NCBI GenBank assembly: GCA_964106915.2
Contig: OZ066914.1
Length of the DNA: 64,000 nucleotides
Source of the DNA: Podarcis gaigeae
Taxonomy: Eukaryota
Strand: one strand, 5' to 3'
The notes beneath the pieces are model-generated. The model saw only the letters and a list, made by a program, of their open reading frames with translations. It did not search any database and was not told the DNA's origin. A program made the position numbers and the translations under genes. Below, in pieces: positions 1-64,000 of the stretch. Every line of letters starts with the position of its first letter. The stretch's first letter is position 1.

Positions 1-147
1 CACTTAGGGGTGCTTTTGAACTGCTAGGTGGGCAGGAGCTGGGACTGAAAGACGGGAGCTCACCCTGCCGCGGGGATTCGAACCACCGACCATACGATCG
101 GCAAGTCCTAGGCACTGAGGTTTTACCCACAGCGCGACCCACGTCCC
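1..147 (-). mobile_element. Sauria SINE (5' part, cut by window edge)
   Basis: Matches tRNA-related head of the other copies. Confidence 0.85.
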
Positions 148-567
148 TCTTTTGCATATATATATATGCAAAATCGCTGTTTTTGGGGGGAGGTTTTTGA
201 GCTATTTTAGGACAAAAACGACACTGCCGACATGGGTTGCCAAACATATGGATTTTCCAGGACACTGTTTCTGACGGCCAATTACTGGCTATGTCCAGGA
301 AATTCCAGACATATGGCAACCCTAGGTGTAGAGATTTAAAAGGCCTGCAGACAAATGGGAAAAATTATAATTTATTTAGGAGACCACTGTAAGCAGATGA
401 AAACATTAGCAGGATTATTAGAACACTTGTAGTGTAACAAACATGATGGATAATATGGATAGATATAAAACATAGATTATGATACAATATCATAATTGAA
501 AACGTTGACATTAGGACCCACTGAGGGGATGGGGGGAGAAGCCATGGGATTCAGAGAAATCTCTGTA

Positions 568-809
568 CAGTGGTACCTCGGGTTACATATGCTTCAGGTT
601 ACATACGCTTCAGGTTACAGACTCCGCTAACCCAGAAATAGTGCTTCAGGTTAAGAACTTTGCTTCAGGTTGAGAACAGAAATCGTGCTCCGGCGGCGCG
701 GCAGCAGCAGGAGGCCCCATTAGCTAAAGTGGTGCTTCAGGTTAAAAATGGTTTCAGGTTAAGAACAGACCTCCGGAATGAATTAAGAACTTAACCTGAG
801 GTACCACTG
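568..809. mobile_element. Tigger/pogo-like MITE (AGGTTAAGAA family)
   Basis: CAGTGGTACCTC TIR, TA TSD. Confidence 0.88.
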
Positions 810-1329
810 TAATGAACAGGAAAAAATTTTTTTAAAAAAATTAAAGGCCTGCAGGCAGTGTATCTGCAAAAATGGAAACGTTTCTCCTTAAGCTTGCCAT
901 ATAAGGAAAACACCTTGGTGAGGAGCGCAGGGAGGCAGGGCTCTTTTGTGACTGACAGTTAGGTGGGGCCTGCCCAATACATTTTGGCACCTGAGGTGAC
1001 CCACAAAATGGTACTTCCCCCCACCCCCAGCCAGGAAAAAGGGGGTTAGTGAAGATCTGCATCAGGAACAAGGGGGGAGGAGACTAGCAGTGCCTCCTAT
1101 TGGCCAAGAGTCCACTGCAGAGGCAGCATGGGAGGGGTCAATGTGGCCTCTAAGAGCTCACCGTAGCTGCTGTTGCCACTGTGGGAATAGCAGCAGGCAA
1201 TGCATTCATTGGAGGCCAGAACTGCTGCCCTTGAGGCAGTTGCCTCACTTTGCCTCATGAGTTGTCCAGCCCTGCAGCAAGGGATGAGGGACAACTGGAT
1301 TCTATCAGCACCACCACATCACATAATTA

Positions 1330-2330
1330 TCATCACATCTTCATCCCTTTTTACATAAACAGCCTCAAAACAACTGTAAAAGCACATTATTACCAAAAAT
1401 AAGAACAAAAATAATAACCTAAAATGCATATAATATTTATAAAAAGGGAGTTCCAATCTACACTAGTGAAAGTATGAGAACAAGAGGAGTCACAGATAAC
1501 CCTCCGAATTAAGGGCTTGACAAAATAGAAACATTTTTGCCTGGCACCTAAGAACAGCCATCAATAGCGTTGACATGGGGAGAGCATTGCTTAGGCAGGG
1601 AGCCACCCACATTTCGTCATCTCGTATCATCCTCCTCCACGTGGGAGTAGGCACGTGGAAAAGGGCCTCGGATTATGGATGCAAGTTATGTCTTGGTTCA
1701 TGTGAAGAGAGGCAGTCCTTCTGAAATTGGGATCCTGAGCCACAAGAGGCTTTATCAGTCAAAGCCAGCCCTTTCAACTGAGCCCATAACATGATTGGTT
1801 GCCAGTGTGGTAGCACTAAAATTGGTGTTATATGTTCAGACTGTCTTGCCTCAGTCTGCTGTCTCTCAGCTAAATTCTGCACCAGCTACAATTTGTGATC
1901 CGTTTTCAAAGGCAGCTTCATGTATAACAGGTTGTATTAATCTAAACTAGAGGCTACAAGAGCACGGTCAACAGATGTCTAGATGCAGGCATGGCTGGGT
2001 CACCATCCAAAGCTTACAGAAGCTACTGTATGCCACTGAAGCCACCTGTGCCTCAAGTGACAGTAATGGATCCTAGACGTAACCCCAAGCTAGGTACCTG
2101 CTCCTTCACAGGGAGAGTAACCCTACCCAGAGCAGTCCAAGCCTTACCCATCCAGTCTAGCAAACCACCCATTATTGGCACCTCACTCTTACCTTGAGGA
2201 AGCTTCAGTCAATTGGCTCTCATCCAGTCCATTGCCAGTTAATGATCCAGAACATCCACTGCCACACCTGCAGTTTAAAAGAGAATCAGACTTGTGCATC
2301 ATAAGTATATTGCTGACAGCACATTTTATC
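1330..2330 (-). mobile_element. Degenerate L2 LINE 3' portion
   Basis: Reverse-strand LHWQP, TSSLD and L2-like 3' end. Confidence 0.55.
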
Positions 2331-2932
2331 CTTCGAAAGTCATCCTTCAAAATTCACAGTTTTCCATATTCTGCAATGCAATGCTCCAGTGAGGTAATTT
2401 GTTGAAAGGCACTATTGTTAACTTATTGTTATTTTCAAAGGTCAGAATGTTGGAGTGTGCTGTCAACAAAATGCATATACTAAGATAAAGTGTGCATAAA
2501 ATCAACATGTTGGTGAAAAATTACAAAAATGCATTATATAAGAGAAAGTTGAAATAATTTTGAATTTTCATGAGGACTTAAAAAAAAATGACAAACTGGT
2601 GTGGAAGGGTGGAGAACCAAATTTACGTCTGGGGAAAAAAGAAGCTGAAAAACGCCAAAATTGAGAATGGCATTACCAGAAATCCTATCAGAGTGCTTTG
2701 GGCAAGGGATGTGGAAGGAATGCATTCTATGTTCTATGAGTGGTGCTAGCTTGGAAGATGCTGGATGTTCGTCCTTTTGCCTCTGCCATCTCCCCACACA
2801 TTGACACCTGCCAAATCAGCTTTCAGCTTAGCTCCCCCTCTGACTTTTGGTGACAAATAGAGCAGAATGCCTAGGGCAAAATTTCTGCATCAATCCTGAA
2901 ATTTGGCATGTTCCTTACATAGGGGCTCCTCT

Positions 2933-3099
2933 CATGGGCATAGCCAGGATTTTTGTTGGGGACAGGCAGGACTTTTGTTGTGGGGGGGAGCACCAACATG
3001 ATTGGTCAGTTAGTTAAGTATTTCTATTGTTTACTTGATCGGGGGGGCTGCCCCCCTCTGCCCTGCCCCCCTCTGCCCTCCTCCTTGGCTGCGCCAATG
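2933..3099. mobile_element. hAT-Tip100-like MITE
   Basis: CATGGGCATAGCCA...TGGCTGCGCCAATG imperfect TIR. Confidence 0.55.
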
Positions 3100-3214
3100 G
3101 CGCCTTTCTATCTATTTGCAAACAAATCGCTCACAAAACGATAGTGAAGACTAAATTTATCCTTTTTCAATCGCCCCAAATTGAAAAAGCTGCCTTTGCT
3201 GGGAAACCACTGTA

Positions 3215-3399
3215 CAGTGGTACCTCGGGTTACATACGCTTCAGGTTACAGACTCCGCTAACCCAGAAATAGTACCTCGGGTTAAGAACTTTGCTTCAGG
3301 ACGAGAACAGAAATCGTGCGGCAGCAGCGGGAGGCCCCATTAGCTAAAGTGGTGCTTCAGGTTAAGAATGAATTAAGTATGTAACCAGAGGTACCACTG
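3215..3399. mobile_element. Tigger/pogo-like MITE (same family)
   Basis: TIRs; homologous to 568-809. Confidence 0.85.
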
Positions 3400-3504
3400 C
3401 AGCTATCTCTTGAGATTTGGTAGGATTCTAATTCTACTCCCCCAAAAATGTTGTTGCTTTTTAAAGTTATAGATAGTTCCTTAAATTCTTTTTTCAGGTA
3501 CCCA

Positions 3505-3507
<3 letters not shown>

Positions 3508-3541
<34 letters not shown>

Positions 3542-3543
3542 AC
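3508..3543. repeat. (CA)n microsatellite
   Basis: Direct reading. Confidence 0.95.
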
Positions 3544-6500
3544 TTGGATTTGGAACAAAGGCAAAGCAGCCCAGTCCCAAATCAGGCTATTTTCCAAGAC
3601 GCTGGATTAGCATCAAGCCAAAACATGTGGTTGGTGAACATCCCTAGTAAAAACCTTCCTTTTAAAGAAAGCTTTTGGTTTGTAGATGATTGTAATACAG
3701 TATTGCATTGGTTTTAACACTTGGCAATTTTGTGAGGAAAGGCAGGATACAATAGTTTTAATTTTGTTCCTTTCTCATTATTGGTTCTTTTTCCTACTCC
3801 ATCCAAAGTATTTAGATATTTTAGACCTGTTTTGGGCAACCTGCTTGCAAGACCAGGTTGCCAGTGTTTCAAAAGTTTGCCGTTAAAATGCTTGTTATTT
3901 TAAAATGAATTCTGGCAGCTACTGATGAAACCATGGGGGGAGGAATCGCACAGAATGACAACTACTCCACTTGTCTTGATCTGCATAGTAATCTCCCTGT
4001 TTAAAAAATGTGGGCATTAATTGCTAACTAGAATAAACTTCTGATCTGCATAAACCCTCACAGAAGCCTTGCACAGAGATGCACTGTTTATATCAGTGAT
4101 AGTAAATCTCCTGTGTGCCTAATGAGGTCCACAAGGCTGTTTTGAGCAAACCACAACTACCCTTCTCACATGCGATATCATATGATGTCAGACATGGGAA
4201 AATTTGGATTGGGAAAGTTCAAAAAAGAAATCAAGCTATGGCAGCAAAGGAAGATATGGAAGTGCACTTGCGTTCTTCTTTTGCAGCCCTAGCTTGAATT
4301 TTAAAAGTATCAGATTCAAGCCAAGGCTGCAAGAATCAGGATCCTCTCCTACCCAACACGTACAGAATGGATTGCAGAATTCATTTCCAATGGTGAAACC
4401 TCTGTCGGAGCTGAATTCTGCTCTCTCTGCCAACACATTTCAGATATAATGAGAACATTGAATGCCCAGTGGAATTACATCACTTTTGGATGGACATACT
4501 TTTTAGCCTTACGTGTCTTATCCTACCCCCAGACAAGGAAAGCTCACATTGGCAGTCTTTATTGACAAAGAAGCACTTACAGCAGCTCCCACAGTGCTCC
4601 AGGGACACACAATCTTCTAGCATCTAGGCAGCTGTCCTCAGATTTGTGCCTTGTGGAACAGTTGAAGCAACAGAGGGACCCCCCCACACACACACACCAG
4701 CAGCAGCTTATGAATCCTCATCTGTTGGGGCATGTGCTCAACCTGAGGCGCCACTTACACAGAAGCCATTGCTGCTTTTCCCTCCTCAAGCCTTTCCTGG
4801 CTCTAGGAGACAGCAGGGTGGGAGATCATGGCAGGGAATCTACTGGCCCTGGCTCAGTCTCTTTCTCCTCCGCCACATCCCGTGCACCTCCCTCTGTCTA
4901 GGACTGCCCTGCCCCTTCCTCCTCCTGCTGCCCTGGCTCCTGCCTCGCAGGCAGCACCAAACACTTTAAATCACTGGCCTCTCTCTCCATAGGCACAAAG
5001 ATAATAAACCACCAGCCTAATCACAAGAGATTAGTGTGGTGAGTTTTGCTGTTGCTGGATGTTTTCTGGTATGTTTTTCATGCTTGAACATGTTAATGTT
5101 TCTGTCCAGCAACTTTTCCCAACAAACAATTTGTATGGAGCACACAGAGATTATTATATTCTTGAACCAGCTGTTGCACCCAAGATGGTAAAGAAATGGT
5201 AAGAAAGGCAAAACGATTGCAAGAGGTTTGTCATGCCTGGAGCTGCAGATGGGTGACACAGAAACAAACTTGCTGAGAAAAGTGCTGCCCACAAACCTAG
5301 TACTGTAATTGCAACATACCTTTTTGCATAATGTCCCTGAGAACTAAGTGGGAGCTGACAGAGGCTCATGTACTATGGTTAGATAACAAGGATATGTAAG
5401 AAGGCAAGAACAGTCTAGCAGCATTAATTTGACTGTGCCCTTTCTCATTAATTGGGAAAAAAAACTTTCAGACAAAAGTTGCCAAAATTGTTGTTGTTCT
5501 TTACTGATGGTGCAGAAGGGATAGGAGTTGAAATATGTTGTAGCATAAACATACAAGAGGAGTTGGTAACAATGGGGCTCACAGAGAAGAATCAGATGTA
5601 ATAATTTCTCCACCTAAGAAAGTGTTGTAGCCTAAAGGTCTGCCATCAAAATCTTGACCATTTCAGTTTTCGCTATTTTTTATATTTGCCAAAGTAAACA
5701 CAAGATATTCAAATGTGATGCTATCCAGCTATTAACTCTGGTGTGCAATGCATATGTGCTATAGTGCCTGTCAGCATTCAAATGTGAATTTTGACAATAC
5801 CAATGGTGTATTTTTGAATGTCAGCATCTGCAGGGCATCACTGCTTTGAGACAGTCACCTAAATATCAGCATTCACCGGATCCTTAGCCAGGTGTTTGCT
5901 TGAGAACACTGGTTGGCCACAGTGAGAAGAGGATGCTGTATTAGATGGGCCATTGGCCTGACCCAACAGGCTATTCTTATGTTCATGTGGAGAGAGGAAC
6001 TGAACAGTGCACACTAACCTCACTTCCAGTGCCCACATCCCCACCAGCTACATCCTCACCAAGTGCTGGGAACATTTAGAGTCCTTCCCACCAGTGGAAT
6101 CTGCTCCATTGGGGGCAATGAGGAATTGCCCTGCAAGCCTCAGTCTGTTTTCAGCCATCCTCTATCTGCCTTCCAACCGGTCCAGAAGGTGGCACTTGCG
6201 GTCACCTTCCTCCTACTTAGTCTCCAGGTTCCCTTTGTAGAACTCGGCCCAGAGGGGGGTAGGTATGAAATGAGCTGCCTCTGTCTGCCATTGACTCTGG
6301 CTCCATCAACTGATAGCTGCCCTGCGTGCTGTCCTGCTAATCCTGTGAGCCCTGGTCACAAAAGGTTCCCAATTGCAGGGAGAATTCTAAGTGCACTCGG
6401 CAGAAGGATTCCCCTACAGGTCTGTGGATAGACCTGTCAAGGAGGGACCCCGGTTGGTGTGTGTGTGTGACATGGGTACAACCCATGTGAGGCAATAATG

Positions 6501-7237
6501 TCTGAATGGGGCTTCGGCATATCAGAAAAGTGGGGTGATGTCTCTATTTTCAGGGATTCACAAAAATAATCCAGGATTGTCAGTATCTCCATGTAAATCT
6601 CCACATCCTCACAACTAGTTCTTGAATGTGTTAAGGTTAAACGGCAAGAAACAGTTGGCCTTTAAGAGCAATTGTTGTGGTTACTATTATACCCCTGGAA
6701 GCTACAAAACGGGCATTATCCCGCCTCGCATTTCAAAGTACTTGCTGAAGGTGAGGGAGCAGCAACAAGGAAGGCTGCATCTGTGATGTGGAAGTCATAA
6801 ATGTCTACAAAGGCTTGGGCATTCCCACTGGTTTGTGGCATGCCTGGAGAAGGTAGGGATCATGGCTAGCTCCACCGCTGGCTGTAGGTATGGGAGAAGC
6901 AATACATTATGGGAGAAGCAATTGCCTAATAGGCTCAGGTTATATATAAACCCTATATCATAAAGACACCACTGTCTCCAGCGCACCTCATTCCAAGGAA
7001 AACAAACCCCGGGTAAGTGCCTGGATGCCCTAGAATCTTGCACTTCTCCCAATCTGGGGTGGTGTTCAACCTTATGAATTCATATATTGCAACATACAGG
7101 GATAGAGACAGTGGCAGAGCGCTGGTATTGCATAGGATCATTTGAATATAATGTATCAGTAGTAACTTAAATTGATGATTGAACTGAAAGAGTAAAAGCA
7201 ATAGTTCAAGTTACTGCAGTAGTTCATGACAATAACA

Positions 7238-7443
7238 CAGAGTTTTCCAAACTTTTCAAGTTGGTGACCACTTTTTAGACATGCATCATTTCACAATACA
7301 GTAATTCAGTTTTATTAGCAAGGAGGTTAAACTAACCCCCTTCCAGCCCTGGGAGGAGAACGGGGAGTGTTCATGAGACACACCAACACCCTGCAGCCAA
7401 CAGACACACTAACATGTTGTGACACACAGTTTGGAAAGCTCTG
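7238..7443. mobile_element. hAT-like MITE
   Basis: CAGAGTTTTCCAAAC...GTTTGGAAAGCTCTG TIR; TSD not clear. Confidence 0.6.
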
Positions 7444-9671
7444 ATGTAATGCTTCAGTTTTATACTGTGGTTTTATTGATCATGCATGTTGACTTTGATA
7501 TGAGCCACGCTGGGTTAGTTTTACTTTGAAGGGTGGCATATACATTGTTTAAAAAGTATATACAAATAAGTTAGCGGTAAATAAATATGGTGAAAATTCA
7601 TGCATCTTACATAAATACATTATCTTCAGAAATCAGTTCACATACAATCCTTTTACTAAGAGGGAAAACAACCTCCCAGCCCTACAAATCTTGCAATTAA
7701 AATTTGCTGTCTAAATGTACAGATGTTTCTGAACCTGGGTGAAATCTACCACATCATCAGGTTCAGAAGTTGGAACTTTTTTCTCAAAAGCTTTTCCACT
7801 CCTGGTTTGTTCAGTTTTAGCATGGCTTGACATCCCTCTTTGATTTCTTCTTATTGGTTCCTCCCCCCACCTTGTTGTTGTTTAGTATTCTAATTCATTT
7901 TAAATGGTTTGGTGTGTTTGATGTGGATGCCAACGTGTCTCTCTTGTTGTCAATCAGCTTGGGTGAAGGTTTTCTGTAGAAATGAAACTATCAAATTTAA
8001 ATAAAATAGTTACCATTGTTGAGTTCAGCTGCAGGCTGGGCAGAGTGAGGGGGTCTGGATCTGCATCCCTCTTCTGATTGTTCAAAAGACTTTCACTAAA
8101 CAGCTAATAAGTCTCGTTTAATTTCTGTGTTTATACTTTTGGCTTCAGCTATTATTTTGGGTGTCTGTGTGATATGAAACTAGTAAAAGAAGAAAGAATG
8201 TAAAGGCAGGGAAAATCTTGTCCCCAGGGCACAACTCCTTGCCCATTCAGAAAGATTGGAAGCGTGTGGGAGGCAGGGTTAGCAAGTACAGCAAAGTTTT
8301 GAAAATTTGTGCTCTGTGGCATATTAGGAAAGTTACTTTCTTGCTTTTCTGATCAAACAGACACACTGTGTACAGTATGCACAAGTAGAGAAAGTAGAGA
8401 AAGTACCTCATCAGCAGGTTTTTGACATGCCAGGTATCAATGCACTTGATGAATTTCACCCATTAGAGCTGAATTCATTAAACATGCATCATTATTCACC
8501 AAAAGTTGACAAAGCTGGCGACATTACTAAGAGGTTACCATATTATTTTAGGGACCATGTGTGATCATGCTCCAAGAATATGAAGTAGGCATGTTTGAAT
8601 GAATTCCTGCCCAAAGGGATTAAATAAAAATACTAACTGCATGCCTAAGCTAGTTGCGACAACTTGGGAAACTGAAAAAGTGAAGTGCAACTGGCCCCAT
8701 CTCCCAACAGTGCTGAGAGGTTAACTGGGGTTTGGTGGAAACCCCCAAGGACTAGCACAGGGAGGCGGGGCAGCCCAACCAGCTGGGGAGTCCCACATGG
8801 CCTGAGGTGCTGTGCGCGGTCCCACAAAGGGCACCCACCAATGAAGGTGTGAGCGCTCATTATGTCATTCGAATTATAGGTTTATATAGGGGTTTTGTTT
8901 TTGTTTTGCATTGGCATACACCACATAGGTGAAGCCTGCTCCTTCGCTAAAAATATGTTTAAAGTGTAAAAGCATTCTGGAAGACTACCACCTTCATCCA
9001 GTAAGAGATCTGTGCACAATGCCGGTATGATTGTTGGTGTACACCAAGATGTCACAACTCCTCCTGCATTGAGGTAGTCACCCAAACCAGACTGAATTGG
9101 CTGGGTGGTCTTTTGATGTGGCTGTGGGTGCACATCCACCTCTGGGGGTTATCAGTTGTTGCACAGGACTAGTCGTCTGTCATTATAGCTGGATTAGGTC
9201 CATATGTGTACTTCGGAAATCTGCAGCCTACAGTATATTTCAAATGAACAGCCCAGTCCCATGTAGCCTACTAAGTAAACCCACTAAGTTAGTCCAATAG
9301 GACTCCTCCACCACCTGTAAAGCTGCTACACATCAGTAGACCTTAAAAATACTAAAATACTTTTTTTGTTCTATACACATTCAAATTATGCTTCCTTATG
9401 TGGCTATGGCTATATAAAAGAGCACAATTTCACATTTTCTTTGTAAAAAAATCCCCACGCCCCATTGCCTTCTCTTGCTTCAGAAACAACTAAAATTGAT
9501 TCTCACACTTTGATCCTAGATACACGTAGGTGAAATGCCACAATGCAGATATTATTATTATTTAAATTGATCCATCGCCTACTACATAGCAGCTTCTCGT
9601 GGTACAGAGAACCTAATATCAGGCTGGACCTGTAAGATTGGGATTGGATCACACCATCTGCTATTTTAGGG

Positions 9672-10161
9672 TGTCAGGCTTCAGGGAACCCAATCCCTCC
9701 CCCAGTGGCAGCCAGTAAACAGAGAAACAAGAGGAGTTCTTACCAAGTAATTTATTCCATAGTTCACAGAGAGAGTCAAAGGAATGCATCCTCCCTAAAA
9801 GAATGGCGTTGCTCCGAATAAAGTCCAACCCCCTTCATCCCTCCTATTCTACGTCACCCTTGTGACTGCTAATCTGATCTTTCTGCCTCTGAGCCTTCTG
9901 TTCTCCTATCCTCAATGCCCGCCTGGTCCTGGGAGGGGGTGGTCAGGAATGCTCTTGAAAGACACTGAGTCTGTCAGCTGTCTCTCCTCTGGTGCTTCTC
10001 CTTCCTGCTGTTCCTCTCCCAATATTTCTCAGCTTTCCCCCTCTGCAGCTTCTGAACTATGTCCTTCTGCAAGCCACTGTTCTAAATTCTCCTGTTCTCG
10101 GGAAGGTTCAGGAGAAGGGAGGGGTGGCTCCCACCATTCCTCCTCAGTCTAGCCCCTGACA
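9672..10161 (-). mobile_element. Possible solo LTR
   Basis: TGTCAGG...CCTGACA inverted termini, about 490 bp, reverse-strand AATAAA; TSD imperfect. Confidence 0.5.
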
Positions 10162-11466
10162 TCAGGATTCTCCTGCCCCCACCAGCCAATTTTGAGAGGC
10201 AATGGGAGATTGGGGGGGGAGCCCCATTGCGCAAGCAGAAGCCCTAAGGCCCGTTAGGTGAATCCCAATCCAAGTTCCTATAGCCAAAGCACATTCCAAA
10301 ACCTTCTTAGGATTTAGATTCCATACACACCCTCACATGTCAAGAGAAGAAACAAGGATACTCACAACTCAGCTGGGTGTGGAAAGCAACCCATTGAAAT
10401 GCATGTCACATGAGCAGATGGTGGATTAAGAAGGTGTGATGGTTTGGTGGAGTTTGTGGTAGGACACACAGAAAGGAATGCATATTGAGGTGGGAAGAGA
10501 TACACCCTGTCCAGCATCCACCCTGTCCAGCACTTTTTCACAACAGCCAACATCCTTTCCAGCTTCAGGCAGCATCATTAAAATACTGTATTAATATCAT
10601 TCAGATGCCGAGACAGTGTGCTCATTTTCTCAGGTTGTTTAATTATTTCATTTTCTTCCTTGCATCATTTCTTAAACCTGCTATTCCTGTTATGGATGGG
10701 TATTTTAAAAAACAAAAACCTTGTTTCGTTTTTGTATTTTTAAAATATTGTTTTATTTATGTGTTTGTTCCTGTTCTGGGAGTTCTTGGGAACTGCCCTT
10801 CCATGCACAAGCAAATCCAACTGGAATACAGGCAACAGAGCAGCACCCTCCATCGCACTTAAGGGCAACAGACTAAATACAGATGTGTCTAGGTGGCATA
10901 CACAGTTCTGTCCTACGACAGAGGGGAATGGCTTGGGGGCTCAGAAGAAATAGCTGAAGGGGTGTGTGTAGCCATTGCTCCCCCTCCCGAGCACCTGCCT
11001 CCTAAGGCAGTTGCCTCACTCTGCCTAACGTTAGGGCCAGCCATACTGCAGTCTCATTCATCACTGGCTCCAGTAAGCAGCCCCCAACAACAGGTTCCTC
11101 ACCTCTTAGAAAACTGGAAAAATTTCTCTGAACTGTACATTATTGACTTCATTCTCATTTTCAGTGACTGGGGTTCCTTTATACCAGCAAGCCTCAAAGT
11201 ATAAAGTTATGCCCAGAACAAAAACCATTTCCTCTTGTCAAAAGCAAAGAGTTATGCAAGTCTCCACTACAGGGTTGCTATCTCTTTGTACTTTATATAG
11301 ACTGTTCATGTTCTTGTTTGTTTTTTTAAAGAAATCTTTATTGTCATCTTGCTGTGAGAGTATAAGCATAAGTTACACATAGACTTTTCACAATAAAGGA
11401 GTCAACAACAAAACACAATAAATCAGGAAAGGGGGAGGAAGAAACTAGGACATAACAAACATTACA

Positions 11467-12950
11467 AAATTTATCTGACAAGGGGGAAAACCAAGAATAA
11501 AATTTAAAATACTTACAAATGTTAAAGAAAGAGGAGGTTTCTCCCTACCAGATTTGAAATTGTATTATAAAGCGTCTTGCCTATGTTGGTTAAGGAATTG
11601 GATATTGTTAAAAAATACAAATCTACTAAACCTGGAAGGATATGACAACAGATATGGGTGGCATGCTTATTTATGGTACGAGAAGGCAAAAGTTCATAAA
11701 GGTTTTCTGAACCACATAATTCGAAAATCAATCTATGAGGTGTGGTCTCGATATAAGAGTTTATTAGAACGTAAAACACCATAGTGGCTGTCACCTTAGA
11801 GGCAAAAACTATTAAAAAGGTAAATATGGAATCAAAATGGGCCACCTATGGAGACTTGGTGATAAGAGGTGGACAACCAGTGGAAATTGAAACCATATGA
11901 GGGAATAAAAGAGTTGGTAAATGATTGGTTACATTATCATCACATAAATGAAGTATTTAAAGAAGCTAAAAGAAAAATGTATTTGAATTACCGGTAATAA
12001 GATCCAGGTTTGAAATAGATCTATTAAGCAACAAGGTTAAAATATTGTCAAAAATGTATAAGTTACTTTTGGAATGGCATATGAAAGAGGAAGAAGTAAA
12101 ATTTGTAATGATACATTGGGCAAAATATGTTGGTTATAATATACAGTTAGAAGATTGGGTAAGATGATGGAAAGATGGAATAAATTTTACTTCATGCAGT
12201 TCGCTTAAAGAAAATATAATGAAAATGATGTATAGGTGGTATTTAACACCAGTGAAATTAGCAAAAAATGTATAGAACAAATAATAAATGTTGGAAATGT
12301 AAAGAAAAAGAAGGTACCTTTTACCATATGTGGTGGGTTTGTAAGGAAGTGAAGGTCTTCTGGGAAATGATATATAATGAACTTTTTAAAATGTTGAAAT
12401 ATACATTTACAAAAAAACCCACAAACCTTCCTGCTAGGTATAGTAGGTAGAGAAATACATAAACAGGACAAAACTTTGTTACTATATTCAGCAACTGCAG
12501 TGAGAATGTTACTAGCCTAAAGATGGAAGCAAGAAGATTTACCAAGGAAAGAAGAGTGGCAGATGAAATTATTGAACTATGCCAAATTGGCAAATCTAAC
12601 AGGGAAAATCCGGAACCAGCAGGATCAGACTGAAAGACTGGAACAAATTTGTATTATACTTGAAAGACAATTGTAAACAATTAACATCGCTAGTAGGGTT
12701 ACAAGAAGTTTTGTAAGGTTAAAACTATTAATTATTACTTATTATAGTTAATTTAGTATTTACATAAGATTATGAATTAATAGTAATAAGAAATATAGGA
12801 AATGCAGTATCCAGAGAATAGGTTTGAAAGCCAACAATCGGGGAGGGTCACAGGCTTGACGAGCCAAATGTTTTATTTACTTCCGTATACCATGATGTTA
12901 TATATGGAAATATATGTAAAGACCAATAAAAATTATTATAAAAACAAAAA
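11467..12950 (+). mobile_element. L1-clade LINE 3' fragment (ORF2 C-terminus + 3' UTR + A tail)
   Basis: FI*QGGKPRIK, GGFSLPDLKLYY, CWKCKEKEGTFYHMWWVC (CCHC); stops and frameshifts; AATAAA plus A-rich end. Confidence 0.85.
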
Positions 12951-13889
12951 CAAACATGACCGGTTTTCTATAATTGATTTTTAACCTGACAACCTTAGCA
13001 AACATACTAAGAGCCTGCTGTAGAGGCAGGAGAGCTCTTTTAGGATCACAGAGCATTAAAGGGCAGATCATCTGCAAACAGATTCGTGTTCAGTTTCCTG
13101 AATTTGGGATACATTTAATTTCAGCAGAGGATCTTAAGATTCGTAGCTGAGGCCTCTATTGCCACTGTGAGTAGGAGGGGCAACAGTGGACAGCCTTGCT
13201 TGTGAAAGGAGTGGAGTCGCCCCCATTAATGGTAATGCAAACTTCTGGGGCGAGCAGATTTTGGAGACATCTCCTTGACAGATTTTTTTTGGAGACATTT
13301 AGTGTGAGTTGATAAAGAGTTGCCATTAATTAGGTTTGACTTCCTTCATGTATCTAAAGAAGGTAAATCCAGAGGTGTTCAGATCTTCTACTAGTTGATT
13401 TATATCCTGCTTGTCCATTGATTTGCAGCCTTTATAAATGCAATGGATTCATTAAAATGCTACACGGGGAGTTGGGGTGGAACTAGCTCAGACAGAGCAG
13501 AAACAGAAGCATCTGATTTTATTTTTACCTGCCTGCCTCCCACAATCTCCTTCTAATACTTCGTTTTCTCCCAGTCTACATGAGAATCCACCCTCCCTGT
13601 CCTGCAACAAGTATTTCCTTTCTCTTCATATAATTTCTTCTTAATCATATTGGAAAGGGAATGCAGAGCTAATTTGTAATAAGCAAACCTACTGATATGA
13701 TTGTTCCCTACCCATGTTCAAACTTGAATGTGATACTAATATACTTATTTCACATAAGGATAGCAAGCCTTAATTTAACATAATCAAAACTCTTGTTCTG
13801 TACATCATGGCCTCATGCTCTTTCCTATCGCAATCATTTCTACACATTCCCTTTCCCTAAATTACTCCCAAATGAAATTTCAGGTGTTT

Positions 13890-14175
13890 ACGAAACTGGG
13901 TCAAGCAATCATGTTGATCAAGGAATAGTTAAGTAACAGACAGCAGAGCGTAGGAACAAGTGGGCTGTTCTCTCAAAGGAGAGATATTGAAAGTGGAGTC
14001 TCCAAGAATCATTATTGGGACTTGTGCTTTTTAACTAGAGTTAGAAGTGAGAGTGAGGCAGCCAAGTTTACCGAAGATAGTAAATAGTTTGTGGCAGTTG
14101 AAACAAAAAGGAATTGTGAAGAGCTCTCAAATAACCTTCAAACTAGATGAATGGGCAAATGCAATTCTATGCAAA
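13890..14175 (+). mobile_element. CR1 LINE RT fragment
   Basis: Degenerate SGV.Q.S.LG.VLFN and W..LDEWA. Confidence 0.5.
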
Positions 14176-14365
14176 CAGTGTAAAGTAGGGGTAGGCAACC
14201 TAAGGCCCAGGGGCCGGATGCGGACCAATCGCCTTCTCAATCCAGATGGTCCAGGAATCAGCGTGTTTTTACATGAGTAGAATGTGTCCTTTTATTTAAA
14301 ATGCATCTCTGGGTTATTTGTGGGGCCTGCCTGGTGTTTTTACATGAGTAGAATGTGTGATTTTA

Positions 14366-14841
14366 CAGTGGTACCTCACAAGACGAATGCCTCGTAAGAC
14401 GAAAAACTCGCAAGACGAAAGAGTTTTTCGTTTTTTGAGTTGCTTCGCAAGATGAATTTTCCTATGGGCTTGCTTCGCAAGACGAAAACATCTTGCAAGT
14501 TTGTTTCCTTTCCGGGCGGCCGCGCGGATGGGTCGGCGCTGGCGGGAGCCTCGTCTGTGGGCGCCGCCACCGCTCTCCCTTCCAAATCCTGCGTGCAGCG
14601 CCCGTACAGGATAGCCAGCACCAGCAGCGCCAAGAGCAGCGCGGCTAAGAGCAGCGCCAGCAGCGCGGCGGACTTTTTGCCCACATAGAAGCCCGAGCGC
14701 AACTTGACGGTCATGGTGGCTAGTTGAAAGCGAGGGGGGAGCCTGAGCGACTGAGGAAGAAATTCAGCACAGGATCCGTGCTTCACAAGATGAAAAATTC
14801 ACAAGATAAAAAAATTAATTTCGTCTTGCGAGGTACCACTG
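14366..14841. mobile_element. Tigger/pogo-like (Tc1-mariner) MITE carrying a captured LVRN fragment
   Basis: TIR CAGTGGTACCTC...GAGGTACCACTG, TA TSD at both sides, subterminal CGCAAGACGAA repeats, GC-rich foreign core. Confidence 0.9.
14512..14778 (-). pseudogene. LVRN: Captured 5' fragment of laeverin/aminopeptidase Q exon 1 (ATG at 14714)
   Basis: GCCACCATG, then MTVKLRSGFYVGKKSAALLALLLAALLLALLVLAILYGRC...RPPG. Resembles the recalled LVRN N-terminus (SGFYVSRAVALLLAGLVAALLLALAVLAALYGHC...RPPG). Confidence 0.8.
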
Positions 14842-15754
14842 TATTTAAAGTGCATCTCTGGGTTATTTGTGGGGCATAGGAATTTGTTCTTTCCCCCCCC
14901 AAAAAAATATAGTCTGGCCCACCACATGGTCTGAGGGACGGTGGACCGGCCCACAGCTGAAAAAGGTTGCTGACCCCTGGTATAAAGTAATACATGACAG
15001 GGCAAAAAATATTCACTTGTGGTGAGAGGGCTGCTCCAAGGTTGCTGTAAAAAGGCTTTGCTCCTGCAGAGGACAGCAGAACAGACCCTCCAAGTGTCCC
15101 TGTTTTCCAGGGACAGCCCCAGATTTACAGATGCCACTCCAGTTTCTGATTCAATCCCAGAATGTCCTGCTTTTCTGCAGGACGTCCCTATTTTCATCTG
15201 AGAAATGTTGGAGGGTATGGAGTTATGTGACCTCTGAGCCAAGAAGATAAGCAACTATACAACATTTGGAAGACACCTGAAGGCTGCCTTGTATAGGGGT
15301 CTTTTTAATGTTTAATGTTTTATTATGTTTTTATATATGTTGGAAGCTGCCCAGAGTGGAACAGGGTGTCCCTATTTTCATCTGAGAAATGTTGGAGGGT
15401 ATGGCAGAATGTCTGAGGAACTGTATTCCTTCGATGTGCCCAATCATTACATTGACTTTAAGACATTAAAGAGGGTGATACAGTTGGCATTGATACCTGG
15501 TTTGATGTCAAAGCTGATGACTCTGAGTGCAGAGATGCCTGTTGGCATCCAGTTATTTATGAAGTTCCTTAATTCATTCAACCTAGTTTAGTTAAGGGGT
15601 GTATTAAAATCTTGTGACATTATGGATCATAATAGTTCTCTATAAATATTCTTTCAATTAAGAGCAGAAATGAGCAAACGTTTGAATAGTTTAAAAATAA
15701 TTTTGTACAACGGTTAATGAATAATCTAATATTTAAATCAGGTAACCTAATTTT

Positions 15755-15894
15755 TCCAGTAGCACCTTAGAGACCAACTAAGCTTGTTCTGGGTATAAGC
15801 TTTCGTGTGCAAGCTCAGGTATCTGAAGAAGTGTGCTTGCACACAAAAGCTTATACCAAGAACAAACTTAGTTGGTCTCTAAGGTGCTACTGGA
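15755..15894. mobile_element. Penelope-like element terminal inverted repeat (hairpin)
   Basis: tccagtagcaccttagagaccaactaag ... cttagttggtctctaaggtgctactgga; CTGAAGA/GAAA-type core. Confidence 0.7.
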
Positions 15895-16016
15895 CAATTT
15901 TTATTTTTTAAAAATATGTTTTGACTAATTTTTCATTGTTTTCATTTTGGTTAACCTATCATCACATTTGTCAAATAAAATCTGCTTAGCCTGCTTATTC
16001 TTTGTTGAGAGCATAA

Positions 16017-16380
16017 AGGTAAAGGTACCCCTGCCCGTACGGGCCAGTCTTGCCAGACTCTGGGGTTGTGCGCCCATCTCACTCAAGAGGCCAGGGGCCA
16101 GCGCTGTCCGGAGACACTTCCGGGTCACGTGGCCAGCGTGACATCGCTGCTCTGGCCAGAGCCAGAGCCAGAGCCACACACGGAAACGCCGTTTACCTTC
16201 CCGCTAGTAAGCGGTCCCTATTTATCTACTTGCACCCAGGGGTGCTTTCGAACTGCTAGGTTGGCAGGCGCTGGGACCGAACGACGGGAGCGCACCCCGC
16301 CGCAGGGATTCGAACCGCTGACCTTTCGATCGGCAAGTCCTAGGCGCTGAGGCTTTTACCCACAGCGCCACCTGCGTCCC
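16017..16380 (-). mobile_element. Sauria SINE, full length
   Basis: (ACCTTT)n tail; 13-bp TSD gttgagagcataa. Confidence 0.93.
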
Positions 16381-18899
16381 GTTGAGAGCATAAGAAGGTG
16401 GTTATTAAGCCTGAGCTTCCGATCAAGCTAAGAGCCTAATTTCATCCCAATTTTGGCATCCAATGTATGTGTCTACCCCAGCCCACTTGGCCTTCCCTCA
16501 GGAAAGACTGGGTAAATCAGGAGCTTTGGGTGTCCCTGCCCAAAGGTGTCCAATAGCACATGCTCCCCTCCACACCACCTTTCCCTTCGAGCCCCAACCA
16601 TCTTGCAAAATCAAAAAACACTGTGTGCCTCTCCAGCCCATTGCTGGAGACAGGAGTGGTGGTGAAGTTGCCTCCTAGCGCCTCTGATTTAATGCTCCAT
16701 TTCAAAGATGCAGCATGAGGTCAAGGACAGGACGCTGCCCCTTGGGACAGGAGCATGTTCTGAAGGCCACAAGAGGGGGGCGCAGAAAGGCGGGGAGAGT
16801 AGAAGAGAGAAAGAAAGAAAGTGTAACTATATTTATTTTTGCTCAGGCTCCATCCAACATCAGCTCCAGTCCCTGATTGAATTTATCATTTTCAATTTAC
16901 TAAACTGAGGCTGTGTACACACCTTGTGTTCAAAGCACACAAACTCTCCAGGAATCCCAATGCTGGGAATTTTAGCTCTATAAGAAGTAAACCACAGTTC
17001 TTAGGATTCTGGTGTGTGTGTGTGTGTCTTTGTGCACCTATGCATGCTTTAAAAGCACTTTAAATGTATGATGTGTTTGCAGTCTGAATGCAAAAGATAT
17101 TGGAATGCAAATGAGCGTTCTTGGGGTAATGCATGTTTACAGAAATATAATTTCCTGGTGTTATGCATAAATTTGGACAATCAGCATTACATTTTTGCCA
17201 TGGTTGTGACACAGTCCTGATGCTTTTTAATGTTAACAATGACCTCCCCAAAATCAAAGCACTTCATTACCGGTAATTATTCAAGAGTCGACATGCCTTG
17301 GATATGTTCCATTGAGTAAATGAGCACAGAGCAAAATGGTTTCTTGATCTGCAGCGGATGATCGAATCAATATATTAGGGGCCTCCAGCCTTTTGGTATC
17401 CTGGGGGAATTCACCACTTTGCCCCTCTCTGTGTGTCCTGCTCTTCCTGGGTTCATGGAGACTAAACTACCACAGGTGTGCTGGCAGTACATAGGACACT
17501 CACTACTCACAGAGCCTGGCTGAGCCTGGCAGTGTGGGAAATATACCCTGAAGTACATAGCAATGGTGTGCCTTCACATCATTTACAGGAACCATGTTGT
17601 TCTCATTTTGATTCTGATTTGAAAAGCATTCCTCTTCAGGTGTTCACAATCCAGCAACATTACCATTTGTGTGGGAAGGGATGAGTATGCAAGCTCCACT
17701 CCATGCATTACTAATGCATTAGCCAGCTTCCACTTCCAAAATGGGACTCTGGTGTTGTAACCCTAGAATTCCACAATGCACAGGAGAACCTTGGCCAAGA
17801 GAGAGAGAAAAGGCTTCTCACTTTCCACAACTGCAGTTACTATTAACTCTAAAATTCAATTAATGCATATTGTCAACTCTAATATTAGGTCTAAGGTTCT
17901 TGATGCTATCAACAACAAACACTACTAATATGAACTTTTATTTACATGCATATTAAAGGAGCAAGTAGGAAACAGCTCTTAAACTGTAGATGGGCCAATC
18001 ACTGAATGCATGTAGTAACTTTGTTCCTTGTCATATGCAATTCTCTTAGTGAAGAAAGATCTGTTGACATACGAGGAACAAAGTTCCTTGTTTATTTTGT
18101 CATCTAGTCCAACCCCCTAAACTAAAGCATCCATAATAGACGGCCTTCCAACCTCTGCCTAAAATCCTCCAAGGAAGGAGAGTCCGCAACCTCCCGAGGG
18201 AGATCGTCATGATGAGAAAGAAGATACTACAGTTCAACACCAGGATAGACTGTGACTGAATGTTAACCTTCTATCTCTGATCTCTTATACCATTTCTTCT
18301 CCTGAGGCCCTTGAATAATTCATAGTAAACTACAATAGGCACAAGCAGCGTGTTTCCTTCTTGCAAAATTGTTGCGCTGAAGTTGGCCAGAAAGATGAGT
18401 AGAAAGATTAACAGAGAAGCATTTTTCAAGTTGATAGTTAAACAGTGGAAACATGGTTCCCACTTGCATTGTCCATACACAAACCTATGCACCATTTTCC
18501 ATGACCCCTCCACTTTCACAGGTGAAGTGGGTGGTGAGCAAAGGTAGAGTATTTTTGGTGGGGGCACCCAGCTTTGTAATGCCCTCAACAAGAGTGTTCA
18601 CCCAGTGCAACTCTGAAATCTTTGCAGCACCAGGTGAAGTGTTTTTTCATTTGCCTGAGTCTTTAGATTTGCGGATTTACTGTATTCTGTGTGTTGGTTT
18701 TGTGTTGATTTTATTGCTACATGATGACGTTATGATTTGACTGCATTTTCTCTCAGATCCTTGAGACTGACGAATGTCCTGTTAAATTATATGAATGAAA
18801 TTCACTTCCTCAACCCTTCCTCTGGATATTTTTTAATTACTACAACACCATCAACCCAGGCCAACATGGGCTGTGCTCAGGAATGATGGAAATTATAGT

Positions 18900-20140
18900 C
18901 CTAGTTGCTACATGTGTGCTAGATCCTTGTCTTTCCTGGCTCACTAAATAGACCAGTGGGAGACTAGCCAAGTGCTTCCTGAGTGCTGAGTTCCAGCCTT
19001 AAGGAGACAGTTGTAATACCTTTATTGAAAAAGCTTTTCCTGAATTGTGCCATATTGTATAATTATGTGCCAGCTTCCAAAATTCCATTTCTGGGCAAGG
19101 TAAAGGAGCATGAGGTGGCATCTCAGCTCCAGGAGATCGTTGGTTTCCAATCAGCTAAGTACTGCACCCCCCCCCCCAATTTTTCGAAAGCCATGGACCC
19201 TCTACTTTGAAAATTTTGATATCTTTATGGTAGTTTTTGTTTTGTGAATGGTGCTACAGACCCCCTGGGTGGGTTATGTGAACCCCTTGGGGTCCATGGA
19301 CCACCAGTTGGGAACCACTGATCTAGATCCATTTCCATTCATTTTCAGACCCGGTTATTGAACAGAGATGGCTTTGGTCACCTTTGTGGATGACCTAGCC
19401 AGGAATTGGACAGAGTGAGTCAGTTCCTGTTGGTTCTGTTGGACCTCTCAGCAGCCTTTGATTACCATTGGCCATGGTATCCTTCTGGTCCACCTTGCTG
19501 GGATAGGACTTGGAGGAACTGTTTCAAAGTGGCTCTGTCTCCTTCTGGAGGAGCGAACCCAGAAGGTGGTGCTAGGGGACTCCTGTTCAACACCTTGGCC
19601 ATTGGCCTGTGGGGTCCCTCGGTCTGTTGTTTTGTCCCACGTACTAGTTAATGTTTACACGAAACCACTGGGGAAAGTCATTGGGAGTTTGGGGGTTCAG
19701 TGTCACCAGTATGCTGATAACATCCAGCTTTATTTATCCTTTTCATCTAAATCTAAAGAAGCTGTCTTGGTTCCAAACTGGTGTCTGTAATCAATAATGG
19801 ACTGGATAACAGCAAACTAATTGAAATTTAATCCATACGAGTTAGTCAGAAGCCAAATTAGGAAATAGGAATACAGCCTGTGGTGGATGGGCTAATACTC
19901 CCCATGAAGAAATAGGTTCATAGTTTGGATGTGCTTGATTCAGCTCTGAGTCTGGATGCCCAGGTTTCTGCAATCGCCAGGAATGCATTGCACAGTTATA
20001 ACTAGGGCAGAAGTGCTACCCATTCCTGGAAATATCTGATCTAGGCACAGTGGCACACACCTTAGGTACATCTTCTTGAGATTATTGTAACACGCTGTAT
20101 GTGGGAAAGACTTTTTTATTCCAGCAAGCTTTTCGCAACG
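18900..20140 (+). mobile_element. L2 LINE RT fragment, interrupted by a hAT MITE remnant (~19138-19320)
   Basis: VIPLLKK, PFLGKV, LVLLDLSAAFD, CGVP, HQYADNIQLY. Confidence 0.85.
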
Positions 20141-20187
20141 GACTTGTTTAAGGATAGGACTTTTAAATAGTGCTGTATTCTTTTCCT

Positions 20188-20544
20188 GGGACGCGGGTGG
20201 CGCTGTGGGTAAAACCTCAGCGCCTAGGACTTGACGATCGCATGGTCGGCGGTTCGAATCCCCGCGGCGGGGTACACTCCCGTCGTTCGGTCCCAGCGCC
20301 TGCCAACCTAGCAGTTCGAAAGCACCTCCGGGTGCAAGTAGATAAATAGGGACCGCTTACCAGCGGGAAGGTAAACGGTGTTCCATGTGCTGCGCTGGCT
20401 CACCAGATGCAGCTTGTCACGCTGGCCACGTGACCCGGAAGTGTCTGCGGACAGCGCTGGCTGCCAGCCTATAGAGTGAGATGAGTGCACAACCCTAGAG
20501 TCTGACAAGACTGGCCCGAACGGGCAGGGGTACCTTTACCTTTT
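20188..20544 (+). mobile_element. Sauria SINE, full length
   Basis: GGGACGCGGGTGGCGCTG head, B-box GGTTCGAATCC, tail ACCTTTACCTTT, TSD tattcttttcct. Confidence 0.93.
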
Positions 20545-20573
20545 TATTCTTTTCCTATCTGCATTTTAATATA

Positions 20574-20821
20574 CAGAGGTACCTCGGTTTTCGAATGTAA
20601 TCTGTTCCGGAAGACCGTACAACTTCTGAAATGTTCAAAAAACGAGGTGCAAAGGGCCGCCTGCAATTTCCATTGAGAAAATGGGGGGGGGGGGTGGAAT
20701 CAGCAGAAGCCATTCAACTTCCGAAAAGCATTCGAGAATGGAAGCAATTACTTCCAGGTTTTCGGCGTTCGAAAACTGAAACATTCGGCTTCCAAGATGC
20801 TTGAAAACCGAAGTAGCACTA
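20574..20821. mobile_element. Degenerate Tigger-like MITE (TTCGAA-motif family)
   Basis: CAGAGGTACCTC start, degenerate right TIR. Confidence 0.6.
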
Positions 20822-21339
20822 TATCTGTTTTTTAATATATTGTTATTTTGTTTAACTTCTATTCTCATTTAATTACTTTTTAAAACTATTATCTTCTATA
20901 TGTTTCTAGCCTTCTGATGTTATCTGTGTTGTTTTAATTTATGTACGTCGTCTTGAGTCCTGGTCTGGGAAAAAGGTGGGATATAAGTAAATAAATAAAT
21001 ATAGCAACAAAAATTCTGTTGGCCACAGCAAGCCACTCTTTCTCCATTCCTGAACTATAGGCCAGTTACAAATATCCCCTTCCTGGGCAACATCCCCTTC
21101 CTGGCCCATGATGCGGGGTGAGGCAGTCGCCTCAGGCTGTTGCCCCCTGGTGGTGGATCTGCCTGCTGCCACAAACCCACCATGACACACATGCCCACCC
21201 ACCCACTGCCACTGCCTCTCTGGTGGGGCATAGCATTTTCATTTTGGCCCAGGACAGCAAAACGTCCTGGACCAGCCTTGCAGGGCAACATGTTAGACAG
21301 GATAGTTCTTAGCTGTCGGATGACACTGCTTTTCTAGAT

Positions 21340-22650
21340 AAATTTCTTTCTTTAGATTCAGATTTGGAACAGAAACTACTTTCGTTGCCATGTTTTGCCA
21401 ACAGAGATGGCAGGTAATGTGTCCCTTTCGTTCTTTGACATCTTAGTAGCGTTTATCACTGTGGCATCCACCTGGAGACACTGTCTGAGTTGGGGGTTGG
21501 AAATATTGCATGGCAGTGCTTCTGCTGTTACCTAACTGATTCCAGTTAGCCTAGGGCTTGCCGATCAAAAGGCCGCTGGTTCGAATCCCCACGACGAGGT
21601 GAGCTCCCGTTGCTGCTCCTGCCAACCTAGCAGTTCGAAAGCATGTCAAAGTGCAAGTAGATAAATAGGTACTGCTCCGGTGGGAAGGTAAACGGTGTTT
21701 CTGTGCACTGCTCTGGTTCGCCAGAAGCAGCTTAGTCATGCTGGCCACATGACTCGGAAGCTGTACGCCGGCTCCCTCGGATGATGCTCCCTCAGATGAG
21801 CACCACAACCCCAGTCGTCTGCGACTGGACCTAACGGTCAGGGGTCCCTTTCCCTTTAACTGATTCCAGAATGTGTATCTGGAGGCAGTGGCAGACTTTA
21901 GGCTCTCTAATTTCAACAGTACTCTATGTGATGCTAAAATTCAGTGTATGCCCCTGCCTCTTGAATTCTGTTCTATAGCACTGTTGTGACACCCCCTGCA
22001 GCCCAGTATCCAGTGTGGCCAAACCAGTCAGCTGGAGAATTATCCTTCTACCCCATGGAGATTACAGTGTGGGATTTCAGTGAGCTCTGTTTTGTCCCTC
22101 CCCCATCTATTTCATAGTTACTTGAAATCACTGGGAGAGGCCCTCTGGGTGTGTGCAGATGATATCCAGTTTAGTATCATGATCAGGTGAGGCATTCTGA
22201 ACCAGTGCCAGGACTTGGCAATAGACTGGATGAGGGCCAATAAAGTAAGACAGAAGTATTGCTGGTTGGAAGCTTGTCTACCCAGTTAGGTGTTCAGCCT
22301 GCTTTGAATGGGGGCTCTCTCTCTTAAAGGAGTAGGCTTGTAGCTTGGGGGTACACTTAAATCTAGTATTGTTGCTTGAGGATCAGGTGGCTCAGAGCAC
22401 CTTTTATCACATTAGCTATAATTTCCCATTTGCATTGTATGTGGAGCTGCCTTTGAAACTGATCCTGAACAGAGGGGATATGCTGATGGCAGGGTTTAAT
22501 ATATACAATCATACCATACCAGCACTTTGCCATTTGCACTGGCTCCCTGATTGTTTACAATTCAAATTCAATGTGTTGGTTTTTTTTAAAAAAAATGTAA
22601 TGTCCTAAATAGCTTTGAGCCAGGCTACTTGAAGGATTGCCTTCTCACAT
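21340..22650 (+). mobile_element. Degenerate L2 LINE fragment split by SINE and other inserts
   Basis: ADDIQF, W(M)RANK, LHWLP remnants. Confidence 0.55.
21546..21856 (+). mobile_element. Sauria SINE, 5' truncated
   Basis: TSD taactgattccag. Confidence 0.88.
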
Positions 22651-22707
22651 GCAGACATTTGTTCTCCAGACTGTAACTGTGTAGGACTTGAACATTGTTT
22701 CTATATA

Positions 22708-22948
22708 CAGTGGTACCTCGGTTTAAGAACAGTCTGGTTTAAGAATGATTTGGTTTACAAACTCCGCAAAACCAGAAATAGTGTCCCAGTTTGAGAACTT
22801 TACCTCGGTCTAAGAATGGAAACCGAATGGTGGAAGGGCACTGGCTGCGGGAGGCCTCATTAGGGAAAGACCACCTCAGTTTAAGAACAGTTTTGGTTTT
22901 AGAACAGACTTCCAGAACAGATTAAGTTCGTAAACCAAGGTACCACTG
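22708..22948. mobile_element. Tigger/pogo-like MITE (GGTTTAAGAAC family)
   Basis: TIRs, TA TSD. Confidence 0.85.
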
Positions 22949-23315
22949 TATGTTTCTGTTGATTTTTAAAAATTGTTAAATAACTTCAGGATGCTTTACA
23001 CAAAGCAATGTAAAAACCAAACAAACCTTTCCCCAGAGTCCCTTCTTCAGCAGCTCCCAAGGCAAGCAGTGATCAGGGATAGGACCTTCCTGGTGGTTCC
23101 ACCCCACTGGTAGAATGCCCTCTCCAGAGACGCTTGCCTGGTGCCCACCCTGTTATCTTTTAGGTGAAGACTTTTTGTTCTACTGGGCTCTTTTAATTCT
23201 CTTTTAATTACATCTATTCTCCTTGCTGCTTTCAAAGTGTTTCTAGTTTCTGTGTTTGTGCTGCTTGAAGCTGTTTTGATTTGTTTATATTTAATTGGGT
23301 TTCATGCATTTTCAT

Positions 23316-23489
23316 CAGGGCTGACCTACCTATGAGGCATGGTGAGGAAACCTCCTCAGGCAGCAGAATCCACAGGGACAGCAGATCCTGATGTAGATCT
23401 AGGTCTTCACTCGCCCTTGCTTCCCTGTCAAGGCGAGGTGACATTATTGTGATTCACCTCAGGTGGCAAAGTTTCCTGGGCTAGCCCTG
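23316..23489. mobile_element. hAT MITE
   Basis: CAGGGCT...AGCCCTG; TSD attttcat/atttccat. Confidence 0.7.
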
Positions 23490-24690
23490 ATTTCCATCCT
23501 TTAAATGTTGTGTTGTTAATAGTCTGTAAGCCATCCACAGAACCTGGCTATATGGTGGATACAAGTGGATTTTCACTCACACAATGGGACTTCCCCTTCT
23601 CCTCTCCCAACTCTCTGCGGAAGATTTTCAAGGCACACAAGGGGACGCAGCTGGAGAGGGAGGGGTAGTTCTGTTGCACATACGGAAGTCCACTGTGCAA
23701 ATGGAACTGCAGCACTGGCTACAATCCATCAGGTTTATAGAAAAGAAGGAAAAATAAAATTGGAAGTGGTGAATGGGAAAGCGGAATCTTTTCATGAATG
23801 CATTTACATGGCCCTCTCTTTCAAAGGGCTACAACTGGAGCAATTTTCAATTCAAAGAGAGCTGATGATATCCAACTATCTCTTACTCAGATTATACCCA
23901 TTCACTTCAGTGGGTCTACTCTGACTATGAGTAGCATTGGCTATCATCCAACATGTATTTATTAGAGAAACACAAGCAGGTACAGAATGTCACTTTTGCA
24001 CTCCAAACAGCTAGGCTCTTCAAGCACCACAATCAGTGCTTCCCTCCTCCTGTTTCTACAAATTATGCTAAACACCCCAAAATTTGAACACATTTTAACA
24101 GGCTTAAGTTGGTGGACCACTTAAGCTTAAGTTGGTGGACAAAATGCATTTGGCATTTCTCTTTGTTATACATTCTAGGACAAGTCGTTTAAACCCATTA
24201 AACTCACTTGCAAGAGTATGCCCACCCAGGCAGAGGTCCGCAAGCTGCTGTTGCTGGTGGTCTAAGGGAACAGTGTAGAAATTATTTGGAGGGTTTCTTG
24301 CTGCTCACTCTTGCGGCACTCATACTTTTGTCCCCAAAGCTGCACTGTTGACAGTTAAACTTCATCGCAAGGAACTTAGGCTAGATTTTTAAATTTAAAA
24401 AATCTGTAACTGCTCTCACTCAGAACAGCACACACATGAAAACTAATGTGTGTATATTTGCAGGGAAATGTCGTCGTAAATTTTTGGCACTGTCAAACGA
24501 GATAAATCTTAACTGCATCTCATTAACTAAATGTTTTTTAATTACCTGCATAATAGTAAGTCTTTGAAAATTCAGGTATTTATTTTCAAAAGGGTGTTTC
24601 TTTTCTTACAACAGCTGCAGCTAACAGAGGAAATTATTATACAATAGCTATAGGGTGGCATTTGATGTCATGGAAAAATGATAACACATA

Positions 24691-24903
24691 CAGTGATACC
24701 TTGGGTTACATACGCTTCCGCTAACCCAGAAATATTACCTGGGGTTAAGAACTTTGCTTCAGGACGAGAACAGAAATCATGCAGCGGCAGCGCAGCTGCA
24801 GCAGGAGGCCCCATTAGCTAAAGTGGTGCTTCAGGTTAAGAACAGTTTCAGGTTAAGAACAGACCTCTGGAACGAATTAAGTTCTTAACCCGAGGTACCA
24901 CTG
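24691..24903. mobile_element. Tigger/pogo-like MITE
   Basis: Homologous to 568-809; TA TSD. Confidence 0.85.
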
Positions 24904-25647
24904 TATTATATAAGAGAGGTAAATGCTTTATCTGACCGGAGGTACAGGGAAGTTTGTTTGTTTTTCATAGGGTGCAAATTAAAAAAAGCAAAATATTTTT
25001 GAAAGGTGGTGATAATGATGATTAATTACATTTTCTTTTAAACCTTGAACCCAAACCGATATTACAAGTGAAATCCAATGTCCTTCTCCTCCTTGTACCC
25101 CAGCACATCCAAACCTGCTCCAGAGGCTCTAGAAATTTAGATTTCTATCCAGACTAGACATTTAGGGGGCACAACATGTTTAATTAATGATAACATAAGG
25201 ATAATATGGCAGATGATCTAGATGAAAAGGGACAGGCAACATCAATACTGAAATGAATTTATCCAATGTTTTTATTAGCAATTTAGACAACAGAAACAGA
25301 TGCTGGTAACAAGTTAGGAGGCATCACTAATATAGACAGTGGCATAAAAGATGCTGGACCAGAGGCCAGAAGTAAGCCTTGCTTGGAGTGCAGATGAAGG
25401 GGAGAAACATCTTACAAATTTGTATTGGGGCTAAATAAATTATGCTTGGGCACTAATTGGAGACTGAAATTTAAAAGTGTGCAGTGTTTGCATCATTTTT
25501 CTTCGAGACCAATAGTAGACAGGTGGTCTCTCTGTCAGAGGCTAAGTAGAGAGAGGCAAGCAATGAGCTCTTATTCTATCACAGCTACACATAAAAATTG
25601 GCACAGGAAGTACATTGGTCTCAATAGCTCTACACTGAGTGTAACTT

Positions 25648-25967
25648 GGGCCACATCTGCGCTATATATTTAAAGCAGTATTTTACCACTTTAAAGAGTC
25701 ATGACTTCCCTTAAAGAATCCTGGAGCACAAAGTTTGTTATGGGTGCTGATAGCAGTTAGGAAACTTCTATTCTCCTCATAGAGCTACAGTTTTTAGAGT
25801 GGTTTAAAAATCAAATCCTCTAAGCCTCTTTCTATGGAACTCTGCGAATTGACTCCTAACTACTTTCAGCACCCTTAAGAAACTACAGTTCCCAGGACTC
25901 TTTGGGAGAAGCCATGATTCTTTAAAGTGGCATGGTACTGCTTTAAATATAGATTGCAAATTGGGCT
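25648..25967. mobile_element. Long-TIR palindromic MITE (possibly Harbinger-like)
   Basis: About 75-bp imperfect inverted termini (tttaaagcagta...ccactttaaaga / tctttaaagtgg...tactgctttaaa). Confidence 0.6.
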
Positions 25968-26218
25968 TAACATTGGATATCACCAGTGCTTTTTCTGGGG
26001 GTACTCAAGGGTACTGGCAGCTTTATCCCCCCCCCATGTTAAAAGTGTGGCACTTACTGTGACAACTTCATTATGAGTATTGGCACCTTTTTTTCTTTCA
26101 GAAAATCCCTGGATAACACGCAGTGTATTTGTAGCACATATAAGTGAAGTATTGTTGTGAAATGCAAGAAAATATTAATAATGCTGAGGTCAGCTTAAAC
26201 AAACAAATGAAAGAGATA

Positions 26219-26460
26219 CAGTGTTACCTCAGGTTAAGTACTTAATTCGTTCTGGAGGTCTGTACTTAACCTGAAACTGTTCTTAACCTGAAGCACCACT
26301 TTAGCTAATGGGGCCTCCTGTTGCTTAGGCACCGCCAGAGCCCAATTTCTGTTCTCATCCTGAAGCAAAGTTCTTAACTTGGAGCACTATTTCTGGGTTA
26401 GCGGAGTCTGTAACCTGAAGCGTATGTAACCTGAAGCATATGTAACCTGAGGTACCACTG
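26219..26460. mobile_element. Tigger/pogo-like MITE (opposite orientation)
   Basis: Reverse complement of 568-809; TA TSD. Confidence 0.85.
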
Positions 26461-26797
26461 TAATGCAAAAATATGATTCTGCTACAAAAGAAGGTTAGGC
26501 TTATTTAATAATTTCGCAACCAAGCTTTTAGTGTCAGTTTTTATTGTGATAATGTTGGCATACTGAAATATTTATTTTATTTTATACCTTCCATTAACAA
26601 AAAGACAGTGAAAATAAAAAGGTCTTTGACTAGCACCAAAAAGGCAACAACACAGGTGGCATGTGAGCTGTCTGTGGAGTGTATTCTGCAACTGAGCACC
26701 ACCACTGAAAAGTCTCTTTCCTTAGCAGCCACCCAGAGCCCACATCACCTCACACCATTTTGTAGCAATACTTGAAGAAGGAGCTGCTCATCTAGAC

Positions 26798-27092
26798 CGT
26801 GGGTAGGCAAACTAAGGCCCCCCGGGGGCCAGATCCGGGCCCAATCACCTTCTAAATCCAGCCCGCGGATTATCCGGGAATCATAATAATAAGATAATAA
26901 TAATTTATTATTTATACCCCGCCCATCTGGCTGGGTTTCCCCAGCCACTCTGGGCGGCTTCCAATAGAACACTAAAATACAATAACCTATTAAACATTAA
27001 TCATCAGTGTGTTTTTACATGAGTAGAATGTGTGCCACAAGGTCTGAGGGACAGTGGACCAGCTCCCTGCTGAAAAAGTTTGCTGACCCCTG
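26798..27092 (+). mobile_element. hAT MITE (family of 14186-14979) with an inserted short retroposon tail (~26884-26998)
   Basis: Perfect 8-bp TSD atctagac; shared internal sequence; insert flanked by aatcat. Confidence 0.8.
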
Positions 27093-27129
27093 ATCTAGAC
27101 AAACACCTCCCAAAATAATGCACTAGAAA

Positions 27130-27293
27130 NNNNNNNNNNNNNNNNNNNNNNNNNNNNNNNNNNNNNNNNNNNNNNNNNNNNNNNNNNNNNNNNNNNNNNN
27201 NNNNNNNNNNNNNNNNNNNNNNNNNNNNNNNNNNNNNNNNNNNNNNNNNNNNNNNNNNNNNNNNNNNNNNNNNNNNNNNNNNNNNNNNNNNNN
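27130..27293. other. Assembly gap
   Basis: 164 N. Confidence 1.
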
Positions 27294-27889
27294 CCAAAGC
27301 TCTAGCAGCAGAAAATGAAATAGAAAGGGAAGTGAGAAAGATGAAATAGCTTGGGAGGTGGTATTATAGAATTAATCAGTGGTGCTGTCAGGATTGTGCC
27401 ATGGAACCAAAGTCCAGGCCCAGGCCCAGGCCCAGGCCCTGACCCTTACCTGACAACAGCAAATGATGGAGACAGCAACAGTCAAACCCTACACCAGCGT
27501 TTGGTCCAGAATAGGCATGCCAGGGCATGGTTAGTCACTGCAACAACCTTTTTTTAAAAGAAGAAGAAGAAGAAGGAGAAGAAGTTTATAGTTAAAGGGA
27601 GTGGCTGACAAAGCAGGTGCACGGTTACAAGTATGCATTTCATTATTTCTCCTTCTAAAAACACGTCATCTTTTTTTCTTTTTTTCTTTTTACAACAAAA
27701 TACAGTAGCGCTTATTTACCATCAGCGCAGCAGAAACAAATCCTGTTTTACGCCTGACACCATGACGGTCCCGTGACTGAAATTTAAAACGCAAAACTGC
27801 ATATGCTTACAGTCTGGCTGGATCTAGACACATGATCCAAGAAGCGTCTCTGTTTAAAGCTTTGCAAATTTAAACAGGGAAGACTGGTA

Positions 27890-29000
27890 GAGAAAAACGG
27901 GACTCCACGTCGCCATTTGGCGGCACAATGTTATATCGCACACACCACGCATATCAATCGCTTTTTCTTTCCCAATCTTGCAGAGTCCATCCAAGTATCT
28001 CTTTATTAAAGCGGGGGTGTAAATGAGCAGTTGTAAAACATGCAAAACATGACGGAGGAAGGAGATGAAATATGCGTGCTCCACGTGGCTGTCGAAAAGG
28101 AAGAGTGGGCATAAGATCATTAAGTCCGAGGTCTGAAAGTATAGCTTAATCAACCACATGCCAACACTCGGGGCGGTAAATGGGCAACAACAAAAAGTGC
28201 CATTATGGCTTTTCCAAAAGGGATCCAAGAGGCAGCGCTCTGTTGTTGGGTGTGGCACTTCAAGGCGCCTTCGGAGACACCGAAGCCGGCGCCCAGTAGC
28301 CAATGGGCTCCCTGGAGAGCGCGGGAAGCCAATCAGATCCCGGAGGGGAGCGTCCCTGCGGGAAGGCGCTGGGCAAAGCACGTTTATGATCTATCTCCTC
28401 GCCTTCGAGCGAGTTTCTCGCTGACAGCGGCGCTGCGCGGACGTCGGAATTTCCACAGGAGATCCGTGACTGCCGCGGGGATCGCAGCGGGCAGAGAGAA
28501 GGCCGGGAGAGAATGGCTCCTCCGCTGCAGGAGACCGCGTCGGGAGTGGGGTCGGGAGCGGGAGTTGAGGAGAAGCGGGCCAACGGGGGCGGCGAGGTCC
28601 GTTCCCGCCGCTTCTTCACCTGGGAGGAGATCCAGCAGCGCTCGGGGCGGATCAAGCCCGAGCGGTGGTTGGTGATCGACAGGAAAGTCTACGACATCAG
28701 CAGCTTCCACCGGCGGCACCCGGGAGGCTCCAGGGTGATCAGCCACTATGCCGGACAAGACGCCACGGTGAGAGCGGTGCGCGGGTTGTGCTCCTCTTCC
28801 TCCTGGGGGGGGGGGGGTTGCAGGTCGCGGCGGGGAAGCCCTGGTGGCCCTGGATTACCAAGTGCGCAAGGCAGGGATGCGGATTACCAATCGCTCTTCC
28901 CTGGGACCGGCAACTTCTGGGATGGTTCTAAAACGGAGTTATCCTGGTGAACGACACGGGATGCGTGTAGAGGTCGTGTGAACGTTTCAGCGCTTGGCAA
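27890..29000 (+). promoter_or_regulatory. CpG island / promoter of the FADS1-like gene
   Basis: High CpG and GC content spanning exon 1. CCAAT boxes at 28300-28304 and 28329-28333, E-box CACGTG near 28082, YY1-like CGCCATTT near 27911. Confidence 0.75.
28513..28767 (+). CDS. FADS1: FADS1-like exon 1 (cytochrome b5 domain, HPGG)
   Basis: MAPP...[11 protein letters not shown]...[34 protein letters not shown]; donor GTGAG at 28768. Confidence 0.95.
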
Positions 29001-29809
29001 TAGTGGGCCCCCTGCCCTGACGGTTTCTTCCCCTCCTCAGGAGGGGATGGTGGTCTCAAAACTACCTGTCAATATCCTTTTGCTGCGTCTTTGGCTTTTA
29101 TTTCATACTTGCTAATTAGCTCTTGCGATTAAGGCCTCAAGCGTAGCATAATGAGTTCCATATCAGATCGATAATGTGTAGGTTTATCTCGGTCCAGCGG
29201 AAACGAGCAGGCACTGCACAGGCCTTGCTTGTGCTAGGCCTGCCTGGGAGCCCAGGGCCTTTCCACCGTACAGGCCCACAGCGCCCACTGCTGCCCCCCC
29301 CCCAAAGGTAAGGTGCTGTCCCCATGTTCACCTTTGGTCAGTCTTCACTGGGCCACTAAGGCTGGGGGAATCCTCTTCCAGGGCCCCTGTGGGGCAGTGT
29401 GAGGGGGCGCCTATTTTGGGGGCAGGAGGGGGCAGCTCAGAGACCAGGGGCAGCAGCAGTGGCTGCCCAGAGGACTCCCAAGGAGAGAGGAGAGGGGGCT
29501 GAGGGAAGACTCCGCAAGGGAGGGTGTTTGAAAAAGGGTGAGAGGCTGCCAGCTCTGCAGGCAAGGGGTGACATAACTGGGCTCCTGAGTCCCATAGGGG
29601 TGCTGCAGAAAGAAGGTAGTTGGTCAAGTCAAGGGAGCCGTGGACTCAAAAAGGTTGAAAACCTGTGCATGTTGGCATTGAGTTACCTATAAATAAATAG
29701 TTTTCTTCTCACCAAATATATGCAGATTCACTGTCAGCTTCCCTGAGTCCTACATAAAATATGTCTAATCCAGCCTTGCAACATCATGCAAATATTTCTA
29801 GCCCACCAG

Positions 29810-29840
<31 letters not shown>

Positions 29841-32800
29841 TAGTTATATGTGATCCCAAAGAGAAAAACTAACTTTTATAACAACTCTTGGGTTGTGTGG
29901 AGGTGTGTGTGTGTGTGTGTGTGTATAAGTTTTCATTTATATACATTTCAGTTAGTTGTTTTACAATAGTTGTAACGTTTAAAACCTCGATTTCCTTCCT
30001 CCTCTTTCTGTGGTTCCTTAAATTTATTTTCATCATTTCCTGCATATTCTAAATTCACTTACAGTATTCTTTTATTCATTTATTTAAATTATATATTCTT
30101 TCGAAACTGCAGGTTATTTCAATAATCCTGCCAATGTCTTTATCTGTTTACAATTTGTTTTTAAACATTCAATAAACCATTTCTGTCCTTTTACAAAAAG
30201 TTTGTTATTTTGATTTCTGATTCTTCCGGCAAGTTTCGCCATTTCTGCATAGTCCTGCATGGAGATAATTTTAATTTACCATAGATAAAAAAGCAAATAT
30301 TTAAAAGCCTGGTTTCTTGCTTATGTGCTGATTGTTGTGGAAGGAGGCATGCGGCCACACATATAAGAAATGGTTGTAGCATATATACATGTGCATACAG
30401 GAGATGTTCCATCATCGCACTAGTGGTGAGAAGGATGCTAATAAATAAAGAAATGGGTTGTGAATGAATGACCATATATGTGTAGTAGAAAAGATGTGAC
30501 TCTGTCTCTTAAAATATTGCATTACTGTTAAGCATTTAAGAAGTGTATATGTACACACAGAGCAGAGAGATCAATGGAATGGAAAAGAAGACACATCTTA
30601 AGACCCCTAGATGCAAAGTGGGAAGTCAAGAAAAGATTAAATACTTTTGTCTAGTATAGTATATGAGACCTGTCTTAGGCTGGAGATATGTCATGTCTGT
30701 GATATAAAGGGGAGGGATTTAAGAGTTGTTTCATCACAGTACAAAATTCCTACATAGAATTTTATGTTGAAAAGAATGCACAAGACAGGTCCCCCTCCCC
30801 CCCATGCGCAGCTGTTGAGAAACGTTGAATGAAAAGTAGTGGAGAAAAGAAACAAATACTGGACCTGGAAGTAACACAGGCCATGTTACCTTACACACTA
30901 GCATGAAAACAACAGATATGAATGTAGATGAGGTGCACAGCCAACACTCCTTCAACCCTCAAATGAAAATGGGTGCAAATAAGCTGTGTAGTACAAGCAG
31001 CAAATTCTTTGTTTTGAGGCTACTTTTCATCTCTCACTTCTGCCTAGATGTATGCTTGCCTTTCATTCCATCCCAATTTTATGCTTTTTTCCCTTTCTCT
31101 CCCAGGATGCATTCACAGCATTCCACCTTCATAGGGATTATGTAAGCAAGTTCTTGAATCCCTTGCTGATAGGAGAATTGGCACCAGATCAACCTAGCTC
31201 TGAGTCCAGCAAAAATGTAAGTTGGGCATGGGAAACAATTTATATGTCTATCATTTTTTTACCTTTACACTGGAAGAAAGCAGGGAAATCAGAATTCCAT
31301 TTTACATTGCATATATATGGTGCACATAATATTGCACCACTAAAGAGTGGTTTATGTTCTGTTGTCAGCAGAGGGGACGCATCTCATCTGCATTTCAAAA
31401 CAGGAAAGCTAAGACTACATTGTGACTGAGAGCTCATCCACACTTCTGGTTGGTCCATGACTCCTAGGGTATGGGTCCAAGTGGTTTTTCTTTTGTCCAG
31501 CTGCTTTACTGCTGAATTGGAGCAAACATCAGTTGGGTATTCTGTGGATTGATGTTTGTTCTGATTCAGCTATAAACAGTGGAATTTAAGAAAAACCTCT
31601 CTGACCTGTGTCTAGAAGTCATGGACCAAACGGAAGAAGTAATGGGACAAATGGAAGTATGAATGAGCCTTCAGACAGTATGGCAAACACCCGAAATAAA
31701 TAATATTTCCTTTTTTCTCCTTTAACTAGGCTTACAGTCCATTCCTATCCCTTATTATGTAATGCAGGTGTCAGGGAACCTTTGGTCAAAGCATAACTTG
31801 TGAATTACAATTACAGTGGTACCTCGGGTTAAGAACTTAATTCGTTGTGGAGGTCCATTCTTAACCTGAAACTGTTCTTAACCTGAAGCACCACTTTAGC
31901 TAATGGGGCCTCCTGCTGCTGCTGTGCCGCTGCTGCACAATTTCTGTTCTCATCCTGAAGCAAAGTTCTTAACCCGAGTTACTATTTCTTGCTTTCTTGA
32001 GTGTGTAACCTGAAGTGTCTGTAACCTGAGGTACCACTGTATTGCAGGGCTACAAATCCCATCATCCCCAGCAAGAATGGCCAATGGTCAGGGATAATGG
32101 GAATTGCACTCCAGCAACATATCGTAGATTCCCCGCTGACCCACAGAAGAAAGAAAATTAATATGTTTAGATCTCTTATTGAACAAACTCGTCTGTGAAC
32201 TAAAATTCACAAGAGAATCTTCCTTGTTGCACTTTACTACATAAGCTGTAAAAAAAAAGGTAAAGGACCCCTGGACAGTTAAGACAGCTTTCCGGGTCAT
32301 GTGGCCAGCATAACTAAACTACTTCTGGCACGACGGGGCACCATGACGGAAGCCAGAGCACATGGAAACGCCATGAACTTCTAGGTTGGCAGAAGCTGGC
32401 TCAGAGCAATGTGAGCTCACCCTGTTGCGCAGATTCAAATTGCTGATCTTCTAATCAGCAAGCCCACAGGCTCAGCGGTTTAGACCACAGCGCCATCGCG
32501 TCCCTACATACATACATAAGCTGTATGTTGTTGGGCTTATTGGCCCTACAGAAGTGTATCACGATGTTCCTTTTGATTTAATCTCTGAGTAAGCATACGC
32601 AGGATGTCATCTGGTTTAAGAATAATTTATTCTCCCCAGGGCATTTTAGAAAAAGGGAGTAGGGATCTTTAACTTAAAAGAGTACTCCCAGGAGCCTCAT
32701 CAGTTCTTGGGATTCTTTGGTGAACGCAATGGCAATAAAAGTAGTACACCATCCAAGTTAATTTGTAGTGGAGAGGCCTGCAAAGGATTTCACTGTGTGC

Positions 32801-35800
32801 CTTCTTGCATGACACTTTATTTTCATGCAGTAATGCTGTGTATGTTTAGAATCATAGAATCATAGAGTTGGAAGAGACCACAAGGGCCATCGAGTCCAAC
32901 CCCCTGCCAAGTATTCCAGTTGGCTATAGTGCCCCAAAGTTTTAGTATAATAAACTCAGATATATAAAATAACTTGACAGAATCATGAGGAAGGGTTAGC
33001 CTTGCAAATAAGTCCACAGAAGTTACTTGCCTGCAGAAATTTTTATTACCCAGCTGCCTGCACTTCCCTCAGTCGCTTTTTGCCTTCTGTTATCCAACAC
33101 TTTTCAAAGTTTGTTTGCTACACTTAGGGTATAACTAACTCACTAACTAACATTGATTTGGGGCTACAATGGCCAAGCCAAAAGTTGTGGCCACCTTACA
33201 ATCTGGATGCAGACAAGCAAGCATTTCCATAAATCAGCAAAGGCATTTTCCACCCCTGCACCCTCCTTTCCTTTCCAGGAGGCAAGGCAGAGGTGAGCAT
33301 TCCAGCCTTGGCTGATAATGGGTGAAGGGGTTCAGTTCCACCTAGCAGCTGCTGCAGGAGTCTCCCTCTCTTCTCAACTTCTCTGTTCTGCAGGAAAGAG
33401 GCAGGCGAGCCTGTGGGCTTCAGCTCATGTTGATAGTGAACCCCTGCCACTCTGCCGAACAGTAGCTGTATCTGCCTCCTCACCTCCTTTTCCTGAGAGG
33501 AAGGGAGATTGTGGGGGGTGGTATACTTCCAGCCCCTCACCCTCAGCTTTCCTCCAAAACTTGGGATCTGGTGAGGATGCGGGAATCACTGTGGATCTGC
33601 CAGAATGACGCTTTCCCATCTCTGCAGCTTGAATCCTCGGAAGAAGGCTCGTCAGAGAGCAGTACCATGGTTCGTACAGATAGCATAATTGTCAAAGACT
33701 GGTTGGTAAATGGTGATCTAAAGAATGGGAATGAACTTCTGGAAACACCACAGTTGTAACAGGGAGACTACATGGGCTCCCCAGCCATATATTTCTCCGA
33801 AGGCTTATAATCATTCATGCTGAGAAGGCGAGAAGACTTTTAATGCCATAAACAGTGGCATAACCGAGCCTTTGCTCAGGACAGATGACAGTTTGTGGTC
33901 TCTCTTCACTGCCACAACTCAGTGTGCACAACTGGAAGCTTCTCCCTGTGCCACAGGAATCACCAGAGGATTTAGTGATGCAGCTAGTACCATGGAGAGC
34001 AAGTATGGGGGACTTGTGGTCCTCCAAACGTTTTTGGACTCTTAACTCCCATCAGCCCTAGCCAGTGTGGCCCAATGGATGATGGGAGTTGGAGCCCAAT
34101 AACACCTGTAAGTGGCTGGCGCTCTTTCTCCCTGTTTTCATTTGATGCATTCCGATGTTACTTCTGTGTGTGTGTCTGGAAGAACTGGTTGCCATTCTTT
34201 GTTTCCCCACAGAAATTGCTAGTGGAAGATTTCCGGGAGCTGCGGTCCACTGTTGAGAAGATGGGACTTCTGAAGCCCAACACTCTTTTCTTCTTCCTGA
34301 TGTTCCTTCAAATCATGGTGCTGGATGCTGCTGCCTGGTTTACCATCTGGTACTTTGGATCATCCTTAGTGCCATTCTTTGTGGGCGTTGCACTGTTTAC
34401 CACTGCTCAGGTAGAATGTCTGAGACACCATTCCATCTTCGAAACTGTTTTTTTTTTCTACGCATTATTATTTCAAAAATACCATGGGGTTCATGAAACC
34501 AGAACACAGTCCAATGCAGCTAGCTCTTCATAGCACACTTGGGTTTGGGGTTGTTTGTTTGTTACCACAAAAACCAAAGCTATTTCCTTGTGCTACATTA
34601 TAAAGTACTTGTGGAACTTGGGAAAGAACTTGGGAAAGTTCTCTAGAGAACTTTGCTGTTTGAAAATCCATATTCAGACAGGGTAGTTTATCCATGCACT
34701 TATGGTTTAATAGCATCACCAAGAATCAGACACAAAATCTGTTTTCAGTTTCATGGGTCAACCCTGGTAAATATGGGGGCGTTGTTGTTTCTGCATGTGC
34801 ATAATCTTAGTAAAGAAGGAAAAGCTTTCTAGACCCTTCTAGCACCTATTACATCCCCTTATGCCAGCTTCTTTGACCTAGGGAGTCAAACTGCCCCCTC
34901 TTCCAACAAACTGAAAGACGCAATATACACAGACTTAGAGCCTATTGTGTAAGGCAGGGGTGAAGAATCTGTGACCCTCCAGATGTTGTTTGATTCAGCT
35001 CCCATCAGCCCCAGGGATGATGGGAGTTGTTATCCAGAAGCATCTGGAAAGCCACAGGTTTCTCAGCCCTGGTGCACGGACAGATGTTGGGGAGGTCAGA
35101 AGTCACACACAAACCTCCTGCACCATGCTTTTTCTGAAGAGGCAAGTGCCATGTTAATCTGGCAATATTCAGCCTTCAACAAATCCACTCGCCATAGCAA
35201 GTAAAGCATGTTTCTACTGCTTTGTGTCCTTCTTTTTAAATACAGGTGATTTATGGACTTGAATCTTTCAAGAAAAATAATCTGTGAGCCCCTAAATGCT
35301 TTTATGGAGCTGTGGCATTGGATTGTGATTAATGGATATATTTAAATAGCATGACTGAATATACTTACACTAGTTTAGAAAGGGATCATGGGGCATGGGC
35401 TGTAATATTAGGGTTAAAGAGGTCAGGAAATAATGCTGGAGCCTGTTGTGACTGCTTTACTGGTTGCTGATAGGAAGAATAATATTTGTGTGTGTGTTTT
35501 GGTGCTTGTATTTTTAAACTGCTATGTGAAGAACAAATATATTAATCACATTCATTGATTCACTTTGCGTATTACCTTTAATCATTCAAATGGGCATCCC
35601 CAATTAGTCGAGAAATGCTTTGCCCTAGTTCAGATCAGCATCATATAGACAATCTTCAGGCTTGTTAGCTCCATCCTCTGCTTTTCTGGTACAGCTGCAA
35701 GGTGGAAATAAGAAGCTTTTGTCTTTAACTAAGCTTTGTTTAGTGTTGTGTTCATGCCAGGATAAACTGTGGTTAGTCTGAACTATGGTTACCTGAAACA

Positions 35801-38800
35801 AGCCTGACTCCAACCATAGTGTATGAAGTTGGCTTGTTTCAAAATCATAGTTAATCACAGACGCTACACTAAAGTGCCATTAATTGAAAACAGAAGTAAA
35901 ATCATTCAGTCTCATCTTTGTGGCCATGCCAGAGGAGGAGAGGGGAGAGAAGCAAGTAAGCCCATGGCTTGGGAAGTAATCCTTAACGACATCTTAGCAT
36001 TACATCCAAATCAGGCCATAGTGTTTCCCAGCTAATTGGGGATTGCATTTGAGATAATTAAAGCCTGCAATCTTATGTAAAAAATAATTGCCTTTGGCAT
36101 GGATGATCTCCTGGTACTTTGTTTAAAAAAGAGTTATTGCATTGTTTTCATTTTATGTTTAGTTGTTGAAATAAATTTAAAAATTGTCCAGTAGCATCTT
36201 AGAGACCAACTAAGTTTGCTCTGGGTATAAGCTTTCGTGTGCATGCACACTTCTTTAGATATGCACATGAAAGCTTATACCTAGAAAAAAACTTAGTTGG
36301 TTATTTTTTTTATTATTATTTTGACTGCGTTAGACCAACACGGCTACCTACCTGAATCTATGTTTAGTTGTGCAATGGATCTGAGTTATGTTTTCTTAAT
36401 GATCCTCCTTATCTTCCAGAATCAAATGTCCTGGTTGCAGCATGACTTGGGACACCTTTCAGTCTTCAGCACATCCACATTGAACCACTGGGTTCACAAG
36501 ATCTTAATGGGCACAGTGAAAGTAGGTATTCTGAGTGGAAGCTGTCCTTTTTCACAGCCAGTGGGTTTGACTTCTGCTCTGTTTTCAACCCTGTGTTCTC
36601 CTCTCCTATAGGGAATGCCAGCCCAGTGGTGGAATAACCTGCATTTCCAGCACCACGCCAAACCCAACTGTTTCCGTAAAGACCCTGATCTCAACATGCA
36701 CCCCCTGGTGTTTGCTTTGGGGAAGAAGCTGGCTACAGAGGTATGTTTGCAAGGTGTATGCTACTGAAGGGTTGCTTAGGAAAGCAGCCAGAAAGAGTGG
36801 ACAGCCAAGAATAAAGCTGTTGGGCAGCTTACACGAGACAGCCATGATTTTCAGCAGGAAAACGTCAGGTTTAAAATATATTTTAAATTGTATAAAATAT
36901 AAAGATTATACACACACACACACACACAATTATAAAGGCAAATAATATATAAGCGTGATATATAGGAGGTAAAATATTGACATGTTTTCAGACCTTATTT
37001 CCTTTACCTACACTAACAAAACAGTCTGAAGGGAAAGAAAAAGAAATAAAAACTGAGTAACTACACATTCATATAGAAGCAACATACTACCAACATTTTG
37101 TATAGATATAATCAAACTGAATGTCCATAAAGAAAGTATTTTTTATTTCGTATGTCTTAATTTTTCATTCTTAGCATAACTTATAATTTGACCCTTGGTT
37201 AAAAATTCTTTCAAGTTGCTTAGTTACTGAGAAGTAAGTCCTCCTGAGTTCAATAAGACTTATTTCCAGGTAAACGTGTACAGGAGTAAGTCCCATTGAC
37301 TTCAATGAGGCATTTTAGGTTTTAGTTTTAGTAGATATGCAGAGGATTGTGATATCAAGGGGCAACACCTGAATTTTTTAATAAGCCAAGTACCTGCTTT
37401 CCTGTTTCTATGTTCTGTGTGTCTTCCAAGCTCCTAGTTTCGATTGTTGATTCGAATGCTGCCTACATTTTTATGATATGTTGTCCATCAGGAAAGACCA
37501 CAGAAATATATAATGGGGTCAGGAGGGTACAATGGGCCCCAAGCAGAGAATGATCATTCATACTCTGAGGGTCCTGGTTGGAAGAAAGACAGGCTTAAAG
37601 TGTAATAAATAAAATAGCTTTTGGGGGGCAGATCATCCCAGTTGGCCTCTCTCTCTCTCTCGTTTATGGTAGCAAGGATGTGTAATTTCATAAGGTCATG
37701 ACCCAGCCTTGGTTATGACTTTTATTTCCACACACCCCATTCTATGATGAAGCCCAGGGGGAGATGGGAGTTAAGGTGCTAAGTATATTTTATTCATGTA
37801 GCAGCTGTCACCCAGAGATTGAAAGAATAGGTGATAAGGTGGGTGTCTATAGCCTGAGTGAGACGTTGATACCTCTTTCTTCACAGCTCGGGTTGCAGAA
37901 AAAGAAGTATATGCCTTACAACCATCAGCACAAGTACTTCTGGCGTGAGTATCTTTGTCCCTGAAAAATGTCACAAGTTTCCACTCCTTTGTCACAGAGC
38001 TTCTCCTTCCTGAGATACTTTTCTAAGTGAAATAGTGTGAATATCTGCTGGGTTGAGAGTCTTCTGTCACGGGACTTGCTCTTGATGGAGTCCCTGATCC
38101 ACCTCCCCAAGAGCCAGGTCTGCCACAACTCATCAGGTCCAGCCAGGGGCAGGGCAGGGAGCAGCTGCCACCACAAAATCCTAATGAAGGGCTCTTGGAG
38201 CTCATGAGTTTAAATTCCCTGGAGGAACCAATCAGAGAGAAAGGGGAGAAAAGTTACCTGAGAAGGGAAAGATGGGCCCAGAGGCCTAAGGAGGTTTCAG
38301 CTCTTGGTTACCTGAGAGGTTCTTCCCCAACCTGCATGAAGTTACAGAGAGCTTTGAAAAGGGGAATCCCCTGCCCCCCCCCCCAACACTATATAAGGGA
38401 ACCTGGCTACTGGGGTGCCCCAGAGAGGATCTTGTGCCATTTTGGTTTTATGTAGTATTATATTTATATTGCACCTTTCCTCCAGGGAACTCAAGGTGGC
38501 CTACAGAATTCTCCTTCTCCTTCTCCCCATTTTATCCTCACAACCCCCCTGTAATGGAGATTAGGCTGAGAATGCCATAACCTCTAGATCTCTCACTTCC
38601 CAAGCTCTGTAGCTCAGGGAAGGGAGCTATTGGGGTGTATGTTCATTCCTGTTGGACTGAGCCCTTGATGTCCAACGCCTCTCCGACGCCTCTGGGGGTG
38701 ACCCAGGCTCTGAGAAAGGTGAGGTAGAGTCTATGGAAAATGAGTGGTTGCTGCTCTGCAAGACCTTTGGAATCTGTGGCTTTACAGCACTAACCTTCAA

Positions 38801-41800
38801 TAAACTTTGAGTTGATGTAATTTCCTTGTCTCATTGTTAGTTGGGAATGGCTTTTGAGCTTATTCTTCTCTCCCCTGCTCTCCACGCACCACAGAGCATT
38901 CAATGTGCCCCTCTCTCAGGACATTGCCATACATAGAAAGGGCACAGGTTATAGAATCCTAGCCAGCAGAGTTTGAAAATCAGAGAATATAGGAAAATAG
39001 CACACTGCATATCTCTTGGGGCGTAGGGTGAAAGTGAGATATAGCAGTACGATCAGCAAAAATTTGAGAATAAAAATGTATAGCTTAAGAAGAGGCATTT
39101 TAGACTATGCATTGAGTTGCTTTAACCACACTGCAGGGGAGAATTGGAACAAAGATGGCGGGAATTTTATCTTGCTGGCTGTCAGACTCACCCTTGAAGC
39201 AGATAAAATGGAGTTCTCAAGTGAGGACAAATACTAGCTGGATAAGGGAAAGGCAGAAAAAGGTGAAAAAGAAGAACCCTTCTGTGAGCAAAGACAAGCA
39301 ATGCTCGACTTTCTTAGGAAGATGGATGGTAGTTTGAAATTTTTATAAAGGTTGTTTTTTAAAGTCTTCCTTTCGTTTTCCAACAGTTGTAGCCCCAGCA
39401 TTGCTGGTTCCCTTCTTCCAGTGGTCTGTATTCTACTTCTCATTCAAGCGCAAAGAATGGGTGGTAAGTAGTGATTGAATTTCCAAAAAATAAATAAATC
39501 TAGATGAGCATCTTATCTGTGTTGATTTTCCCCCCTAATTCCCACCAAGAAGCAGATTTCTTTTTAATCCATTCCACTAAAAATGCAAACAGTTATTGCA
39601 CATTATATACATATTGTTACATGCAGTGCTTTTTTTCCGGGGGGACGCAGGGGTACACATACCCCTAAACATTTTGTAAATCTTTGTACTTTGGTCCATT
39701 TACTGTATTTATTTTCCCAATTTGAACTATAAAATGGTGATTTTCTTGAGTCAAAATGAGAGTACCCCTAAACATTTTTTTTAGGTAAAAAAGCACTGGT
39801 TACATGCCATCCCAATCTCTGCCGAGTGGTGCATGCGAATTCAGGGGTTCCAGACACTTACCCAGGGTTTGTGTTTCCTTTTGGTGGTGCCTTTATGGTA
39901 TATGGTTGGTTTATACATATATACAACCTGAAGCCTAGATGAAGGGGCTCAGAGCGCTGCCACCCCAAAAGGTCCCTGCTTCTTCCCTAGCCGTAGCCTT
40001 GCACTCAAGCAAACAGCAGCCATCATGCTTTGCCCACTCTCCAGCATACATCCCTGCTGACTCCCATGTATTGACTGGCTTCCTCTCTGAGCTCCCATTA
40101 CTTTCTGATCCTTCCTCTTAATAAGCTCTGGCCTCTACTAACACAGGGAGAGGCTGCACTCCTTTGATGTGTTAAATGGCTCATTACCTCAAATGAAATT
40201 AGGTTTTACACTTGTCAATTGCCTAGCCTTAAAGCGATGGCAGATATACACCTTAGGAAGTTTGCCTAGGTTAATTCACTCTTCACATATACTAATTCCA
40301 GCAGCGGTCAACACAAATTTTAAATACACATGCCACTGTGTAGCAAAAAATATAACTTTTCTTTTTCCCCTTCCTTTGACAGGATCTAGCCTTGATCATT
40401 TCATACAACATCAGAGTCTGTCTCATGTACATACCTCTTATGGGATTTAATTGTTTCATGGCATACTACTGGCTCTCCAGGTAACACGAAACCTCAGAAT
40501 CCTTCTCTCTGCTGAACTCTCATCTCTTTTTTGTTGATGTTTAATCTCAAATATCTATATTTTTTAAATCCAGTTGTGATATACTCTGAACATATGTTAC
40601 TTCCAACAGTTAGGTCCTGCTAGTCATTTTAGGTTAAACGCTTTCAGGTTGTGCAAAATGGTCTTCAATTTGCATTGCATCAGCCCCCAGACTGCAACTC
40701 AAATCTTTTGCCCCATAAATATTGTTATGTCCTGCACACATCAAGATGCTAGCTCAACATGGCCTTTCGTTAACATTTTAGAGACATTTATAAACTAAGA
40801 CACCAGAAAGAGAAGTGTTTCTCACATTTTGTTTAGAAAGCATAGCCAGTGATGGAAAGGGGTGGGGGGGGGGAAAGGAGCATGTGCCCAGAGCAGCAGG
40901 TGGAGAGGCGATTGCTAAATTATGGGCGATGGGCAGCTGGCTTGCTAAATTACTGCCAATGGGGAAAATAAGCACTAGCAAACACAGCTGGCACTCTGCT
41001 TCCCTGACCATGGCAATGTGCTGTGTCCCCCTCCACCACAGTCCCTGTTTGTTCCAGGGATCAAGGTGAGGAGGGGGAAGTGAGCGGTGGCACCACGGAC
41101 CTGTCGCTTCTCTCTTGTTTTCTTCTCTCCCCCCGCCCCCATCCCAAAAAGCTTTCTGGCCCCTCTTCTCCACAGACAGCTGCTCCTTACGGTGTCAGCA
41201 AATACACTTGATCGCCGTGGCCCTGAGCAACGCAGCACAGGGAAGACCGTCAGAGATTGGCACTTCATTGCCTTCTGTGGCTTGTGTGCCTGGGGACTTG
41301 GCAGAGCTGGGGAAGGTGGGAGCATCACCTGTGGCTGGCAATGGACTTGCAAGGGGATGGTTGGTAGGATGGGGTGGAGGTAAAGAGCTAGGGGGACGGG
41401 GAGAGACAGGCGGACAGGAGAGAAAGGCAAAACCAAGTGCGCCCTAGCCTGCCTGTGTTTCTGTTTCTGGAAGTGCACGTCTGTGTTTGGTGTGGATGCA
41501 TGCAAATGCTGCCTCTTTGCAGCGCAAGTTGGTAGGTGCATTCAATCCAGCGTCAGTGCATCTCATGTTGGCTGTGGCCACTGTGTTTCGGGGGGCTGAG
41601 CTCTATACATAGGTGGTGGTGGGCACTGCCACAGTAGAGATGCACAGGAGGTTGCTTTAGTGTTTGTTTGGGGTGGATAGGGTAACCTGCCTTCTGAAAA
41701 AATGGAACGGAGAAATCCCTCCTTTTCAACTCCTGGAGACAGAAGGGGGAAAGCTCAGGCCTGCCTTTGTTCTCTCATTTGCCTTCTTCTGATACTAATT

Positions 41801-44800
41801 TCTGTGCACTGCCCTGTATACTTAGCCAAGGATCTTAGCTGCTGCCAGTCAGTTTCAGCAGTCCTGAAATCCGTCGCTTAAAGTTCACAATCAGGGAGGC
41901 AGGGCAGTCTTTTGCACTTGCAGATCCGGGACTGGGCATAGCTGCAGGCTAAGTAGCACAAATGATTGCATTGCTTCATTTGTGAAATACTTTACTTAGT
42001 TCTCAAGGGCCAAGTAAATAAATTGGAGATGGGGGATTGACAGCAAGTTGGCTTACTACCACATTCGACACTGTCACATGGATCTGCTTGTTTGTTGTTT
42101 AAAACCCACCCTTTACCCTAAAGTCCCAAGGTGGGCTACAACAATTTAAAATACATTTTAAAGCAGTTCAAAAACTTACAATTACAAATGTCAATTTCCA
42201 AAACTAGAGCAGATCCTGATGCTATATCCTTCCCTCTTACTGTATGTGAAGCAGCAACCATCAGTTGCTTTATAGATATTATTGATTTTAGGCTGTATTT
42301 CTTGTTTTAATGGATGCTCTTTACGGTTTATATGAATATTTTTAAAAAAATATTAAATAGATGAATGAAATGCTAGCTAGAGTGGTTTGGTGGTAAGTGT
42401 CAGGCATGGCTTGTATTACATGAAAGGAGAAATACCAAAAAGTTAAGTCAGGCAAGAGGCTTGGGTTTGTCACTGGCGACACACAGACCTCTTGTCACTT
42501 TCATCTTCTCAGCAGTGTAATTTGCATTATACGGGAAAGGAAAACATGGCAGCTAAAAGAGCAGCTTTGCCCACATACTGGTTTCAAAATAGTTTTTGCA
42601 GGATAAATTAGTCGGTGTGCTATTTCTTTCCTGATTAGTCAGCATCAGTTCATAGTTAGTCAGCATTAGCCAATAAAATTTCCTCTATTACTTTACATGT
42701 CAGCTGCAATGCCAAGGATATAATTTCCTATATCTTTTGTGGATCTGGTTTTTTAAAAGCCATTGTTACACTGCCTACTTTCCAGTCCTGTGTTATTTAC
42801 CTACTCTGTAAAATTTCTAAGCAGTGCACATAATAAAATAATTTTCAGTAAACCCCTCAAAGCCCTTTAAATAATTATCAATATTTAACAATATGGACAG
42901 AGATTGTATCAATAAGACAGAGACAACAGTGCTTTATACTGTTTTTTGATCAAGCTAAAATTATGATCCATTTATAGACAAGTCCAGCATTGCAATGGGT
43001 TTAACTTAGACGACCCATGTGGTCCCTTCCAACTCCACAAATCTAAGTGACACAATTGTCAGAAGATCAGCAATTTCAGCTTGAATTCTTCAAGATCTTG
43101 GGTTGATTCCTTCCAAACACAGGGATTTATTTGGTTTGTCAATAAATCCCAAGGACTTAGTCTCTTCTTGCCCCTATTTGGCTTAATTCTTTATACTCCC
43201 TTCCTTAAAAATCCAGTTCAGTCGAGTATCTGACCAGTGCTTTCTTCAGATGAAAAAAATATGGAAATAATGTGTGAAGCTTCACTACTATTCTCCTATA
43301 GCAGACCTTTTACTTTCTTGTTGTCTAATGGCACAGCTACCTACCTCCTTGGCCAGTTTCCTGATTCTGAGGGAGCTAAACAAATATTTTTGCTGGGCTT
43401 TTTTTTAAGCAGACACACTCTTTTTTCTATTTATTACACTCCCCAAATTCTCTTTTCACTTCCATCCTTGTCACTGTATGCTGGTTATCCCGCAGTTTGC
43501 ATTCCTGAGTCCTCCTCATCTGGGCAGAGCTTCATTGTTCTGAAGGAAGCTTCCTTGCCTGCCCCTGCTTCCTTGGCTCTGCTCCTTAACTGGCAGCCTC
43601 CTGAATTTCGTAGAATCATAGAGTTGGAAGAGAGACACCTAGTCCAACCCCTTGCAATGCAGGAATCTCCGTTAATTTGATGGCGTCTTTCCTAAATCTG
43701 TGTATACTTCTTGGAAGCTTCCTTTAGTTTGGTTTTAAATAATCTCCAAGGATTTTGAAACGATTTCAACAGCATTGTTATCCCTTTCATCTAACTAATC
43801 CCCTTTCCCACTTGTGTATATTGCGGTCACTGTTCCCAGTCAGTTTAACTACCCTTATATCTTACACCCAAAGCATTTAGGATTACGTCTAGCATCAACT
43901 CCCATCAGCTCCTTGATCAATTGTTTTGAGGCACAATAATTTTGTATACCTGGAAATCATGTTTCCCCGGATTCCGCAGCAAGACATCAAGGAGGGTTTG
44001 GTGCCACCGCGTGGTTAAAGGCAGAAAAGGCAATGTTTAGGGAAGTAGAACTCCCATCAAGCAATTTCCTTTCCTGCCTTTGTCGAATGCCGGTCCCAAT
44101 GTCAGTTCCCCTCTCCTCAGGCATTTACCGTAATTTCCTTTTCTACCTATTTTTCCTGTCTCTCCCCCCCCCCCCCCAGGTTATGTGAGGATTATTATGT
44201 CCTCCATGGTTACAACACTTCCTCTCTCTCTTTTCCCTAATCAAGTATTTTAGTTCAGTTGCGTTTGGCTCTAGAGTTATTTATACAGCCTGTCAAACTC
44301 AAAATGGGCAATTTTAGCTTTGCTTACCAAATATGAGTTGAAATAAACATACTAAATATGTTTAGGGCATTGAAAAAAAAAATCCAGAACATGAAGATTT
44401 CTGGTGTGGAGGCAGCCTTCCTCTCACTTACTATGGATATTTTCTTAGGACTGCTTCGCCTATTCTAGTAATAGAGCAATAGAGGTACAGATTTAGTGTA
44501 AAGTATGCCATGAAGTGGGATGCGGGTGGCGCTGTGGTCTAAACCACAGAGCCTAGGGCTTGCCGATTGGAAGGTCGGCGGTTTGAATTCCTGCAACGGG
44601 GTGAGCTCCTGTTGCTCAGTCCCAGCTCCTGCCCACCTAGCAGTTCGAAAGCATGTCAAAGTGCAAGTAGATAAATAGGTACCGCTCCGGCAGGAAGGTA
44701 AACAGCGTTTCCGTGCGCTGCTCTGGTTTGCCAGAAGCAGCTTTGTCATGCTGGCCACATGACCCAGAAAAACGCAGGCTCCCTCGGCCTATAGAGTCAG

Positions 44801-45289
44801 ATGAGCACTACAATCCCAGAGTTGTCCGCGACTGGACCTAATGGTCAGGGGTACCTTTACCTTTTTATGCCATGATGTATGCAATCGGTGTGGGGGAGGA
44901 ACCTTACAGTGAAGGGTGTACTCTTTGAAATTTAAATGTGTACCTGTTTCTATTCTAATATGTAAAGTGGTCCTCAGCAAACAGCTTGAATATGGCTGTG
45001 ATGGGTTTTACCAGACAAATCCCAGATCAACATACCAAGTTAAGTAATAAGATGTGTTTTTTGTGTGTGACAATACTCTGTATGAACCAACCCGGACCCT
45101 GCAATCATCAATTGAGTCCTTTCGTTGTGTGCCCCCTCCATGAGAGGTTTGGAGGGTGGCAACACGAGAAAGGGCATTTTCTGTTGTGGCTCGGGGATAT
45201 TGTTTTATTTGTTACTATGTTATGCATCTTTGTATTCTTATATTGTAAACCACTCTGTGGTCCTTGGATTGATGGTGCTATAGAAATTC

Positions 45290-45335
<46 letters not shown>

Positions 45336-48300
45336 GCATTTGTCTTGGCAGGTATCTAGAGTCCACTTGGTTTACTTGGGTTTCACAAATGAATCATATC
45401 CCAATGAACATTGATTATGATAGAAATATGGACTGGGTGTCTACCCAGGTAAGACACTTTCTTACTATTCAAAAAATTGGTTTCTGGTGTTTTATTGTGT
45501 GTGTGTTACGCAAAACGTTATTGGCACAATACTAGTGCATTATTAGTGGCTTTGGCTTGTTCTGCAGTGTTTCCCCAATGCTACTACATTATTTCTGTCT
45601 AGAGGGGCAACTGACCAACAAAAGTGGGACAAAATAAAGCAGAACATTTGTGGCACAAAAAGTTACTGGGACTATGGTATATGCACCAATTGGAAATGAA
45701 GCAATGTGACCACCCCAAAACATTTGGAAGCGACGCAGACGATGTTGAAAATGAGATCACATATGACCACCCCAATAACTATCATGAATGTGCAGTGGAA
45801 AGGATGTCTGAAGGGGCTCTGAGAATCATCACAGACACTTTTAGACTAGTGATGGTGCGGAAGACAAAAATATGGAGGGGTGGGTGGGTACTGGAATACA
45901 ATATAGCTCCAGATTGGCAAGTCAAGCTGAATACACCCCCACCCATGCTTCAGCTCTGCTTTTAATGCAGAGTCAGACAGGGATTCATTCATGCATTTGT
46001 TAAAACATCCTACCTTTTCTATTTACATCCTACCTTTCCATTATATATAGAAATGTCCAAGGCAGCCTAAACAAAAGTTTGAAAGCAATCAGCTTTTTTT
46101 TTTTTTTTTTAAAGCAACCTTCTCCATGTTCCCCCACCGAAGGAAGTACAGCAGACACCTGCTAGGGACATGGTGCCTTCAGTGGTGGAGCCCCCACGAA
46201 GGATTGTCCTGTGCCTACAACTGTGGTCTTTTTAGCTGCAACCTGAACACCTTCTCATTCTCCCAAACCTCTTAAATCACAATTTTGGAATTTGCACAAA
46301 GTTCCCCCTTGCGGACTTACATTTATTTGGCTGCTGTGTTTTTATACTGATTTTTGTTTGGCCTTTTTTTTTGCTGGGCTTTTTGTTTTTGTGATTTATT
46401 TTTTATCTTGTTTTAGTGTTTCTAGTGAGATGTTGTATTGTGTTGTATGTGTAAAGAATTTGGGGAACTTGGTTGAGTGGCATATAAGTAAAATGAAAAG
46501 AGCACAGAAACAGAAAGAACTGATTGCAAATGCAGAGGAGCCAGGGAAAGTTGGGTTGGCCAAAACAAGAAAGATATCCAGGTGGCATTGAAAAATCCTC
46601 AGGCTCTTGCCAGTTTTCCCTGCTGCAAGTTTTCTTCCCCAGTCCCACAAAGAGGTAGCCAACATGGTCTTCTTCAGCTGACAGTTCCCATCATCCCTGA
46701 TCATTAATCATGCTGGCTAGGACTGATGGAAGCTGGGAATCAAACAACACCAGAGATATCTTAGTGTATGTAGAAAAGTGAGGTGAGGGGATTATTGACA
46801 GGGGACTGGTGTTGCTGGGCAAACTCCTCCAGACAGAGTCTTTCAGAGCTAAGGAGTACTTTAAAATGTAAATCTCAAGCTTTTCTGAGAAGTCTTCTTT
46901 TTTAAAACAACAACTACAAAAGCTGAGCCAATTGCAAATTGGGATGGAGGATATTTTGCCCATTTTTATTTCTGTGGGAAAGGAATGCTAAGGAAACACA
47001 ATCAGTATAGGCAGCCCCCAATTTGTTTAGGAGATGTGTTCCATGCAGTGGCAGAGGGTGCGTAAGCCTTCTCCACTCTTCTCTGCCCTGTCCCATCATG
47101 TTCTGTCCCTGCTCTTGTTCCGGCCACAATGCACAGTCATGTGTCAATTAAAAAGGTAAAGGTACCCCTGACAGTTAAGTCCAGTCGCGGATGACTCTGG
47201 GGTTGCGCGCTCATCTCGCTCTGTAGGCCGAGGGAGCCGGCGTTTGTCCACAGACAGCTTCCGGGTCATGTGGCCATCATGACTAAGTTGCTTCTGGTGA
47301 ACCAGAGCAGTGCACGGAAATGCCGTTTACCTTCCCGCCAGAGCAGTACCTATTTATCTACTTGCACTTTGATGTGCTTTCGAACTGCTAGGTGGGCAGG
47401 AGCTGGGACTGAAGAAAGGGAGCTCATCCCGGCGCAGGGATTTGAACCGCCAACCTTCTGATCGGCAAGCCCTAGGCTCTGTGGTTTAGACCACAGTGCC
47501 ACCCACGTCAATTAGGCACACATAAATCAGTCGTTGCCTCCTTAGCATCTTTTGGAAAGGTGGGATACCTGCCTTTCTGACCATTTCCTTTGAGAAACTT
47601 GCTGGAATGCTACTCCTGTGGAATCCAGTTGCTGCTACTTAGAGGAACATAAAAGATAACTGTGCCTCATTCAGTTGCAGTCTCTTTGTGTGAAACAAAG
47701 AGATCCACTGTTCCATATCCTTTCTTATATTTCCCCCTGCAGCTCCAAGCAACGTGCAATGTGGATCAGTCCCCGTTCAATGACTGGTTCACTGGCCACC
47801 TGAATTTCCAGATTGAGCACCAGTAAGTAGGACAGTGGGAGCCACAAAATCCTTTGTGTACCTCCCTAGTGTGTGGTTTTATGAAATCATTGCTAGTGGG
47901 ATGGGCCTTCTAACTAAAAAGAGGAGCTGATTTGACAGAACACCCTTTCTTCCCTCTGCAGTCTTTTCCCCACGATGCCTCGCCACAACTACTGGAAGGT
48001 TGCCCCCCTGGTGAAATCTCTGTGTGCCAAGCATGGCATTGACTACCACAGCAAGTCCCTGCTCCAGGCCTTTGCAGACATTTTGCAGTAAGTATGGCAA
48101 GGGTGCTTTATGAACTGCAGTGTGGCAAGAAAAGCAATAAGGAAGTGGAAGAAAAGGGCAAAAAGTATTGGAGCCCTGGTCAGCCATTAACATTTAATAG
48201 AGCTTGTCCCTTGATGTAGTCAAGAGCCGAGGGGAGAGCAACACTGGTTCTAGTGTCTAGTGGCACTTCCAGGTGACCTGTTTAAGCATTTATTCCGATT

Positions 48301-48842
48301 CGTTTGAAGGGATGTTGCATGATGTTGCATCAGAACAGGTGCTACCCCACATTTCCCAGTGCATTTCCCAATGGCTTTTCTTATCACTGAGAAGTGTTAA
48401 GACAACACTGCTGTCTAGTGTCCAAAGGCAGGAAACTCATGAGACCAGCTGCTTCCACAAGTTGATATTCCTGCCTTTGGGCGCTAGATGGCAATGTCTC
48501 CCATCTGCCGTTTGCTCCATGGAGAACAGGATGCTGGATAAGATGGGCCATTGGCCTGATTTAGCAAACTATTCTTATGTTCTTAATCTGAATTTGCTGG
48601 TGTGTGGTTGAATCCTACACAAAAATAACAACCTGACACCCAAGGAACAGTCAAATATCTGTTCAGTCCCTTCCTCCCCACCCCATCCCACTCCCCAAAT
48701 CATGAACATCAAAAGAGGCTTTTTCAAACCCTTTCCTTATTAAGCTCCTCCAGGCGCTCCTGTTTGTCTGTGTTTTGCTTTATGCATGACATTGAACAGC
48801 TGAAGTGGGAAAAGGGGAAACTCAAGATACATCCAGTTATTA

Positions 48843-48888
<46 letters not shown>

Positions 48889-49976
48889 TATACCCCGCCC
48901 ACTCTGGGCGGCTTCCAACAAAATATTAAAAGACAATAGTCAGTCAAACATTAAAAGCTTCTCTAAACAGGGCTGCCTTCAGTTGGTCTCCTTTGGCCTC
49001 ACTAGGGATGGAGAGTGGGGAACGGTTTCGGTTTGCACTTACAGGTGAAACTTCCGATTCACACTGTCTGAAAGAGTACGAGAACTGATACATCGCCACC
49101 TAATTTGTACTTTTCCAAATTTTGCAATGTAGCTGTTCTGCCAAATACAAAATCCCATATACTGTAAAGTGTGCAATAAATGTATATGTTGGTGATAAAA
49201 AATGGGGGGAAATGCATTATAGTAAGGGAAATTGTATGCAAAGATGTGTATATTAGGCAGACTTCTGTATTAGGAAAAATGAACATGATACAAACTATAC
49301 AGGGGAACTGAAACACATAAAATTCCAGTCGTATCTAAAGCCAAACTTGTAAATTCACCTTTTTTCAGGTGATTGTTCCTAGGAAGTGTATATATTTATG
49401 CACATCAGGCATGCTAAAATTTGTATGTTAACAGTTTTCAGTACCTTCTTTTTTATTCAAAGTAAAGCTAAGGGGAATCTTGCTCTGCTGGTGCAATTAT
49501 TTAGTTGAACACAGCCTCATATAACAGAAATATATGCTATTAAGTGGTCATGTTTTAAATATCTGCCCGTGTTCAGAAAAATAAATCCAGTTTGAAATTG
49601 TTGAAATACAATGTTCAAATGATATTTCCTGTGAGAATATTTCATTTTGAACTCTTTCAAAAGCTTAATTTTACAGCATGGTAAAGTTAATGTGGCATAC
49701 TTTTGAAGTTTAATTTTCTATATGCTAGTGAAGTTCATTGATTTAGGGCAGTGGGAACTGTTTCAGATTCATCAACATCACTGGATATGGAATTGCTGCC
49801 TGTGCATTGATCAAAGAAGTACTGGTATATAGTAGTGAGATGTAGTGGGGGGGGAACCCACCTTTTACTTGCCGCATTGTCCTCTCTTCTTGTTTAATCA
49901 AAGCCCTCCCTCCCTGTTTTGCAGCTCTCTAAAGGATTCAGGAGATGCCTGGCGTGAAGCATATCTGTATGGATAA
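28513..49976 (+). CDS. FADS1: FADS1-like front-end fatty acid desaturase, 12 coding exons, 1383 nt incl. stop / 460 aa (span of whole CDS)
   Basis: Exons joined by hand with GT-AG boundaries and consistent phases (255,111,198,102,129,58,77,98,97,80,126,52 nt). Motifs HPGG, HDLGH, HFQHH and QIEHH are present. [10 protein letters not shown] and [14 protein letters not shown] are FADS1-type. May be a sauropsid FADS1-like paralogue rather than the strict orthologue. Confidence 0.93.
29925..30290 (-). mobile_element. L1-clade LINE 3' fragment
   Basis: Reverse complement resembles 12570-12950 (YAEMAKL.GRIRNQ). Confidence 0.6.
31106..31216 (+). CDS. FADS1: FADS1-like exon 2
   Basis: tttctctcccag|[37 protein letters not shown]|gtaagt. 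Confidence 0.95.
31814..32039. mobile_element. Tigger/pogo-like MITE (opposite orientation)
   Basis: TIRs, TA TSD. Confidence 0.85.
32251..32504 (-). mobile_element. Sauria SINE with internal deletions
   Basis: Head and tail recognisable; TSD tacataagctgta. Confidence 0.82.
34213..34410 (+). CDS. FADS1: FADS1-like exon 3
   Basis: ccccacag|[23 protein letters not shown]...ALFTTAQ|gtagaa. Confidence 0.95.
36187..36357. mobile_element. Penelope-like element terminal remnant in FADS intron 3
   Basis: Homologous to 15755-15894; ends accaacacggctacc. Confidence 0.7.
36420..36521 (+). CDS. FADS1: FADS1-like exon 4 (His box 1)
   Basis: cttccag|[34 protein letters not shown]|gtaggt. Confidence 0.93.
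36612..36740 (+). CDS. FADS1: FADS1-like exon 5 (His box 2)
   Basis: ctcctatag|[43 protein letters not shown]|gtatgt. Confidence 0.95.
37887..37944 (+). CDS. FADS1: FADS1-like exon 6
   Basis: ttcacag|[19 protein letters not shown]+C|gtgagt. Confidence 0.93.
39387..39463 (+). CDS. FADS1: FADS1-like exon 7
   Basis: ttccaacag|(L)[25 protein letters not shown]|gtaagt. Confidence 0.92.
39624..39798. mobile_element. hAT MITE
   Basis: CAGTGCTTTTTT TIRs; perfect TSD gttacatg. Confidence 0.85.
40383..40480 (+). CDS. FADS1: FADS1-like exon 8
   Basis: ctttgacag|[32 protein letters not shown](R)|gtaaca; 98 nt, phase fits. Confidence 0.9.
44517..44865 (+). mobile_element. Sauria SINE
   Basis: Head and tail; TSD tatgccatga. 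Confidence 0.9.
45290..45333 (+). repeat. (AAT)n microsatellite, tail of a retroposon remnant just upstream of exon 9
   Basis: Direct reading. Confidence 0.9.
45352..45448 (+). CDS. FADS1: FADS1-like exon 9
   Basis: tcttggcag|(R)[32 protein letters not shown]|gtaaga. Confidence 0.95.
47151..47508 (-). mobile_element. Sauria SINE
   Basis: Head and tail; TSD gtcaatta. Confidence 0.9.
47743..47822 (+). CDS. FADS1: FADS1-like exon 10 (His box 3, QIEHH)
   Basis: ccccctgcag|[26 protein letters not shown](H)|gtaagt. Confidence 0.95.
47962..48087 (+). CDS. FADS1: FADS1-like exon 11
   Basis: ctctgcag|[41 protein letters not shown](H)|gtaagt. Confidence 0.95.
48843..48980 (-). repeat. (ATT)n plus lacertid retroposon 3' tail (also ~15270-15360, ~26884-26998, ~58150-58255)
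   Basis: tttataccccgccc...ctctgggcggcttcca shared motif. Confidence 0.7.
49925..49976 (+). CDS. FADS1: FADS1-like exon 12 (last coding exon)
   Basis: gttttgcag|[19 protein letters not shown]. Confidence 0.92.
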
Positions 49977-52046
49977 GAAGCAGCAGAGACTTGAGAAGGA
50001 GGACCATGAAGATGCATCACAGACTAGAGGGCAGCTAATGTGCTATGAAGAATTTGGGGTCTGGTGGGTGAGCTAGACAAACGTTAAATAATTATTTTTG
50101 GCATGGGGTTGGGGGACTCCTGAAACTTTCCTACCTCTATGCACAGTTGGGGTTTTTTGTGTGTGTGCACATGTTGTTCTGGTTGCACTGTGGCTTTTCG
50201 GGTGACAGGGTCATGGAAAGGAAAGGTCTGTGCTTCATGTAGAAGTACATCTTGCTTTTTGTTGCATGTATGAGTTCGAAACCTGACTGTCGTCTTCCGT
50301 ATGGTTGGTGAGGGATGCTTTCAGAAGAGGTGTGTTTAAAGCAAAATGCAGAGCTGCAGTGGGGAACTACAATGCAGGTGTAATATTACTTGTGAAAGCC
50401 ACATGTTAGGACTTATCTACACTTACTTTTCCTCTGGTCTTTCCATGCACAGTCCACACTTTAAAGCTCTGTGTTCGAATGTCCTTTCCCTTTCCCTTTG
50501 GAGCTTTTCCCACAAAAACCTGCTCTTTAAAGCGTAGTCGGAGCAAATGCAATCCGTTGGAAATCTGAATTACTGTTTGTGCTGATTGAGTGTTAAAGAA
50601 TGGATTTTCAAGGAAAACTCTGGGGCAAAAAAAGAAAACAGACATGTTCAGACATGGAGCTTTTACAAGTGTGCACCTCTGCCTGGAAAGAGCAGGGCAA
50701 GAGGTAAGTGTGGATAAGACCTTAGTTGAAGGTAACTTTAAATCTTAGCTTCAGTTGCAAGCTCAGGGATGCAATTTCATGTTTGCATAGAGGTAAAGGA
50801 CCAGATAACATAATTGAGTTTAAAGCTGAGTGTGTTCATGTTCCTGTTTCAAAATGTGTTGTATTAAGAGCCGTTGGTTGCAGATAGTTTTCTTCAAAGC
50901 CTCATAATAACCAGAGAAAGAGGTGCTCCTGGAGGATAATAACATGTGATCTGAACTCTCCTCATGTACCCCTCCTCCCAAACAGCACCTGTTGTGCAAG
51001 ATGACCTTTCCATGCTGAGGTTAGGAAACATTTTCTCAGCAACTTGTATTCATCTATCTAATGTTACCACTGCCCCAACATCTTCCCAAAGGAAGATGCC
51101 TTCGCATGGTGGCAGACCAAAGAAGTGCCTCTTCCCCTCCACTATGCGCTTCAAAGAATGCTTGAGCCTGGGCCTCCAAACCAATGCCTGCTCACATGAC
51201 GAGCGCTCCTCTTTTGAAGGAGAGGAATTGTGTGGTTGTAATCTCAATGTAATCCGGTATTGGCATGAATGCCTCTGATCATAGTTCTTTGAAACCACAC
51301 TCTCTTACTCCATTACTACACAAAGGCCAATGCCACTGGGAATGTGTTACCTGGGGCAATGCCTCTTGCCTGGTGATTATCTGGCAGTGTGATTGAAAGT
51401 ATTAATTAGTTCAGTATTTGTTGTCTTGACCCACAATTGGAAGCATCGACCTTCTGTTGGTCCTTTAGCTCAGCCCTCTTAGGATGTACACCACTTCATG
51501 TGTACATATTTGTATTTATTTGTATCTTTTAATATATTTCATAAATTTATTTGGGTCAATACGTGTGGCTGTCTTTTTTCTCTCTGTTCTTCTCATTGGT
51601 TCAAATAGACAAGAAGAGCTGACTCGAAACACATTGTATGTGGATTTGTGCATTTCTCCATGGCTGCATCAGGTTAAATTTGCATGTGGTCTGAATTAAC
51701 CTCTATCATAGTGATGGGGAACCAGTCAGTGAAAATGAAGGGTAGGAAATCTGCCACTCTCCAGATGTTGCTGGACTACAACTCCCATCGTCCCTGACCA
51801 TTGGCTATGCTGGCAGGGGTTAATGGGAGCTGGAGTCCAACAATATCTGGAGAGTACACAGTTCCCATCTCTGCTCCAGCAGGTGGCATTGCGAGCCTCT
51901 ATCAGTCCAGCATATGTAAGCTTCCACATACTATAACTGGAGATGCCAGGAACTGAATCATAGATAACAGGGATAGAAATGTAGATTTAGTTATTTGGGG
52001 AATGAGCAGGCCCATCAGATTGCAGTTTATTTTGGGGTGTTTTTTT

Positions 52047-52052
52047 AATAAA
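52047..52052 (+). terminator. Candidate polyadenylation signal of the FADS1-like gene
   Basis: First AATAAA I found after the stop codon (about 2.07 kb 3' UTR), followed by GT/T-rich sequence. Confidence 0.5.
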
Positions 52053-52131
52053 AGGAGCAGTTCATGTCTTTAGAGTAAAGGTAGTTCTTTTAGTTATGGA
52101 TGCTGCCCGGCTGTTTACCATTACCTTATGG

Positions 52132-53069
52132 CAGTGTTTTTCAACCACTGTTCCGCGGCACACTAGTGTGCCGTGAGATGTTGCCTGGTGTGCCGTGGGA
52201 AAAATTGAAAATTTGAATTTTTTTTTTAAAAAAAATGTCAAATTTTCGCCCACTAGGCAGGCGCCGGACCACGCACTTGTTGCCTCCAGGGCTCGTGCTG
52301 CCCGCTGGCCCGGCTCTCGGCGGCGCCCGAGGCACCCAGACCCGCCGCCTCTGGGCCGGCGCCGCTGCCACCCGCCCGGCCGCCATGGTCCCGCTGGGGG
52401 AGAGCACGGCCGAGCACGGCCCAGGCCACCCTGGGCGGGGAGGCCGCCGCCGCCGAGGCCGGGGCTGCTGCCGGCGCGCCCTCTGCTGTCTCTGGGGCTG
52501 CTGCAGCTGATCCTGGGCTGCTGCCTGGTGGTGCTCAGCTTTGGGGCGCTGTCCCTCAGCAGCTCCCCGCAAGTGAAGAACTCCTGCCCCTTCTGGGCCG
52601 GCTCCTCAGTAAGTGCGCCTGGCCCAGCGCCTCTGGGGCCGCCCAGAGCCGGGCAGTCTGTGGCCGGGAAAAGGCCTGCTCTTGACATTCCCCTCAGAGG
52701 CGAGCTTCCTTTGTTGACCCCGATTGTTTCCTTTCGGTTCTCCGCCAGTGAGTGTTCGCCCTCCAATGGCAGGAGCGCCCGGCCCTTAGCGAGAGGCTAA
52801 GGGTTTCTTGTTCACCTCTAGACCAGAAGAGGTAGAAAATGAAAGTTTTTTTGGAAAATTTTGATATTATGTCTCATCATACAGCTCAGGACCAGGGTAG
52901 TCTCTTATACACCCAGGAGATTACTGTGGTCTGTAAAGTAATTATTACTTTATATATAGTCAATATAGGCACAGAGTTAAATTTTTAAACATTTTCTAAT
53001 GGTGGTGTGCCTCGTGATTTTTTTCATGAAACAAGTGTGCCTTTGCCCAAAAAAGGTTGAAAAACACTG
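52132..53069 (+). mobile_element. Non-autonomous hAT (Charlie-like) element carrying a captured ENTREP1 exon
   Basis: Perfect 15-bp TIR CAGTGTTTTTCAACC/GGTTGAAAAACACTG; perfect 8-bp TSD CCTTATGG (52124-52131, 53070-53077). Confidence 0.93.
52246..52820 (+). pseudogene. ENTREP1: Captured ENTREP1/FAM189A2 5' exon (ends 52608) plus start of the following intron
   Basis: PLLSLGLLQLILGCCLVVLSFGALSLSSSPQVKNSCPFWAGSS|GTAAGT is the FAM189/ENTREP family first TM segment, closest to FAM189A2 as recalled. No later exons recognised in the window. Confidence 0.8.
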
Positions 53070-53160
53070 CCTTATGGAATCGTACAGCACCAAGTGACTC
53101 ATTAGTCAAATGCATCTGTCTAAACATTCCACCAGAGGGAGTTCTTTCCTCTTGCATTCC

Positions 53161-53194
<34 letters not shown>

Positions 53195-53461
53195 CGAAAG
53201 GTTGTATCCACCTTCCTTGCTCAGTGACTCAAATAAGTATGGGAAGTACATCCTTGGCCACACTTTTTGTGCCAGGCCTGAGCTTGGTGCCCCTTCAGAA
53301 TTTTCAGACTGCAGTGCTCTGTGGGTAAAACCACACAAAGCAGAATTCCCCCATTTATATAGTTCTTAAAGAGAGAGGGGATGGACAGGACTGTCTTGCT
53401 TTTGGTCCTTGGACCTGTGTAACTACCCAGCCAAACTGACAAACTCACACTTAGAATCAAA

Positions 53462-53612
53462 GAGTCATAGAACTGTAGAGTTGGAAAGGACCCTGAGGGT
53501 CATATATTCCAGCTCCCTGCAATGCAGGAATCCCAACTAAAGCATCCATGACAGATGGCCATCCAACCTCTGCCTAAAAATCTCCAGAGAAGGAAGTCCA
53601 CCACCTTCCAAC
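53462..53612 (-). mobile_element. CR1 3' tail (related tails at ~18100, ~32850, ~43000, ~43610, ~57850, ~58765)
   Basis: catagaa..gagttggaagggacc...tccaacc motif repeated across the window. Confidence 0.65.
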
Positions 53613-54434
53613 TCCAGCTTCCCACAGCCAGCGGAGAAGGATGGTGGGAGCTGGAGTCCAACTTCATCTGAAGGGGCACAGAGATGCTACAAGTTATATT
53701 TTTGGCATTTCTCACACCTCTCTTTAAATTCTTCATTGATGGTTTCACCATTTCTTTTTCCTAAAACGCAACACACACCCTGCACCAAATCCCCTTCTTC
53801 CAGCCAAAATACATTTTGGAGACCAACATAGTATGTTCCAGAGGAGGCATATGGTTGGCTGGAGTCCCTAAGTTAGTGGAACTCAAGTCCCATCGATTAC
53901 AATGGGAACCATGCCATTACTGATCTGTCTCCTTCATTTCAACAAGAAACAAGTTAGCCTGCATCCAACCCATTATCTGAAACATACTATACACTGTGGA
54001 ACATCAGTCCGCAACTCACTTACCCATATTCCCCTTAAACCAAAACTCAGAAAAATGAAGGGAGAAAAAAAGCAGAAGGAAGCAGGGAATGAAAAGGAGA
54101 AAACACATTGCAAGGGACTAACACTGCTAATACACCATACATTTAAAGCATACATACCCAACTTTTCTCATACCAGCTGGTTGTTTTATAATTTATTTTA
54201 TCTTTATTTTCAACATTTTTATACTGCCTGTTGACCATAAGTGCTCTGGATGGTGTACACTTGATTTTTAAGACAACAATAACACAGACATAAAATATAA
54301 AAGTACGGCATGAACATAAAATCAAGCACCAATTAAAACATCAGAATAAAACCTGTAGTGTCCAAGGTCTAAACACAAACTTATTTTCTAACTGAAAAGC
54401 ATGTTAATCCACAGCCTATTTGCTAAGGGGAAGA

Positions 54435-55060
54435 TCAATAACCCCATAGCACCACCTTCTGCAATCGACCATCAGAGTCGGAGGGGAACCACTCCAACAT
54501 GGTACTTCCCAGTTTCCAACCAGGCAGCCTACCCTGAAGGATGCCATCATCTGTGATATTGAGAGCTTCAAGTGAATCAACAGGGCTGCACTTTCCTCTC
54601 CCTCGCTTGGCAGAGGTCATCTTACAGACTGGCCAAGGCAGCTTCCACTCCGAAACCAGGGCTGAATTAGAAAAGCAGCGGGGAAACCATGGCCCACAGG
54701 CCTCATTAGGCCCACCTGGCCTCCCCATTTGGCCTGCAAGTCATGTCCATCTGCCCTGCACGTGACCATCGCCCATAGCCTCAGGTGTGGGGCAGGTGAT
54801 GGTGCAGCTGGGCCAAAGCGGGATTTGCAGGCAGTGCCACCTGGATCCAGTTGCTCACCGTGCTCTAGAAAATCATTTCGTTCAAGAGTGTATAGATGGC
54901 AATCATTTCCTCAGGCACATTTCTCAGGAACTGGGTATTGGCCAACTAGCTTTGAGTCACCTGCATCTTCTGAGCTCATTTCTACAGAAACTGTCTTGAT
55001 TACAACCACCTTGAAGGAGGCTGGCACCATTTCTTTCCTCGACAGTTTGTGAATAATTTG
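54435..55060 (-). mobile_element. Degenerate L2 LINE RT fragment
   Basis: SFLQGGCNQ/VVIK-like and QKVVL remnants similar to 18900-20140. Confidence 0.5.
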
Positions 55061-56534
55061 ATCTGAAGAGATTTATTGCTGCAGTTGCTGGAATGTTTGT
55101 GATATCACAGCTTCTGTCAATGCAGAGGCATCACTGTCAATGCTTTTAACGTGTTTCATCATGTTGCAATAAAGAGAATAGACACCAGTGTAATTCTGCA
55201 GCAAAGTTAGCCATCAGCATGTATGGTTTCGTTTAATTTACAATTCTCAGTAGTTGAAGAATATGCATGATGCCACTTTCTCACTTGTGGCACATAGATG
55301 TGATGACAACATCAAAAAAGACAGATCTAATTATCTCAGTATCTATCTATTTTAATTTCACAAGTTCTTCCTAGAAAGCAATTTACATGAATTATAAAGC
55401 ATGACGTGTGAATTACAATTACATTTGTGTCTCCAGGAAAAAACTGGTTTTTTTCCCACCACAGCTACCATTTTGGGAGGTACTGCAAATAGGAGTGTGT
55501 AAGAATTATTTTCGCTTATTTAAAAAGTTTGTTTACTCATATGTTGTAAATTTGGACCTATTTGCTTAGTTGCTAATGTGGATCTTGTTCATTTCTGTAA
55601 CTACCGTTCATTTTCATTTCCCACTGGCTTTCCTGGGAAACCCAGAGAGTCTTCTGCTGACTACAACTGCTGTTTTTCCATCCAGCCACCAAATTTTTGG
55701 ACATTCTATCCTTCAAGTTATTAGCCCTGTCAAATTTCAGACAGGGTAGAGAACCTCCAATTCTGAGGCAATTAAAAAAGAGGTACGCTTCCTGTGGTCT
55801 TTCCGCTCATTTCAGCAGGAGATCCAGCTGCTCCTCTCCAGCTCATAGCTTCTGTGTTTCTCCAGTGAATCAGTATCAAATTTTAGATAGATAGGATAAA
55901 GAGGGCATGTGTGGCTCTCAATGCAAAGTAGGTTGTAGGTCAGCACTGGCCTACATTTTCAGACTGGGAATCATTTGCACATGAAGCAAAAGAAAAGTCT
56001 GTTCGATCAATGGTCCAGGTAGTTCAGCATCCTGTTCTTATTGTGGCCAAACAGATGCCTCTGCAACAGCACTCTGCTCACCTGCGATTCCAGCAACTCG
56101 TATTTTGAAGCATACTGCTTCTTTTTGCTTGCTAGCTTGCTTGATTTTTAATAACTATTGATTGATTGATCATAGGAATTATAAATGATATAAATAAAGA
56201 GACCAAGTCGTCTCCTGCCATTTGTGTATCACAAAAATAGCATCCTAAATTTGCAGTAATATCTACAACATATGGTTCATTATTTGTGGTCAGTGTTTTA
56301 AGTTCTTGGTTCATTAATTGGTTTTAACAAAAACAAAGGGGAAACAGGATAGAACAGAGTTAATAGATAACATTCAACATCACGTAGCTAAATGCCTAAT
56401 CAGGAGCCCTTGTGGTTGTGCTTAGATTAAATGAGTAATAATCATTTTTTCCTCTTAGGTTACCAATCAAACAATATAAAGTGTTGGTATATTTATAAAT
56501 GTGGGAAAGGGGCTTCAAAGGGAATATAATAAGT

Positions 56535-57845
56535 TATGTTAACTGTTAACTGAAGTTAACTGATGGTGCTGCAAAATTGTTATGCTCTTGAAGTACTTCT
56601 GTTCCCGTGTTCAGCAGGCCACGTGTCATAATCATTAAATCATCTGCAGATAGTCTGATTGTATAGTTTTGTTTCCTAATTAGGACTCTCCTGATGTGTG
56701 ATGGTGTTCTGATGCATACTGTAATTACTCCAAAATATCTAAGCTTTGTGTGACAGAATTTAATGCGTGTGAGTTCTGTGGATGCTTTTTGGATCTTGGA
56801 TGGTACTGTATATTGAAGAATACAGCTTCAGATTTTGAGAAGTTAACTTTTTGGATCTTGGATGGTATATTGAAGAATAAAGCTTCAGATTTTGAGAAGT
56901 TAACTTGCAGTTAACTATTAACTGAAGTTAACTGATGGTGTTGCAAAATTGTTATGCTCTTGAAGTACTTCTGTTCCCGTGTTCAGCAGGCCACGTGTCA
57001 TAATCATTAAATCATCTGCAGATAGTCTGATTGTAAAGTTTTGTTTTCTAATTAGGACTCTCCTGATGTGTGATGGTGTTCTGATGCATAGTATAGCTAA
57101 TTGTTCTAAAGCTAGGATGAACAAAAGTGGACAGCCTTGCCTTGTCTCCCATCGAATCCCCACCGGGGATGAATTTATATTGTTTATTCTTACTGTGGCA
57201 GAAGCTTCAGACTATATTTGTTTCAAAATCCGTATGAATTTGGGGGCAAATTGCATTTTAGGACTGCCAGCAAGTAGTCCCATCCCAGGCAGTCAAAGGC
57301 CTTGAGGAAATCTACTTCCTGTTTACTATGTTTGATTGTATTTAAAAGTTTTATGATTGGTTCAGGGATGTTTCTTTGAGTGGTGCCATGATTTGGGAAG
57401 GGGTGCTCCTCTCATTAGGTCTTTAAATAGGTGGGACATATGTGGTAATAAAGTTTCTTTGAATTATTTCAAAAACTCAGAGGTGAAGCCATCAAGTCCT
57501 GGGGCTTTATGTGGTTTCAATTTTTAAGAACACTGTCAATTTCTTACAGGGAAATGGGGGTATCTAGGAAGGATTTCTCATCATGAGTTAGTGATGGTAT
57601 AGGTAAGTTTCTAAGAATTTGTGGATATCTTTTCTTTATTTGGAGATTGCAAGGTATATAATTTAGACTAAAAGGAGGCAAATTCTGAGCAGATGTCTTT
57701 TGGAGAGAACATTTTAGTGCCATTGCTTTTTTTGAATATTGTGTACCTTTGATTTAGATTTAACTTTGTAAATCTGTTTGCCAAAAGTCTAGACGTTTTT
57801 ACCCCAATATTCATTAAATGTGTTGTTTCATGTATGAGGTTGACC
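56535..57845 (-). mobile_element. L1-clade LINE reverse transcriptase fragment with internal duplications
   Basis: TRQGCPL..LFILALEQLA, LSADDL, KAPGLDGFT motifs on the minus strand. Confidence 0.8.
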
Positions 57846-59137
57846 ATAAAATCATAGAGTTGGAAGGGTACCAAGGGTCATCTAGTCCAACCCCCTGCAA
57901 TGCAGGAATCTCAGCTAAAGCATCCATGACAGATGGCCAGCCAACCTCTTTTTAAAAACCCTCAAGAGCAGAAGTGATGCAGGTGGACACAGTGTCGGAG
58001 AACTACAGATGCCACTTTGAGACCCTGGGATATAAACGTTGTTGTTTTTTAAAAAAAAACAAAAAACAAAAAAATACAGTGATTCATTCATCACCATTTT
58101 TAATTTCCCCATGAGATGGAAGGGTTAGGTTTGCTATATTACATGGGATGCATTTGATGTTTTATTGTGTGTTTAATATTCTGTTGGGAGCCGCCCAGAG
58201 TGGCTGGGAAAACCCAGACAGATAGGAGGGGTATAAATAAATAAATTATTGTAATTATTTTTACTCCAGTGTTTGATTGTTTCCTTTGAAGGTATACCTC
58301 ATGGACACCCACCCCCCTCCATCAATCTGCTTATCAACACCCAACAACATAATGATGCAACAGTAGCTCCCTTGGCATAGGCATGATAAAATTACCATGC
58401 ATACATTAATTCACATTATTTATGTAGCTAATGTAGTCTAGTTAGGTGCCATCTAGGCTACTACCTGGTATTTTTATAGGGCTTCTGAGTGGCTCCTGCA
58501 ACTCTTACAGAACCTGGCACGCATAAATACAGAGATACTATAAATGTGCTTAGACATCAGCTTTAATAAACCTTCTTAAGCATGATCTCTTTTAACTTAG
58601 CTTCAATTTCTCCCTCAGGATTATGAGTTTGTTTATAATACTCCAGTCCAGACTTCCCTGGGCCAAAATGTATCCCTTTCTCCTCTCCTTGGCTTGGCAC
58701 CTGCCAGAGACTTTGCCCTCAAACTGCTCTGACCCTGTGGCATAATATTGGACATAATCTTTTCATAGAATTATGGAATTGCAGTTGGAAGGGACCTTGA
58801 AGGTCATCAAGTCCAATCCCCTGTAATGCAAGGAATTTCAACTAAAACATCCATGACAGATGGCATCCAACCTCTGCTTAAAAACCTTAAAAACAGTCTG
58901 TTCCACTGTCAAACAGCAAGGCTGTGGAAGAATTTGTTGGACCTTACATTCTTGGTGGAACTTGAGTTCAACAGATATGGAGGTATTTGAAGTCCCCCGT
59001 GACTACTATAAGCCTTCCTTTTGAATGTTTGGTAATCTGCCCTGGGAAGGCATCACCCAAGTCTTCACTCTGGCATCGAGGTCTACACCGCAGCAAGGTC
59101 ACTGTTGTTTTCCTTTCCTACAATTTTTACTTATATA

Positions 59138-59282
59138 CCGTACTTTTCTGTCTATAAGGTGCACCCATATATAAGAAACCCCCTATTTTGGGGGGGCGGG
59201 GGGAGATGGCACAGACTTGTTGAGCTTTTTTTAGGGTGGGTTGCCGAAAATCACTCATAGTCTTATACACAGAAGAGTACGG
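59138..59282. mobile_element. TcMar (Tc2-like) MITE
   Basis: CCGTACTTTTCTGTCTATAAG ... CTTATACACAGAAGAGTACGG inverted ends, TA flanks. Confidence 0.75.
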
Positions 59283-60169
59283 TACTCTCAATCTGCCTTC
59301 CATGCTCCAAGTCATTACACGTCCTTTACATATAATGCTACTCATTATATATACTCATTTATGTACACATCTATACGATCATATTTGCCATCCTATATTA
59401 AGAGCTCAAATTCATCTTTCTTATTTGCATGTTAGTTTGTTTTGTAAACATAAGTAAATCTTATTTGACAGAGCCAGTTGCTCAAGTTCTACAATATGTG
59501 ATGACAGATCAGAATCATCCCACATATGCAAAAGTTGCTGGAAACAATGCAGGGAAGCTAGTGGATTAAAATGTCTGCGTAATAATAAGTTTTAAGAAAT
59601 TGGTAGGCAAAGATGTAGGTGTACAAGACCTATACAAATTGTATAATAGATAGACTAAGCCTGTACTACCAACCACAACTCAAAGCAGGTAATCTGGTGA
59701 AGTCTCAATGGAAGCTCAGTTCAGTGATTAAAACCAGCCTGCTAAAGCTACAATGAATCTTAGTTGCATCATGCTCAAGTATAAAACTTGAATGCCCGTG
59801 TTAATTTCATCCAGGAGCACTACAAGTTTAAAAGGTTTGGGGGTAAATCTGTGCTTGGTTTGAGTTGTGGGCATGAAGACGTACCAAAGATACACCAATT
59901 ATTGTGTGAAATATTCAATGTGAACCTAACAGAGCCATATCATATTATCCCTGCTGTAAAAATGGCCTTCCTTCTAGAAGATTATGCCTTCTAGAATCTC
60001 GCCCTAACCTAACAGCAGCAATCTTTTAGCACTCTGCAAAGTTAGTCTTATGTTTGACAATGAGCAAGGATCAATTGTCTTACTTGGCCACCCCACCTCA
60101 TTGCTCAGTCTAAACCACAGATCATGTTTGAGCAAGTCCCAATACAGTTCCTTGTGTGCCACCAATGTG

Positions 60170-60330
60170 AGAGCTACCCATTTATTTCTACACTATTTCT
60201 CTTCTTTAACCAGTTACTGATCCGTAGAAGAAACTCTCTTCTTATCCCATGACTGCTAAGTTTGCTCAGAAGTTTTTGGTGAGAAACTGTGTCAACAGCT
60301 TTTTGAAATTCCAAAGTACACAATGTCTCC
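60170..60330 (-). mobile_element. CR1 LINE RT fragment
   Basis: LEFQKAVDTVSHQKLLSKLSSHGIR...ISNWLK. Confidence 0.7.
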
Positions 60331-61119
60331 TGGATCACAATGTAAAGCTGTAAAGAACATTCTCCACTAAGCAGTGGAAGCAGAAATTGCAGAGGAAACT
60401 TAGCTGTCCGAATACAGTGTGCCTCACACATGTGCATGTTGGATAGAATTGCATTCCTATGTTTTACTGTAACTCTTGGAATAAGTTAACAAACAGAAAT
60501 GTGTCTTGGCCACTTGGGCCGCCTCCTCAACTAGCTTCCCTCAGTTAAGAGTGCTGCTGGATGCTGGTTCATCCCAAATGTACATGACCTTTGGAGAGCA
60601 GGGGACACAGATCTGGTCAGGTCAAGGAGAGACTAGGACTACCGTTCTCCTTGTGAAGGGGAGAAATGCAGAATGCTTGAAATAGGGAATTGCTAAGCTT
60701 TACTGGCTGAATCACTACTGGCAGAGATCACACCTAGAGAGGAAGCTTCGTGTGACCCTAGAACCTTGGACCTGGCTTAGCAATTCCTATTGGCTTGGAG
60801 CTGGAGAGCTGAAGAAGCCGCTCTGTTACCACTAGCTTGTTGGAGTACCTTATTGCAGCGCACCCCAGTTGCTGCTGCAGCCTCTCTGCTGGAAGAAGAT
60901 ATTGCAACGCTCTCAAATTCTGTGTCCTGAAGAAGCCCTTTCATTGGCTGCATCACCAAACTGTGAGTAAGCCCTAAGGGCATATACTTTCTTTGGCATG
61001 GTGGGGCCCTGGGAGAAGATGGACATGATGAACAAAAAATATTTTTATACTGTTCCCTATATCTCATTGAACTGCTGTTTGCTGAATAAATATAATTGAT
61101 TGTGCATATTGTAGGGTGG

Positions 61120-61187
<68 letters not shown>
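61120..61187. repeat. Compound (GT)n(GA)n microsatellite
   Basis: Direct reading. Confidence 0.95.
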
Positions 61188-61190
<3 letters not shown>

Positions 61191-61984
61191 GAGGGAAGGC
61201 TGCTACTTAGATATCCAAATTGGAGTCCCAGGTTTCCTGAAAGGGGGCCTGAGCCAGAACTTAATATAAGGAGGATATCCCCTAGACACTGAACCCTGCC
61301 CTGGGGTGCTGACCCAAGTGTTGCAACCACATGCTCACTGCCACTGTCAAATAGCTCTAAAATGTTCGTGAAACAAGGCCTCCTTTGCAGAAGCCATGTT
61401 GATTCTTCTTCATCATCCTCTTGGATTTGGTCTGCAATACATAGTCTAGTTCGGCTTCTGTTAATGTGGTTTTGCGTAACCACCAAAGCTTGCTGGAGAG
61501 AACAATTCTTACATCTCACACCAGGTCCTGGGTTCCACTATTCCTTCTGGTTGATATCAAGACCAACCCTTCTAGGACACAGTCATTTAGTGTATCTAGC
61601 AATGTCGCCTTTATCAAGATACTTTTTGCTGTGAGCAACAGGATTTTCAATGGTTTTTTGAAGTCCATGTGTGAGTCAGTCTACCAAAATCTGGTGTTCT
61701 AGCATTATAGCATGCAGTTGTCTGTTTTTGTCAAAAATGGAAGGGGAAGGGAGTAAGACCGGCATGTCTTGAGGTGAAATGGGAAGTGCTGTCCCGTCAG
61801 CACCCAGCCCTGTCATTGGCACAGTCCTGGTGGAGAGGTGGCACTGGCACCAATTTCTGATGAGATCCTACAAAATCTCACCAAAATCCCGCAAGATCTC
61901 ACAAGATATCAGCAAGATCTAGCCAGAAAATAGTGCCAGTGCCAGATACCTATTTTGAGGGATCAAGGTGCTAGCAGTAATATA

Positions 61985-62302
61985 AGGTAAAGGTACCCCT
62001 GCCCGTATGGGCCAGTCTGGACAGACTCTACGGTTGTGCGCTCATCTCACTCTAGAGGCCGGGAGCCAGCGCTGTCCGCAGACACTTCCGGGTCACCTGG
62101 CCAGCATGACGAAGCTGCTCTGGCGAACCGGCACCAGAGCAGCACACGGAAACGCCATTTACCTTCCCACTATAAAGCGGTACCTATTTATCTACTTGCA
62201 CTTAAGGGTGCTTTCGAACTGCTAGGTGGGCAGGAGCTGGGACCGAATGATGGGAGCTCACCCCGCCGCGGGGATTCGAACCGCCGACCATGCGATCGGC
62301 AA
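61985..62302 (-). mobile_element. Sauria SINE, 5' truncated
   Basis: Tail aaggtaaaggtacccc; TSD about cagtaatata. Confidence 0.88.
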
Positions 62303-62749
62303 ACAGTAATATATAAAGCCCTTAATGGCTTGGGACCTTTCTCCATATCAAACAGTCTAAGTCCTGACATTATTGTAGAACCCAAGCCGGGGTATGTCCC
62401 AATTGTGCAGATGATGTATGGTGAAGATTAATTTGTTCTCCCAAGCTTTCAGAGTCCCTGTTTAATATAATTCAATTGTTTTACCAGTCCCTGGTCTGTC
62501 TTTGTTTTATACTGATAGCTATTGTGGTGGGAGCACTGATTCATGATTCATCATTCTGTGATACCATCTAAGGGCACTTCTAGACTGTCACTATTTTAGG
62601 TCGGGATTCAGTCACCTACTGGAAAATTCAGGTTGATCAATTAAAGTTGATTTGGAGTTCTTGAACAACAAACTCGTTTTTTCATAAAAGTGGTAAGGAA
62701 AGTGACAGAAATGCAATGGAAAGTGTGGGATAACATCGATTGATGCAAC

Positions 62750-63610
62750 TGTCAGGGAGTAAGTTGTTATGGTTGTGAAAGTTACCAGAACTTTCTAGAA
62801 CATTCTAGCAGGGGGGTTTTTTAGCTGTCTCTAAGCTTCTCAGGGGACGCGAGAGCACAGCTGGTGTTTTTTCCAGGCTGTGTGTTCACGGCTACTGCTC
62901 CGAGGACAAACTATATCTGCTGTCTGCTGAGCAGTTCTGTCATTCTATCTTCTTCTACTGCATTCTATACTTCTTTATTTCGTTTGTAATATTTTTATCC
63001 TGTGTGGTGTATTTTTTTTATTGGAAAAAAGTGGATTTGCTCTCGGGTGCTAAGTTTTGAACTTGTTGAAACCTGTATGGTTTGGGAACTCGGTAAACTG
63101 AGGAAATGAAGAATTTCCGGCTGCCTCTGTGGGTTGTTTGTACGATAATTGCTCTCCACACGTCCACTGTGCTTCTGCTTCTCTGCTACTACAAGGAGAC
63201 TGGCGTGTCTGGGTTTTTGGCACCTTATACACAGTGGCGGAGCACATGCCCGCGCTGCCCAGGACAGGTGCGCTCCCAAGGGGGGGGCGTGGTGCAGAGG
63301 GTGCCCTCCCAGGCACAAGATAGTCACTTGGGTGCCCGGAGTGGCACGCACATCCTGCAGCCGGGGGCGGAGCGAGCCGCCCATGGCGGACATTCGACGC
63401 ACTGCCCACCCACGACTCCCATGCCTCCCCCAAGCTGTCAAGGGAAGGGGGGAATGCCACTGGCAAAGCAGCGCAGCTCCCCCCTTACCCTGACGGCTCA
63501 GGGTAGGCTTGGGAGCCGCAGGCGGGCCGAATGTCACCCCCCTCAGTGAGGGCACCTGGGGTGTCTGCCCCCCACCGTCCCCCTTCCTACACCTCTGCTT
63601 ACACCCTCGG
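62750..63610. mobile_element. Possible solo LTR interrupted by the 63232-63597 element
   Basis: Starts TGTCAGGG; gcaac on both flanks; right end not canonical CA. Confidence 0.3.
63232..63597. mobile_element. hAT-Tip100-like element with GC/CpG-rich interior
   Basis: CAGTGGCGGAG...CTACACCTCTG imperfect TIR; TSD cttataca/cttacacc. Confidence 0.55.
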
Positions 63611-64000
63611 CAACATCATCTAACCTCCCCAAAAACATATTGGAATGAATACTCAATAAGTGGAAGTTCTAATCTTCTTTCCAACAAATCAGGATGAATG
63701 GTTTCAGGTTGTCTGGAAGGGACCAAGTTCAGCCAATGCTTTTCCAGTTTTGGAGCATGAGGTGGTGAATGACAGGAAGACACTGGAGCACATAGCACTC
63801 TATAAAATGCAACAAACTGCACATTATGTATCAGTCTAGGTTGTCAAATTCCGGCAACTTTTTATAGTAACAATTATAAATATTAGCATTTGCAAATTAA
63901 ACATTCTAGAATATTTTTGTATTAAAGAGTTTTAATCACCGAGACCACATAACACCGGTGTTGAAATAACTACACTGGCTCCCAGTACCTTTCCGAGCAC

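What the first reader, a model, noticed from the sequence alone, without database searches (positions are those of the whole stretch)
14376..14778. Tigger-like MITE with captured LVRN start forms an intact chimeric ORF (signal anchor + transposon-derived tail)
Seen: the minus strand has a perfect GCCACC-ATG at 14714 and about 67 codons of LVRN-like sequence (cytoplasmic tail, hydrophobic type-II anchor, stalk to RPPG). The frame continues without a stop into the MITE arm (KETNLQDVFVLRSK...AFVL*) and ends at 14376, giving 112 aa. About 65 nt of putative LVRN 5' UTR/promoter came along. The cargo stays CpG-dense, while several CGCAAGACG arm repeats show CpG-decay variants (CACAAGATG). Inference: it could be an expressed membrane micropeptide or a portable unmethylated island.
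Basis: partly seen in the sequence, partly recalled or inferred. Interest (0 to 1): 0.78.

Follow-up and report, generated by a model that had tools for sequence, protein, structure and literature searches.

The report
Lizard MITE carrying an LVRN gene start
A small cut-and-paste transposon in a wall-lizard genome has picked up the first 264 bases of the laeverin (aminopeptidase Q) gene; this kind of gene-fragment capture is already known, and nothing here suggests the resulting 112-codon reading frame is used.

Summary
A 476-bp Tigger-like MITE (14366-14841) has 22-nt inverted ends and a TA target duplication, and sits inside another abundant repeat. It carries 264 bp of GC-rich foreign DNA (14512-14775). 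On the minus strand this cargo holds 61 nt of leader, GCCACC-ATG and 68 codons. Those codons match residues 1-73 of Podarcis muralis aminopeptidase Q (LVRN): 62 identical, one 5-residue gap, and the match stops exactly at RPPG. All nine hits in a 1.84-billion-protein search are M1 aminopeptidase N-termini, and the named ones are aminopeptidase Q/laeverin.

The functional reading is not supported.
- The 44-codon tail is no surprise: two of the three frames of that arm are open.
- The cargo holds under half of exon 1, with no splice donor and no catalytic domain.
- Five of the eight listed differences from copies in other lizards are CpG-to-TpG/CpA changes in this copy. That points to germline methylation, not a protected island.
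- The arms are as CpG-rich as the cargo, so the whole element is simply young.
- No transcript of the chimera was seen, but expression could not be properly tested.

This is a Pack-TIR, a kind described in animals. The scan already noted several Pack-hAT captures on other DNA of this genome, but not this cargo. Interest is low to moderate.

The parts
14364..14365 (.). TA target-site duplication, left copy
   Evidence: I1 arms include TA on both sides. joint 14363->14842 skips 478 nt (476 + 2) in other copies of the host repeat.
14366..14387 (+). Left terminal inverted repeat (CAGTGGTACCTCACAAGACGAA); its one mismatch to the right TIR lies at a CpG
14366..14511 (.). Left MITE arm with four to five copies of the CTCGCAAGACGAA-type subterminal motif; it encodes the ORF tail on the minus strand
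   Evidence: D1/D2; very many contigs lie here. In other family members the sequence runs on past 14511 as TTCTTAAAACCG..., not as the cargo.
14512..14775 (-). Captured host DNA: 61 nt of LVRN leader plus the first 68 codons of LVRN exon 1 (the third base of codon 68, 14511, is arm or ambiguous)
   Evidence: native-type contigs from three runs (X2 rec 26, X15 rec 14, X16 rec 19) match only within 14512-14775. Searches give the protein identity. GC 0.66, CpG o/e 0.95.
14715..14775 (-). Captured part of the LVRN 5' leader, ending in GCCACC before the ATG
14376..14714 (-). Chimeric ORF of 112 codons plus stop: residues 1-68 LVRN-derived (basic N-tail, hydrophobic segment about 16-37, stalk), residues 69-112 read from the MITE arm, stop inside the TIR
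14776..14841 (.). Right MITE arm including the right TIR (14820-14841)
14842..14843 (.). TA target-site duplication, right copy
14263..14365 (.). Host repeat (tandemly doubled 64-nt unit) into which the MITE inserted; it continues at 14842-14875
   Evidence: D4, D5; very abundant, and copies without the MITE exist.

Best explanation
This is a Pack-TIR: a non-autonomous Tigger/pogo-type MITE whose interior was replaced by a 264-bp copy of the 5' end of the lizard's own LVRN (aminopeptidase Q) exon 1. The element sits at a TA inside another repeat. The capture most likely arose by template switching during repair or replication of a MITE copy (inferred; this is the mechanism proposed for animal Pack-TIRs in PMC8277862). 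Whether the cargo entered this resident copy in place, or arrived here by transposition of an already loaded element, is unresolved. The 112-codon ORF is a by-product: the native start codon happens to read into an arm that has few stop codons. The copy is young and is decaying neutrally. It is most likely methylated and has no function of its own.
For: Structure: TIRs, TA duplication and a precise 478-nt 'empty' form in other copies of the host repeat. Arms abundant, cargo rare, and family members without the cargo join 14420 or 14488 to about 14813.

Origin: a 68-aa query gave 9 hits at E<=1e-3 among 1.84 billion proteins. Eight carry Peptidase_M1_N and some also Peptidase_M1; the ninth (P0005, a partial 168-aa entry) has no Pfam domain but aligns over the same N-terminus. 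The named hits are aminopeptidase Q/laeverin. Against P. muralis LVRN (A0A670J1I7) 62 residues are identical, and the match ends at RPPG, after which the native protein runs on into the M1 N-domain. Zootoca LVRN gives 50/61.

Neutrality: 5 of the 8 listed cargo differences are CpG to TpG/CpA in this copy, including a CG-to-TA double change at 14721/2. At least 5 amino-acid changes plus a 5-codon deletion stand against 2 silent changes. Two of three arm frames are open, while shuffles of the arm's base composition stay open for 44 codons in only 5% of cases, so the openness comes from the repeated arm motif. No Pfam domain in the ORF. No short relatives of the chimera.

Precedent: 370 Pack-TIRs in 100 animal genomes, 115 of them TcMariner, including a Pack-Tigger1.
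Against: The parent-copy comparison therefore rests on the P. muralis protein and on short contigs from other lizards. Expression was not properly tested: the runs that might be RNA are only guessed to be RNA and come from other organisms. The 15-nt deletion is in frame and the ATG and Kozak context are intact, which is what a selected ORF would also show. Three to eight distinct cargo-like contigs per related genome hint at several copies whose nature (paralogs or Pack copies) is unknown.
Confidence: 0.82

Rival explanations
1. One reading: the chimera is expressed as a type-II membrane micropeptide, or the cargo acts as a portable unmethylated CpG island or promoter.
For: Intact GCCACC-ATG. 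Four net positive charges before a strongly hydrophobic 19-22-residue segment (mean hydropathy 3.3). The cargo meets numerical CpG-island criteria. The deletion relative to native LVRN is in frame. In humans a share of exon-derived Pack-TIRs are transcribed, mostly as chimeras with flanking genes.
Against: An open tail is expected by chance. CpG-specific decay in this copy argues for methylation. The arms are equally CpG-rich, so CpG density reflects youth, not protection. Only 61 nt of upstream sequence were captured, and a native-type contig extends at least 78 nt further. No contig joins cargo to arm in the possible RNA runs. Amino-acid changes outnumber silent ones.
Confidence: 0.05
2. Loaded-element reading (a sub-variant of the best explanation, not exclusive of it): one capture produced a Pack-MITE that then transposed, so this copy is one of several and the family spreads the LVRN signal-anchor start around the genome.
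For: Intact TIRs and TA duplication. In each of two related genomes, 3-8 distinct contigs overlap single cargo positions, with differing small indels around 14560-14575. That is more than two alleles of one gene would give. Other Pack elements of this genome were reported as multicopy by earlier agents (not checked here).
Against: No listed contig bridges an arm/cargo junction. The contigs that reach the cargo ends run on into sequence unlike the arms. LVRN paralogs exist in other squamates and could account for the extra variants. Most animal Pack-TIRs are single-copy and arose in place. No run holds this copy's own cargo words (best share 0.40, about the share of the element made up by the arms).
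Confidence: 0.4
3. Not one element: an LVRN pseudogene fragment that two independent MITE insertions came to flank, or an assembly chimera.
For: The MITE family is abundant enough for chance neighbours.
Against: There is exactly one TIR at each end, in inverted orientation. A TA duplication flanks the whole unit, and the host repeat is restored exactly when 478 nt are removed. There are no inner TIRs. Both arm breakpoints lie inside the family's sequence.
Confidence: 0.03

Closest known systems
Pack-TIRs of animals (Tan et al. 2021, Nat Commun 12:4280; PMC8277862), including TcMariner cases such as the gibbon Pack-Tigger1
   Same: A TIR DNA transposon with intact ends and target duplication whose interior holds a short copy of non-TE host DNA. 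Exonic sources are over-represented, and breakpoints lie inside the TE rather than at its tips.
   Different: The carrier here is a very short, very abundant lizard MITE. The cargo is specifically a gene start (leader, ATG, signal anchor). That paper's text mentions no lizards or other reptiles. Copy number and the parent locus were not established here.
Pack-MULEs and other Pack-TYPE elements of plants
   Same: Gene-fragment capture between transposon ends, often GC-rich 5' parts of genes, sometimes producing chimeric ORFs.
   Different: Different superfamily (TA-duplicating pogo/Tigger type rather than Mutator with 9-10-bp duplications), an animal host, and a single small fragment.
Pack-hAT captures of first exons noted by this scan in the same lizard genome (ATP1B3, PKD2, ENTREP1 and others)
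   Same: Same genome and the same kind of cargo: a CpG-rich 5' exon of an unlinked gene. One lies in this same window at 52132-53069.
   Different: Those ride on hAT elements and often include the splice donor and the start of the intron. This one rides on a Tigger-like MITE and stops inside exon 1. These are unchecked AI notes and were not re-tested here, apart from a weak CD20-like hit at 52195-52800.
Native LVRN / aminopeptidase Q (M1 family, type II membrane protein)
   Same: The first 68 residues: cytoplasmic tail, signal anchor and the start of the stalk.
   Different: Only about 7% of the protein is present. There is no Peptidase_M1_N, catalytic or ERAP1_C domain, and the tail is transposon-derived.

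Membership tests
Pack-TIR (gene-fragment-carrying TIR transposon) | Both ends are TIRs of a recognisable, repeated TE family | tested here: met
   22-nt TIRs with 1 mismatch. The arms match very many contigs in four runs.
Pack-TIR (gene-fragment-carrying TIR transposon) | Target-site duplication flanking the whole unit | tested here: met
   TA/TA. Other copies of the host repeat lack exactly 478 nt.
Pack-TIR (gene-fragment-carrying TIR transposon) | The interior is non-TE host sequence with a parental copy elsewhere | tested here: met
   Protein-level match to lacertid LVRN residues 1-73. Native-type contigs match only 14512-14775 and then run on differently.
Pack-TIR (gene-fragment-carrying TIR transposon) | Mobilised with its cargo (needed only for the 'multicopy' subclass) | tested here: inconclusive
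   Several cargo-like contig variants in relatives, but no junction-bridging contig is listed.
Tigger/pogo-type (TcMariner) MITE | TA target duplication and short TIRs (about 20 bp) | tested here: met
   The family description (TA, 8-33-bp TIRs, present in reptiles) is from PMC9219625.
Tigger/pogo-type (TcMariner) MITE | TIRs shared with an autonomous Tigger element that encodes the transposase | not tested
   No autonomous copy lies in the window. The resemblance of CAGTGGTACCTCG to Tigger ends is recalled from memory only.
M1 aminopeptidase (LVRN) protein | Peptidase_M1_N and catalytic Peptidase_M1 domains | tested here: not met
   No Pfam family at E<=10 in the 112-aa ORF. Homology ends at residue 68.
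CpG island / promoter | Length >=200 bp, G+C >=0.5, CpG o/e >=0.6 | tested here: met
   264 bp, 0.66, 0.95.
CpG island / promoter | Unmethylated in the germline and holding a transcription start | not testable with these tools
   Indirect evidence points the other way: 5 of the 8 listed differences are CpG decay in this copy, and a native-type contig extends at least 78 nt upstream of the captured leader.

The most novel reading that the evidence does not exclude
The loaded MITE is a mobile, multicopy family that scatters a ready-made start codon and type-II signal anchor through the wall-lizard genome. At least one copy would then be transcribed, either as a membrane micropeptide or as a new 5' exon for a neighbouring gene. 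That would be exon shuffling of a membrane-targeting module by a Tigger-type MITE in a vertebrate.
Probability: 0.06. Interest if true: 0.6.

Novelty: new member of a known kind. Interest (0 to 1): 0.3.

Why it matters
It adds a clean, well-delimited case of gene-start capture by a Tc1/mariner-type MITE in a reptile. Together with the many hAT-borne first-exon captures noted in the same genome, it suggests wall lizards are unusually rich in such events and could serve to study how CpG-rich gene starts get copied into transposons. On its own, this copy looks like a neutral passenger and explains nothing about LVRN biology.

Tried and rejected
- Pfam scan of the ORF: nothing.
- Word-based protein search limited to 62-196 aa: nothing. 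This says only that no similar short protein is on record.
- Rfam over the window: nothing.
- Other copies of the TIR or of the cargo in the 64-kb window: none.
- Earlier notes of the scan searched by cargo sequence and by the words LVRN and aminopeptidase: nothing.
So there is no DNA alignment to native exon 1, no proper dN/dS, no microhomology test at the breakpoints, and no check for a MITE beside the native exon.
- Copy number from depth: rejected, because the reads tool states that summed contig depth is not a copy number. Only counts of distinct contigs were used.
- The GC-rich block at 16000-16400 was considered as a nearby promoter. On reading it looks like a tRNA-derived SINE, so it was dropped.
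- For the X15 contig (666 nt, minus strand), which side carries the 465 unmatched letters cannot be told from the table. The 'further upstream' statement therefore rests on the plus-strand X16 contig only.

Full report
**What is in the sequence.** Read on the minus strand, 14841-14366 is a single short element.
- It has 22-nt terminal inverted repeats, CAGTGGTACCTCGCAAGACGAA at 14841-14820 and its near-perfect complement at 14387-14366. They differ by one mismatch, which lies at a CpG. Shuffled sequence gives 0 matches.
- It is flanked by TA on each side.
- Both arms carry degenerate copies of a CTCGCAAGACGAA motif (families D1/D2).
- The element interrupts the second unit of a tandemly doubled 64-nt repeat (D4/D5).

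Contigs of four public runs from related lizards were laid on 13900-15300.
- The arms (14366-14511, 14776-14841) and the host repeat attract very many contigs, whereas 14512-14775 attracts only a few.
- Other family members run on past 14511 with a different interior (loose ends TTCTTAAAACCG...), or join 14420 or 14488 to about 14813 with 14-30 other letters between.
- Some copies of the host repeat lack exactly 478 nt (14363->14842). That equals the 476-nt element plus one TA.

So this is one MITE with a foreign 264-bp interior, inserted by transposition at a TA. No other copy of its ends or of its cargo lies in the window.

**The ORF.** ATG at 14714 sits in GCCACC-ATG and opens 112 codons ending at 14376.
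- Residues 1-15 carry four net positive charges.
- Residues 18-36 form the most hydrophobic window (mean hydropathy 3.3), consistent with a type-II signal anchor.
- Residues 69-112 are read from the MITE arm, and the stop lies in the TIR.

**Where the cargo came from.** Pfam and the length-limited word search were blank, so the 68 cargo-encoded residues were scored against all 1.84 billion representative proteins.
- Nine proteins reached E<=1e-3. Eight carry Peptidase_M1_N just after the matched N-terminus, and some also carry Peptidase_M1 and ERAP1_C. The ninth (P0005, a partial 168-aa entry) has no Pfam domain but aligns over the same N-terminus.
- The hits that carry names are aminopeptidase Q/laeverin of Varanus, Rousettus and Callorhinchus.
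- A word search seeded with the Varanus protein's first 150 residues retrieved lacertid LVRN.
- Against Podarcis muralis A0A670J1I7 the ORF matches residues 1-73 with 62 identities and one 5-residue gap. The match ends exactly at RPPG. The native proteins continue PWD..RLP..HY into the M1 N-domain.
- Zootoca LVRN gives 50/61 identities.
- Native-type contigs agree on the limits. X16 record 19 spans 14512-14775 and carries 15 and 78 further letters that do not fit the arms. X2 record 26 starts its match at 14512. X15 record 14 matches 14575-14775 at 96.5% identity and carries 465 further letters that do not fit the window.

The cargo is therefore 61 nt of leader plus the first 68 codons of an exon that runs to roughly codon 200 in relatives. 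That exon length is inferred from exon-1-sized ORF hits of 204-233 aa that all end near ...GESR. The splice donor was not captured.

**Is the chimera more than a passenger?** Five lines of evidence say no, and two leave a small opening.
1. On this strand the arm is open in two of three frames. One frame has no stop at all, and the frame used stops only in the TIR. Base composition alone would leave 44 codons open only 5% of the time, so the openness is a property of the repeated arm motif. An exon fragment captured in this orientation would therefore read through about two times in three.
2. Eight cargo positions are listed where this copy differs from the contigs of other lizards. At five of them the others have CpG and this copy has TpG or CpA: 14569, 14594, 14685, and the adjacent pair 14721/14722, where CG became TA. 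Preferential CpG transition marks germline-methylated DNA (established knowledge). This argues against a protected, unmethylated island.
3. The arms are not more decayed than the cargo. CpG o/e is about 1.4 in the arms, 0.95 in the cargo and 0.17-0.26 in the flanks. The whole element is simply young. A few arm sites (for example 14453) show the same C-to-T change relative to the family majority.
4. Relative to P. muralis LVRN there are at least five amino-acid replacements and a 5-codon deletion, against two silent changes identified. That is roughly neutral, though power is low and species differences are mixed in. At two of the replaced positions (17 and 24) this copy agrees with Zootoca.
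5. Only 61 nt upstream of the ATG were captured, while the plus-strand native-type contig runs at least 78 nt further. The native start site and promoter were probably left behind. This is an inference, because the run is only guessed to be RNA.
7. Expression was not really testable. No run holds this copy's own cargo words; the best share, 0.40, is about the share of the element made up by the arms. The possible RNA runs come from other organisms.

**How it arose.** Animal Pack-TIRs are documented: 370 in 100 genomes, of which 208 are hAT and 115 TcMariner, including a Pack-Tigger1. That paper concludes that single-copy cases arise mostly by transposition-independent gap filling into a resident TE, and that multicopy ones arise by transposition after fork switching.

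Both routes fit here. In two related genomes, 3-8 distinct contigs overlap single cargo positions, with differing small indels near 14560-14575. That is more than two alleles, so more than one locus carries LVRN-start-like sequence there. These could be Pack copies or LVRN paralogs; Elgaria and Varanus have several aminopeptidase Q-like genes. No listed contig bridges an arm/cargo junction. I leave this open at about 40% for a mobilised family.

**Comparison and novelty.** Structurally this meets the definition of a Pack-TIR on a Tigger/pogo-type MITE. TA duplication and about 20-bp TIRs fit the family description in PMC9219625. The link to an autonomous Tigger was not tested. The ORF is not an M1 aminopeptidase, because it lacks every domain of the family.

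The scan's earlier notes report several hAT-borne first-exon captures elsewhere in this wall-lizard genome, and one in this window. None reports this cargo. Those notes are unchecked and were used only as context and for the organism.

**Limits.**
- The single reads call and the single run search are spent.
- Summed contig depth was not used as a copy number, as the tool instructs.
- The N stretch at 27130-27293 was left alone.
- Human proteins appeared in the hit list and were not used further.

Noticed in passing
window 28200-28950: A CpG island with a plus-strand ATG ORF (28513-28950) that holds a cytochrome b5 haem-binding domain (Pfam PF00173, E 4.7e-16; PDB cytochrome b5, E 7e-9). It is probably the first exon of a cyt-b5-domain gene about 14 kb from the Pack-MITE.
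   Followed up: partly
Its plus-strand ORF 52195-52800 gives a weak CD20-like family hit (25.5 bits, just under the 27.9 cut-off). So one window holds two gene-start captures on transposons of two superfamilies.
   Followed up: partly
window 16010-16385: A GC-rich block (0.60-0.63) that reads like a tRNA-derived SINE on the minus strand (GGTTCGAATCC box), not a promoter.
   Followed up: no
window 14187-14365 and 14842-14985: The repeat hosting the MITE is itself among the most abundant sequences in the related lizard runs. Its 64-nt unit is tandemly doubled here, and neighbouring blocks at 15075-15300 are also highly repeated.
   Followed up: partly
window 14366-14511, minus strand: The MITE arm has no stop in one frame and only a terminal stop in another, so any coding fragment captured in this orientation tends to yield a 'chimeric ORF'. 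This is a caution for other such findings in this genome.
   Followed up: yes
proteins P0028, P0029, P0050 (Elgaria) and P0004, P0010, P0011 (Varanus): Several aminopeptidase Q-like proteins map to one contig in each of these squamates, suggesting tandem LVRN duplication in some lizard lineages.
   Followed up: no
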